From Basidiobolus meristosporus CBS 931.73 (taxonomy: Eukaryota; Fungi; Basidiobolomycota), in NCBI GenBank assembly GCA_002104905.1, contig MCFE01000478.1:1-64000 (forward strand): 64,000 nt of DNA. The letters are read 5' to 3'. The translations under genes were made by a program, and so were the position numbers. Positions within the stretch are counted from its first letter, which is position 1. The number at the start of each line of letters is the position of its first letter. Positions 1-64,000 of the stretch are shown here, piece after piece. The notes below the pieces were generated by a model. That model was given only the letters and a program-made list of their open reading frames with translations, did no database searches and had not been told where the DNA came from.

Positions 1-772
1 TGGCACGTCCTTTGGAAGCAATGGTTGATGAATAAGCCATATTGCTGCGGTCGCCTAACGGCATGTCTCCTTTTTCAAGTGGATCAAGTCTGAATATTCA
101 AGTTAGCAATTCGTCATCAGGTGCCAAACTAGGAATTTGCCCCCACTTTTTGCTGACATGCTCGGATTCTCCAGTAAGCAGTGCCTCGTTAACTTCGAAA
201 TTGGTCACAAAAAACAGTCGGACATCAGCGGCGATGGAGTCCCCTTCTTGAATGACAAGGACATCGCCTGGAACTACATCCCGGCTGCTGACGACCGACT
301 CCTCCCCGTTGCGTATGACACAAGCAGTAGGGGAAGACATTCCACGTAACGCCTGCATCGTCTGCTCCGCCTGGTACCCCTGATGGACACTGAGGCATGT
401 GTTGAACAAGGTGATGGCCAGAATCAGGGAGCCAGTGATATAATCCCTCTGTACAAAGGACAAGACCTACACTCGCGTTTGTAGTTAGGAAATAGTGGAG
501 GCATTGCAATCCGGCTCTCTTACCGTAACTGCAACCAGAATATAATTGATCGCGTCCTTCAGCTGATACGACAAGACAGTGTACCACTTGATCCCGCCAG
601 CGCCACCCAATTCGTTATGACCATATTGGGCCAGCCTGTCTGGGATATCCATGCTGGGTAGGCCAGTCTCAGCATTTGTGTGAAGGACTTGGATAACCCG
701 GTCCAAATCTAAAGTATGCCAGGCTGGGTTGTTGGTTGGATTGTTGGGAATGCTATTAGTCTTGAAGCCCAT
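1..772 (-). CDS. P-type ATPase, ENA/type IID-like (Na+/K+ efflux), 5' part only; continues beyond the left window edge
   Basis: Spliced frames give WHTL..GL..RLAQYGHNEL, QAEQTMQALRGMSSPTACVIRNG, VVPGD, EALLTGES and, after an intron, GDRSNMAYSSTIASKGRA. Introns near 468-522 and 81-140. Confidence 0.9.
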
Positions 773-1049
773 TCGTTTAAAGTCTACGGGGTACGGGTAT
801 TTCGATACATCATGATGCTTATATAGGTCACGATGGATATTCTGGCGGGGATGGACAAACCCCTTTGACCGCCGGAATGGTGATTATTTTCATTGGTGGT
901 TTAATCGACGCTTTGAGTGACTCGCATTGTCTTTATGCGGAATCGACATGAAATCCGGTGATTGGGGCTGGTGAGAATGGAATATTGCGTAGTAGCAATC
1001 AAATTGCGGGAAAGTTCGTAACCCTAACCTTTGCTGGCATAGAAAATTT

Positions 1050-1757
1050 AGACATTTGGGAGATATTCCGTTCCTCCTACAGACCTATTGATCCATTTGG
1101 GAGATACTCTGTTCATCCTGAAGAAATAAGGCATTTCAATGGTTTCCAAAAGCCCCAATCGACTAACATTTAATGTGCTCAGTTAATCCAGGACAAAGCT
1201 AACGTCCTGAGTACGAATAATCATGGCCTTTTCGATCTGCTCGGGAGTGGGGCCACGGAAGATTCCCTTCACCAAGCGCCCATCAGGGAACTGCACTACA
1301 TCTGCGTCGTATGGATGATCCACAGCCACCACAAAATAACCGCGACTGGCAATATCCAATAACGTAGCGGTGTAGAGGCAGCGTGACGCTCCCATGCCTG
1401 GAGAAAATATTACCACCGGCGAATTGATGCTGGAAATAGGAGCCCCCCACCCCCGATATGCTTGTATCTGGACACCTTGCAGAGTGTTGTTGGCCAACTC
1501 ATGTCTTTGGTTCTCGAATTGGGCTGTACCCTCAGACATGTATGATGAGACGGGATGACCCTTGGTAAGTTCAGCAGGATAAAATAGCTGAACCATGGGA
1601 GCGCAGTCTTCCACAGTGGGTGCGTACGGGTCAACTCAACCGTTCCTACCTTGAATTGACCAGTTGGATCCGGGAAAGGGAATTGAGAGGAGACGGCGTC
1701 CACCAACGCTATCGTTGTGGTGAAAAAGGCAGCAGTAGCGAAAATCCTGATCCTCAT
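1050..1757 (-). pseudogene. Secreted PAF-acetylhydrolase-like alpha/beta hydrolase pseudogene
   Basis: Signal peptide, PDPTGQFKVG, MVQLFYP, VVIFSPGMG and YFVVAVDHPYDA. A frameshift near 1630 joins GTVELT to DPYAPTVED. Stop TAA at 1183-1185. No intact GxSxG downstream. Confidence 0.75.
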
Positions 1758-2767
1758 TGCGAGTAAATTGGACGATATGATAGAATTGCCAGCTCCACAC
1801 CAGGAACATGAAATAACCCCGAACCCAAAGTAACTTCAAAGTAAATAACGCTATATACCTGATTTCGTAGCACCGAGGCATGTAATTTACGTTTACCATC
1901 AACTGACAGGTAACTTGTTTAGTATTAATGATCACCATGTTATATACACTACAACTAGGCCGATTCTATTTCGGAGTCACAAGTGAATAGATTGGACGCA
2001 CCCTGCTGATCCTGAGGTATTTCTGTTGATTCGTGCGCTTTATCTGAACCATAAAATAGACCGCCACATGCCATGTTGCTTTTGCTCTGATTGGAGGGGG
2101 CGCTCAGAACATCAATTGTTTCCCAATCCAATTTATTCATTCAGTAATAACACTCCATGCTATTCATGGACGTCACGTTCTCACCATAGATAGTTACAGA
2201 AACATGGGATGTGCATCGAGAGCTGTCTAGGGCATTCTGACTGTAGCCATGGTCATCCGAGACGATGTGCAACATGATGCCACGTAGCTAAGCCTCAGGG
2301 TATTGTTAACAAAGCACCTCTAAAACATCACTAAGTAGCAAGACGCCTTCACACTTTAAGCAGCTATTAGTCTTGTTTAGTTAGCCTGTACAACATCCAA
2401 GCCTTGGCAGGGATTACACAAACCTAAAGAATATAACCAGATTGAGTTAATATAATATGTGACATCCATGGAACTAGAAATCTTGCGCCCGGTGTCGACG
2501 TAGAAGGAACAATGGATAGGCGCTAGCAAAATTTGACTTGGTTCAAATAAGATCCCGGGATGATGTAAGTTGGCCGAAAATGAAAGATGTTAAGCAAACA
2601 AATAGACTTCATCCAATGGTGGAATAGTGGAGACAAACCTTGGGGAGATTTACCAAACCGATCCGATCACCAGCGCCTGTGATTTAGACCAAATGTGGAT
2701 GGTCAACGCGCTTATAAATGTGGTCAGGGAGAGGCCATACTTCTTCAGTCATACAACTTTATTGACA

Positions 2768-3676
2768 ATGAGCGACCAGCAAATCACCATCCCCGACGCC
2801 GCCTCATCGAGCGCCATCAAGATGTCCCAGGGCCACGAGCTCTCCACCACCGTTAGCCCAGTTGACGAACTCTCCAGCATGCAGAGATTTCTGAACGCCG
2901 GAGCTCTAGGGAACCTTCGTTCCTCCAATCGCGAGTACATCGCCGAGTTCTTTGGGACCTTTGTGTTTGTAAGCTTTATCATCGGGGTTGTACAGCAGTG
3001 CAAGATGGAGATTGGCGGCTACTCAGCAGTTGGAAACACCATCTGCTGGGGAGTCGGATTCGGGTTCATGTTGGGATTGTATATGTGCGCGGGGATTTCT
3101 GGCGGTCACATCAACCCCGCCATCACCCTTACCATGGCGGTAAACCGCGGTTTCCCTTGGAGGAAGGTCCCCTGGTACATGCTCGCCCAGATTCTGGGTG
3201 CGTTCTGCTCTGCGTTACTGAACTACACCTACTTCCACGCCCAGATCGTCAAATTCGAGAACGGCCATCGTGGCATCGAGTCCGCCGGCCTCTTCGCCGC
3301 CTTCCTCCCAGAATACATGTCCATCGGCAGCGCTTTCTATGCTGAATTGGTGAACACTGCATTCTTCGCCGCCAGTATCTTCGCCATCACTGACAAGCTG
3401 AATGCTGGGGCTACCCACTATGCTCCGTTGGCTCTCGGCATGATGATCACCGGGATTGGCCTCAGCTTTGGCTCCCTTACCGGCTACTCCATGAACCCTG
3501 CCCGTGACATGGGTCCAAGAATCTTCATGTCAATTGCTGGCTGGGGGGATGTTCCCTGGGTCGGTGGTCAGCACTTCTTTTGGGTTCCTTGGATCGGGCC
3601 GGCTGTTGGTGCAGTCGTCGGCGGCTTTCTCTATGAGTTCTTCGCCTGCTCCACACCCAAGAAGATGTTCAAATGA
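2768..3676 (+). CDS. Aquaglyceroporin (MIP family, GlpF-type), intronless
   Basis: AEFFGTF, SGGHINPAITL and SMNPARDMGPR (the NPARD signature of glyceroporins). First ATG is at 2768; the ORF track starts at an upstream GTG. Confidence 0.93.
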   Translation: MSDQQITIPDAASSSAIKMSQGHELSTTVSPVDELSSMQRFLNAGALGNLRSSNREYIAEFFGTFVFVSFIIGVVQQCKMEIGGYSAVGNTICWGVGFGFMLGLYMCAGISGGHINPAITLTMAVNRGFPWRKVPWYMLAQILGAFCSALLNYTYFHAQIVKFENGHRGIESAGLFAAFLPEYMSIGSAFYAELVNTAFFAASIFAITDKLNAGATHYAPLALGMMITGIGLSFGSLTGYSMNPARDMGPRIFMSIAGWGDVPWVGGQHFFWVPWIGPAVGAVVGGFLYEFFACSTPKKMFK

Positions 3677-4105
3677 GCATGCATTCCTCGTCCTGCATAT
3701 ATGCCATCTACCATGTATCACATACACGCCAACCATTATACATTCCCAAAATTCCTTTCCAACATTCAATCTGTAATAAAACCTGGTGTTATTCCTGAAG
3801 TGTTGCGACAGATCACCGAGCGAGTAAGGTCTAGTCTCCTTCATAGACCATGGCACCCTTATTTCGCCAGAGTTGGGATCACCTGCGTGGACTCTTCGAG
3901 AGCGAAACCGAATCGAGCTAAGCGAAAGCATACGCCAATGGGACGAGAAATCTAATTTACCACCGAGGACGCGAAGCAGGGTGGCAAGTAAATTCTGGTT
4001 CAAAAACATCGTCACGATATGGTTCCGTTTATTTACATTGGATTAGGGTATATATATATGCATATATATATGTATGAGGGTTAAGTAGGGGATGGAATAC
4101 ATGGA

Positions 4106-5919
4106 TTAGTGATGTCCAAGAATCACTGGCTTCATAAACAGGCTGACCACGAAGGTGCACCCGGCCAAGACACATAGGGGAATAAGAGCATCCTGGAGTG
4201 CGCCGGTGTAGGCCTCGACAACCTGGTGGCGGAATTGAGCGGCCACGAACTGGACTTGAGTTGGCTCGATGGAGGTGATCTATCGGGGAGAAAGGTTATG
4301 ATCGGCCATCATCAAGGAGAATCAATCAGGAAACACTCACCCCTAGCGTAGGTACATCTCGCTGTAGGTTGTTGGCTAGCACGATGTTCAGAATGGCATT
4401 CTGCATCGGCAAGGCGATCGCTCCTCCGAAGGATTGCGAGAATGCGTGGATTCCAGTGATCTGGGGTTGATCTAAGGGTTTCTGTTAGTGATACGCTCGT
4501 GAGATTGAAAAGTCTCTGGGCATTTACCTTCTTCCTTGACCGCCGATTGAACACCAATGATATACAGCTGGAAGCATAGACCACATCCTATGCCGTAAAT
4601 AGCAAGGTAGCCCAGCTCCTGAGCCTGCACCGAGCGAGGATTCAATGTGGTGATGAGGGCGGTACCGATGACAAGGATGCTGGTGCCTACGATGATCCAT
4701 GGGCGCACCTTGCCGGTGTAACTAACAAGCCAGCCGGCACCCACCGAGGCCACAAAGTTGCACATCAGGGCGGGCAGGATCTTGATGCCGGAGCTTTCTG
4801 CGCTATCCCCATAAACTGCCTGGAAAAACAACGGGATGTAGTACACGCCACCGAAGTAGACGGCCCCGAAGACGACGTCTCCGATCAGACTGACGCAGAC
4901 GTTTCTGATCTTGAAGAATCGGAATGGCATGATGGGCTCCTTGGGGTAACGTGGCTCGTAGAAGACGAACAACGCCAACGCCAACACTCCAATGACATAC
5001 AGACTGATGATGACGGGGCTGGACCAAGCATACTTGGAGCCACCCCAGTTGGTAGGGATCAGGACGCACACCACCCCTGTGGCCAGCAAGAATGCACCGA
5101 CCCAATCAATCCGCCTGGCCTTGCTCCAAAATGTGCCGGGGGTAGAGTCGGAATCAAGACAGTAACCGACCACGAACAGGGTGAACACGATGAGGGGAAG
5201 CTTCACGTAGAAAGCCCATCTCCAGGAAAGTTTGTCCGACAGGACTCCGCCTAGCAACGGACCGGTGATGGACGCGAGGGCGAACACTCCGGCCAGGATG
5301 CCCATGTACTTGCCTCTGTCACGAATAGGGAACGTATCTGCACGAAGGGGGTTAGATGATCCGAAAGGCCCAAGTTCCATCCACGATGCGGCACAAACCT
5401 GAAATAATGATGAACGGCAACGAGTAGGTCCCGCCACCTCCGATACCGGTGAACGCTCTCGACAGGATCAGCATGGTCATGCTCTGCGAGACGCCGCACA
5501 AAACGGTCCCGATGGTGAAGATGACCAACGCGGTAAGAACGACGACCTTCCTTCCGAACAGGGTGGCCAGTTTCCCGTAGAGTGGATGGAGAATGGTCAT
5601 ACTCAGAAGGTAACTGGTGCCCACCCAGGAGATGGAATCCATGGCGTTGAACTCGCTGGCGATGTGTGAAAGGCACGTGGCGACGATGGTGTCGTCGATG
5701 GCGCCGAGGAAGAATGTGAGGGCGAGGCTTTACAAGCAGCATTAGTATTGGTGATTGGTTTGGTTGGTAAGTTAATCAAGTGGCTAACCCAATGAACAGG
5801 GAGATCATTCTCCGGAAAGACATCTCTTTTTTGACGATCTCCGCATCCTCAAGATTCGCCTGCTTCTTCTCTAAGTCGGTAAACTCTATGGCAAGTGTGT
5901 TTTCTGACATTGTAGCCAT
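4106..5919 (-). CDS. MFS drug:H+ antiporter (DHA2, 14-TM type), about 5 exons
   Basis: FLGAIDDTIVAT, WVGTSYLL, LYGKLATLFGRK, LSRAFTGIGGGG, RGKYMG..GPLLGG..SWRWAFY. Last exon ends MKPVILGHH*. Confidence 0.9.
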
Positions 5920-6662
5920 TGCAACATGAGGGGACAACAAGCGGACCAGTAGCTATTTATCGATCAGCGGTCATCGCCCTTATTGGCCCGCTGGATGGGG
6001 TTTTTTTCTTTGCTGGTACTTTCTACCCAACTGGATCTAGATTCCCCAATTACTCGATGATAATGGCAATGGCTATCTAGCGTACCATAGGAAAACAGAA
6101 GCGTTCGACAGATTTGGATCCCGAATCAAACGATAAATTGAGTTTAACTCCACCGTGATGTCCGATGGTCGGGTGCTACAAAAGCACCGCGACGTAGAGG
6201 TGAACATGCCGGAGCCTTTCCCCACGCTTCAGTGGAAGCAAAGCGCTTGTCTTCACTCCCTTGCGCTGAGTCAAGCCCTGAATTACCCAGGTGAGCAGCA
6301 CGCCGGATGTATGTAGTGAATAATCTATCTACTGGATTTGGTCATTCCGTCATCTATAGCAGCTTCTGAATGTCTCCTAATATGGAATTTATTCGCAGGA
6401 TGTCGAATCTATCGAATTTGGCAATGTGGAAGGTACAATGGAAGAGATTCGTATAATTAGCAGGTTTCCTGCCCATGGACCGAATATACCCTCTTTGAGA
6501 AGTGATTGACCTTGTTGGACAATCTGGGAAACTTAGCTAAGAGGCGTGCACACATCGCACCTCCAGTATTTCTGAGCCCCATTTGTACACAAACGAAAGA
6601 TCGGGATTTTATTAAGAACGTGCTTTAGCATGGATAGCAGCCACACTACAGAAACTAGGAAG

Positions 6663-9260
6663 CTAATTGGAAATTTGGAATGTGCTCGAATAGCCGGAAT
6701 GAGAGCTGATCTTTCCAAATGCTTTATTTGCCCCAAAGTATCCAATGCGATAGATCCCAGCTAGGCGGGCGAATGGGAAAAGTTTAGTTTAAACTCAAAT
6801 ACAAGCATGCTACGATGACTTACGTTTCACATTGGGTTCGATCTGCCATTGGATGGTCACGTTGCTTTCGGCGATTCCTTGACGTTTCCATTGAAACTTG
6901 GTGCACCAATCTCCATCATTTCGAACCACTTTCCAATCATCGGATGTTTGCATCTCAACAGTAAGAAACGTCTCTTCCAGAGCCACTTTGTTTTTAGGGT
7001 GGCCACCTACGAATGCCACGCTCACCGTATCTCCTATCTTGTAAGTGGCTTGAGCATCCTTTAGAACATCTCCAAATTTCTTTCCGATGGGAGCGGTGTC
7101 CAGAACAACTCCAGTTTGAAGGTTGATGGCATTTCGAGTCAGATCTGGTGTGCTGATCAGAGAAACAACCGGCTTTCCTTGGATCATTGCTGCGGCCACC
7201 TCCTTGTACAACTGTATATAGCCATCCAAGGTGTTGGGGCCATAGATAGTGGAGGCCCCCTCATACCGCTGAGCTGAATACTCCTCCGGAGTTGTAACGT
7301 AACTTGAGTAAGTGTTCGATGGGCCTGCCAGAACTACGATTGGATTCTTCAAATCGCTCGTTTCGGCAAACACTTGTCCAATCGCCTCTCGTAATCGACG
7401 GCCACTCATCGTGGTGAACTCACCAGGGACCACCGCAATCACCAGCTGTCCAACTCGCAGGATCTGGATATCAACTACGCGTGGCTGCCACATATAGGGT
7501 AACTTGATTTCTCCCGTGGCCAGAAGGACTGGCTTAGGAGATTGGCATTCCTTCAGCTCCTCACTTGGTTTCGTAATAAAAGCACGGACTACATCCCAGA
7601 ATGGGTGGCTGACATTGGAGTCTCCTTGGGTGAAATCAAACTCACCAGGGCCTGGGTGTGAGAGTAGGTTGGTTAGTTGTGGCCGTGAGAAATTGGTGCA
7701 AAAAGGCATACCATCGGTAGTACCAGCAGCAAACGAATAACCCATGGCAGGTTTGCATAGTCTTTTCGTGGTTGAGTTTCCGAGTTTGACTTCCACTTTG
7801 GTCAGATCTACAAACTGGTGCCTGAAATCGACGGGTCCTTTGACGTATTCTTTAGCCTCATTCATCAATCTCTTCGCCGTTTCGTATTGATAGGAGCCGA
7901 TAATCCTAGTAGACTCCACATCGCCTCCGGTTTCGTAGCCAGGCCCTCTAGATGATGTGATATCGATGGATTTGTGAATACAACATACAAGCCTAGGTTA
8001 CAAAACTATATTACCTAGCAACACAAAGCTCGTTTTTGCCGTTACACGTACTTGTCTTATAGTCGCAGGGTAATCCGCTATCAAGACAGCGTGGCCCCTG
8101 AGTATTTGGAGAGACATCGCCCATGTTGGACTGAGCAAAGCCCGCAACAAACTTGCCTGTTCCTGGTAATATGTCGTCGCCATTCATTTCTCTTTCAAAA
8201 GCATAAGCAGCATATCCCTTGTTATCTCCGCTAATCAAGAGGTTTTCGTTGTTCATAGAGGTGCAATGGACTGCATACCAATTGAGAATACCCAATGGCT
8301 CCCCAGCCTCGTTGGTGAATTTGACCAGCCTCATCTCTTGGTCTGTATTGTGCTTGTAACGTGCTCGCTCAGACTGAGGGTTCTGATCGTATGCCCAGGG
8401 AGATCTGTTGATGTTTCCGTTCTCCACATCTCCCGCAGAGGTGGTTATGAATCCGGGAGTCATGTTTTCATGAGCTCGTTGGATTGAATTCACGATACCG
8501 TTAACCACCGGACGAGTAGCGTCTTCAATAAATCCAAGATTGGTAAACTGATATAACACATATTGGTGCCAACCACCTGGACCACTATGAGTGTGTGTGC
8601 CGGTAAGTGCTACATTGTTGTCATTGTACAAATCGCCATAGAGCTGTTTTAATGCTTCGATAACCCGCCTGCGAACCACTTGAGAGATCATTCCCAAATC
8701 TGCCGACACGTAGGCAATTCGATTTTCTGTCGCATTCGGATCACTGACAATGAAAGCTACAAGGTCATCAGCGAACACGTCAACCTACTTTTCAACTGGT
8801 AGGATAATGTACCTCTGGATCGTAATCTTAAATGGATACCGGCAGTTTTTTGGCTGGCTTTCGCATAACCCTGGTTTGGGAAGAAGTATCAGTATCGTCC
8901 TGTATGCGTCAAATTGAATTTTCTTACCATCATGTTAATTTCGGCTATATCACAAATTGTTCCATGTCGTATAGTGTTAGCTGGATATAATCATACATAA
9001 TCAAATACGAGTATCATACCAGCTGGTCTGTAAGGAATCAAAGAAACTCTTGTTAGTAAAACCGAGCTTGAAATGAACCTCAAGTTAACTTTAATTACCC
9101 AGTAATGTCTGCGATGCCCACGCCGATCTACTCCCAATAGAAAGTGGATGGTTACGAGGTGGACTATGATTCCCGCAAGCAAGCAAAAACTTACCATGTA
9201 ATCCGCAGCGAGCACAGCATTTAGTGCAATAAGCACTAAGAATATTGTCCACTGAAGCAT
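6663..9260 (-). CDS. Neutral/alkaline non-lysosomal ceramidase, secreted, multi-exon
   Basis: Signal peptide MLQWTIFLVLIALNAVLAADY, LTGTHTHSGPGG, WYAVHCTSMNN, NMGDVSPN, GTTDG, VPGEFTTMSGRRLR, YEGASTIYGP. Confidence 0.93.
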
Positions 9261-9628
9261 CCTCACTGTAAACTCGAACGTATATAGTACTTGTATTGTA
9301 GCTCTAGCAAGTTACTTTCTTTGATAGAAAGTGTAGGCAGTCACAAAGAGAAAGAGTAGTAGAATAGCAGTCAAATGGAAAAAATGGCACTCAATGTATA
9401 CTTCGTAACAGGATTTGGCATTGTAATGACAATCGGATTAAAAATCCAAAGTGCGATGATGTGGCTTAACATATATGATGAGGAGAACGAGTATTTGCTG
9501 AATATAGTCATGCTACAAATAAAAAGCATGACGCACCTGATCTTTTCACTTGGCTATGACATAACCATATCAAATGTTCAAAATTGGTCGGAGTAACCGG
9601 AATAGATGAATGTAACAACTAGCTAGTC

Positions 9629-12600
9629 TCACTTTTGTCTTTTGCTACGGCGTGATTTAGCGGTTGAGGTGCGCTTGGATCCAGGCGTGATCTTACGTGG
9701 TGGGTGTTCTCGTTTTTTTGTTGGGCAGTTTTTTGCCAAGTGACCCTGCTGCTCCATTCAATCCTTCAGTTCATCCATTCTAAAATTCCTGTCTCAATGC
9801 TGTGCAATGTACCTTATTGCAAACAAAGCAATTATACTCCCTAGGATTCTTGGTACGAGCCGAAGGCGCATGCTTTGGGCAGTTTCTTGCGATATGTCCT
9901 ACCTATCATTCAAGTACCGCTGAACATTGAGCTATCAATACAACAATATAAACTGTTCATTTACCTGACCACACTTATAACAAATCTCCGAGGAGCCTGG
10001 CAGCGAGATGCCGCCGCTATTACACTCATTTTCATCACGAGTTTCAAGCCACTGGAAGAAGGTACATCTTCCATTGGAGTTTAAGCAGGCGAAAAATGAT
10101 TTCCCTTTGTTTGGCCCATCCTTTGAAACAGTCCTGATAGTAGTCAATAGACCACAGTCACACACAGGGTTGTTTTCGTTTAAAGGATTATTCTGAAAAT
10201 AAAGTTGCTTAGTGCCCAAAATGGTTACTGCGAAGGTAAACTGCTATTTAGGACTCAACCCTGAGCTTACCATCACCACTTCAGAGACAATAGTTTCGCC
10301 CGTCAATTCCTGTCTGTTGCCCTCTAAATATTCCATCGAAGGAAACGATGGTACTTCGTCTTTCCATTGAAAAAAATCACAATTTTGTCCTTTAGGTTTC
10401 GGACAACCATAGAATTGTCTGCCAGTATTGGGTCCTCTTTTGCGTACAGTCTTGGCGCTGGCACGATCACCACAAGAACATTTAGGAATATTGGCATCGT
10501 CTATAACATTGCTGTTAGTGGACATCCTGAAATCTGCACTGTTGTGGTGAGCTTCCACTCTATGACCATTGTTTTTTGGTACATCAACGTTTGCTAAAAC
10601 AGGATCACGTTCGCAACATGCCTTGATCACGATAATCAGTACATGAAACACGGATTGTATATATACGTTATTCGCTTACCTGAAGGGTACAGGAATCTTC
10701 AAGCCATTGAAAGAAATCGCATCTATCTGCATCTTGGGGTTTAGAACAACAGAAAAATTGCCTCCCTTGATTAGGACCCTCTTTCTTCACTGTTCTGGAA
10801 ACTGATTGCAGCCCGCAGTAGCATGATGGAATAGAGCCAATCTCTGCAAGAACCGGGCAACTAACATTGATGTTCTTATATCTCTCGTTAACAATACCAT
10901 TCTCGGCGTGATCTACTCCTGATCCTTCATCATTATCCTAATGGAGAGTGAGCACTTCATTAACGATTTTAAATGGTATGTGATAACACATACTTGAAAC
11001 AACTGATTCGGTTCGAGCTCCTCCGGATTATGGCCAAAATACCTCGCTAATGCCTAAACAAGGAATGAATATGCATCAAAAAACCGAGAAGCAAATCTGT
11101 TCCTACTTGCACAAGTTTGAAACTTTGATCATTGGTTTTGAGAAAAACATCTCGATACATCCCAACTCCTTGTCTTACGACCAACTCTTTGGTTTGTGAT
11201 CCCTCGCAGATTTTTCTCATGTTAAGCTCCATCTTGATTTCAGTAGTTGACTGTTAGTTGCATTCTAATCGACGTATAAACAGTAACGGGGCTTACTTCT
11301 CTTCTAAGAAACGGTTTGGAGAGAGATGTATTAAAATCAATACCATCATATCCTTCCACAAGGGCGATGCCTAATGTGGAGGGCACAAAATAGCTCGCTT
11401 CTTTGAATGCATAAGCGCGATCCAGAACCTTCTTGATATGTTCGTGGATTGTTGCATCAGTGCCTAAGCCGAAGATCAATCTACAACCCTCAGAATCAAG
11501 GACTGTTATTCCAACTAACCTATTCCATTTTTGTCCATTACTGCAATCAAGTCAGCCTCGGTTAAGAGAGAGGGAGGACTGGTTTTTCCCTCAGACATTT
11601 CGATGCTATCAGGTATAAATTGCTCGCCCTTCTGGAAGACTGGGATAGTGGTTTCACTCCAGCGATCGTATGGATAAATTTCAAGGTAATTTCTGGCAAT
11701 AATCATCAAACCTATGTACCAAGGGTAGTGAATACTAATTAATTGGGGTATGCGTAGTTGTTTACCCTTTGTAGTGAAGACTTCGTCGGAAATGTTGATC
11801 TCCACAGTGGTTTCATGGCCTTTAGCGTTGTCGGAACATGCAGCAAGAAACCTCCTAACAACAAACTCATAGACTTGTCGATCATCGCCAATCAAGTCTT
11901 TTGCCCAGGCTGTAGGGTGTATTGGCGGGTGTGCCTTGTCGTTATTTTTTCCTGTTCGTGGGGATTTGAACCCACCCGTCAAAAGCCTATTCACGGAATA
12001 ATAGGATCAGTTATAGGCGTTTCTCATTGATCAATAACCAGTATCACATTTTAGCATATGGACCCCACTGCTGATCGTGGACTTGTTTTTCGATTAGTGG
12101 TAGAAGCTGGAAGCTATTATCGAATTGATCAGTTTCAGTTCTGGGGTAACTTATGAAACCACGGTTATATAAACTCTCAGCAATCTTGTGTCAAAATAGA
12201 TGTTAGCAAACTGAGACGATAGATGTACCAATACTAAGTCACCGTCATAATTCGGTCAGAAGTCATTTTGAGAAAACGTGCGCCAGATTTTTGGAGCTCA
12301 ACTGTAGTTAATGGTAATGGCTTCCTGATTTTATGAGCGAGTGCAGATAAATATGTAGTTGAGGAGATCTGAAAGCAGCAAAGGCGGTTTACCATTTACT
12401 GGTAGGCTTGGATTTCACTCCAGAAACCGTGGCCATGGAGTTTTCAACGCATTGTTCATACAAGATAAGACAAAACAATTGACAGTACATGGACCCTCTT
12501 TGCCAATTGAATCTGGCTAAACCATCAGCTCGATTGACACACACATCTATTTTCCAGAAATCCTCAGGGACGAAATTCTCGACTCGGAGGAACTGATCGA

Positions 12601-13590
12601 CGATAAATCCGAGAGTAGGAAACTGACAGGGCCCTATATTGCATGGTCTCTATCAAGCACACCTTGAGTTGACATCATTAAGAGTTGTTACTGGCTTACC
12701 ATAGCTTATTACTTTTTCGTTCAGCTCATGAAACTGAGGACAGAGTTGTAACGTTTGAAACCGAGTGAAGGCCGCTCCGATTCTCAAGTCTAGCTCAGTG
12801 CGTGCATCAACTGCGTCTACTTGTCGGATATCTAGATTCAATGGGTTTTGACATGCATTATGGATTTCCCTATAGTAACCGGAATACAAGGGATCAATAT
12901 CCTATACAAAATGACAACATAAATATGTAGATTTATTGGTACCTTGTCATAACTACGGAAAATCGAGCTCTCAGAACATGTATCCTATCATTCGCTTTGG
13001 AACAGATTTCCACGACTTCATGTCCAATATTTTCGCCTTCCCGATCACAATCGGTCCATATCATCAGTATCGAAGCATCTCTCACTTCTCGCTGCAGATT
13101 TACCACGATGTCTTTAAAAGCCTATCAAAAAAGTGGATATTCATTGGATCCCGCCTTTGTTTAAGGATACAGGATAGCTATTTACCGGGTTTACTGATTT
13201 ATATACTGGTGCCTCGAACAGCGATGCTGGCGGGCAAGAATCCCACTTTTTGTGATTTGGTCCAAAATCCAATACCATTATATGCCCGAGCAATGAAGTC
13301 ATCGTGAATTTGCATGTTTTCCCGTTGTATTTATACTGGAAGTCGAAGTTTTTGCAATATTTGTTTTTTCCGGCTCTCTAAATTGACAAAACAGTGACCA
13401 ACGCTGAGTACATTGCATGATACCAGTGACGTGAGGAATACAAAGCGGCAATCTTCATAGAACAATAGACCAATGGATCCTAAACCTCGATCTATTCCAA
13501 AATACCTACGGTACGAACGTTTCCTTTTGATAGTATCTGGGCGATGCTTTTGGCTATAGAGGGCTTCTCAGCAACACACAATATCTTCAT
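9629..13590 (-). CDS. TOP3: DNA topoisomerase III (TOP3A-like) with two C-terminal GRF zinc fingers and two CCHC knuckles, many introns
   Basis: MKILCVAEKPSIAK (Toprim), ELDLRIGAAFTRFQT, SYPRTETD (catalytic Tyr), AHPPIHP, GIGTDAT, CSCG..GPNTGRQFYGC..CDFFQW, CDCG..GPNKGKSFFAC, CYKCGQ-GHIARNC, CFVCNK-GHLAKNC. Confidence 0.95.
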
Positions 13591-14690
13591 TTCAGCGTGT
13601 ATGGGATTAGGGGAATTCCTTTTGATAGAATTAAATCTTTCAAAGAGAGATAAATTTAAACTAAAGATTGCCACTCTTGACCAACAATGATTTTGGCAAC
13701 ATTTTGTCCATGCAATGTTAATATACCCACTAAAATCATTAGCATTTAGTTAGAATAATGATCCGAAAATATCTATTGCAGGGGTATATCGTAATTTGGG
13801 TTATTTTCATCACCAACAAAACGCTTCCACATCTAATTTCTGCTCTAGTCCTAGAGTAGCAACAGTGAAGAGATCTGCTTCAGCGAGAACCAACCCAAGT
13901 AAAAGTAAGTAGCATTGCTGGTTTTGATTTATTCTGATCACTCTATATGATGTTTGATATGTAAAAGGTTTGACTGCGTTTCAATCCAAAGCTCACTGCT
14001 CTCAATTTTCTCGACATCCCTGCTGTGCCTGTATTGTTCGAAATCTTGGCTTTAGATCTAGTATTGTCTATTAAGCAGTAAGGCCGGACATAAATCTACA
14101 AGGGGTGCCAAGTCTGAATTATTTCAGCTTGACATCTACGAGTTTTTCATAGACCCTGAACTCTAACATTGAGTTTTACGGGTAAAGGGGACTCTAAGAT
14201 CTACATATCTGGTTTACAACATGAACTCTCCGAACTTAGTGTTATGTTGTGAGAGCGGATTGGTGAACCAAAAGTAAGGTTGCAGCGTAAAATATTCTAC
14301 CAGCTTTGAGAAGCTTTGCATAGCTGGCGAGGAGCGCGGCATATAGAAAAGGGCAGTGCGGGATTCACCCGAGAGGTTGGGACCGGAGCTTTTGCGATTA
14401 CGTAGATATGAGAACCCCCACTCCACTGATAGAGTTATATTTGTTGCCTGGTAACAATAACATACTAACGTATCTTTTTGCTATAGAATGAGCGAGTCAT
14501 TTAGGTAATACGCATTTCCATGAGTATCCAGCGTTGAATGTAAAGATGGTTTATCATATTAAAATAAATGTGTACATATAATACGGACAAACATAGGTTT
14601 GTATGACTAAATATCTGAATACGCATATGAATACAATAAGCACTTGCGTGGCTAGAGAAGACTCCACTACCTCCAGAGCAGTTTCGCGAG

Positions 14691-15122
14691 CTACTCGTTC
14701 GATTCGCTTAGCACCAACTCTCTTGAAGCATTTGAACTGACGGAGCTTCTTCTGGTGGGCAGGATTATCCCCAGAGTAGCGATTGCTTCGGCCAAACTTC
14801 TTTCGTAATCAGCTTTAACCTTGATGGCGTCAAATTGGTCGTTCTCCTTATCTAATTCGCAGAAGCTTTGTTTACGTGGTTTTCTTTGAGGGCCTAAGCC
14901 GGTGAGCAGAGGGGAGTCGTTGCTGAGTTTTTTAGGCTTTTTCCAGCCTAGCTCGGTGTCCTCGAAGTTGCACTTGTAGTTGAGGAAGTCTTGTGCAAAG
15001 CTTTTGTTTTTCTTAGGGGGTCGGATTACATCTAGCTCACTATCGCTACGTACTTCTGAGAACAAATCATCAGTGGCCCAGCTAATGCGATAGTTGGCAA
15101 ATTCCAGGTCTGGATTGGACAT
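14691..15122 (-). CDS. Hypothetical small protein (~143 aa), no recognised family
   Basis: Single ORF with an ATG at 15122 and a charged, low-complexity composition. No motif recognised. Confidence 0.4.
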   Translation of the reverse strand: MSNPDLEFANYRISWATDDLFSEVRSDSELDVIRPPKKNKSFAQDFLNYKCNFEDTELGWKKPKKLSNDSPLLTGLGPQRKPRKQSFCELDKENDQFDAIKVKADYERSLAEAIATLGIILPTRRSSVSSNASRELVLSESNE

Positions 15123-15394
15123 AATTGCCAAAGGCCAACTAGTTGGAAGAGTCAAAGGTAACAGACAGACTCTATTTGTACGTCCTGGTAGAACATTCAA
15201 AATTGGGCATATAACAGAACTTTCCTGGTTATTGTATAATGATTCGAACTGCTTTGATTGGTTTCAAGACGCTGAAATGATTATCATTGTATGAAGAGAG
15301 TGGCCATGTAGGATAATTTATTTTCCAACTGTCACATGATACGACTGTCCATATCCAGGCCACACTTCAGGTTGTGTATGAAGAAAACTTCGCC

Positions 15395-16079
15395 ATGAAG
15401 CAGGTACAAGTCGCTTGTGCAGGCTTGATCTTTCGACCTGACAGGAAATTCTTGATTGGTAAGCGTAAAGGTAGCCAAGGCGAAGGTAACTATTGATCCC
15501 CAGCCAGATCTTATCACCCTTCACTAGACACTCCTTTTCAGGAACCTGGGCTTTACCCGGAGGTAATAAACACCAGCATACACCAGTGTAGAGGAGAGTA
15601 TTTTCTCAACTTCAATATGATATTCCTTAGGCCACTTGGAGTTTGGGGAGAGTTTCGAATCCTGCGCCGCTCGTAAGCACTGATACATACTTCTAGAAAC
15701 AAGATTAATGTACAATATTTATCCTGGTTTGCATCTCAAGGGGAAACGGAAGAAGAAACGGCACTCAAGATCCCAGCCTCTGCATTTAGATATCTCTATG
15801 CCGTCAATGCACCGATGCCGTTGGCTAGTAAACACTATGTCACAGTATTTTTGAGAGCAGATATAGAAGAAAATGAACCGGAGGTGAAGGTAACTCTTCA
15901 AGATCATTTTACCACCAAGGGCTCAGACTAACTAGCGAACTAAGAATATGGAGCCACACAAGTGTGACGGTTGGGCTTGGGTCTCCCTACAAGAATTGGA
16001 GGACCCCAATTCACCATACTCTCCACTTTATTTTCCTTTCGCTGAGCTAGTGGAGAAAACCAGAGAACACTTCCAGTAA
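15395..16079 (+). CDS. Nudix hydrolase (NUDT15/MutT-like), 5 exons; not in the ORF track because the exons are short
   Basis: Spliced by eye: [60 protein letters not shown] (Nudix box)...HYVTVF...EPHKCDGWAWV...FQ*. Confidence 0.9.
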
Positions 16080-16627
16080 TAAAGCAGAGTAATCACACTT
16101 TGAACATCCACCAGTCAACACTGACAATCCTCGTGGATTTTAATCGACCAGTAAACATTAATCTTATCCGGAACACACTCCACCAATGATATGGGATATA
16201 CTCCAGGGACGGTCAAAATATGCCGTTTGAACCTGTGGAGAATATTATTAGACGTGACGTCAAAATTCCTATCATTGGATGTGATATTTTGGGACGACCA
16301 TAAGGGCACCTGAGGAGTACTGATCTCCCGGAAGCTAAAACTTCTCTTGGGCAGAATTCGGGATTTCAAAAGAATTACTGGACCTTGATTTTTCTCGATG
16401 GTTTTTTTTCAAAGTCGATTCATTATCAATCGCTGGTGACCGTTGGATTGTCGTATTTTTTTACTTAACTACCAAGAGGCCCTTCGTTCCTTTCCTCACA
16501 AAACTCGACTGGAAGCAGTTTGAGCGTTACTTCACTTGGTTGAATTTCACTTGCCACTTTCCCCCAAACATACAACCACCCTGCATTGTGGCCTTTTGGG
16601 TCTGAAACTCCCCTTCCTTTTGACAAT

Positions 16628-18060
16628 ATGAGTATGTGTTTCGTCGTAAAGTGGTTTCTTCTTCGTCAGCGCTAACAGCATTGTTGGGTCAGTAGGAAAA
16701 ACTCCAACCTCAGCAAGCCGAAGAGGCAATCGCGGAGGCAGCAAACGTAGCAAGTCTGAAGAAGAGACTCGCTGCGTGTGCGGCCAGCAACGTAAGCTCC
16801 TTCATCACTCCTCCACCGCTTAAGTATCATTCTTTTTATTTATATCAACAGCTTTAGATCACGAAGGACTGATGATCCAGTGTGAACTATGCAAAGTATG
16901 GCAACACTGCGCCTGCGTGGATATACTCGACGAGAAGGACTGTCCTGAGCAATATTTTTGCGAGCAGTGCAAACCAGAAAACCACCCATACCTGCAGTAC
17001 TACAAAAGCAACCTCAAAGCAAAGTACGTTTGTTTTCTATGTTCATACAGTGCTCTGTATGCTTACCTCTCACTGCAGTAGCCCGTTGAAGCCCAAAAAG
17101 CACTCTTCGGAGGGTGGCAATAGCACCCATTCTGACAGCAAGTCGTCAGATGAGAGTCGAAAGAAAAAGCGAGGAGACCAGCCTGATGGTCCCGAAGTCG
17201 AGCCCTTCTCCGACCTATCTGATCTTGATACTGAAGATGGTTATAGAAAGGAGAGTCGTTCGAAACGCACGAAGACTCCACGGAATCGCTCACCTAGTCC
17301 CATTTCCGCTGGTAGGAAGACTAAGGAATCCGAAAGCGATGAAGACTATCTTAGTCGCGGTGAGCGCAGGAAGAAAAAAGCCAATTCCACTCCCAAGATC
17401 GAGGACCGCGATTACACGAGTTCCAAAAATAGAAAGCGTGATAATAAATCCAGTGGCCATGGTGATGAGGAGGTAGTGGCGAAAGAAGAAAGCCAGCACC
17501 GAAAAGTGGCCAAAAAAGACACCAAAGGTATTCAATGATTACATCTTGTACACCCGAGTCAATTGGGCCTAACGTTTGAAGCAGAGTGCAGTAGCAGTCA
17601 CGAGTCAGAAACTCCACAAAAACCTGCCTCATCTAACGAGGAAACACACACTAATGGGAAGCGAAAGAAGACTCGACGAAGCACGCCGGACCATTCTCGA
17701 AATTCATCTCGCTCGAAGGATGGTGTACACACCCCCGACAATAGACGTACGATTCAACTACTCATGACTTGACATATACCGAGATCGATTCTTACTGAGT
17801 TTCTAACGTTAGGTTCACCCCCGGTTCGAGTGAAAAACGTGAGCAATCGCATGACATTTCAAGACATGAACCGACGGACCAAGCATATTTTCGATTGCAT
17901 AACTCGTATACAGGTCTCTATGGCTGAGAAGGGAAAGGAGGAGGATGCAGGAGGAGCGGACCTGAATGGTAAAGGCTGTGAAGTAACAACCATGGAGATG
18001 GTTGAAGGGCTCACTAGAAAACTAGTTCACTTTCAGGAACTGTATGGTGATATGCGTTGA
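16628..18060 (+). CDS. PHD finger protein, Cti6-like (Rpd3L/SAGA-associated)
   Basis: [40 protein letters not shown]-terminal [25 protein letters not shown]...[12 protein letters not shown] resembles the Cti6 C-terminus. Confidence 0.8.
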
Positions 18061-18898
18061 GATTTATTCACACGATCTTTGCAAAGATTATCAGCTACCT
18101 GGTACCTTGGGCAGTTGCTAATAAGCTGTAAAATAGAAGTCCATCCGAAAGCATACTCAGAGAATCCATTGTAATGATAAGGTCATTTCAGTTTGCTCTC
18201 AATTCTTTGCTAGTGTAACCGGATTTCAAAGAGTGTACATACATGTTCCCCAATTCTGCATCCACTGCTTCGTTTGACTATCTTGCGTCCCGTGCAATAA
18301 ATCGATTGAGCTTGAGCATCTACCTATTAATATAAAAGGAAGTAAGAAATCTGACTCTTGAGGAAAATTTATATGGCCGCAAGAGGCAGGGGATCAGTAA
18401 TGGCCCATCCCCAGCCAATTGCAGAGCCGCCCAAATTAGAATTTACCCATGTCCACGTGATACGATCCATAAACAGAACTTCCCATTCACCATCCCTCAT
18501 TGTTTGTCATCCAGGATAACAACAAAACAGCCCCTTGATACGATTACCAATGGCTCATTATGAGTTTGTCAGTCTACCAATGCAGGCCCAATGCCACATT
18601 TAAGCGCAACGTTACCCTTCACCCAAATTGGTCCTCCTTTTCTCAACGTGATCAAGAAAATGGGTGTCCGAGTGACTAATTTGGATGGTTCGGTTCATGC
18701 TTGTGACACGCTTGGGGTGTTTGCCTTAGGTGTATGCCATGATCCTCTCAGCAATATAAATGGACTAGATCATTATACGTGTTCTCATACGTAGCTACTG
18801 CTGATTCCCTTCTGATTTCCAGGTGAGATCGCTTGATGTGGCTCCATTGCGGCCTTTTCATTTCTTACCTTTGTAGTTGACATAGTGCCAGTACCATA

Positions 18899-20516
18899 AT
18901 GTCTCGTTTTCTCCGAAAGACATTCACGACCGGCTCGAGTCTAGCTCGTTTGGTACTAAGCCATGTGTTTATGAGTCTGGGTTTTGCTTGCTGAATCTTT
19001 TTATTTCGTGTAGTCGCAGCAAATCCGCTACCAAAGCATTGCTTCGGCCACTCACCAAGTAAGGCCATTTTCCGTTAGTCGTAAAAATTAGAAACCCTGC
19101 TGACAAGTCCTCTTTCTAGTCTGGCCCTTCCAAGGTCACGCATCCGGACGCTGACAACAACCCCAAAACCCTTGAGATACTGGCTGAGAGCGACAAATAC
19201 ATCCTCAACACCTACAGCAAGCCCTCGTTGGTCTTTACACACGGAAAAGGTTGCTACCTTTATGACCAGAGTAATCGTCGTTACTTGGACTTTTGCGCCG
19301 GAATTGCTGTGAATGCACTGGGTCATGCTGACGAAGAAATGACCCAGGTGCTTGCTGAACAAGCTTCGCAGTTGGTGCATCTTTCGAATCTTTTCCATCA
19401 CCAATGGAGTGGTGAGCTTGCTAAGGCTTTAGTGGAATCCACCAAAGCTTCAAGCGCTTTCCAAGCCAGTAAGGTGTTTTTGGCCAACTCAGGCACTGAG
19501 GCCAACGAAGGGGCCTTGAAGTTCATGCGCAAATGGGGGAAAATCATTTCTGATAAGGATGACAAGTTTGAAATAGTGTCTTGCTCCAACGGTTTCCATG
19601 GTAGATCCATGGGTGCCTTGAGTTGCACACCCAATCCCAAGTATCAGAAACCATTCCTTCCATTGGTACCCGGGGTGAAGCACATTGATTTCAATGATGT
19701 TGAGAGCATTAAAGCCAATATTACCGAGAAGACGTGTGGAGTTATCGTTGAGCCAGTTCAGGGTGAGGGTGGTATTTTCCCGGCCAAGGTTGAGTTCTTG
19801 CGTGCTATGCGAAAGCGTTGCGATGAAGTCGGTGCTTTGTTAGTTTTCGATGAGATCCAGGTAAGCTACCATCTCTGATCCTCGCCACCCACTGATCTCT
19901 AAAAGCGACTTTTGTTTAGTGCGGTCTTGGCAGAACCGGTAAATTGTGGGCTTTCGAGAACTTCCCGTCTGATGTCGTTCCAGATATCCTGACCTTGGCT
20001 AAGCCCTTGGCCAATGGCTTCCCCATTGGCGCTATTCTCATGAACGACAAAGTAGCAGACAAGATCAAGATAGGTAAGGGGATCACGTGCACATGCTGTT
20101 CATTCCCATGCTCACCACCAAGCATATTCACAGGCGATCATGGAACCACATTTGGAGGAAACCCCTTGGGTTGCCGTGTAGCATTGTCGGTATTCAACCG
20201 CATTAGTCGCCCAGAGTTCCTCGCCAATGTAAATGAGACCGGAGCTCACTTGAAACAAGGCCTTCGGAATATCACCAATGGCAATCCCTTGGTCAAGGAG
20301 GTTCGTGGATTGGGGCTTATTCTGGGTGTGGAGTTCACAGTTGATCCCACGCCAATCGTCAAGATGGCCAGAGAGCGCGGACTGATCGTGATCACTGCCA
20401 GCAACAACACTGTTCGCTTGGTGCCCCCGCTGATCCTCACGAAAGAGGAAGCGGATCAAGGCCTTGCTATTCTGAAAGACTGCTTTGAGGAGTTCAAAGC
20501 TCAAACCCCCGTTTGA
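18899..20516 (+). CDS. ARG8: Acetylornithine aminotransferase, mitochondrial (intact copy)
   Basis: Presequence-like exon 1, YLDFCAGIAVNALGH, NSGTEANEGALK, FHGRS, EPVQGEGG, VFDEIQ-CGLGRTG, DILTLAKPLANGFPIGA, HGTTFGGNPL, VRGLGLILG. Confidence 0.96.
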
Positions 20517-20668
20517 TTGAATCATCCTATTTCTCATGAGGCTTCCAATGTAGATAAAGCGATGTTTGGTAGATGTCAATTGTAATGAGTGAGGAAATAA
20601 AATGAAATGCAGTTTAATATGCTGACCCAGCACTGGGTGACCCCCTAAATCTGATCGAACACAGCCAT

Positions 20669-21280
20669 CTATTCTATCCAAGATCTGGAGTACCTGAAGT
20701 TGTCAGTTGATGCGGTGGTGATGGATTCTGGGATTTGCAAGCTCTCGCCAGCAGTGGCGTACGAGAGGTGCTGCTTAGATTCTCGCTTACTGCTCGCTAT
20801 CTGCTGTTTGTCATGTCGCCACGACATGTAATTGTAGACTTGCGAGACGATTGCGTAAATCACGCCTATGCAGTTTGAAAGGACGGCCAAAAATGGGATG
20901 ATTTTAAAGAACCCATTGAACGTCTTGTAAATCACCTTCAGAAGCAAGTCGGGTTAGAAATGGTGTGCAAGGTGTACGAACTCTGCGGCCGGTTACCTGA
21001 ATTACCAGCTGTGGTATATCCTCAATCAAGATTCCCACACCTACGCATATCAGGATGTGATACCTGACTCGTGGTGAGAATGGCGCATTCAAGCTGCGGA
21101 GGTTACAGAAATTTGACGAAAGAATGAATATGAGGGCTGGATTGGTTGCCGCCAGGATAGTCACCGACGATGTTAGCAGCGTATGATTAGAGAACCACTC
21201 GTGGAAGAGAGGATTCCTGGCCACTTCCTTGACGATGATATATGTAGAAGAGAACATATTGAAGCAAAATGGATTCACAA
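20669..21280 (-). pseudogene. 5'-truncated duplicate of the last exons of the membrane-protein gene at 26083-28897
   Basis: Near-identical to 26083-26693. Ends at the duplication breakpoint and has no start or promoter. Confidence 0.92.
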
Positions 21281-21546
21281 GATACGCTAAAAGGCTGATA
21301 AGGCATCTCTACGAAAGGAATAACAATTACTCGCTTTAGCCATCTCGTAACAATTGTCTCGTTCTTCCGTCGTGGAGAGCATTTAAATTATTTATTATTT
21401 TTTCCATAATGATAATGGGAGAGGCCAAGTTATACGACTGGGCCGATCCGGTAGGCTCTTTTCCCCCATCTTTCGGATCCCTAATACAGGTGAGAGAGGT
21501 GGGTAGGGACTGAACTAGGCTGCATAGACTCCAACATGACTGACCC

Positions 21547-24102
21547 CTAGAATAGATGGGCATAGTTACGGTCATAATCCATCTTGATTTTACGGACGAT
21601 CACTTCTGGTATCTCTTCTACTTCTGCCTCTTCCTCTTCTGCTTCTTCTGCTTCCGCTTCCTCGTCAACAGGCATGGATAGGGAGCGGACTTGGACATAA
21701 TCTAGCTGCATCATAGGCTGAACGCGAGGGGTCTCTGCGATCTGGAAGATCTCCTCAAGTATCTCTTCGTATTGTCGATTCGTGTAGTCTGGGAATCGAC
21801 TTTCGAATTGACTAATGGTAGGCGGATCGTATTGACTTGTCACAAACTTGCTTTTCAAGGCGTCGTATTTGTCTCTCTCGTCGTCTGTCAATCCTGCAAT
21901 GAACCAGTCGCGGGTTTCCTTGCTGAAGATGCAGTCGGTGATCTCATAGTAACGATTCGCGTTGTCCCCAGCCAGATCTGCGGCAAGGCGTAGGAAGAAA
22001 AGTCTTTGCTGCAAATCGTTCCAATCGTGCCTGAACTGAAGGACTTCAAGGTTGAATTGGCGGCCCATAGACATGTGTTTTCTACGCAAGATGTTGCGAA
22101 CAGTTTTGATCGGCGTGATGTCAGGATTGTGGCACATTGCAACTGCCAGCGCGAGAGTATGAAACGCGTGATGAGACGCCCATTCAGCAGCGGCGGCATG
22201 GTTGTTGGTTAGACCATCTGACCACTGCACCCCTACAGTTCGCTTTCCGACTTTGGCACCACTGCCGCCCATACCGGCGTCAAACGCATGGATTGGCTCT
22301 CCTTCCGTGGTCTGGAAATAACCACCTTTGCCGTATTCAGGCACGCCATCGATGATATTCTTGACAGCAGCACTGAGTGCGGGATCACGTTTGCGGTCGA
22401 ATGTTTTGGGAGCGAGGAGAGCGTCGAACTTGGCATCATTAAAGGTGAACTTGTCATCTGAGAAGCCGATATCTCCAAAACCGCCTTCCACGTGTACGGC
22501 TATACCTGACGTGAACAACGCTGACATGATGTCCTGGATTGGCACTGGCGAGGCGTAGTTGAAAAAGAGCTGTTCAGACCAGCGTTTGAAAAAACTGGTG
22601 TTCGCGTCAGTGTCGTAGTTGGCGATGGAGCTGATCTCGGAGCAACTCGAGCTGAACATTGGCAAGCCGAGGCGTCCCGATCGAGAAAGCGGAGCCTCCA
22701 GAATAAGGTGCCTCTCGTGATCTTCAATATTGGACACGATGCCAGTGCCGATGGAAAATGCGGTATATCCTGCGCGTAGGAGACCGGTTTCCGTGGCAGC
22801 ACTGTTGGGATATTGAAGGATGTCCTTGTGATACCTTTCCATATACTCTCGAACCGTGACCTGGCTGCCGTCACCCTTGACACGACTATTAACCTGACTC
22901 GGTAGTTTTCTCAAGGTGCGTGCAATATGGGCCTCAAGGAACTCGTAGGCGATCGGGAGCCAGTTGGAATTGCGCTGCAGGCGCAGTGCATGCATATCAC
23001 GGGCGGAAAAGAACGAGCGTCCGCCACGCCAATTCGGGTCAAGAGCAGTGCGAGGCGGAGCCGGGCCGTTTTTCCCATGGCTAATGACAGTGATGAGGCC
23101 CTGATATTTCTCAGCATTGTGCTCTATGTACTTGATCGGATCGGTGGATATTTCGATATCTGGCAAGAAAGCAAGCAGTAGGGAAGCATAATCATAGAAG
23201 GAGAGACCCAAGCCGGTCAGGGCGATCTTTTTGTTGTTGTTTCTGATACGCCCATCTTCCAGAATTCCACGTCTTGTGAGGTATTCACGCATTGTTTTAT
23301 GGTTTGGAGTCGCGTGGTAGTAGGCCGTGGGGTTGACCTCGGGCTTCAGCGGAAGAGTCAAACGAGTACCATGGGCAAAGGAGACAAAGTCGAATTGCGC
23401 CGTCCTCTCGACACCTCCCGACTTGACCTTGATGCCCGGTTTCTGGGGATTCGTGTCAAAGTCGACACCAATCACCTCATGCGAGTAGAGGATATCAATG
23501 ACGATCTTGTCGGACATGTTATCTCGGATGTAGTCCAGTGCTTTTCTGATGTTCCGTCCCTGGATTTTGCCCCACTCGCCTCTGGTCATGCAAGCGATAG
23601 AAGTGTTGGGCTCACCATGTTGGAAGGCATTCTTGAATAGGACGGCGGCAGGGGGATTGGTTTTTATGAGTTCCTCGAGAAGATCAGTGTATCGACCCTT
23701 CAACGAACCGTACATGGTACCAGGAAGATCTGCAATCTCCTTGAGCGTCTGAAACTCAGTGCTATTGACATTGCCAAGGAAGTTGGGGAGCTTGGTGACC
23801 GGAGTGTTGACCGTGGCATCACAATCTTCCTGGAACGCATGGCCAAAGCCAGCAGTGTTTTCGCCCTGTTTTTCGAAGACGGTGTAGTGAAGCTTGAAGT
23901 TGACATGTCCCTTGATCTTGTCAAGTTTGTCTTGATAGGCAAGAATAACCATGGCCTGGTACATAAGGTAGAAAGCATGACGAGGCCCAAAACCTGAAAG
24001 GCCCCAGGTGATGGTGGTCACCTCGCTGTCACTAGGCGACTTGACGGGATCTAGAGGGGCCTGACCATTGATGGTGGAGCCGTTTGTAGCAGTAGAATCC
24101 AT
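21547..24102 (-). CDS. Intronless 851-aa FAD/NAD(P)-binding oxidoreductase-like protein (NAD_binding_9/PF13454-like)
   Basis: WGLSGFGPRH (~GxGPRG), TVFEK..GFGHAF, TRGEWG (~PRxxYG), FDFVSFAHG (~DxVVLATGH), IALTGLGLSFYD (second dinucleotide-binding motif). TATAAAA at 24171-24177 on the minus strand. Confidence 0.75.
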   Translation of the reverse strand: MDSTATNGSTINGQAPLDPVKSPSDSEVTTITWGLSGFGPRHAFYLMYQAMVILAYQDKLDKIKGHVNFKLHYTVFEKQGENTAGFGHAFQEDCDATVNTPVTKLPNFLGNVNSTEFQTLKEIADLPGTMYGSLKGRYTDLLEELIKTNPPAAVLFKNAFQHGEPNTSIACMTRGEWGKIQGRNIRKALDYIRDNMSDKIVIDILYSHEVIGVDFDTNPQKPGIKVKSGGVERTAQFDFVSFAHGTRLTLPLKPEVNPTAYYHATPNHKTMREYLTRRGILEDGRIRNNNKKIALTGLGLSFYDYASLLLAFLPDIEISTDPIKYIEHNAEKYQGLITVISHGKNGPAPPRTALDPNWRGGRSFFSARDMHALRLQRNSNWLPIAYEFLEAHIARTLRKLPSQVNSRVKGDGSQVTVREYMERYHKDILQYPNSAATETGLLRAGYTAFSIGTGIVSNIEDHERHLILEAPLSRSGRLGLPMFSSSCSEISSIANYDTDANTSFFKRWSEQLFFNYASPVPIQDIMSALFTSGIAVHVEGGFGDIGFSDDKFTFNDAKFDALLAPKTFDRKRDPALSAAVKNIIDGVPEYGKGGYFQTTEGEPIHAFDAGMGGSGAKVGKRTVGVQWSDGLTNNHAAAAEWASHHAFHTLALAVAMCHNPDITPIKTVRNILRRKHMSMGRQFNLEVLQFRHDWNDLQQRLFFLRLAADLAGDNANRYYEITDCIFSKETRDWFIAGLTDDERDKYDALKSKFVTSQYDPPTISQFESRFPDYTNRQYEEILEEIFQIAETPRVQPMMQLDYVQVRSLSMPVDEEAEAEEAEEEEAEVEEIPEVIVRKIKMDYDRNYAHLF

Positions 24103-24227
24103 GTTGCTAGGGTGCGAGTGGCGGCGCTATAGGAGGTGAAGAGTGATTGAGAGATGTTCGCTTCAGCCACTTTTATACCTTGGCTGAACGAGAGTGGGGC
24201 TACAGCAGACGAGCTTACAGTGAGGTT

Positions 24228-26693
24228 CAGGGGATCAGTTATGCAGAGCCACCCAAGTTAGAATTTACCCAGGTCCAAGTAATGTAGTCCATAAACAGCA
24301 TTTCCTATTCACCATCCCTCATGGTTGTGTCATCCGGGGTAACAACCAAATTGCCCCTTGATACGATTGCCAATTGCTTATTATGAGTTTGTCAGTCTAA
24401 GCGCAACGTTACCCTTCACCCAAATTGGCCCTCCTTTTCTCAACGTGATCAAGAAAGTGGGTGGCTGACTAATTTGGATGGCTCAATTCATGCTTGTGAC
24501 AGGTGTTTGCCTTAGGTGTATGCCATGATCCTCTCAGCAATATAAATGGACTAGATCATTATACGTGTTCTCATACGTAGCTACTGCTGATTCCCTTCTG
24601 ATTTCCAGGTGAGATCGCTTGATGTGGCTCCATTGCGGCCTTTTCATTTCTTACCTTTGTAGTTGACATAGTGCCAGTACCATAATGTCTCGTTTTCTCC
24701 GAAAGACATTCACGCCCGGCTCGAGTCTAGCTCGTTTGGTACTAAGCCATGTGTTTATGAGTCTGGGTTTTGCTTGCTGAATCCTTTTATTTCGTGTAGT
24801 CGCAGCAAATCCGCTACCAAAGCATTGCTTCGGCCACTCACCAAGTAAGGCCACTTTCCGTTAGTCGTAAAAATTAGAAACCCTGCTGACAAGTCCTCTT
24901 TCTAGTCTGGCCCTTCCAAGGTCACGCATCCGGATGCTGACAACAACCCCAAAACCCTTGAGATACTGGCTGAGAGCGACAAATACATCCTCAACACCTA
25001 CAGCAAGCCCTCGTTGGTCTTTACACACGGAAAAGGTTGCTACCTTTATGACCAGAGTAATCGTCGTTACTTGGACTTTTGCGCCGGAATTGCTGTGAAT
25101 GCACTGGGTCATGCTGACGAAGAAATGACCCAGGTGCTTGCTGAACAAGCTTCGCAGTTGGTGCATCTTTCGAATCTTTTCCATCACCAATGGAGTGGGG
25201 GAGTTGATTTCTTGCGTGCTATGCGAAAGCGTTGCGATGAAGTCGGTGCTTTGTTAGTTTTCGATGAGATCTAGGTAAGCTACCATCTCTGATCCTCGCC
25301 ACCCACTGATCTCTAAAAGCGACTTTTGTTTAGTGCGGTCTTGGCAGAACCGGTAAATTGTGGGCTTTCGAGAACTTCCCATCTGATGTCGTTCCAGATA
25401 TCCTGACCTTGGCTAAGCCCTTGGCCAATGGCTTCCCCATTGGCGCTATTCTCATGAACGACAAAGTAGCAGACAAGATCAAGATAGGTAAGGGGATCAC
25501 GTGCACATGCTGTTCATTCCCATGCTCACCACCAAGCATATTCACAGGCGATCATGGAACCACATTTGGAGGAAACCCCTTGGGTTGCCGTGTAGCATTG
25601 TCGGTATTCAACCGCATTAGTCGCCCAGAGTTCCTCGCCAATGTAAATGAGACCGGAGCTCACTTGAAACAAGGCCTTCGGAATATCACCAATGGCAATC
25701 CCTTGGTCAAGGAGGTTCGTGGATTGGGGCTTATTCTGGGTGTGGAGTTCACAGTTGATCCCACGCCAATCGTCAAGATGGCCAGAGAGCGCGGACTGAT
25801 CGTGATCACTGCCAGCAACAACACTGTTCGCTTGGTGCCCCCGCTGATCCTCACGAAAGAGGAAGCGGATCAAGGCCTTGCTATTCTGAAAGACTGCTTT
25901 GAGGAGTTCAAAGCTCAAACCCCCGTTTGATTGAATCATCCTATTTCTCATGAGGCTTCCAATGTAGATAAAGCGATGTTTGGTAGATGTCAATTGTAAT
26001 GAGTGAGGAAATAAAATGAAATGCAGTTTAATATGCTGACCCAGCGCTGGGTGACCCCCTAAATCTGATCGAACACAGCCATCTATTCTATCCAAGATCT
26101 GGAGTACCTGAAGTTGTCAGTTGATGCGGTGGTGATGGATTCTGGGATTTGCAAGCTCTCGCCAGCAGTGGCGTACGAGAGGTGCTGCTTAGATTCTCGC
26201 TTACTGCTCGCTATCTGCTGTTTGTCATGTCGCCACGACATGTAATTGTAGACTTGCGAGACGATTGCGTAAATCACGCCTATGCAGTTTGAAAGGACGG
26301 CCAAAAATGGGATGATTTTAAAGAACCCATTGAACGTCTTGTAAATCACCTTCAGAAGCAAGTCGGGTTAGAAATGGTGTGCAAGGTGTACGAACTCTGC
26401 GGCCGGTTACCTGAATTACCAGCTGTGGTATATCCTCAATCAAGATTCCCACACCTACGCATATCAGGATGTGATACCTGACTCGTGGTGAGAATGGCGC
26501 ATTCAAGCTGCGGAGGTTACAGAAATTTGACGAAAGAATGAATATGAGGGCTGGATTGGTTGCCGCCAGGATAGTCACCGACGATGTTAGCAGCGTATGA
26601 TTAGAGAACCACTCGTGGAAGAGAGGATTCCTGGCCACTTCCTTGACGATGATATATGTAGAAGAGAGCATATTGAAGCAAAATGGAATCACA
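24228..26693. repeat. Direct segmental duplication, copy 2
   Basis: Offset from copy 1 is 5786 nt before the internal ARG8 deletion and 5414 nt after it. Confidence 0.95.
24685..25930 (+). pseudogene. ARG8: ARG8 pseudogene copy
   Basis: 376 bp (19413-19788 of copy 1) are replaced by GGGA, a net loss of 124 codons including NSGTEANE, FHGRS and EPVQGEGG. CAG>TAG stop at 25272-25274. Confidence 0.95.
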
Positions 26694-28897
26694 AAGAATA
26701 TCACTGAAGGGGCGCGTAATGAGCGAATATCCCCACTGTTCAACAAAACGAAGAGTAAGTCGGTACAGAAATCGAAGACTGAGATGAATATGACAAATAC
26801 AACAGCGTTGTCACTTGAGGGGTATTTTCTTCGAAGAAATGCAAACGCAGCAATTAGAACCACCACCACAACGCCTAATAGGATGAATTTGACCTTGTTA
26901 CTTCGAAACAAATCTTCTTCCACGGTCACTCCAAATTCACTGTTCAATGTTTGCGTGTACTGTCCTTTGGACAAAGGACTACGAGCTTTCGTTCTAATCA
27001 TTTCCTGAAAATCGTTCACGATGGCAGTGGCTGTCCGATTTTGAGATGCCGCTATTTTTGTAATCGTGATCTGATATATATCGCCAGCATTATCCTGTCG
27101 TAGGAAACTTGCGCTTATTCGGTTGGCCTCCACTGGCAAGGCCTCAGTTAGCTCTCTGGTCAGATTATTGGCAACTTCAGATCTCTCAATAGTATTGTTT
27201 AGATCTAAGGCTACTTGAACAGTAATATCGTCCTTTTCATCTTTCGACAGTTCAGCATTGGGAGTGGTAACTCGCCATTGATACGGTGATAGGCCCTCCA
27301 ATGGTTCCGAGACAGCGCTTTGGAAAGTACCACCATCGATGGTAATGTAGTACTCTGTCCCAGGTAAATTCAAGGCATAGCCGTCTAGAGTGAAATTGAA
27401 TGTGTCTCCCCGGATAGGCGTGTCAGAAGACACGGAGAGAACCTGCCGCGGATATTCAGGTCGATTTGCATCATAGACATAGATGTGTCCCAGAGAGGTG
27501 GAATAGTCGGATTGAATAAATGTCAGGGAAAACCGCTGTGTTGTGCTAATCTGAGCTACTCCACCTTGTATTGGGTATGTTGTCTTGATAATTGGATTGT
27601 TCCCATAATCTGACGCATTGAGAAACTTGGGTGGATTGTCAATTCGAGCTCTAAAGCCAGGAACTACGAAAAACCCGGCCCCAGAAGTTGAAGTATCGTA
27701 TGTGAGAGATGCAACTGAGTTGTTAGGAAAGGACACCAGTCCGGTAGGGCCGAGAGTATTATTCTCGAACGGATAATAGGACCAGTAGCGATCGTAAAGT
27801 TGAACATAACTGGTGATCCCTTGATTATTACTTATCTTGTTGTCCGATAGTAACAACGCTCCCCCGTAGGGTAAAGATGCAGCCCTAGTGATTCCGATCC
27901 CCCTCGACACTTGTATAGTAGAGTTTCCCAAGAGTGTAGGCAGGTCAAACTGAGAGCCAGTTGAGGAAAACACCGTGCTGTAGGTGTATCGAGTGATATT
28001 GACGTTAGGATTATTGTCAGTTGGCTGAACAATATAGTCATATATACAGACATGCCCATCTCCAGCTTTCAGTAGACTGCATTTGTTGATTATCAGATAG
28101 TCCGCTCTATTCACAACTTTTGTTTTCTCGGCTGTGGCGACAATAAAACTTCGAGATGTTTGGAACCCACCAGGGCTGGAGAGATAGTTTGCACGGAGTA
28201 TATTATCTCCTGATGGGGATTTACAAGCCCAATTAATCATAAAAAAGCGATCTGGAGATGGGACCACTGAGATAGTCGGTTGAAAAGGAGCACTGGTGTT
28301 GTAGATGTTGTCCGCTATTCTCGTCATATTGACTACATTGCCATATAGATCGAAAAATATGCTTCCCACAAAAGGTGCAGTAAGATTTGCGCCCCTACTT
28401 ACACCTGCCAAAAGGATATGGTCTAAGCCTTTGGCCACGGAGAAGAGTTCGAAACCCCCATCCAATAATTTAGGCTCCCCGATCTTAGTCATTGTCTTGT
28501 CGTAGCGATCTACCATAACTCCAAATTTTGTTTTCACTAGCGGTAAGTAGAAATGCAGGAAGCCACCGTCCGGAGTAGGGACAAAGGCATTGTCTTCCGT
28601 AGAGAGAACCTTTGTCAAGTTCGCATTTTCATTGATTTTGTTACCGTCAAAGTCATACATCTCCAACAGGCCTGGGAGTAGGATTTTGTCCATTCTTTGG
28701 ACGCGTCCTGCGTCATCCGTTAGGTTTTGAGTCAGGAAAGCCTGCTCACTGACGTATCTTGTGAAGTACCACAGTATCCTCTCCTGTGGAAGGACTGTGG
28801 CCTCATATTTTGGAATGAGATACTCTTGCGCGGTGATTGTAGACATAGACCCCAGGAATAAGCACCAAAAAGAAAGAATAAGCCGGCAACGAACCAT
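26083..28897 (-). CDS. Large secreted-ectodomain multi-pass membrane protein (Ig-like segment, C-terminal TM bundle with EDIPQLVIQ)
   Basis: Signal peptide, many NxS/T sites, Big_5/SbsA-like segment (YPIQG..RFSLTF..GTEYYITIDGGTF), about 6-7 hydrophobic helices, one intron near the 3' end. Confidence 0.85.
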
Positions 28898-29078
28898 GCT
28901 ATATACAAAAGATCGAATGAGTATATGCGCTGGAGTAGATGACACCCAGCTTTTATCAGAGGCCGTAGGCTAGAGTCAACAAAATTGGAATCTGATTTGC
29001 GCCCAGACGAAGCTAAGCCCTTAATTAACAATTAACAAGTATCATTGGAAGTTTATTTCTATATATTACAGAAGCCCA

Positions 29079-30330
29079 TTAATTGGCAGTTTGTTTGGTG
29101 ACTTTCTCATGGAATTGTCGTAACAGCGCATCGACGTTCTCGATACCCTGTGGCCGAATATCAGCAAGTGCTTTAATCTGGGCTGTGACTTGTTTGACTT
29201 GGTCATCGCTGAGGTTCAGTCCTAGCTGCGTAACTCTGTTCTTGACGGCATTCCAGCCAGTGAGTCGGTGTCCGATGGATACGTAACGAGTCATTCCGAA
29301 ATCCTCTGGTTGCAAAATCTCATATGTGCTAGGGTTGTTAAGGATGGCCTTGGCGTGGATTCCAGCCTTATGGGTGAAGGCACAATAGCCGGTGATATAG
29401 TTGTTGAATGGCACTTGGATATCGACTGCTTCAGCCACTAGGTTTTCGATGTCGCGAAGCATGTGAAGCTTGTATTTGCCCATAATATACTCCTTGTTGG
29501 CTACGTACATCCGAGCGCATAGGCCACCAAGCGGGGTGATCCCGTTACGCTCGCCAATACCAAGGACCGAGGTGTCGATGTGCGTAGCACCCGCTTCGAG
29601 AGCCGCATAAGCATTTGCAATAGCACACCCAGTGTCATCATGGAAATGGCACTCTATGTCACAGGAAACCACTCCACGAAGAGTCCTCACTAGTTCGTAC
29701 ACCTGGCGAGGGTTGGCACAACCAACGGTATCGGCAATACCAACGCGGTTAACTCCCAACTTATCGACAGTAGTGTAGATGTTGAGCAAGTCCACCAGGT
29801 CACTACGGAAGGAATCTTCACTGGAGAATCTGACCTCCAATCCGGTTGAGATGATGTAACTGACCACCTCAATGGCCTGTTGGGTAATGTAGTCCATATC
29901 TTTACCGTGGGAGAACTTGCGAAGGAAGGAGGATGTCCCGATGACAACATCGAGTCCATCCACCCCAGTATCAATAGCAAGCTTAGCATCATCCATATGG
30001 CAACGGACGTGGGTGAGGATCTTAGCCTTCAAGCCCAGTTGGCAGATGGCCTTGCAATCGCTCCTTGATTGCTCGGAGGCGGCAGGAGAGGTTAGCTCGA
30101 TGTACTCGACACCGAACTCATCCAAGGCTTTGGCAATCTCGATCTTCTTCTCGGTATCGAAGAATGCATTGGCGAATTGTTCACCCTCTGGAGAAAACGA
30201 TTAGCTTAATTGTGGAAGGAGAAACGCCCAGGGGCAACCAACCTCTTAGTGTGGACTCGATCACAGCAAAATTGTCGACTCTGCTTAAAAGATCAGAGAC
30301 GTTTCCGGCGTAAGGATTTGATCTGGTCAT
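29079..30330 (-). CDS. LYS20: Homocitrate synthase
   Basis: [73 protein letters not shown]. Confidence 0.96.
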
Positions 30331-30553
30331 TGTGGGAGTAAAATGCGACGGCTAATACAACGTTTCGGTAAAAGGCGATGGTTGATACGATGTTGGCTGC
30401 TAGAGCGGTGGGGAGGTATTTAAATGAAATCACCACGGCCAGAGTTTGAGTGTAGACTTCCGCTCAAGACTATGATTAAACCCTTTCACACAACCCATTC
30501 CATATGCATCTCAAATCTCCCAAATTCGATCACTGATGGCTGGTGTATCTTAA

Positions 30554-30571
30554 TGACTCGATTCTGACTCA
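30554..30571. promoter_or_regulatory. Tandem Gcn4/CpcA-like sites (TGACTC and TGACTCA) upstream of homocitrate synthase
   Basis: TGACTC at 30554-30559 and TGACTCA at 30565-30571, about 230 bp upstream of the ATG. Confidence 0.55.
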
Positions 30572-31336
30572 TGTTGCCAAAATGCAGCATGTTGAATCCC
30601 GGCGCACAAACGACCTAGTAGACAGATCCATGTCAGTCTTACCTACCATCTGGCTGATCTCATCTGAGTTTAAAGTTTAGCCATGTCACATCTTCCGCTG
30701 AGCCTGATCCATGTCACATCAATATACGGAGTTTATTTGTGTGGCACCACCTTGTCCCTCGAACAACAAAACCCCATTCTGAAGCAATGTGCTCCCCCAG
30801 AGGCGGGTCAAGGTGGGGTTCCATAAAAGAAACAAAGGGTACACCGAGAAAAATAATTATTAGTTAGCAATAGTTCGTTGTGATAGTGTCTAATGGCACG
30901 AGGCGGGCGATGATGGATTATACTGTATAGAGGGACTCCATTGCATAAGTAAGGCTTGGTCCAGATGATGAAGGGTTCCATTGGGTTGGTGGCATGTGGG
31001 GAGTATCAACAAGGAATAAGATACAAGTCGATAGACTCTGAAAGGAAAATTGCGCTGATTATTATTTCGTTGCAAGATAAGATAGAAATGATGTCGGGTA
31101 CGATAAACCAATGGAAAGTGGGTTGGAAAACTGAGCAAGCGGAGTTCAGGATGCGAGGACAAGCGAGCTAAAACGACCGGTGTCTATACGGAAGAATACC
31201 ATTGCAACGGGAGCTCTCGAAAATCAATGTTGTACATGACTGTTTACAGTGAAAAATAGAAGGTAGCGGGGATCTTCGTCTTGCCAAAGAGAAGCGTCGG
31301 GTAGAGAGTTGTTGACTAATCGACATGGCCTAGTGC

Positions 31337-32716
31337 TCACGGCATCATAGGAGTTGTGGTGGTGGTGGTAGTGGAAACAGTGTCGCGCTGAGAATTGGTG
31401 GCCTCTTGTGAATGCGATGTTGCACCAGCGCTCAGACTCGACTCGGGATGTCTCTCTACACACCAGTAACGATGGCCATCTGACCATGCTTTTGATTGGC
31501 ATGTTTTGGAGCAGTATTTGGCTTTGCGGCACCGTCTACATTTAGAGAACTCCCGGGGGTATCTTTCCCATTTTCCACAAGACATGTTGGCGCACTGTCT
31601 GATTCCGCCGCGGGATTCGTCTTTACGACAAGCATTTCTCATAATGATTGAAGCCCAGCACTGGATCTCGGCGGTATGTCCTCGACTGGTGAATTTCTCC
31701 ACCAAGCTGAACACGTTACACTCGAACTCGGTGTGGAGCCGTTGTCGGAGATGTGGATATTTTGAAACGTAAGCCAAGAGCTGTAGTGAAAGGAGGATAT
31801 CTTCTTCTCTGTACAATACTTCGTCGATTTTATCTGGCGGGCTATCAATGGACTGAGAATTAGGACGGTTGGGAGCTTCCTCACGCGTGGCGCGCTCTAA
31901 TTGGATTCCCACCTCGGCGTTACCGATTCCCTCTTGGTGTTGGTAGTTTGGAGCCGGAGACGGTGGCTGAGATTCACCTGTATCTGGGTTGGTATCTAGA
32001 TCTGGAACGACCGTGGTAGACGCGTTGTTGGGTTGGGTAAGTAGCGAAGTGAACACCGGAGTGGAATTATCGTTATTCTCATCACCACCGTTTTGCAACT
32101 GTTGCGATGCTAGAGTGCGACGAAGCGAAGGCAAACTGCGTCTAATCGCTGGTATATTATTTAAGTCTTGGGGTCGTAGCACATCGGCCATCTCAGTATT
32201 TTGCATGGGGTCATCCATTTGTCGCGCGGCGTTGTTTCCAATGGGAGGTAACGACACGCTGGCGTCAAAAGCGTTCTCATTCATAAGCGTACTGGACAAT
32301 GGCTGGATTTCCTTGTCTTTTTCCAATTTGACTTGCTCAAGGGCTTTGAGAAAGTGTTTCAGGATGTTGATGACCACCTCCACCATCCCGGCATCCACCA
32401 CTCGACAGCGGATCGTTTCAGTTCCTCTTACACCGACATTTACTACACACTGGAAGGCCATGGACCATATCCAGGCCAGCCTTTTGTCATCTATTCTAGT
32501 GGTTTTCAGTATGCGAATTAAGCGTTCCAGCCCGCCATCTTTGGTCATAATCTCTCTAATTCGTGGGGAGGTACTCGTCAGATATATCAGATGAGATAAG
32601 GAATTGATCAGAGGTAATATAGCAGTGCAGTCGAGCGCTCGACGATCGTAAAGTGCCGAGGTGATGGTGACGCAGGCGCGATTTTGGTTTGGAAAGGAAA
32701 AGTTCGACTCTCTCAT
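31337..32716 (-). CDS. MUB1: MYND-type zinc finger protein samB/Mub1
   Basis: VTITSALYDRRALDCT..LINSLSHLIYLTSTSPRIRE; CANMSCGKWE..FSKCRRCRKAKYCSKTCQSKAW..HRYWC. Confidence 0.93.
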   Translation of the reverse strand: MRESNFSFPNQNRACVTITSALYDRRALDCTAILPLINSLSHLIYLTSTSPRIREIMTKDGGLERLIRILKTTRIDDKRLAWIWSMAFQCVVNVGVRGTETIRCRVVDAGMVEVVINILKHFLKALEQVKLEKDKEIQPLSSTLMNENAFDASVSLPPIGNNAARQMDDPMQNTEMADVLRPQDLNNIPAIRRSLPSLRRTLASQQLQNGGDENNDNSTPVFTSLLTQPNNASTTVVPDLDTNPDTGESQPPSPAPNYQHQEGIGNAEVGIQLERATREEAPNRPNSQSIDSPPDKIDEVLYREEDILLSLQLLAYVSKYPHLRQRLHTEFECNVFSLVEKFTSRGHTAEIQCWASIIMRNACRKDESRGGIRQCANMSCGKWERYPREFSKCRRCRKAKYCSKTCQSKAWSDGHRYWCVERHPESSLSAGATSHSQEATNSQRDTVSTTTTTTTPMMP

Positions 32717-33074
32717 TCTGCGCAAAAGAACTTGGTTAACAAACCACTTCAGGCGGGTAGAACAATAGCTACGGAAATCTTGCTAAGGAGATAAGGGATG
32801 TGTAGGCCGCTTGTTCTAAATCACTTCAGCAAGGAAGAAAGGCTTACTATAAAAGGAGTGTTGGAGGTTGCAGGGCTTTCAAGAAACAAGATGAGAAAGA
32901 AAGGAATACGGGTGTGGGGTTTAACGTCAGGTTGACTGATACAATGCGTCGAATTCAATAAATTAAAAGTGGATCAGGTGACCTTCGGGTACAATGATGC
33001 TTAAGGACAGGTGAGAGAAAAAATTTAAGAGAAAAAAAGGAGCTTCACAAAGGGATGATTAGTCATTAAATGAT

Positions 33075-33165
33075 TGATTATTCGTAGCTTTATCCCATGT
33101 AAGTTGATGATAATTCGCAGCTTTATCCCATATTAGTTGGTGATTTATTTGTAGCTTTTCATGTA
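33075..33165. repeat. About three copies of a degenerate 32-34 bp tandem repeat
   Basis: tgattattcgtagctttatcccatgtaagttga / tgataattcgcagctttatcccatattagttgg / tgatttatttgtagcttttcatg. Confidence 0.75.
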
Positions 33166-33685
33166 GCGTTTCATTCTCATTCTATATTAGTGGATATTAC
33201 CATTGGGCTAAGGAAAATCGCTAAGAACAATCGTTCAAGCCACAAGATGTTGCGATAATGGTGCCGCACGTGATTCCGCCGATGATTGGCCATGCCTGGG
33301 AATGGAAGTTGTTGATTTGGTGGATTTTCTCCGTGTCCAGAAACTTGTTACATGTATGATACACGCCTACACGCCTACACGCCCACAGGTAAGTACATGT
33401 TAGCTGGCCATCAATAGAAAACACACCTATTACGCAAAACAACCTGCATCACAGTATATACTCAACAAAATGATTTGTCCAGACCGCATACTCGGCCAAA
33501 TATATACGCTTCACCTGTTTGCTAAAGCTTGGTCATAAAAAATTGCTACTTATTAGCAGTGTGGGGGAAAGCACTTTATGAAGTCAATATGATATTGTAT
33601 TTTGGAATGAAGGTCGTACAGTGGAATGAAGATGCATCGTAATAAAGCGAGATATGACATAAAGACTTGGGAAGCCCTACAAAGC

Positions 33686-34069
33686 TCACAAGTTTGGTTG
33701 TTTTTGAGACTCTGACTGCTGTATTCCGTCGGCCCTTGGATTTTTGGCCTCTGTACGCAACTCCCAAAGTCGTTCCACCATATCATCGTTCATCTTATCA
33801 AGAGAGATTGTGTCCAGCTTCTTCCCCAATAAAATTCGCTTATCTTCTGTGGGGACTGTGTTGGTCTGGAGCTGTAAATCGTGAAGATACTGATGCCACT
33901 GGGTAACAAAACCCTTTAGAAACGTGGGATTGGTCACATCTTTATGGCGGCGGAACTCGTCTTTGACGTAGTTGTCGCCAAGGTAGCGAAATTCATCGGG
34001 AAGGCGCCGGTGCACACGAAGAATGTGACGATACAGATGCAGAGGAGGTAGGCGACGAAGTCCACTCAT
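33686..34069 (-). CDS. SDH7: Succinate dehydrogenase assembly factor 3 (Sdh7/Acn9, LYR family)
   Basis: PLHLYRHILRVHRRLPDEFRYLGDNYVKDEFRRHK..GFVTQWHQY. Confidence 0.92.
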   Translation of the reverse strand: MSGLRRLPPLHLYRHILRVHRRLPDEFRYLGDNYVKDEFRRHKDVTNPTFLKGFVTQWHQYLHDLQLQTNTVPTEDKRILLGKKLDTISLDKMNDDMVERLWELRTEAKNPRADGIQQSESQKQPNL

Positions 34070-34316
34070 TTTCAACGAATTCACCAAATGGGTCAAGGTT
34101 CACTTGAAATAGCATGGCTGTCAAAATCATTTAAGGGGAAAATTCTTCCCCATCTGCCGCAATAAGAAAGGAATCTATTTATTAGGCTAAGGAGGCGAAA
34201 TATGCTAGAAATACATTCAATCATGCTATTGTCTGTGGATCTGTCTGAAATGAGGAATCAATCGTGTGTGGGAATCATATCAAATGCGTGGGATGCTCAA
34301 CAACTAGATAAGCACT

Positions 34317-34862
34317 TCACGTGTTGGCGGCAATGACTGGGATTTCATTGATCAGCTTGGGTTTTTTCCGAGTGCTCACTCTGTGGCAGAGGTACTGCTC
34401 GTTCTGGGGATCGAGCGCTCGCTTCTTCACCCCACTCAACGAGTCCCCCCGTATATCGGCGGTTCTTACCACCCAGTGGATGCTTTGTAGGCCAGGATAG
34501 TTCAGCACAGTATCCATTAGCCATTCTCGAACACTCAACCCTTCATAGGCCTCCGAGATGTGGATGTTACATAGATAAGCTAGCCGAATATAGTCCGTGG
34601 CGACTCGGGCAAATCCGATTTGATAGACGGTCGGCATCCCAAGACTGCCATATTCTTTAGGCAATGTGACAAACAGACCAAAGCACAAAGAAAAGTTTAG
34701 GATGCGTTTGAAGTTCGCCCTGCACAGCGGCTCTTCACTTTCATTCAGCGAGGAGATGTATTCGTAGACGAAGTTTAGATCCAGGTCTCGAGGGTCAGTA
34801 CTGATGAAATAGTTCCCTTTCGTCCAGGTGTACGCGCTACGTGTTACTGAAGATATGCTCAT
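34317..34862 (-). CDS. GNAT-family acetyltransferase-like protein, intronless
   Basis: YFISTDPRDLDL, FSLCFGLF, QIGFARVATDY..AYL, WLMDTVLNYPGLQ. The acetyl-CoA loop looks degenerate. Confidence 0.8.
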   Translation of the reverse strand: MSISSVTRSAYTWTKGNYFISTDPRDLDLNFVYEYISSLNESEEPLCRANFKRILNFSLCFGLFVTLPKEYGSLGMPTVYQIGFARVATDYIRLAYLCNIHISEAYEGLSVREWLMDTVLNYPGLQSIHWVVRTADIRGDSLSGVKKRALDPQNEQYLCHRVSTRKKPKLINEIPVIAANT

Positions 34863-35362
34863 ATTTTCCACCGAAATGAATAGAATAGAGGAAAGGGATA
34901 TGCTCTACTCTAGAATCAATCGGGCAAAGGCGACGGTGTGGCTTTATAAAGCTACAAGGTGGTTTGAAACTGGAGATTTACGCAAACAAGAGTAGTCACA
35001 CACGCGTACTACTGCTGATGGGGACATGACTACATCCATCTAGATACACCGAGGTGATTTGCCTGTTGGTATGGGCGTGAGGATGATGGATCTGGCTGAA
35101 TCTTGTGTGGAGGAAATGGAGAAGCACGAGATGGACTATTGGGTGGATGATACATGAGGGCGGGGTGTTTTTTGACACATGAGTTTTGATAGCGGGGACT
35201 TGGTTTGACACATGAGTCCGCATCTTTTTCGATCATCGTGTGACTTCAGCGTGTGAGAAACACCGAAGAGAACAACAAGAATCTGGAGAACACCAACAAT
35301 AGATTAGGATTAGGGTTAGGGTCGCGCGGATCCAATCGGGGAGGGGAACGATGTTCAGGGGT

Positions 35363-35412
35363 GATTTTTTCTCGCTCCTCAGGCTGAGGGAATTTTTTTC
35401 TCACACCTCAGG
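35363..35412 (+). promoter_or_regulatory. Duplicated RRPE-like A/T-tract motif upstream of the putative snoRNA host gene
   Basis: gattttttctcgctcctcagg and aatttttttctcacacctcagg, followed by a CT-rich tract and a GTGAGT donor at 35481. Confidence 0.45.
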
Positions 35413-35510
35413 TAAAGCCTTAAATTCGGTCGGTGTGCCACCTCCATTCCTCCTCTCTCTTGGTCATCAGAATTCTGAAGGTGAGTAAACAAGCTACATT
35501 TTGCATGATC

Positions 35511-35602
35511 CATCACAATGAGTAGGAATGATGTTCAAAATATTGCTTTTTGAATTTCTTCACCTGAACATAAAATGTTGAGAAATGACACCCCTGACCT
35601 AT
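35511..35602 (+). ncRNA. Intronic box C/D snoRNA, snR47/U36(SNORD36)-like guide for LSU Am2220 (yeast numbering)
   Basis: Box C ATGATGT, D' CTGA, C'-like ATGTTGA, box D CTGA, terminal stem gtagg/cctat. The 14-nt guide TTGAATTTCTTCAC is complementary to conserved LSU GTGAAGAAATTCAA (recalled from memory), and the +5 rule hits the second A of GUGAA. Lies in intron 35481-35673 (branch gctgac, acceptor tgtag). Confidence 0.85.
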
Positions 35603-35685
35603 CAATGTTGAACATAATGGTTTACCATATAAATGCACAAGTACGATTGCTGACCAAGTTTCCTTCACTGTAGGCTTCTTCTGCT

Positions 35686-35733
35686 GTACAATTGGACGGT
35701 TCCGACGGGAGGGTTCAACTCCCTCTGTTGTAC
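35686..35733 (+). other. tRNA-like mini-structure 1 (closing stem + GG hairpin + T-arm, no anticodon arm)
   Basis: GTACAAT/GTTGTAC stem; GGA-CGGT-TCC; GAGGG-TTCAACT-CCCTC. Confidence 0.6.
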
Positions 35734-35740
35734 TTTCATT

Positions 35741-35826
35741 TAAGATGATGAACTTTAAAAAATCAAAAGGCTTAACCATTGAGATATATTCATTTATATC
35801 GTTGATACCTTGATTGTTCTGATTTC
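35741..35826 (+). ncRNA. Second box C/D snoRNA candidate, target not established
   Basis: Perfect box C ATGATGA at 35745-35751 and box D CTGA at 35819-35822 (78-nt span), with a weak terminal stem. Located next to a confident snoRNA. Confidence 0.65.
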
Positions 35827-35836
35827 AACCATTTTT

Positions 35837-35882
35837 GCACATGGGTGGTCCCATCATTGCAGGTTCGATTCCTGAGTTGTGC
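35837..35882 (+). other. tRNA-like mini-structure 2 with the same architecture
   Basis: GCACA/TGTGC stem; ATGGG-TGGT-CCCAT; CAGG-TTCGATT-CCTG. Confidence 0.55.
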
Positions 35883-35924
35883 TATTCCTTGCTGTGTGTA
35901 GTTGTGCTATTCCTTGCTGCGTGT
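35875..35924. repeat. 2 x 25 bp tandem repeat
   Basis: agttgtgctattccttgctgtgtgt / agttgtgctattccttgctgcgtgt. Confidence 0.85.
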
Positions 35925-36371
35925 TGCACTGACTAAACGAACAAATAAATCCTCTAATTTAAAAATAATAATGGACCATAATGTATGATGGCTATGACTG
36001 AGTGTTTTGGGGAATGTAACCATATAATGACTGGCCCTAAAGATTTCCATCGCGTATCGTCATTATCCAGCGCAGTTATGCAGCCAAATCGAATTAAAAA
36101 AAACATTTTTTTTTTGAATCCGAGATATCTTACGGATCGGGAAAAAAAAACTTGGTGAAAAAAAATCAAGATACACTACACGCTGACAACGAGTAGCATT
36201 GTGTACTGCCCGAGCTTGAACCCAAAGCGGTGCGTTAGCTACTGATAGACTTTGCCTCAAGCTGTGGAGTTCGTTCCGGTGTATTTATTTGTTAAATAGA
36301 ACTGTTTCCCTGAGTCCCCCTTTTCGTTTCGTATAAACGTGAAAAACCTACACATAGGTTTGTAAACCAAC

Positions 36372-39300
36372 ATGAACATTTCAAACCCGGTTAACGCCGA
36401 GATCAATGCTGTATCTTTCTCCTTCTACGACCCAGAGGAGGTAAAGAAGATCTCGGTAAAGCATATAGTCAATCCCCAGCTTCTTGACAACTTGAATCAC
36501 CCCACCAAAGGTGGTCTGTATGATCCAGCTCTCGGCCCTTTTACCAAAAACCATGTGTAAGTGACTTTCTCCTTGAAACAAATATAGCGACCGGTATTAA
36601 CATGTTACGTTATCCTCAATTAGCTGCGCTACCTGCTCTCTCGACTACTTTTCGTGCCCTGGTCATTTCGGTCACATTGAGCTCCCCTGCCCAGTCACGA
36701 ATCCTTTAGTTTTCAAATATATGTTCGGATTGATGAGAGCCAAATGTTTTTACTGCCATCGCTTCAGAACTTCTCGTGCTGAGGTATTTTTGCATTGGTT
36801 TTGGCTTTTCACCCGCAGCGCATAACCTCCGTGATATTTCAGAATGCTCGTTTCATAGCCAAGCTACAACTGCTTCAATCTGGACTGGTTTTGGAGGCGT
36901 TGGAAGTTGACAACATGGTTCCCAATTTCAAGAGCAAGAAGGCTGCTGGTGAGGAAGAAGAAGAGTCCATTGAGGAATTGAAGGTGGAGACCGAGGACGA
37001 ATATGTCGAGAGAATCGGTTAGTTGAAGCAAATGGATTTCTTTGGTAGTTTGAGATGATTTACTAATAGATCCATTACAGAGATGTTTGTTAAGAAATCC
37101 CTCGAGAATGCCTCTGAGAGTGCCTCCAAGGATTACAAAATAACCCTTATCAACGAAGAAAGAAGAAAGGTCCAAGCTGAATTTATTAAGCGTGCCTGCG
37201 GTAAAAGAAGATGCGACAACTGTTCTGGATATGCTCCTGTTCTTCGTAACGACGGGTACACCAAGGTTTTCAAGCAGCCCCTTCCAAAGAAATACCAGGC
37301 TGTGATGGATGCCAAGGGTATGGTAGAATCAGACGTTCTTCAGAAGAAAGCCAAGCAACAAAAGCGTCACTATGCCGACACCGAAATGATGGATGTCGAC
37401 GAGGAGGAAGAGGAGGCCACCGAGGATATGGAGATGGAGGTAGCAGCCGAAAAGAAGACTGCTCATACCTTCATGACCCCTCTTCACCTTCGTAACCATA
37501 TTGGTCTCTTGTTTGAGAATGAAGCCGTCATCACCAACTTGTTGTATGGCAAGTACAACCCCATCAGTGGTACATACGCCACCAAGGCCAGCCCAAATAT
37601 GTTCTTCATTGAAGTTCTTCCTGTGCCTCCAACTCGCTTCAGACCAGCTTCCGTCTTTGAAGATGAGATCATGGAAAACCCTCAAAATGTGTATCTCGGC
37701 CAAGTGTTGGGCACCTGCAACCGCCTCCGTGATATTAACGTCACTGCCAACGGTGGCAGCGATAAGATTGATGGCGCCAGTTTGGCTAGCTCCGACACCA
37801 GATTGTTCTCCAACCTCATCAATACCTGGATCCAGCTTCAGCAAGATGTCAACAACCTTATTGACAGTTCCAAGAACCCCAACCTGGGTAAGAACGGAGC
37901 CGCCCCTCCCCCAGGTATTCGTCAGACACTTGAGAAGAAGGAAGGTCTATTCAGAAAGCACATGATGGGCAAGCGTGTCAACTACTCTGCTCGTTCCGTC
38001 ATTTCTCCTGATCCCAACATCGAAACCAGTGAAATCGGTATTCCACCAGTGTTCGCCTCAAAGTTGACCTACCCTGAGCCAGTGACCCACTACAACGTCA
38101 AGGAAATGCGTCGCGCCGTCATTAATGGACCCGATCAATGGCCTGGTGCTTCTCATGTTCAGCATGAGGATGGAACCTTGACATCCTTGGGTAACCTGAG
38201 TCTGGAGTCCAGAATTGCCTTGGCCAATCAACTTCTCACCCCACAAGAGACCTCTACCAATGCTTCTGCCGGTGGCGCGTTTACTCCTCGGGTGACTGGG
38301 GTAAACAAGAAGGTTCTTAGACATCTTAAGAATGGTGATCTTCTTCTGTTGAACAGACAGCCTACCCTACACAAGCCCTCTATCATGGCACACAGAGCCA
38401 GAGTTCTCCCTGGCGAGAAGACCATTCGTATGCACTATGCCAATTGTAACACCTACAACGCCGATTTCGATGGTGATGAAATGAACATCCATTTCCCCCA
38501 GAACGAAATCGCCAGAGCCGAGGCGCTTCTTATTGCCAACACTGACTCGCAGTACCTCGTACCAACTAACGGTAGTCCCCTCCGTGGTTTGATCCAGGAT
38601 CACGTAGTAACAGGGGTGTGGATGACGGCTAAGGACACCTTCTTTACTCGCGAAGAGTACCAACAAGTCATCTATGGTGCCTTGAGACCCGAAGAAGACG
38701 AGAGTGGTAACGGTAAGATTGACACCGTTCCTCCTGCCATCTGGAAGCCTCAGCCTCTTTGGACCGGTAAACAAATCATCTCCACGATCTTGAAGAACCT
38801 TACCAAGGGACTTCCACAAGCCAACGTCAAGTCTAAGGCCAAGGTGCCTGCCAAATACTGGGGCCCAGGATCCGAGGAGCAAAACGTCATTGTCATGGAT
38901 GGTGAGTTGCTCTGTGGTGTTCTCGATAAGAGTCAGTTTGGTGCCTCTGCTTTTGGTCTGGTCCACTCGGTGTATGAGCTCTATGGACCATCATATGCTG
39001 GTAAATTGCTCAGCATTTTCGGCAGACTCTTCACCAAGTATGTCCAGATGCGCGGTTTTACCTGTCGTATGGATGATTTGCGTTTGACCAGCGAAGGTGA
39101 TCAATGGAGACGTGACTTGCTGGAGAAGGGCAAGTTCTTTGGTCGCGATGCATCCAGAGACTACGTTGGATTGAAGAATCTTGAGGAAATGAGCCAACAA
39201 CAGATCGAAAGTGAGTACAAACACAGAATGGAGGAGGTTCTTCGTTCCAACGAGAAGATGGCCGGTTTGGATGCCGCCATGAAGTCCAAGATGAACGGCT

Positions 39301-41612
39301 TAACCTCGTCCATCATTAACAAGTGTCTTCCCGCTGGTCTACTTCGTCTCTTCCCGGACAACAACATGCAAATGATGACCATTTCCGGTGCCAAGGGATC
39401 TAACGTCAACGTGTCCCAGATTTCCTGCCTTCTTGGACAGCAGGAATTGGAAGGTAGAAGAGTACCAACCATGGTGTCTGGTAAAACCTTGCCCTCCTTC
39501 TTGCCCTTCGACTCAAGTGCTAGAGCCGGTGGGTTCATTGCTGGCCGTTTCTTGACTGGTATCAGACCACAGGAATATTTCTTCCATTGTATGGCTGGTC
39601 GTGAAGGTCTTATCGACACAGCCGTCAAAACCGCTAACTCCGGTTATCTCCAGCGTTGTTTGATTAAGCATCTTGAAGGCCTCCGTGTTCACTACGACCA
39701 CACTGTCCGTGACTCTGACGGTTCCATTCTTCAATTCCAATATGGTGAAGATGCCCTCGATGTCATCAAGCAGAAGCATTTGAACGAGTTCAGCTTCATC
39801 GCTAGCAACTACGCAGCATTCATCAAGAAGCAGCAGCCACAGAAGGCGTTGGCCGTTCTTGAATTGGAGGAAGCCGGCTCATACTCCAAGAAGGCTTTGA
39901 AGAAACCTTCCAAGTACGACCCAGTTCTGTCCAAATTCAACCCTAGCAGAAACCTCGGTGCGGTTTCCGAGAAATTCCAAACCTCACTTGACAAGTACTT
40001 GGAGCAAAACCCCGAGAAATTGATTGTCACCAAGGAGAATGCCAGCAATCCTAATGTACGCTTCCCTGACCTGAACAAGAAGAAGTTCAAGGCCTTGATG
40101 CACTTGAAGTATCTTCAGAGTTTGGCGGATCCTGGTGAGGCTGTTGGTCTGCTTGCTGCCCAGGGTGTTGGTGAGCCATCCACTCAGATGACACTGAACA
40201 CTTTCCATTTCGCCGGATTTGGTGCCAAGAACGTTACCCTCGGTATTCCACGTCTTCGTGAAATCGTCATGACTGCCAGTGCCAACATCAAGACTCCTTC
40301 CATGACTCTTCCCCTTCACTCCCACATCAGCGATACCGAATCCCATGAATTCTGCCAAGACATCAGCAAGCTTACCCTTGCTGCTATTATGGATGACGTC
40401 CTCGTCAAGGAGCAGCTTTCCAAGCTACCCCATTCCGGTGGTAGACGTGTGAAGACCTACAACATTCGATTGAACTTCTTCACCAAGAAGGAGTACCGTG
40501 ATGAATACAACTTGGAGCCATCTATGGTTCAACATGCCATCGAGAAGTCGTTTGTTAGCAAGCTTGAGCGTGCCATTGTCCGTGATTTGAAGAAGGTCTA
40601 CCGTGGCTCCGCAAACACTGAAGAGGAGGATATTGGTAAGCCAGTCCGTACCTCTCGCGCCAAGGCCACCGAGGAGAATGAGGAGGCCGATGCCCCTGCT
40701 AGAGTAATGCGCGAGGATTCTGATGACGAAGATGACCAATCCGAGGTTGGCGACAACGATGCTGATGACGCCAAGCGTGCATCGAAGCGTCAAGAGAAGG
40801 CCACCTACGACGGCCCCGATGAGGAGGATGAAGCCATGATCGCCGAAATGAACAAGGAGCTCGAATCGGATGAGGACTCTTCAGAATCTGAGGAAGAGAA
40901 CGTCGAGGGCTATGTTGAAGGCCAAGAAAGTGCGGAGCACAAGGCTCGTGCCGGACGTATTGTCGAGAGCAGTCTTTATGTTAAGCGCTACAAGTTCGAT
41001 GAGCAGAACGGATCTTACTGCGAGATCGAGATGCAATTCCCGGCTGATACCAAGAAGATTCTTATGGTCGGTATCGTCGAGAAGATCTGTCACGAGACAG
41101 TCATCCATGAAGTGAAGGGCATTGATCGTTGCTTCCCCTTGATCAACGAAGCAGAGAACGATACCTCCAAGCAGTTGGCCACTGAGGGTGTCAACCTTCG
41201 CGGTATGTGGAATTATCCCGAGACTCTTGATCTCAACAAGATTTACACCAACGATATCGCAGCCATCTTGCGTACCTATGGTGTTGAAGCCGCCCGTAAC
41301 GCCATCACCAAAGAAATTGGTGGTGTGTTCGGAGTGTACGGTATCGAGGTCGATCCCAGACATCTATCGCTCATTGCCGATTACATGACTTTCGAAGGAG
41401 GCTACAAGCCATTCAACAGAATGGGTATTGAATCCAACGTCAGTCCCTTCTTGAAGATGAGTTTCGAAACCACCTGTCACTTCTTGACCAACGCCACCGT
41501 TCACGGAGACTATGATACCATGGCAAGTCCTAGTGCCAGAATTGTGGTGGGTAAGGTTGTTGAAGGAGGTACCGGTGCTTTCGAGATTCGTCAGCCACTG
41601 ACTGTTCAATAA
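36372..41612 (+). CDS. RPA190: RNA polymerase I largest subunit, 4 exons
   Basis: GGLYDPALGP, CPGHFGHIEL, KKEGLFRKHMMGKRVNYSARSVISPD, NRQPTLHKPS, YNADFDGDEMN, GEPSTQMTLNTFHFAG, SFETT. Confidence 0.98.
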
Positions 41613-43120
41613 TCGAAGTGAAGCCAGCAAACCTTATTCATTCTAATCAATCTTTGTATCACCACACCTTCTACTTTCCTACATGGCCTGTAATTTCCAC
41701 CCCTTCTTTCTCTTCCTCTCATCGACCCCCCACCATTTTACTTTATTCATGAAATTTATATACTTTTACTAGGAAATATTAGTTTGTGACCGTTCCTTTT
41801 AAATATAGAGAAAATAAATCCTGTAGACGTAAACTGCCACGGATGTGCTTCCCATAGATAATGCATGGTACAATGAGCAGCGATTTAGCTTTGCTCGCAG
41901 CAATGGAATCTGTTGGACACTTACTGTGTGCTCTCAGGAATGCGGTGCTCACCACCAAACGTGCCAAAACAAAGTCATGGCGAGGGGCATTCAGAGGACA
42001 CCAAACACTCAAACCAAGAGAAGGGATGAAGTTTACAAACCCAAGACACCAAACCCTCGGAAACCCCCTACTATCTACGAGAAAAGAAACCTATCTTATC
42101 CGCGAAACGTTTTCCATACCTCAACTCACTTGGCTGAATTACCAAAAAAGTGGAACCGGTGCAACTCTGTCGCTGGCTGTTCACCTCCACGACCTGCTAG
42201 CTATAACCACCATATTCTCGGATGCGATTTGCTTCCCACATTGCAATAGAAATTTTCTGGAGCAATTTCTATCATGGGCTACTCGCTCTTTTCATATGAT
42301 TAAAGTGGACTCGACTGACGCCACCACGATAGCTTTTCAGAGTGTGAGTGCCTAAAGTGGCTGCCCCAGCGGGCTCGGGTGCCTATTTGCCACTTTGGTG
42401 AAATCATGGCTGACTCGTGTATACATTCCATTAACCAGCATGTCGAAGTACACTTTGGTCAGCTAACGAAGTAACACAATCCCTCATGGCCACCTAAGCA
42501 CGTCACAGTTGGGTGGGATTAGAACTACCTTTCATATTCAAATATACTCACCCACCCAAAATAGCAAGCAAATTCACCGATTGTTGGTCCCTAATCCACT
42601 CATAGTGGACAGCTATTCCGTTGGGTCAGTTTGTACCAATTGGAGTTAATTGGGGACGTCAAACACTGAGCACAACGGGGGTCAATTCCAACCCTCCAAC
42701 CCCACTTTCCACCCCAACGAAGTCATTTTAAGCAGTAGTCTTCCCAAAAAAGTCTCCCGAACCCAATACTCAGCGCACACTACCAACGGAGCAGATCATG
42801 TTAGTAAGAATCAATTGAGGGGTCACTGGACATTTCCACACCACACGAATCCTACAAGTCCAATAGGATTTGATTAGCTTAGTTTTAAACTAATTAGAAA
42901 AAAATGGGGCCATGTTCTTGAATATCACCTGAATGTAACGTCGGTGAGCGCTTTCTATTTGGTGGTGGGTGTGATCGAAATCGAGCCCCTGCTCAGATCC
43001 GGATGATTCGAGCCATTCCCTTGTTTTTCTATCAGCTAAATAGCCCTCGTCCCCGACTCTGCTACTTCGTCCTCATTGCTTTTGAGTCCTTAGCCTTCGC
43101 TCTTCTTACACCAGTTTAAT

Positions 43121-44035
43121 ATGTCTGTCCAAAAGAAAGAAAAGAACTTCGCCGTTGATTTCCTCATGGGTGGTGTCTCCGCCGCTGTCTCCAAGACCGC
43201 CGCTGCCCCCATCGAGCGTATCAAGCTCCTCATCCAGAACCAAGATGAGATGATCAAGAGCGGTCGTCTTTCCCACCCATACAAGGGTGTCGCTGACTGT
43301 TTCACTCGTGTCATCAAGGAGGAAGGTACCGTCTCCCTCTGGAGAGGTAACATGGCCAACGTCATCCGTTACTTCCCCACCCAAGCTTTGAACTTCGCCT
43401 TCAAGGACTACTTCAAGCAAATGTTCGGTTACAAGAAGGACAAGGACGGCTACTGGAAGTGGTTCGCTGGTAACCTTGCCTCCGGTGGTGCCGCTGGTGC
43501 CTTCTCCCTCTTCTTCGTGTACTCCTTGGATTACGCTCGTACCCGTCTTGCCAACGACAACAAGTCCGCCAAGAAGGGAGGAGAGCGTCAATTCAACGGT
43601 CTCGTTGATGTCTACCGCAAGACCCTCAAGTCTGACGGTGTCGCTGGTTTGTACAGAGGCTTCAACATCTCCTGTGTTGGTATCATCGTCTACCGTGGTT
43701 TGTACTTCGGTATGTACGATTCCTTGAAGCCTGTTCTCCTCGTCGGAGAGCTCAAGGACTCCCTCCTCGCCTCCTTCTTGTTGGGTTGGGGTATCACCAT
43801 TGGTGCTGGTCTCGCTTCTTATCCTATCGATACTGTCCGTAGAAGAATGATGATGACTTCCGGTGAAGCCGTCAAGTACACCTCCTCCATGCAATGCTTC
43901 CAAGAGGTTATCAAGAAGGAGGGTTACAAGTCTCTCTTCAAGGGAGCCGGTGCTAACATTCTCCGTGCTGTTGCTGGTGCTGGTGTGTTGGCTGGATATG
44001 ACAAACTCCAAGCCGTCTTCGCCAACAAGTTCTAA
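43121..44035 (+). CDS. AAC: Mitochondrial ADP/ATP carrier, copy A
   Basis: [36 protein letters not shown] signature; intronless. Confidence 0.98.
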
Positions 44036-44560
44036 GTTAATTAGGCTAGCAAACCCCGAATTTTCTAATTCGCTCTATTTATTATGTAGATTAGAAGCAT
44101 TCATAATAAACAGCATTCATCATTCTTTATTAACAATACCTATCGTCACAGTAAAATTTTCTTCTTAACCTTCATGATGACGAATGTTTCACGCATGGAT
44201 CCCCTTTATATTTTTGGGGGGTTATGCATTCCATATCGAACCATATGATTATTTTCCTTGATCCGATTAGGTTTACCATGTGGTTTACCATAAAATCCAT
44301 TACGTTCCAAAATCCCAGGGTTTATTCTAGGATGTGTAGCTTGCTCATTTGCCTATTTACTATTGAAATCGTAGAACGCTTCAACAGATTATTGTAGTAG
44401 GGATACTCCACTGTGGTGCGATTATCAAAGCTAAAGGTTACTATGCAATAGAAAATGTGTTTTCGTCTGAAGAGCAATTTTATTGAATGCTAAACATGTC
44501 TTCATTATTTGGTATGTGTGAACACAAATGCAATTAATGTGGATGAGATGAGAATTAAAT

Positions 44561-45475
44561 TTAGAACTTGTTGGCGAAGACGGCTTGGAGTTTGTCATAT
44601 CCAGCCAACACACCAGCACCAGCAACAGCACGGAGAATATTAGCACCGGCTCCCTTGAAGAGAGACTTGTAACCCTCCTTCTTGATAACCTCTTGGAAGC
44701 ATTGCATGGAGGAGGTGTACTTGACGGCTTCACCGGAAGTCATCATCATTCTTCTACGGACAGTATCGATAGGATAAGAAGCGAGACCAGCACCAATGGT
44801 GATACCCCAACCCAACAAGAAGGAGGCGAGGAGGGAGTCCTTGAGCTCTCCGACGAGGAGAACAGGCTTCAAGGAATCGTACATACCGAAGTACAAACCA
44901 CGGTAGACGATGATACCAACACAGGAGATGTTGAAACCTCTGTACAAACCAGCGACACCATCAGACTTGAGGGTCTTGCGGTAGACATCAACGAGACCGT
45001 TGAATTGACGCTCTCCTCCCTTCTTGGCGGACTTGTTGTCGTTGGCAAGACGGGTACGAGCGTAATCCAAGGAGTACACGAAGAAGAGGGAGAAGGCACC
45101 AGCGGCACCACCGGAGGCAAGGTTACCAGCGAACCACTTCCAGTAGCCGTCCTTGTCCTTCTTGTAACCGAACATTTGCTTGAAGTAGTCCTTGAAGGCG
45201 AAGTTCAAAGCTTGGGTGGGGAAGTAACGGATGACGTTGGCCATGTTACCTCTCCAGAGGGAGACGGTACCTTCCTCCTTGATGACACGAGTGAAACAGT
45301 CAGCGACACCCTTGTATGGGTGGGAAAGACGACCGCTCTTGATCATCTCATCTTGGTTCTGGATGAGGAGCTTGATACGCTCGATGGGGGCAGCGGCGGT
45401 CTTGGAGACAGCGGCGGAGACACCACCCATGAGGAAGTCAACGGCGAAGTTCTTTTCTTTCTTTTGGACAGACAT
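44561..45475 (-). CDS. AAC: Mitochondrial ADP/ATP carrier, copy B (inverted, identical protein)
   Basis: Same 304-aa sequence. True ATG is at 45475; the ORF-track extension starts at a GTG. Confidence 0.98.
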
Positions 45476-46080
45476 GTTAAGCAAGAGAGGAGATGGTTCT
45501 GTACTAGAAGTTAGACAACTTGGTCGGGTCGGCCACCGCGAGTATTTATTCAAAACGAGAAAGTGGAAAATTTTTTGTACTCTCCCCACTTCCAAAATTT
45601 CCCCGCTTCACGTAGGGATGAGGTTGGACACACCATTCTATTGGGGAAATTCGTTTGGTCCAATAACACTCCACCATTACCAAGGTTTCTCCCCAATTGC
45701 ATTAGGAATTCCGAGAGTGGGGTACCAAATATGTCGTACCTACCAATTCTACCGCCTACTTTCGAACCTTCCTATCTCCAGTGATTCTTACCTTCGCTCG
45801 CGATTAATCGCAATACTCCCTAATTTTGGCCTGCTTCCAATTGGATATATGATTCATGAAATCGACAGGAATGGGATGGGAATAGGGATGGGGACGGTGA
45901 TAGTGATGGTGATAGTGATGAAATGGTTTTTTGCCCATAAATTTTCGCCAGTAAACGTTGCGGAGCCTATTAGCTCGCTGGGGCTTGCAATATCTATTTA
46001 CCCTTGGACTGGTGGATGGGATGATTAGGCTTTTTTAGTATAGATTGGTGTACTTTTGGGCAGTCAAGCATCCGAGCTGG

Positions 46081-46560
46081 TCATGGGGGACAATTAATGA
46101 TTCCTGTTACACAGGATGCGGGTACTACTCTCAGCATTACCTGACTATTGAGGTAAGGGGGAAAGTGATGATAGCAGCTTAGGAGAGCAGTAGGTTCAGT
46201 GATTCCCCTCTCGCCTTGACCTTTCGGTGGTGCGTCTTGTGTGTGCAAGCGTCCCAATAACATCAGGGTCTATGATGCGTATTTTGCGCTCATTCATCGG
46301 CCAACATCTCATCCTTGGCGTCGCAAGTCCAATGCTGTGAGCGTACATCTTGGGCGGGTCAGACTAGAAACCAGATTTGCTTTGGCGGCATCTAGATTGG
46401 CTTGTTTGGTTCGGATCCTACATTCAACTGTGTTCAGGCGACATGCCTGTACACTATACCATGGTTTACCATCTGAAGTGGCCGGCACATGAAATTTACC
46501 GTAGAACCACTGGATAAATAGCCCCACGATGTGTGGGGGGGATGTAGCAAGCCCAATCGT
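46081..46560 (-). pseudogene. Decayed duplicate of the 3' half of the cyclin gene at 48324-49924
   Basis: GKFHVPATSDGKPWY vs GRFRVPATLDGKPWY; DNA match ccttgacctttcggtggtgcgtcttgtgtgtgcaa vs ccttgaccattcgttggttcgtcttgtgagtgcaa. May extend weakly to ~47200. Confidence 0.85.
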
Positions 46561-47462
46561 AATTTGGAACCGATTTAAAGTGGTTGGTTGGGTTTCTGTT
46601 TAACTATTCATGGAGTTATTCACGACCTATCTACCATTAAAGGGGAGTTGATGAGATCTACGCTAGATCAATCGTCCATCCGCAATGCTTTGCATTCTCT
46701 GACAAAGAGGTGAGAGTGTCAAGAGCCACGAAAAGATCAGTGGGTGTTGCCTCTTACATAGCTTTTCAAGTGTTATTTGTATGACGACAATGAATGTGAC
46801 ACTTCTACAAGGTGATCATTTTTCTCCGATTGATCTGGGTGGACCAAAGGGTTAGAAGTTGGGCAGCAGGCACCGAACAACAAACACATCCCTGGTATTC
46901 ATTAGAAACTTGAGGATGAAAGGATTAATTGCTTTCCCAAATAACCACCGTTTCCTACTATTTCACATCGAGCGAACATACTTATGACGCTGCATCCAAC
47001 AATTCAATATCCCTCTCTTCCGCTACGGACAGCGGAGCCTGAATGTGGGTAGCCGATGATACCCGCACCAGACGAAACCTACGAACGTGTCCAGTGGGAT
47101 CGGATTTTCTTGCATTAGAGTGCATACCAATCGGTAATGAACTGGTTGAATTGGATATGCACGATCTTCTACGGAATCCCTCGAACACTTGATTTCCGCC
47201 CTACACTTGCATATTGGTTCTGCTTTCCGTTTCACCTAATCAAAATCGCTCAATATGTACTTTCATTGTCCCGAATTTCATGGAGGAACGTTCATCTTCG
47301 TTGCCAACCGAAATGAATTCCGAATGCAGAAAAAATCGGGTGGCACAGGATCATCATCCTTTTGAATGCCAAATGTTCCTCAATTTAGCATGGGGAATAC
47401 CGACCCGATGAATGTGGCGGAGGTGATGGAGGCCGTAAATTTAATGTTGGGTGGCCAAGGTC

Positions 47463-47985
47463 GCTGCAGTTTGTCATAATCAGCCTATACACCAGCACCA
47501 GCACCAGAACCAGCACCAGCACGAAAGATATTGTCTCTCCCTCCCTTGAAGAGAAATTTTTGGTCTTCCCTCTTGACGACTTTCTTGAAGTATCGACTGG
47601 AGTGCTGTATTTGACGGCTTCTATCCTTCTACGGAAAGTGTCTATAGGATAAGTTGAGAATCCGTCGTCAATGGTGATGCTCCAACCCAACAAGAAAGAA
47701 GCAAGGAGCAACCCTTGAACTCTTCAACAAGAAGAGTAGGCTTCAAAGAGTCACACAAACTGAAGGCACAAACCACGGTAGCCGATGATACAACGATGAT
47801 ACCAACGCAAGATGGGGTGAAGCCTCTATACAATCCGACAACATCGCCACTCTGGTAATTCTTGTGATACCGTTGAATTGGCCTCCCTCGGCGCACTTGT
47901 TGAAAAGACAACGACTCTTGACAATCTCATCAGAGACACCACCCATAAGGGAATCAACAGCGAAGTTTTGAACTGACGTGGCAAA
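47463..47985 (-). pseudogene. ADP/ATP carrier pseudogene
   Basis: [46 protein letters not shown], with large deletions and frameshifts. Confidence 0.92.
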
Positions 47986-48323
47986 TTGGCTTAAGAGCGA
48001 GGGCTTTGATAAGATGATTCTGTATTCAATGGTACACGGTGAACTTTCAGATATCGCCATGTGTATCTATTGAATGTTGGAAACTGGATAGTATGCTACC
48101 CTTTCCGAATTTCCAAGTTGTTGCATACCATTGGAATCTCGTGGGCTTTCCAACCCTACATAAGCCATATTGTGGACACCAAGTGTATCCAAAAATGTCT
48201 GCACCATACCAAACTTACGAACACAACCAGCAGGGTCGGGCCTTCTTATTAGTTGGCAATGGGTAGGTGGAATTGGTTATGAGCGACATTAAGCGACATT
48301 GGATATTTCACTTTCAAGTGGAT

Positions 48324-49924
48324 TTATTGATGGAGTGGTGCATGTTCAACTAAATATATACCTAACCGTGGAGGTGTCCTGAGTGCTCGAGATGTCCAGC
48401 CTGCGACGGGTGGATTCTGATGGAGTAAAGTGAGAGATAGGGTTAGTATCCGTGGGAGAACAGTAGACCCAGTGATGGGGATCTTTTTCTTACCTTGACC
48501 ATTCGTTGGTTCGTCTTGTGAGTGCAACGCGAACTCTATCAGTATGGGTAATGGCGGCACAGGGGTGTATGAAACGTTACCTGGGTGGCCCCGTTTTTTG
48601 GCTTTTTCGTTGAGTTCGATCTTGACTTGAGTGAACTCGGGTAATTTCTCGTCCTTCGGGTCGGTCTGGGTGATGTAAAAGTCCAGTAGCTGCGAGCACA
48701 CGTCTTGAATAGGTTGGGTTAGTGGCTGCATTGCTGCTGCCTGGATCGGTTCGGTTGGTAGGGATCTTACCTTCGATCATTTCTAGTCGACACGACAGCG
48801 CTTTGTACCACGGTTTGCCATCCAGCGTGGCTGGCACCCGGAATCTCCCACGGGAGAGTAGAACTGCTAGGTGAATGGCCCCCGCTGCCACGATATGTGG
48901 GGGGTATTGCAAACCCAGTTGCGTTTTGTAACTAAATCAATTCATCTGGTTAGGTTCCCTGTGAGGTTCCCTGTGAGTACGGCGACGAGGCACCACCAAC
49001 CTTTCCACCGTGATGCTCCACGCTTTCTGAGCGAGCTTTTTGTCACCTAAATAAGACGGGGTTTCCCGGGTCAATCCTCAGTCACTCGATGTCAGGTTTG
49101 TTGGGGGGGGGGGTTACCGTTGAGCTTCCTCACGAATTTGATGATGTATTTGAATGGGTGCTGTACTCTAAAATCGAAACACAGCGTCTCAATGATCAGC
49201 CGTTCGTAAGAGATGATTCGTTTTCTCTTCTCCTCAGCCTCCTGATGATTTCGCTAGGACGTCAGTGGGTGTGGGGTGGGGAGGAGAGGAGGTGGGCCAA
49301 GGGGACTTACTGGGCTGTCGAGGTTCATATGTTTTCCCGGGTGGGCTGCCTCGTAGGTGGCGGCCAAAATGTCCGAGAGTTTCTTGAACGTCTCCTCGAT
49401 TTTGCAGGCGACGAACAAGCACGCGATCGAGACCGTCTAAAGGGGGCAAGAACGAGGGGTTCAGCGAAAGGCCCAAACTTCGGCAACGAGAAGGGGACCG
49501 TTTACCATGGGGGAAAAATCGTTCAGCGAGTAGAACAGATAGAACCGGTGATACAGAAGCTGCGCTGTGCTCAACGTGCGTTGTGGGCTAAAGGGGAGAC
49601 AAGGTTAAGGAAAACGCCCACTCTGGTTTCGAACCTCCCCCACTCCCCGTCCCGCCTCCGCGGTGGTCTCAAATAAGGATACAAGCCAAGCAGCTTCCCG
49701 CTGTGCGTGATGAAGTTGCAACAGTGAACCCTCGTCTTGATCTCCTTTCTTACCGGAACATTGTCCCGCGACGAAGGGTTGTTCGTCAGCTCGTCTTTCG
49801 TGAAGTAGAGGTGGGAATGCCGCTCCACGCATAGTTTTCGTGTGGGCTCGACTTGCTCGCTCTTCGAGGGTCTCGGGTTGTCCACCGGTGTGGCGGTCCT
49901 AGGGGAACGCGTGTTTCTGGACAT
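48324..49924 (-). CDS. Cyclin K/T-family cyclin (Ctk2/Pch1-like), multi-exon
   Basis: PQRTLSTAQLLYHRFYL, ACLFVACKIEETFKKLSDI, QYPPHIVAAGAIHLA. Confidence 0.85.
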
Positions 49925-50179
49925 CCGCTGGAGATTTGATGGGAATATCCGTCAGAGGGATGCTGACCCATATCGACGAGCCACCCCTTTCACGTGACCT
50001 ACGAGGGCCGGGGAAATTTTCTTTTTTCTCCACTCCGATAGAAATCAACAGCCATCTTGATTCAAACACTTGGATTTATTTCAATGGGTGGTTGGAATGA
50101 GGGTATGGGGTGGGTGAGGGGTGACGGGTGAGTGTGTCATGCAATATTATGTGTTCTATCTACCACGTCTATGCTTAAG

Positions 50180-50692
50180 TTAAACTCGGCTGGCGGCGAA
50201 AGATTGGCATTGTTTCAACATGTCCATGTAGAATTGGCAGGCGGAGAAATCGTTGTTGTTGGATTCCATGCAGTTGGTGAAGGCCTTGAGGTCGGCATCG
50301 CAGCTGTGGCTGGCGGGGGCCTGGAAGGGGGAGGCCTCATACTGAGGAGCAGCGGGTGCGGGTTGGGGAGCAGCTTGAGGGACGGCTTCCTCAGAGCCTC
50401 CGCTTCCACTGAAAAGGCTGGTCATACCGTGACCAACGGCGTGGCCAACGGCGGAACCAACGGCAACGCCAGCAGCGGTAGAGGCCATTTGAGCGAAAAG
50501 ACCTGGTTGTTGGGGTTGAGCTGGAGCCATAGCGGCAGCGGGGGCAGCAGTCATGGCCGCGGGCTGAGGAGGAGGAGCATGTTGAACCGGAGCGGGAGCT
50601 GGGGCAGCACGTTGTGGGGGAGGAGCAGCAACAGTAGAAGCTGAACGGGTTTGAGTGCGAGGAGCGGCGGAGCGTCTAGATTGGCGAGGCAT
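50180..50692 (-). CDS. MIX17: CHCHD2/CHCHD10/Mix17-like twin-Cx9C mitochondrial protein
   Basis: PGLFAQMASTAAGVAVGSAVGHAVG and CDADLKAFTNC..CQFYMDMLKQC. Confidence 0.95.
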   Translation of the reverse strand: MPRQSRRSAAPRTQTRSASTVAAPPPQRAAPAPAPVQHAPPPQPAAMTAAPAAAMAPAQPQQPGLFAQMASTAAGVAVGSAVGHAVGHGMTSLFSGSGGSEEAVPQAAPQPAPAAPQYEASPFQAPASHSCDADLKAFTNCMESNNNDFSACQFYMDMLKQCQSFAASRV

Positions 50693-51477
50693 GTTGACAA
50701 CGGTTAGGTGCTAATCACCAGGAGCGCAAACCTTTTATTATATTGTCTCAAATTAACGCCGGGCCCAATCAGATCCCCCCATCCGACATGCTGCGGGTTC
50801 GCCAAAAATTTCGCTCGACTTCTTTCACATCCAACTTCCCCACGTCCATCTCATTGGCTGGCACCGATAATCAATCCCTCTGATTCGCCGCAGCCTTTCG
50901 GAAACTGATCGGTGCTCATGAATTGGGTCTCCGCCGAATTGGCCCTACTACCAAAGCGCACCAATGGACTCTTACACTAACTTGATTTGGGTCGGTCGCT
51001 TTGCTTGCTTCAGGCATTTCCACTTGCTGATCTGTCTATAAGCCCCGGTTAAGATAACATCCATCAACACTTCCATTAATACTTCACCGACCTACCCAGG
51101 GATGATTGGTTGGTGGATCTGGGCTTCAGCACTCTCCAAGCATAGGTTTGGTATTCCATGACAAAACTGGTGTTCAACATACATACACCAAGTGCGGTTG
51201 CTTCCTTTGAACTCAATTGACCAATAACCCTTGGAAACTTTTGGTGGACTCCATCACAATATCTGAAAAAATCCAACTTGCAGCATGCTCACAACTCTCC
51301 AAGGGTTGGGGTCAGGGTTCATGTTGTAGGGTAAGAGATTGAAAGTAGTTGGGCTGGGTGGCTTTCATGTACTAACTTTTTGAGTGCAGAAGCAGTGCAT
51401 ATATGTTTACAAGGTCTTGGCCAAACAGTCCTTTCCCATATGTTTAGGAAGGTCCAAAGTGTTGTAAATATTGTAAT

Positions 51478-52674
51478 TGTTGTGAAAATTTGTCATTTCA
51501 CCTGAATATTCACCTAACTTAGTCACTTGGATTATTACCTGCAAGTCTTGGAGAATTCTGACCAAATTCCATGTGGGGACCCACTTTGAGTATTGTTGCC
51601 AAACTATCCAGTACCCAAAGCATGAACTTCTCAAAGTTGACCAAACATCCCCAACCTTTGCACACATGTCATTGATATCTTCCTAAGCACACTCCTGTAC
51701 TTGTATTGCCAAGACTATGCAAAAGTATAAGTACTACTTTTGCATTCAATAAATGATCAAGTGAAAACCACATAATCTACTTGTTCTCCTAATCCCTTCC
51801 AATATCTCCAAACCTGATACAACAGGTTATGAGCCCCAAGCAATCACTTGCTGTAATGTCTATTCCTGTAATTACTGGTACTTTCCCCCTTTTGCTGAAA
51901 AGTTGGCTGGATCTAACAACCAAGTCTGGAAGGTGAAGATACTGTTACAGAAAAGAGGCCTTTGGGAGACTGTTGTTGGAGATGAATGCTATCCTAGAGG
52001 CATAGGAGAAGAAGCCTTCAAGTACCAACAGAAAGAACAGAGTGCTTTCAACTGCATTTGCCTCAATTTTAAAGACAAATTGCTAATTCAATGCCCAAGT
52101 GCAAAAATGGCAAAGAATGCCTAGAAGGCATCAGCAGACACATACCAGACATGTTCAGTCACTAAGAAAATGTAGCTTGGACAAGAATGCATTACTAGAT
52201 AGATGCTCCCAGGAGAATGAATGGAAAATCTGATTACCTGAAGTACTCTGTTGCTTAAACAGATGGAATCAGATGGTGTACAAACAACTGATGAAGATGG
52301 TGTTGTAACTATTGAGTGGTCATCTGTGTTGTAAAATTCATAATTCCACCATGATTTTCACCTGACTTAGTCACTTAGATCATTACCTTCAAATCCTAGA
52401 GAATACTGACCAAATTATTTGTTGGATATACTTCAAATATTTTCACCAAAATACCAGGTACCCAGAACATGAAAATTCTCAAAGTTGTTCAAACAGTCTT
52501 AAACTCTGCACACATGTTCTTGGGATCTTCCTTAACCTATTCCTGATGTTTTTTATGCTAAGGCCATGTAAAAGTATAAATACTACTTTTACATTCAATA
52601 AATCATTAAGTGAAAGCCACATAATCTACTTGTCCTCCCAAATCACTTCCAGTATCTTCAAGACTCTTACAACT
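51478..52674 (+). mobile_element. Internally deleted Ty1/Copia element: LTR 51478-51824, PBS, gag remnant, LTR 52327-52674
   Basis: TGTTG...CAACA LTR, PBS GGTTATGAGCCC at 51825-51836, gag EKLAGSNNQVWKVK..LLQKRGLWE..KEQSAF (DUF4219/gag_2-like). No matching TSD seen. Confidence 0.8.
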
Positions 52675-52700
52675 TTCTACATGTTAGTTATGGCAAGACC

Positions 52701-52970
52701 ATGTAAAAGTAGTATTTATATTTTTACACTGTCTTGGCATTACAGACACGTAGAGTGGGTTAAGGAAGGCCCCAAGAACTTGTGTGCAAAGTTTGGGGCT
52801 GTTTGGACACCTTTCAGAATTTTCATGTTGTTGGTACCAAGTATTTTGGTAAAAATATTCTAAGTAATTCCCAACAAAGAATTTGGACAGTACTCTCTAG
52901 GATTTGAGGATAATGATCTAAGTGACTAAGTTAGGTAAATATTTAGGTGGAATTACAAATTTTTATAACA
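52701..52970 (-). mobile_element. Third Copia LTR copy, inverted and 3'-truncated
   Basis: Reverse complement begins TGTTATAAAAATTTGTAATTCCACC and shares acttagtcacttagatcatta with the other copies. Confidence 0.8.
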
Positions 52971-54480
52971 GTGTGGAAGGTGAAGATGAAGATGCTGCTA
53001 CAAGAAAGAGGCCTTTGCAATATTGCCATGGGAGAAGGATTGTGGTAATGGAAAGTATTCCATTACTACAATATCTCTAAACCAATATTGCACTCATTTC
53101 TTTATTTTGCTTTTTGCTATTGTAACACACAAGTGAAAGATCAAGAATTTCCAACTTTGAAGGACAAATGCTCCAGACCCTGACAAGCAATCCACCCAAG
53201 AATATTATGTCATACAGAACATGTAGTAGCCAACACATGTTTCAAATTGCAGCTCATCTGAAGCAGTACTTAAGGAGTTATGACCAAAAGAGTCCAATTA
53301 TTATATATACTATGCCTTATTGCTAGGATTACTATAGTGACTTTGATCACATGTAACTTCTGAACCAGCCAATCATATCATGTGATATTCTCACAGGTGC
53401 TGCGCCTATGTCCGATCTGTGCCACTGCACAATTTTAGCTTTGTATCACATGTATTGCTTGTGCAATCACCCAAAAACTTTGATCCTTCAGAATTTTCAT
53501 ATATATGACTTCCCCAGCTGAAAAATAAAGGGAGAGCCTCTCTTTCCAGAATCTCCACGCTACAATTACAAGTTTAAAGGTTATAAGACTTCCCCTGCAT
53601 CACTTGCACTGTTGAGTATTCTGACTTTGATTGGTACTACATTAGTAAAGAGACTGCAAAGCTCACAAGAATCCAATCTAAGTTCTACAAGAAACTACCA
53701 CTTTTCTGTTGGAAAAGTTCCCTCTAAGAAACCCCTTTACTCTAAAGACACCCCTTTAGGCACCCCTTTAAGTCTAAAGACCCCTTTAGAGACCTCTTTA
53801 AGAAACCCCTTTACTCTAAAATCACCCCTTTAGACACCCCTCTAGGTCTAAAGTCCACTTTAGAGACTTCTACAACACACCCCTTGAGGTTAGAGGGGAG
53901 GTCAGAATTTCCATATTAGGAAACATTTTCTCAGAAAGGAAGGTGACTTCCAAATAAGGAGAAGCCACTATAAAAGTAAATAAGCCCATTAGCTGACAGA
54001 AGGTCAGAACACTGCTGTAGAAGTGATAAACACTGCCTGTAGTATATTTTGAGCCTCAGATTGAAGAAATTAGTGAAAGTTATATCTTCAATTGGTATAT
54101 CAAGCTCCCAATAAACTATTTCTGTATTAGCATACTTGAAGTTGTTGTATATTGTTGATTAGCCTCTACATTGTAGAACAAGCCCCAAACTAATCATAAT
54201 ACAACACAACAGAATGCCCTCCTACTAATGTGGGAGAGGAAGCCTTTAAGTACCAGAAGAAAGAACAAAGTGCCTTTAAGTGCATTTGCCTTAATGTTAA
54301 AGACAAGTTGCTAGTTCAATGCTCAAGAGCAAAAACAGCAACAAATGTCTGGAAGGCATTAGAAGACACCAACTGGTCATGTTCAGCTGCTAAGAAAATG
54401 TATCTTAGACAAAGATTCTTTACTACAAAGATGCAGCCAGGAGAAGAAATGAAAAGTCTGATCAACCAACCCTATAAAAA
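52971..54480 (+). mobile_element. Second Copia gag remnant split by a ~1.2-kb unidentified insertion
   Basis: VWKVKMKMLLQERGL..GEG (52971-53040) continues as VGEEAFKYQKKEQSAF..KMYLRQRFFTTKMQPGE (54230-54480). Confidence 0.7.
53726..53873. repeat. 2 x 74 bp tandem repeat rich in CCCCTTTA
   Basis: Units start aagaaacccctttactctaaa at 53726 and 53800. Confidence 0.8.
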
Positions 54481-54504
54481 ATTATTGAGATGATCCTGTC
54501 AAAA

Positions 54505-54898
54505 TATTATATTTGATTCTTTCCCAAGTTTGTTCTTGTACAGGCAAAGATACTTTTCTGTCTTTGTAACTATTGACCACAGCTGCATTCTTATCAAGTT
54601 CCTACTTGTGGAGTTTACAGTTGTTTTAACTTTGGAAGCTTTAGTACATTGTGATCTCAAATGATGCTGAGCCCACCACATACTTTTCTTAAGATGCCAA
54701 CTAAGTTTGGGATTGTAGCTCAATAGTTTTCCCTTGACAAGCTTGTGGCTTTATTCCCCTTCACATTAGATTAGAGACAGAACCCTTGTATACCTAGCAA
54801 GCTTTTGCCAGAGGTTATTGCTCCCAGTGAACACCCCACGCACAAAACACTTGAGAAGTGCTGGACGTATATCTCCCTTGGACCTATACACCACCACA
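54505..54898 (-). repeat. LTR-like repeat family B, left copy (3'-truncated)
   Basis: Reverse complement of 57471-57865, roughly 95% identical by eye. Confidence 0.9.
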
Positions 54899-57470
54899 AT
54901 GTTTGTGTGAATTGATTGGCTATTGCCTCTTTTTCACACTCCTTACTTCCGGACTCAACCATTTCTGTTACTTTTCATGCATACAAATTGATATATTTCC
55001 ATTGAAACTTCAGTTGTACCTCAATTGCCAGTTGTATTGGTCAATGCAAGTCTCTATACCCTGCACTAACATTAAGCCCAACCCCACACTCAACAAGTAA
55101 CTCCATTAAAATCCACCACTCAAAAAGTATTTCTGCTGTAATGCTCTGGTTCCACAACTTTAGCGGGAACCCATTGGCTTTATGCCACTGTTCATTCACT
55201 GGTTCCCACACATCCTGGTCTTCAGCTGGCACTGCAAGGTCTAGCTCCTTGTCTGCCAGTCTTTGCAATAAATCCTTGCAATATTCCAGTGCTTTTTCTT
55301 GAGCACTGCTTTGAAGAAGTACGGCAACATCTTGGTGTGCCTATTAATGTTCTAAAACTCCACTGAAGGTATTATGATAGTCTTTTGAGCTCTTGACGTT
55401 GTAGCCTTGTCTGTCAGTGGGATCTCCACTATGTCAACAATGGAGGCTGTGGAGGCTGTGGTAGACAAATTGCCTTTTTCAGCAAACTCATCTACCTTGC
55501 TGGAGTGTAGCTCAACTGGCGGCGCTTCCAACTCCTGTGAAAACAGCTGTTTTCTTGTTGGCAATTCTTCTTGGCTATGATGGGATTCAGTTTGTTCCTT
55601 GCTTGCGGTGTTAATTGGCAAGAACTGCAGTTAGTTTTGCATGCCTTCCTGTCTCTGGCTTGAGCAGACATTTTTCCCTTTACCTTTTCCTTTATCACTG
55701 CCAGGTCTTTCACTGCTACTTTGTCTGAGTGCTTTGTGTAAAGAACTACATCTTCTCCTGGATAAATTCTGCTCTGACGCATCTGTTTTGGCCTGCTTGT
55801 CCCTTGCTGGCACTCTTCTGGCAACCTGATGTTTCTTTTCTGCTTGTTTTGAGCTCTCAACTGTAGTTGTGACAGGCTCCTGCAAAAGCGGCAGGTTTTT
55901 TATCACTGCCAGGTCCTTCACTGCTACTTTGACTGGGTGCTTCTTAAGTGGTACTTTGCTTTTTCCTTGATAAATGTTGTGCTGGTGGATCCATGTCTGC
56001 CTGCATTCCCTATTGGCACTCTTCCAGCTACCTGACATCTCTTTGACACTTGTCTGAAGCTTTTGGCCCTGCTTGTAATGGGCTCTTGAGGAAGCTGCTG
56101 GTTTTTAGCCATGGCACCTTGTTCTTCTGCCTTTGATGGTTTCTGCTATTCTTAAGATACTTTCTTAGCATACCAATGCTGGCTCAAAATCTGTTTGCCT
56201 GTTTGAATCCAGGATAATGCTCATGGAACAAGTCAAGTGCATTCTGCTTGGCCTTGAGTTCCTGATGGTCCCATGGTATGCCAGCCTTAAGGTGATGGAG
56301 TGCTAGACTTCCAATGGCCTCTTGTTTATTAGCCCACTCTTCATTATTGTACTCAAGGGCTTCACAGATCTTAAATATCTTTTGATTTTTAGGCTTTGGT
56401 ATAAACACCACATTGTCTCCCTCCCATGCTGTGGTAGGTTTTTCTATGGGCTTTATCTTTGGGCACTGTTGTTGTGCTTCAAAGACTGTATAGTGTTCCT
56501 CTGCTGTTACATTGGGATATGGCTCAATTCATGGCTGAGACATTGAGCTACTTGAGTTTCTTCTTTGCAGAAAAGATACTGCTTTCTCTACCCAAGATAT
56601 TGATTGCTCTATACATATTGTCTGCTCATCCTGTTTCTGGACTATTTCCTGATTTCTTTGGGCCTTTGCATCTATCCTATCAGCCACTGCCCCTAATTGC
56701 TTCATTAATGCTTTGGTATGAGCTGACAACATACTTGCTAATATGGGTGGTGATGTTATCATGGCCACTTGCTGATCTTCAACTGAGGGTACAGCATTTG
56801 CTAAATTCTCATCTGCCTGAGCATAACAGTCAGATGGTGGCTCCACAGAGGTTCTCAATTGTCTACATGACTTAGAGCCAGAGGAGTCTACATTATTATC
56901 TTCAATGGGCACACTGTCCACAGGACCTTTTTTGGGTGTAGACCTGCTTGTTGCACTGAATGTCAAAGCAAGCTGTTGTCCAACAGTTCTTCTGTTGCCA
57001 TCAGCAATGGGGTTTGTTTGAGAACCAGACAAATTTGCTTTATTTTTTGGCAGCACATATATGGGAGTGAGTCAAACCAAAGGGGATATAGTGATATATG
57101 TACACATGTATGTGGTGCCACAACTTTATTTATAATGCTTACTATGACAGGTCATCATTGAATCTTACATTCATATAGGTGCGATGTCTCAAATACAAGA
57201 CTGTCTTAAGTTCACATGAGCATTGACCAAAAAGTGATATAATAGCGTTACATTGTTCAAGGTCAAACTGTTTGCCTCATGGACAAGATTACTTTGACTC
57301 AACACTGTAAGAAAAGAGAAAAAAGACCATGTGGCTATTCTGACAAGACTCTCAGCCATGAAGCACGCAGACAGCTTAGAAACTAATACAAGGATCATTG
57401 CCAGTGCTTTGCTACCCAAGTCATATTTGACCATTCATTAGTCACTACTGTACTAACATTATGTTGCCGG

Positions 57471-57892
57471 TGTGGTGGTGTATAAGTCCAAGGGAGAGAT
57501 ACATCCAACACTTCTCAAGTGTTTTGTGCGTGGGGTGTTCACTGGGTGCAATAACCTCTGGCAAAATCTTGCTAGGAATACTAGGGTTCTGTCTCTAATC
57601 TAATGTGAAGGGGAATAAAGCCACAAGCTTGTCAAGGGAAAACTATTGAGCTACAATCCCAAACTTAGTTGGCATCTTAACAAAAGTATGTGGTGGGTTC
57701 AGCATCATTTGAGATGACAATGTACTAAAGCTTCCAAAGTTAAAACAACTGTAAACTCCACAAGCAGGAACTTGATAAGAATGCAGCTGTGGTCAATAGT
57801 TACAAAGACAGAAAAGTATCTTTGCCTGTACAAGAACAAACTTGGGAAAGAATCAAATATAATAAAAGATACATACTCTGAGTATTCCTCAC
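57471..57892 (+). repeat. LTR-like repeat family B, right copy (TG...CA, AATAAA near the end)
   Basis: TGTGGTGGTGTATA...AATAAAAGATACATACTCTGAGTATTCCTCACA. Confidence 0.85.
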
Positions 57893-57918
57893 AAGTAGTG
57901 CCTCCAAGGTCAGTTGGC

Positions 57919-58302
57919 TGTCAGCATGGTTTCCTGGGAGTGTCCAGTGGTCTGGGGTTGGAAGTTCAGGTAGCAGCAGGTAGCAGTGATCACACTAATC
58001 AACAAGTTGGTATATTGATAAATGGATGATGATTTATTGTAGAGGGTTAGCCTCCCTTATATACTTTTCTTACTGGCTAAGTGAATACTAATCATGGTGT
58101 CCTAGAAGGTTCCAGATATCAATAGAAATCTTAATGACATTGCAATGACCTAAGAATGTTCTAAGTAGGTGCCAGAAGGTTCTAAGAGGCAAAGCACATC
58201 CCACCAACCAGTAATCAGTACTCCAAAGCCTGTGTGACATAGGGATACCATATATGGTATGGAAATAGTAGGGATGGTGACACGGGCTGATCATGTGTCA
58301 CA
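57919..58302 (-). mobile_element. Probable solo LTR of another family
   Basis: TG..CA ends. The minus strand has TATATAA followed by AATAAA, as in the Gypsy LTR, and shares tagaaggttccaga with 60486-61012. Ends are uncertain. Confidence 0.4.
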
Positions 58303-58514
58303 GGTACTGGCATGGGTACTTGCCTAATATAGAAGCACTTACTGCTAGTAATCTTACATAAAGTGGGGGATAACTTATGCAACAAGGTAAGCAGGTGTAA
58401 TAGTCAACCTGCTTATGGAATAATACTGATCAGGTGAGATAAATGCAATAAAACTAAAATAAGAGTAGTAGAGAAATAGTGAAGTAGAAAATATAGGAAT
58501 GAGCACATATATCA

Positions 58515-60485
58515 GTGGGTGTCACTTTGACCCCACTACACCAGCCAGTTGATGCTTCTATATTGGCACCTGGCTGTCTTTGCCACCTTGCGCAAACTGA
58601 GTCAGGTGAGTTTGTGACACCTTTAGGCTCACCTCAGCCTTCTGAATATGGCATGCAGAGTGACAGCTCAGACACAGAAGGTTCACTGATGGATTTTGAG
58701 CCTATCTCCCCTAACAACAGTATCATGTATGAGCCTGGTCAAATCCCTATATGCAATGAGACAACACCTGTTGAAACAAATGCCATGGATACTTTATGGA
58801 GCCAAGTGAGCCCAGTAGTCCATCTACTGGTGAATGATGTAATGTTGTGGCTAGTGAAGTGACATGTTTCCACTAATATTAGTAATGAGGGCTTTGAAGA
58901 TTTATTACTACTTCTTGCCAAAATCATACCAGGATGCAACATACCATGTACATGGTACAAGTGGACAACTTTCATGCGGCTGGCAACATATGATCCAGAG
59001 ACTGTCCTGATTCCAGCATGTGTTAACAGTTGCATGGCATTCACATCCAAAAATGCTATCATTGCAACATGTCCAAATTGTCAGGAATCCACCACCATTG
59101 AGGGAAAACATTGTTGACACTCTGGATATATTCCAGTCATACCCCATCTGTGGAAGCTGATGCAGTCCAACAAATATTGCAAAGCTATACAGTACTGCAC
59201 TAAGTATTAATCAAGTGCAAACATATCCAATACATTTGATGGCAAGCATTACAAACAGCTAAGAGGCAAGGGCTACTCTGAAGGTATGTATGACCACACC
59301 TTTGCTTTAGCACTTGATGGATTCTCATTAAACAAGTACTCTACCAGCAAATCCTGCTGGCCACTGATTCTCATCAATCTGAATCTGCCACCCATCTTAC
59401 GGTATCAGAGCAATGATCTGATGGTAGTCTCACTAGTATATGGGCCTATATCACCATCCAACCTGGATAGCTACCTGCATCCATTGCTGGATGAATTTTG
59501 TATGCTTTCCAGTGGGATAACAGTAAATTGCTATCATGTAAAAGCACATATTATTATCTGCATTGGAGATACCCCAGCCATCAGCAAGATAGCAGGTTTT
59601 TCCAGGCACAATGGACAGTATTGCTCTCAAATGTGTGAGATCCAGGGGATTAAATCCATAACTCACACACATTATTATTACCCAAGCACCAGCACTAAGA
59701 ACATCATCTCTCCACAGAGAGAAAATACAGAAGTAAGCATGCAATTGCAGCAAAGTTGGCAAGCTATTAGCAATTGGCCAGAATATGGAATCAATTGGAA
59801 ACCAGAGATACTTAAGATAGAGTGTATATGTTGGAGCAAAAGCTTTCCACTGGGAGCAGTGCTTTTGCTTTTGAACAATATCCCTATACATATGACCAAG
59901 TTGTACATGGGGCATTTCAAGCTAAATGAGCCCTATGAGATACTGGAGAAATTTGAAAGAATTGGCTAGATATTGCAGAGTATCTGCTACTCTAAGTACT
60001 TCTCACAGGCTCCACTTAATATTCATAAGCATATGCAACAATACAAATGCAAAGACTGGATGAACTGGATATGTATTTATTCAAGTGGTGTTCTGAAGCC
60101 ATTCCTACCAAGAGTATATTGGAAGCATTGGGAGTCATATGTGGACATTGTATGAATATTTATCCAAAAGCAGATCACCAATGCCAACTTGACGCATCTG
60201 CAGCTGTTGTGTGAGGAGTTTGTGATGGGATTTGAGTGGCTATACCACAAACATAAAGCTGAGAATGTGGATATCTGCTGCTACTGTATCCATTCTCTAC
60301 TCCATCTTGCATGGTGTGTGGAGAATATTGGACCTTACTTCACCTTTTGGGAGTTTCCTATGGAGTGGATGTGTGGGGAGATAGGAAGACAAGTCAAGTT
60401 GCAGGTACTACAATATCCTAATCTCATCAACAATATTACCTTCAAGTCTGCCATGGATGTAATGAGTTGGCACATGGAGGACAGC
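58515..60485 (+). mobile_element. Degenerate CACTA/CMC (Transposase_21-like) transposase
   Basis: CVNSCMAF..CPNC, FDGKHYKQL, LALDGF..WPLILINLNLPP, GP..PSNLDSYLHPLLDE, GDTPAISK, WEFPMEW. Contains stops and frameshifts and is cut by a Gypsy LTR at 60486. Confidence 0.85.
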
Positions 60486-63400
60486 TGTTATGAATGGACA
60501 CAAAGCAGGAGAGTAGGGCTAGGCAAGGCAGGAGCAGGAAAGGACTTAGGTGTGGATCAACAAGGCAAGGCAGATTTCCAAGGCAAGGCTGTTTATTCAA
60601 GACCTGTGTTTAACAGACTGAGGAATACTAAGGGGGAATAGGACTTTATATACTTTTTGGTTATACTGATGCTGAGAGATATTGGCTAATACTAATGGGG
60701 TTGTGGGGTGAGGCACAGCAATGCGCTGGAGATAATAATATAGAAGGCAAGGCACTGAGACAGGATGGGGAAATGGATTGGGTCACCCAATCATGTGACT
60801 AAATCATGTGACCTGGTATTTCCATATATGATACTGGACTATGAAAAATATGATGGGAAACTTCCATGGAATGTTCCATTGTGTAACAAGGGTTTTAAAT
60901 GTTCAGGAACTTTCTGGAAGGTGGTAGAAGGTTCCAGAAGGAATCACTTAGAAATTGAGCTAGGAAGCTGAAACATGGCATGGGTGTTCATGGTTGTCAT
61001 GTGATCATGACACTATTCTCCTCTTCCAGGCAAAGCTCTGTTTCCCTTTGGGGCAGGTTTTGCAGGATATTGCTAGTAAAACTGGGTAACTAGTTCTTGA
61101 CAATTAGTGAGATGGGTAGCTGGTTCCCATGTTTGGTCACTTGGACCATAACCAATCCAGTCTACTAAGTAGTACAGCTTTGACCAGATATACTTGGAGT
61201 CTAGAATGTGTTAAACTTCAAATTCTTGATGTTGGTCAACCTGGATGGCTTGGGGCTTTGCTTCTTGCTGGTTTGGCAAGGTGTTCCTACAATGCGGCTC
61301 CAGGAGGGACACATGGAAAGTATCATGGATTTTCATACTTGCTGGTAACTGTAGCTGATATACTATAGGGCTAAGCTTCTTCTTGATCTCGAAGGGACCA
61401 AGTTTCTTGAAATCCAACTTGTCACAAGGGCGGTTGGTGCTGATGTTTCTTCTGAGCAACCATACAGAATCTTCTTCATTAAGATCAGGGCTGGGGTGCC
61501 ATTTTAGATTGGCAAATTTCTTGTAGCTTTCCTGAGCTAAGGATAGTTCTTCCTTGAGGGTATTCTGGATATCCTGGATTGCTTGGGCATGTTCAGGTGC
61601 ATGTGGGCTCATTGGGTTTGTTGGAATCTGGATATCAAACTGAGGGCAGAATCCATAGTTTGCATAGAATGGTGTAAAACCGGTTGCACTATTGCTTCAG
61701 TTGTTGTAGGCAAACTCAGCAACAGGGAGTAGATCAATCCAATTGTCTTGCTGGTGATTGATATAGCACCGGAGGTATTGCTCTAGAATCTGGTTGATTC
61801 TTTCAGTCTGGCCATCAGACTGTGGATGAAAGGCAGTAGAGAGCTTGCCTTGAACACCAAGGTATTGCGTGAAGTGTTTCCAAAACTTGGACACAAACTG
61901 TGGGCCTCTATATGACACAATATCACTGGGGATACCATGAAGGTGGAAAATATTCTTCAGGACTAATGCGGCAGTTTCTTTTGCATCAGTGTTCTTACAG
62001 CAAGGGATAAAGTGAGCCATCTTGGTCAGCCAGTCAGCCACTACAAGTATAGCATTGAAGCCACATGACTCAGGGAGGTCAGTTATGAAGTCCATAGATA
62101 TTGATCTCCATTGGTGTTCTGGGATAGGCAAGGGCTGAAGAAGTCCATAGGGCTGGTGTCAGGCTGGTTTTGCATGGTTGCAAATATCACATGTCAGAAT
62201 GTACTGTTTGATGAGAGTTATCATTCTAGGCCACCAGAAATCTCTTTTGATAGCATTCAAGGTTTTGGCAGTACCAATGTGGCCTGCAGCCATTGAATCA
62301 TGCCAAGACTTAATGATGTCTAGCTGGGTGGCAAGCTCTGGGACATAAAGCTGCTGCTGGTGGTAGATGAGGTTGTTTATCAAATGCAGGTTCTGGATGT
62401 CTGGGAACTTGGGAGGGGGCCCAGCTGGGGATTCCAGATATTTCTTGATGGTGCTAGAAGTCAAATCAGAGGCTTGGGATTCTGATATCCTTACTAGGAA
62501 TGAAGGGACAACAAGACTTGAGGACTGGTGGGCAAGAATCTCAAAATGTTTCTTGCTCAGCAATTGGTGTTCCATTTGCCAACAGGCATCTTCTCCCTCT
62601 TCCAGGGCATATTCCTTTTTTCTGGACAGGGCATCAGGCTTTCCTTGCTTTGCACCAGGTCTATAGGTGATAGTAAAGTCAAAGCTGGTCAGGATGAGTG
62701 ACCATCTGGCTTGTCTCCGGTTTAGTACTTTGGAAGTTGCAAAGTACTCAAGGTTCTTTTGGTCACAGAAGACTTTGATTTTGTGTTTTGCACCATCCAG
62801 GTAGTGTCTCCATTGCTCAAAGGCTACAATGATGGCAAGCAACTCCTTATCATAGATATCATAGTTGATCTCTGCAGGGGAAAACTTCCAAGAGTAGAAT
62901 GCAATGGGGTACAACACATTGTCCGCAACACACTAGGAGAGTATGGCACCAAGGGCAAAATAAGAAGCATCAGTCTCCACTATGAACTGCTTCTCAAGGT
63001 CAGGGTGGGCAAGCAGGGGGGTCTTCAGGAAAGATTTCTTGAGTTGGTTGAATGGGCTGGATTGCTCCTCATTCCAGCCAAAAGGTGTGTTCTTCTGGGT
63101 AAGCTTTGTCAGAGGGGTGACTATCTTGGAGTAGTTGGCTATGAACCTGCAATAGAAGTTGGCAAATCCCAGGAAGGATTGTACTTCCTTGACTGAGCTT
63201 GGAGTTTTCCAGGATTGGACTGAGTCAACTTTCTTTGGGTCCATTCTTGTTCCCTCAGGGCTGATGAGATAACCAAGAAATTCCACTTCTCTCTGGTCAA
63301 ATTCACACTTCTCTAGCTTGGCATAGAGACTGGCAGAGTCTAGTTTTCTCAATACTTTCTTGACATGTTCATCATATTCATCCTGGTTCTTGGAGTATAT

Positions 63401-64000
63401 GAGAATATCATCAAGGTAGATTACCACAAACTGGTCAAGGTATTCACAGAATATGTCATTCATGAGGTGTTGAAACACAGCAGGGGCATTGGTGAGGACA
63501 AATGGCATTACTTTGTACTCAAAGTGGCCATATCTTGTGCAAAGGGCAGTTTTCCATTCATCACTGGGCTTGATTCTGACAAGGTTGTAAGCTCCTCTCA
63601 AGTCAATCTTGGTGAAGACTTGGGCAGCAGATAGCTGATTCAACAGTGTGTTGATCAGGGGCAGGGGGTAGTGGTTCTTGACTGTGATCTTATTCAAAGC
63701 ACAGTAGTCCACACACATTCTGAGGGTGCTATCCTTCTTCTTGACAAAGAGGGTTGGGGCTCCAGCAGGTGATTTGGAGTGCTGAATAAAACCCTTCTGG
63801 AGGTTTTCTTCAATATAACCATGGAGTTCTTTCAACTCCAGCTGGGAGAGGTTGTATATTGGGCCAAATGGAGGGACTTTTCCATCTTCAAGGTCAATAG
63901 GGCAGTCATAAGGCCAATGGTCAGGGAGGAGTTCTGCTTTCTTCTTGTCAAAGACATGGGCAAACTCTAGGTACTTGGCTGGTATGTTTGCTGAGGGGGC
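60486..64000 (-). mobile_element. Ty3/Gypsy chromovirus: RT-RNaseH-integrase-chromodomain plus 3' LTR (60486-61012); 5' part lies beyond the window
   Basis: IYLDDILIYS, ETDASYFALGAIL, HHCC zinc finger, SISMDFIT..GPQFVS..STAFHPQSDGQTER, chromodomain ILDSK..YYLVDWIGYGPSDQTWEP, PPT GGAAGAGGAGAATAG then a TGTCATG..TAACA LTR. In-frame stops. Confidence 0.95.

What the first reader, a model, noticed from the sequence alone, without database searches (positions are those of the whole stretch)
35686..35882. Candidate new processing system: a C/D snoRNA bracketed by two anticodon-less tRNA mimics
Two elements with different sequences share one architecture: closing stem, short hairpin with a YGGU loop (D-loop-like GG), short linker, then a T-arm. 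Their loops are GGTTCAACTCC (35712-35722) and GGTTCGATTCC (35862-35872), both exact GGTTCRANTCC matches. Element 1 ends 11 nt before box C, and element 2 starts 14 nt after box D. RNase Z cleavage after element 1 and RNase P cleavage before element 2 would release the pre-snoRNA, like mascRNA/t-element or mitochondrial tRNA punctuation. This snoRNA has a weak terminal stem, whereas the neighbouring one has a strong stem and no mimics. Plant tRNA-snoRNA dicistrons use a real tRNA; I know of no case using paired mimics. Alternatives are Pol III B-boxes (as for yeast snR52), Rnt1-type NGNN tetraloop signals, or tRNA relics.
Basis: partly seen in the sequence, partly recalled or inferred. Interest (0 to 1): 0.8.

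Follow-up and report, generated by a model that had tools for sequence, protein, structure and literature searches.

The report
snoRNA flanked by two tRNA-like folds
In the fungus Basidiobolus, a small nucleolar RNA gene is bracketed by two conserved mini-tRNA-shaped elements with no working anticodon arm, which most likely act as cutting signals for the tRNA-processing enzymes that free the RNA, though no RNA data were available to prove it.

Summary
Two exact GGTTCRANTCC T-arm motifs (35712-35722, 35862-35872) lie in two ~47-nt three-helix folds, E1 (35686-35733) and E2 (35837-35882). E1 ends 11 nt before box C and E2 starts 14 nt after box D of a box C/D RNA.

The genome is Basidiobolus meristosporus. 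The locus is a non-coding snoRNA host gene between a GNAT-like gene and RPA190. A SNORD36-like snoRNA sits in its first intron.

The unit E1-snoRNA B-E2 recurs at two B. ranarum loci, an ortholog and an old paralog. There E1 and E2 are 72-90% identical, like the snoRNAs, while spacers are 30-55% apart from one 10-nt spacer at 70%. Their loops never vary. Most stem substitutions keep pairing, four of them changing both partners of a pair; in E2 a few cells are unpaired.

One point is new. In B. ranarum, E1 carries a third hairpin where the anticodon arm would be, so it is a decayed cloverleaf. The window copy has cleanly lost that arm.

ARAGORN and Rfam call neither element a tRNA.

Best reading (about 0.45): they are RNase P and RNase Z cleavage signals that release an exonic snoRNA. 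The main rival is a Pol III promoter role. No RNA run was listed, so cleavage is untested.

The scan has no other note of this design in this genome.

The parts
35354..35425 (+). Promoter-proximal motifs of the non-coding host gene: TTCAGGGGT plus a T-run, then the TATA-like TTAAAT at 35420-35425
   Evidence: The same motif order is seen upstream of exon 1 in L002 and L003. Coordinates. Promoter function is inferred.
35481..35673 (+). Intron 1 of the host gene: 5' splice site GTGAGT, branch-like GCTGAC at 35649-35654, 3' splice site TAG
   Evidence: A GTAAGT/GTAAGC 5' site and a TAG|G 3' site occur at the same places in L002 and L003; a CTGAC branch motif is in the window and L003 and CTAAT in L002. 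Splicing was not observed directly.
35521..35605 (+). snoRNA A, a box C/D RNA of the SNORD36 type, inside intron 1
   Evidence: Rfam SNORD36 scores 27.2 bits, below the gathering score of 30. Identity across the three copies is 80-83%. It has box C ATGATGT, box D CTGA and a terminal stem.
35674..35685 (+). 12-nt leader between the intron 3' splice site and E1
   Evidence: The sequence is not conserved, but its length is short in all copies (11-14 nt).
35686..35733 (+). E1, a tRNA-like element: 7-bp acceptor-like stem, 3-bp hairpin with CGGU loop, 5-nt linker, T-arm with loop UUCAACU, and one unpaired nt before the 3' strand
   Evidence: all 45 stem cells pair, with 1 compensatory and 3 wobble changes. 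B. ranarum copies carry an extra hairpin at the anticodon position.
35744..35823 (+). snoRNA B, a box C/D RNA: box C at 35745-35751, an invariant 24-nt guide/D' stretch at 35762-35785, an internal hairpin, and box D at 35819-35822
   Evidence: Identity across copies is 74-86%. The boxes and the 24-nt stretch are invariant and the internal hairpin covaries. Rfam gives only weak snR77/SNORD96 hits.
35832..35836 (+). T5 run between snoRNA B and E2
   Evidence: L002 has T8 at this place and L003 has no run of T4 or more. Its meaning is open: it could be a Pol III terminator.
35837..35882 (+). E2, a tRNA-like element with no third arm in any copy: 5-bp closing stem, 4-bp hairpin with UGGU loop, 5-nt linker, T-arm with loop UUCGAUU
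   Evidence: 92.9% of stem cells pair and 3 pairs changed on both sides. The L003 copy has a 7-bp closing stem.
35876..35925 (+). 25-nt tandem duplication that repeats E2's 3' closing strand
   Evidence: It is absent from L002 and L003.
35944..35949 (+). AATAAA within the shared stretch ACAAATAAATC, a possible poly(A) signal of the host transcript
   Evidence: Shared with L002 but not L003. Function is inferred only.

Best explanation
The locus is a Pol II-transcribed, non-coding snoRNA host gene. Its first snoRNA (A) is released from an intron in the usual way. Its second snoRNA (B) lies in the downstream exon, where two tRNA-shaped RNA structures bracket it. These structures keep the acceptor-like stem, the T-arm and a tiny GG hairpin that can dock on the T-loop. 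Those are the parts that form the tRNA 'elbow' and acceptor/T stack recognised by RNase P and RNase Z. RNase P would cut at the 5' edge of each element (about 35685/35686 and 35836/35837). RNase Z would cut one nt past the 3' edge (about 35734/35735). This would free a pre-snoRNA B with roughly 10-nt and 14-nt tails, which exonucleases then trim back to the snoRNP. Shown here: the structures, their conservation and covariation, their fixed position around the snoRNA, and that the anticodon arm is dispensable. Inferred: the transcript, the enzymes and the cleavage sites.
For: - The unit E1-snoRNA B-E2 is kept in the same order at three loci, the window, B. ranarum L002 and B. ranarum L003.
- E1 and E2 are 72-90% identical between copies, like the snoRNAs (74-86%), while spacers and introns are 30-55% apart from one 10-nt spacer at 70%.
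- Loops CGGU/UGGU and the T-loops never vary, linkers vary freely, and stems change in pairs. E2 has 3 double-sided changes, reached by only 9 of 500 shuffles. In E1 all stem cells pair.
- RNAalifold predicts the same folds on its own.
- The third arm of E1 is present in both B. ranarum copies with different sequences and 3-5-nt loops. It is cleanly deleted in the window copy while the rest stays intact. The function therefore does not need an anticodon arm.
- The paralogous B. meristosporus locus L004 has lost the cluster. Among the loci I could fetch, the window copy is the species' only one, which fits its being functional.
- E1 begins 11-14 nt after a conserved intron 3' splice site in all copies, so it lies in the host transcript.
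- No GT occurs between E1 and box C in any copy, and no AG occurs between box D and E2 in the window. snoRNA B therefore cannot sit in a canonical intron between the elements.
- Literature: RNase P needs the acceptor stem but not the anticodon domain. Plant snoR43.1 is released from a tRNA-Gly-snoRNA precursor by RNase P and then RNase Z (PMC3858429). tRNA-like structures in human lncRNAs and plant mitochondrial transcripts are RNase P substrates (PMC4125048).
Against: - There is no RNA evidence: no RNA run was listed.
- Only three copies are available, so the covariation statistics are weak.
- The acceptor/T stack is not canonical: one unpaired nt separates the T-stem from the 3' strand in E1, and one or two do in E2.
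- E2's closing stem is only 5 bp in the window and 4 bp in L002.
- The D-like hairpin is far smaller than a real D-arm.
- A T5/T8 run right after snoRNA B in two copies looks like a Pol III terminator.
- Only one locus is known. Other snoRNAs noted in this genome are intronic.
Confidence: 0.45

Rival explanations
1. Pol III unit. E1 is the internal promoter (B box plus a degenerate A box) of a dicistronic gene, tRNA-like element plus snoRNA, transcribed by RNA polymerase III and ended at the T-run before E2. This is how plant tRNA-Gly-snoR43 genes and yeast SNR52 work. E2 would be a second, separate small Pol III gene or a TFIIIC site. RNase Z would still separate E1 from the snoRNA.
For: Both B boxes are perfect. 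T5 in the window and T8 in L002 lie directly after snoRNA B and before E2. There is no run of T4 or more between E1 and the snoRNA in any copy. Plant precedent: PMC3858429.
Against: No A box lies within 2 mismatches of TRGCNNAGTGG in either element. The distance from A-box position to B box is about 20-27 nt in the window, against about 44 in tRNA genes. L003 has no T-run after the snoRNA and has a T5 inside snoRNA B, which should stop Pol III early. E1 starts 11-14 nt after a conserved Pol II intron 3' splice site. A DNA promoter does not explain compensatory changes in the closing stems.
Confidence: 0.2
2. snoRNA B is intronic like its neighbours, in an intron that starts inside E1 (GTAC at 35730) and ends inside E2 (CAG at 35859-35861) or beyond it. 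The conserved elements would then serve splicing or intron folding rather than tRNA-type cleavage.
For: A GTAC/GTAT and a CAG|G are present at these positions in all three copies. Other snoRNAs noted in this genome sit one per intron. The 5' splice sites in this genome are variable: GTAAGT, GTATTT and GTTAGT.
Against: These dinucleotides are conserved as parts of the stems. GTACTT, GTACCA and GTATTC lack the usual G at position +5. The only conserved branch-like motif is box D itself. Splicing does not explain a perfect T-loop, an invariant GG loop or covarying closing stems.
Confidence: 0.1
3. DNA-level TFIIIC sites, of the 'extra TFIIIC' or insulator type, between divergently transcribed genes, with no role for the RNA fold.
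For: There are two exact B boxes in an intergenic region between divergent genes. The comparison with yeast ETC sites is from my own knowledge and was not tested.
Against: Conservation extends well beyond the 11-nt B box to stems and the GG loop, with pair-preserving changes. Both elements keep a fixed position and strand relative to the snoRNA after relocation next to UBA1 in L003.
Confidence: 0.07
4. Functionless relics of tRNA genes or of tRNA-headed SINEs that happen to lie beside a snoRNA.
For: The genome carries tRNA-headed SINEs whose anticodon arm is replaced (earlier notes). E1 has visibly lost an arm.
Against: Identity equals that of the snoRNAs, while flanks have diverged to 30-55%. 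Most stem substitutions keep pairing. The elements survived a duplication that, judging by synteny, is older than the split of the two species. No further copies occur in about 122 kb of Basidiobolus DNA.
Confidence: 0.05

Closest known systems
Plant dicistronic tRNA-Gly-snoR43 genes (Kruszka et al. 2003, as summarised in PMC3858429)
   Same: A box C/D snoRNA lies directly downstream of a tRNA-shaped element. Release is by RNase P followed by RNase Z.
   Different: The plant unit uses a genuine, functional tRNA on one side only and is a Pol III gene. Here both sides carry non-tRNA mimics, the unit lies in a spliced host gene, and the organism is a fungus.
MALAT1/mascRNA and NEAT1 (MEN beta) tRNA-like 3' ends (Wilusz et al. 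2008; cited in PMC4125048)
   Same: A tRNA-like fold in a Pol II non-coding transcript is used as an RNase P/RNase Z site. The anticodon arm is degenerate and the T-loop keeps the tRNA consensus.
   Different: It is found in vertebrates, has a single element, and makes the 3' end of a long RNA. Rfam's models gave no match at E up to 10 here. Here two elements bracket a snoRNA.
Plant mitochondrial t-elements (Forner et al. 2007, PMC1920247; PMC3858429)
   Same: Reduced tRNA mimics, some lacking the anticodon and D domains, are used to cut neighbouring RNAs out of longer transcripts.
   Different: They are organellar and flank mRNAs, and there is no sequence relation.
Yeast SNR52 (Pol III snoRNA with A/B-box leader) - from my own knowledge
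   Same: A C/D snoRNA is preceded by a removable leader carrying a B box and followed by a T-run.
   Different: I know of no closed tRNA-like fold or downstream second element reported for SNR52. The Pol III signals here are inconsistent between copies.
Synthetic polycistronic tRNA-guide RNA arrays for CRISPR - from my own knowledge
   Same: A small RNA bracketed on both sides by tRNA units is released by the cell's RNase P and RNase Z.
   Different: It is an engineered design using full tRNAs. This would be a natural counterpart built from reduced mimics.
Mitochondrial tRNA punctuation
   Same: Flanking tRNA folds define the ends of the RNA between them.
   Different: It is organellar and uses real tRNAs.

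Membership tests
Canonical tRNA gene | Cloverleaf with a 7-nt anticodon loop, detectable by tRNA finders | tested here: not met
   ARAGORN finds no tRNA in the window or in L001-L004. Rfam gives nothing at gathering score. The best sub-threshold hit is tRNA-Sec at 19.9 bits against 47, for E1 of L002 only. The window's E1 and all E2 copies have no third arm. The B. ranarum E1 third arm has a 3-5-nt loop.
Canonical tRNA gene | T-arm with the GTTCRANYC loop consensus and G53-C61 | tested here: met
   exact in all six elements.
mascRNA/menRNA family (Rfam) | Match to the family's covariance model | tested here: not met
   No hit at E up to 10 in the local scans.
RNase P / RNase Z substrate (tRNA-like processing signal) | Acceptor-like stem stacked on a T-arm, with the D/T elbow present; anticodon domain optional (PMC3858429) | tested here: inconclusive
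   All these parts are present and conserved. However, 1-2 unpaired nt interrupt the stack, the D hairpin is minimal, and E2's stem is 4-5 bp in two copies.
RNase P / RNase Z substrate (tRNA-like processing signal) | RNA ends at the element borders, or cleavage in vitro | not testable with these tools
   No RNA run was listed.
Plant-type dicistronic tRNA-snoRNA Pol III gene | A genuine tRNA upstream of the snoRNA | tested here: not met
   E1 is not a tRNA.
Plant-type dicistronic tRNA-snoRNA Pol III gene | A and B boxes at tRNA spacing and a T-run terminator after the snoRNA | tested here: inconclusive
   The B box is exact. The A box has 3 or more mismatches. A T5/T8 run is present in two copies, absent in L003, and L003 has a T5 inside the snoRNA.
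Box C/D snoRNA (the RNA between the elements) | Box C RUGAUGA near the 5' end, box D CUGA near the 3' end, and a conserved guide before D or D' | tested here: met
   The boxes and a 24-nt stretch are invariant in three copies, and the internal hairpin covaries.
Box C/D snoRNA (the RNA between the elements) | Identified methylation target or membership of a named Rfam family | tested here: inconclusive
   Only weak snR77/SNORD96 hits at 20-21 bits. No Basidiobolus rRNA was at hand.
Rnt1 (RNase III) snoRNA processing signal | NGNN tetraloop capping a long (about 14 bp or more) double-stranded stem | tested here: not met
   The loops CGGU and UGGU fit NGNN, but the stems are 3-4 bp. The stem-length requirement is from my own knowledge.
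SINE or other dispersed repeat | Many dispersed copies | tested here: not met
   Copies occur only at the syntenic positions within about 122 kb of Basidiobolus DNA. The whole genome could not be searched.

The most novel reading that the evidence does not exclude
Basidiobolus, and perhaps other early-diverging fungi, may use reduced, anticodon-less tRNA mimics as a general nuclear 'punctuation' system to cut exonic small RNAs out of Pol II transcripts. That would be a natural version of the engineered tRNA-guide RNA arrays. The released ~48-nt mini-tRNAs might persist as stable small RNAs with a role of their own, as mascRNA does.
Probability: 0.15. Interest if true: 0.85.

Novelty: new variant of a known kind. 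Interest (0 to 1): 0.62.

Why it matters
tRNA-shaped cleavage signals are known from vertebrate lncRNAs, plant mitochondria, and plant tRNA-snoRNA genes that use a real tRNA. A fungal nuclear snoRNA bracketed on both sides by reduced mimics would extend this in three ways.

- It would be a new route of snoRNA release, beside introns, Rnt1 cleavage and independent promoters.
- The three copies act as a natural deletion series. One copy of E1 lacks the anticodon arm and two keep it, and E2's closing stem has 4, 5 or 7 bp. This points to what eukaryotic RNase P and RNase Z minimally need in vivo.
- It would be a natural precedent for the synthetic tRNA-flanked guide-RNA design.

I found no report of this arrangement in the searchable literature. 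That library covers open-access papers only.

Tried and rejected
- **RNA evidence.** The look-up of sequencing runs listed no run for 35250-36450, so read laying could not be used.
- **Assembled transcripts.** An exact-protein look-up of the antisense 88-aa ORF over the locus found nothing.
- **Metagenome scan for E2-like elements.** No match.
- **Metagenome scan for snoRNA B homologs.** Five chance hits in coding DNA of unrelated contigs and no snoRNA.
- **Third B-box match at 11962.** It lies in a topoisomerase exon.
- **A 'third snoRNA' at about 35985-36075.** It has box-like motifs but is not conserved in L002 or L003, so I dropped it.
- **Telomere-like repeat at 35310-35321 as a conserved promoter element.** It is present only in the window copy.
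- **Rnt1 signals.** Stems are too short.
- **SINE or relic.** Rejected on conservation and copy number.
- **B. meristosporus paralogous locus L004.** The cluster is absent, so it gives no fourth copy.
- **Covariance model.** I did not build one. With only about 122 kb of Basidiobolus DNA at hand, a descriptor scan answered the same question.

Full report
**Where this is.** The largest ORF next to the finding encodes the largest subunit of RNA polymerase I. Its best database match is Basidiobolus ranarum at 94% identity. Earlier notes of this scan name the genome as Basidiobolus meristosporus. The finding lies in the 1.5-kb gap between a GNAT-like gene (34317-34871, minus strand) and the start of RPA190 (36372, plus strand).

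The two GGTTCRANTCC motifs, the two three-helix folds, and the 11-nt and 14-nt distances to boxes C and D are all as described.
- The motif is expected 0.28 times in the window and occurs three times.
- The third copy (11962-11972, minus strand) lies in a topoisomerase coding exon and is chance.
- A stricter descriptor (T-arm, 6-bp closing stem, GG hairpin) finds only E1 in the window and gives 0.05 hits per shuffled window.
- Folding energies alone are unremarkable.
- ARAGORN and Rfam at gathering score call nothing here.

**Gene context.** Upstream of E1 is a box C/D RNA of the SNORD36 type at 35523-35602. It scores 27.2 bits, just under Rfam's threshold. It sits inside an interval with a GTGAGT 5' splice site (35481), a GCTGAC branch motif and a TAG 3' splice site (35671-35673). 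Genuine introns of the neighbouring RPA190 gene use similar signals. Earlier notes say that snoRNAs in this genome usually sit one per intron of a non-coding host gene. The finding is therefore the downstream part of such a host gene, and E1 starts 12 nt after the intron ends.

**Relatives.** I fetched three related loci through the GNAT-like neighbour.
- L002 is the B. ranarum ortholog and has the same gene order.
- L003 is a B. ranarum paralog in which UBA1 replaces RPA190.
- L004 is the B. meristosporus counterpart of that paralog.
- L002 and L003 both carry the whole unit in the same order: intron with snoRNA A, E1, snoRNA B, E2.
- L004 has lost the unit.
- L003 and L004 share the RPA190-less gene order and an 82%-identical non-coding stretch. 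The duplication is therefore probably older than the split of the two species. The GNAT protein identities do not give a clean tree.

**Conservation.** Between copies, E1 is 73-90% identical and E2 is 72-85%, the same range as snoRNA A (80-83%) and snoRNA B (74-86%). The intron flanks, the two spacers and the downstream DNA are mostly 30-55% identical in a forced alignment, with one 10-nt spacer comparison at 70%.
- Within the elements, the loops (CGGU or UGGU, and both T-loops) never change, and the linkers change freely.
- In E1, all 45 stem cells pair. There is one double-sided change and three changes between wobble and Watson-Crick pairs.
- In E2, 92.9% of stem cells pair. Two closing-stem pairs and one hairpin pair changed on both sides, a count reached by 9 of 500 shuffles. 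Sliding the partners by 1-3 columns drops pairing to 24-57%.
- RNAalifold predicts the same helices without guidance.
- Three sequences are few, but this pattern is that of a structured RNA with functional loops. A bare DNA motif would not produce it.

In both B. ranarum copies, E1 has 15-16 extra nucleotides between the GG hairpin and the T-arm. They fold into a 5-7-bp hairpin with a 3-5-nt loop, giving a small cloverleaf. Rfam's tRNA-Sec model even aligns to it end to end, far below threshold at 19.9 bits against 47. The two hairpins differ in sequence but both pair.
- The window copy has lost exactly this arm and nothing else.
- E2 has no such arm in any copy.
- E1 is thus a decayed tRNA-like cloverleaf whose anticodon arm is dispensable.
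- Because L004 lacks the cluster, the armless copy is the only one found for this species among the loci I could fetch.

**The RNA in between.** snoRNA B has an invariant box C and box D and a 24-nt invariant stretch ending in a D'-like box (35762-35785). It also has an internal hairpin whose sequence differs but still pairs in all three copies. I could not identify its target.

**How it most likely works.**
- The parts kept are the acceptor-like stem, the T-arm and a GG loop able to dock on the T-loop. These are the parts RNase P and RNase Z recognise, and the anticodon domain is not required (PMC3858429).
- tRNA-like folds in human lncRNAs and plant mitochondrial transcripts are proven RNase P substrates (PMC4125048).
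- A plant snoRNA is released from a tRNA-snoRNA precursor by RNase P and then RNase Z.
- There is no GT between E1 and box C in any copy, and no AG between box D and E2 in the window. A normal intron therefore cannot release snoRNA B.
- In the window copy its terminal stem is weak.
- I therefore favour, at about 0.45, cleavage at the borders of E1 and E2 followed by exonuclease trimming.
- By analogy with tRNAs, RNase Z should cut after the unpaired base following the stem, at about 35734/35735.

**Rivals.**
- *Pol III promoter role (about 0.2).* It fits the perfect B boxes and the T5/T8 run after snoRNA B in two copies. Against it: neither element has an A box within two mismatches, and the box spacing is short. 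L003 lacks the T-run and carries a T5 inside the snoRNA. E1 also follows a Pol II intron directly.
- *Intron starting inside E1 and ending inside E2 (about 0.1).* It would use poor splice sites and leaves the tRNA features unexplained.
- *TFIIIC-only DNA sites (about 0.07) and dead relics (about 0.05).* Both fail to explain the paired substitutions and snoRNA-level conservation.
- *Rnt1 signals.* Excluded by the 3-4-bp stems.

**What could not be done.**
- No RNA run was listed for this stretch, so expression and RNA ends are untested.
- The Basidiobolus genomes could not be searched as a whole, so I cannot say whether the design recurs elsewhere.
- Two metagenome scans gave nothing useful.
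- The scan's notes hold no other instance in this genome.
- Three literature searches found no description of such an arrangement.

**Verdict.** This is a real, conserved and unusual arrangement. It is best seen as a new variant of tRNA-like processing signals, and the mechanism still has to be shown at the bench.

Noticed in passing
window 35303-35322: A telomere-like stretch containing two tandem TTAGGG repeats lies about 130 nt upstream of the host gene's putative start. It is absent from the B. ranarum copies. Whether it is a Tbf1-type promoter site or an insertion is unknown.
   Followed up: partly
window 35354-35425; L002 about 2650-2680 (minus strand); L003 about 8890-8930 (minus strand): A conserved promoter-like motif pair, TTCAGGGGT plus a T-run followed by TTAAAT(AG), lies upstream of exon 1 of the snoRNA host gene in all three copies.
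   Followed up: partly
window 35523-35602: snoRNA A carries the stretch GAATTTCTTCAC before a CTGA box. This equals the SNORD36 consensus guide shown by Rfam, although the total score (27.2) is just under the gathering score of 30. It is probably an unannotated SNORD36-type ortholog.
   Followed up: partly
window 35876-35925: A 25-nt tandem duplication repeats the 3' strand of E2's closing stem, giving a second possible pairing partner 25 nt downstream. It is specific to this copy.
   Followed up: no
L004 3685-4907: The B. meristosporus paralogous locus (UBA1-GNAT) has lost the whole snoRNA cluster that its B. ranarum counterpart L003 keeps.
   Followed up: yes
window 36092-36367 and L002 1621-1887: The RPA190 upstream region is 72% conserved between the two species. 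It includes an A8-CA-T10 palindromic A/T run and a GGGAAAAAAAAAC stretch. These are probably promoter or 5' UTR elements.
   Followed up: no
window 11962-11972 (minus strand): An exact B-box match lies inside a type IA topoisomerase exon. It is a coding coincidence.
   Followed up: yes
L003 about 8425-8445 (minus strand): The B. ranarum paralog's snoRNA B has a T5 run and a diverged second guide, while its first guide and boxes are intact. The two guides may be under different constraint.
   Followed up: no
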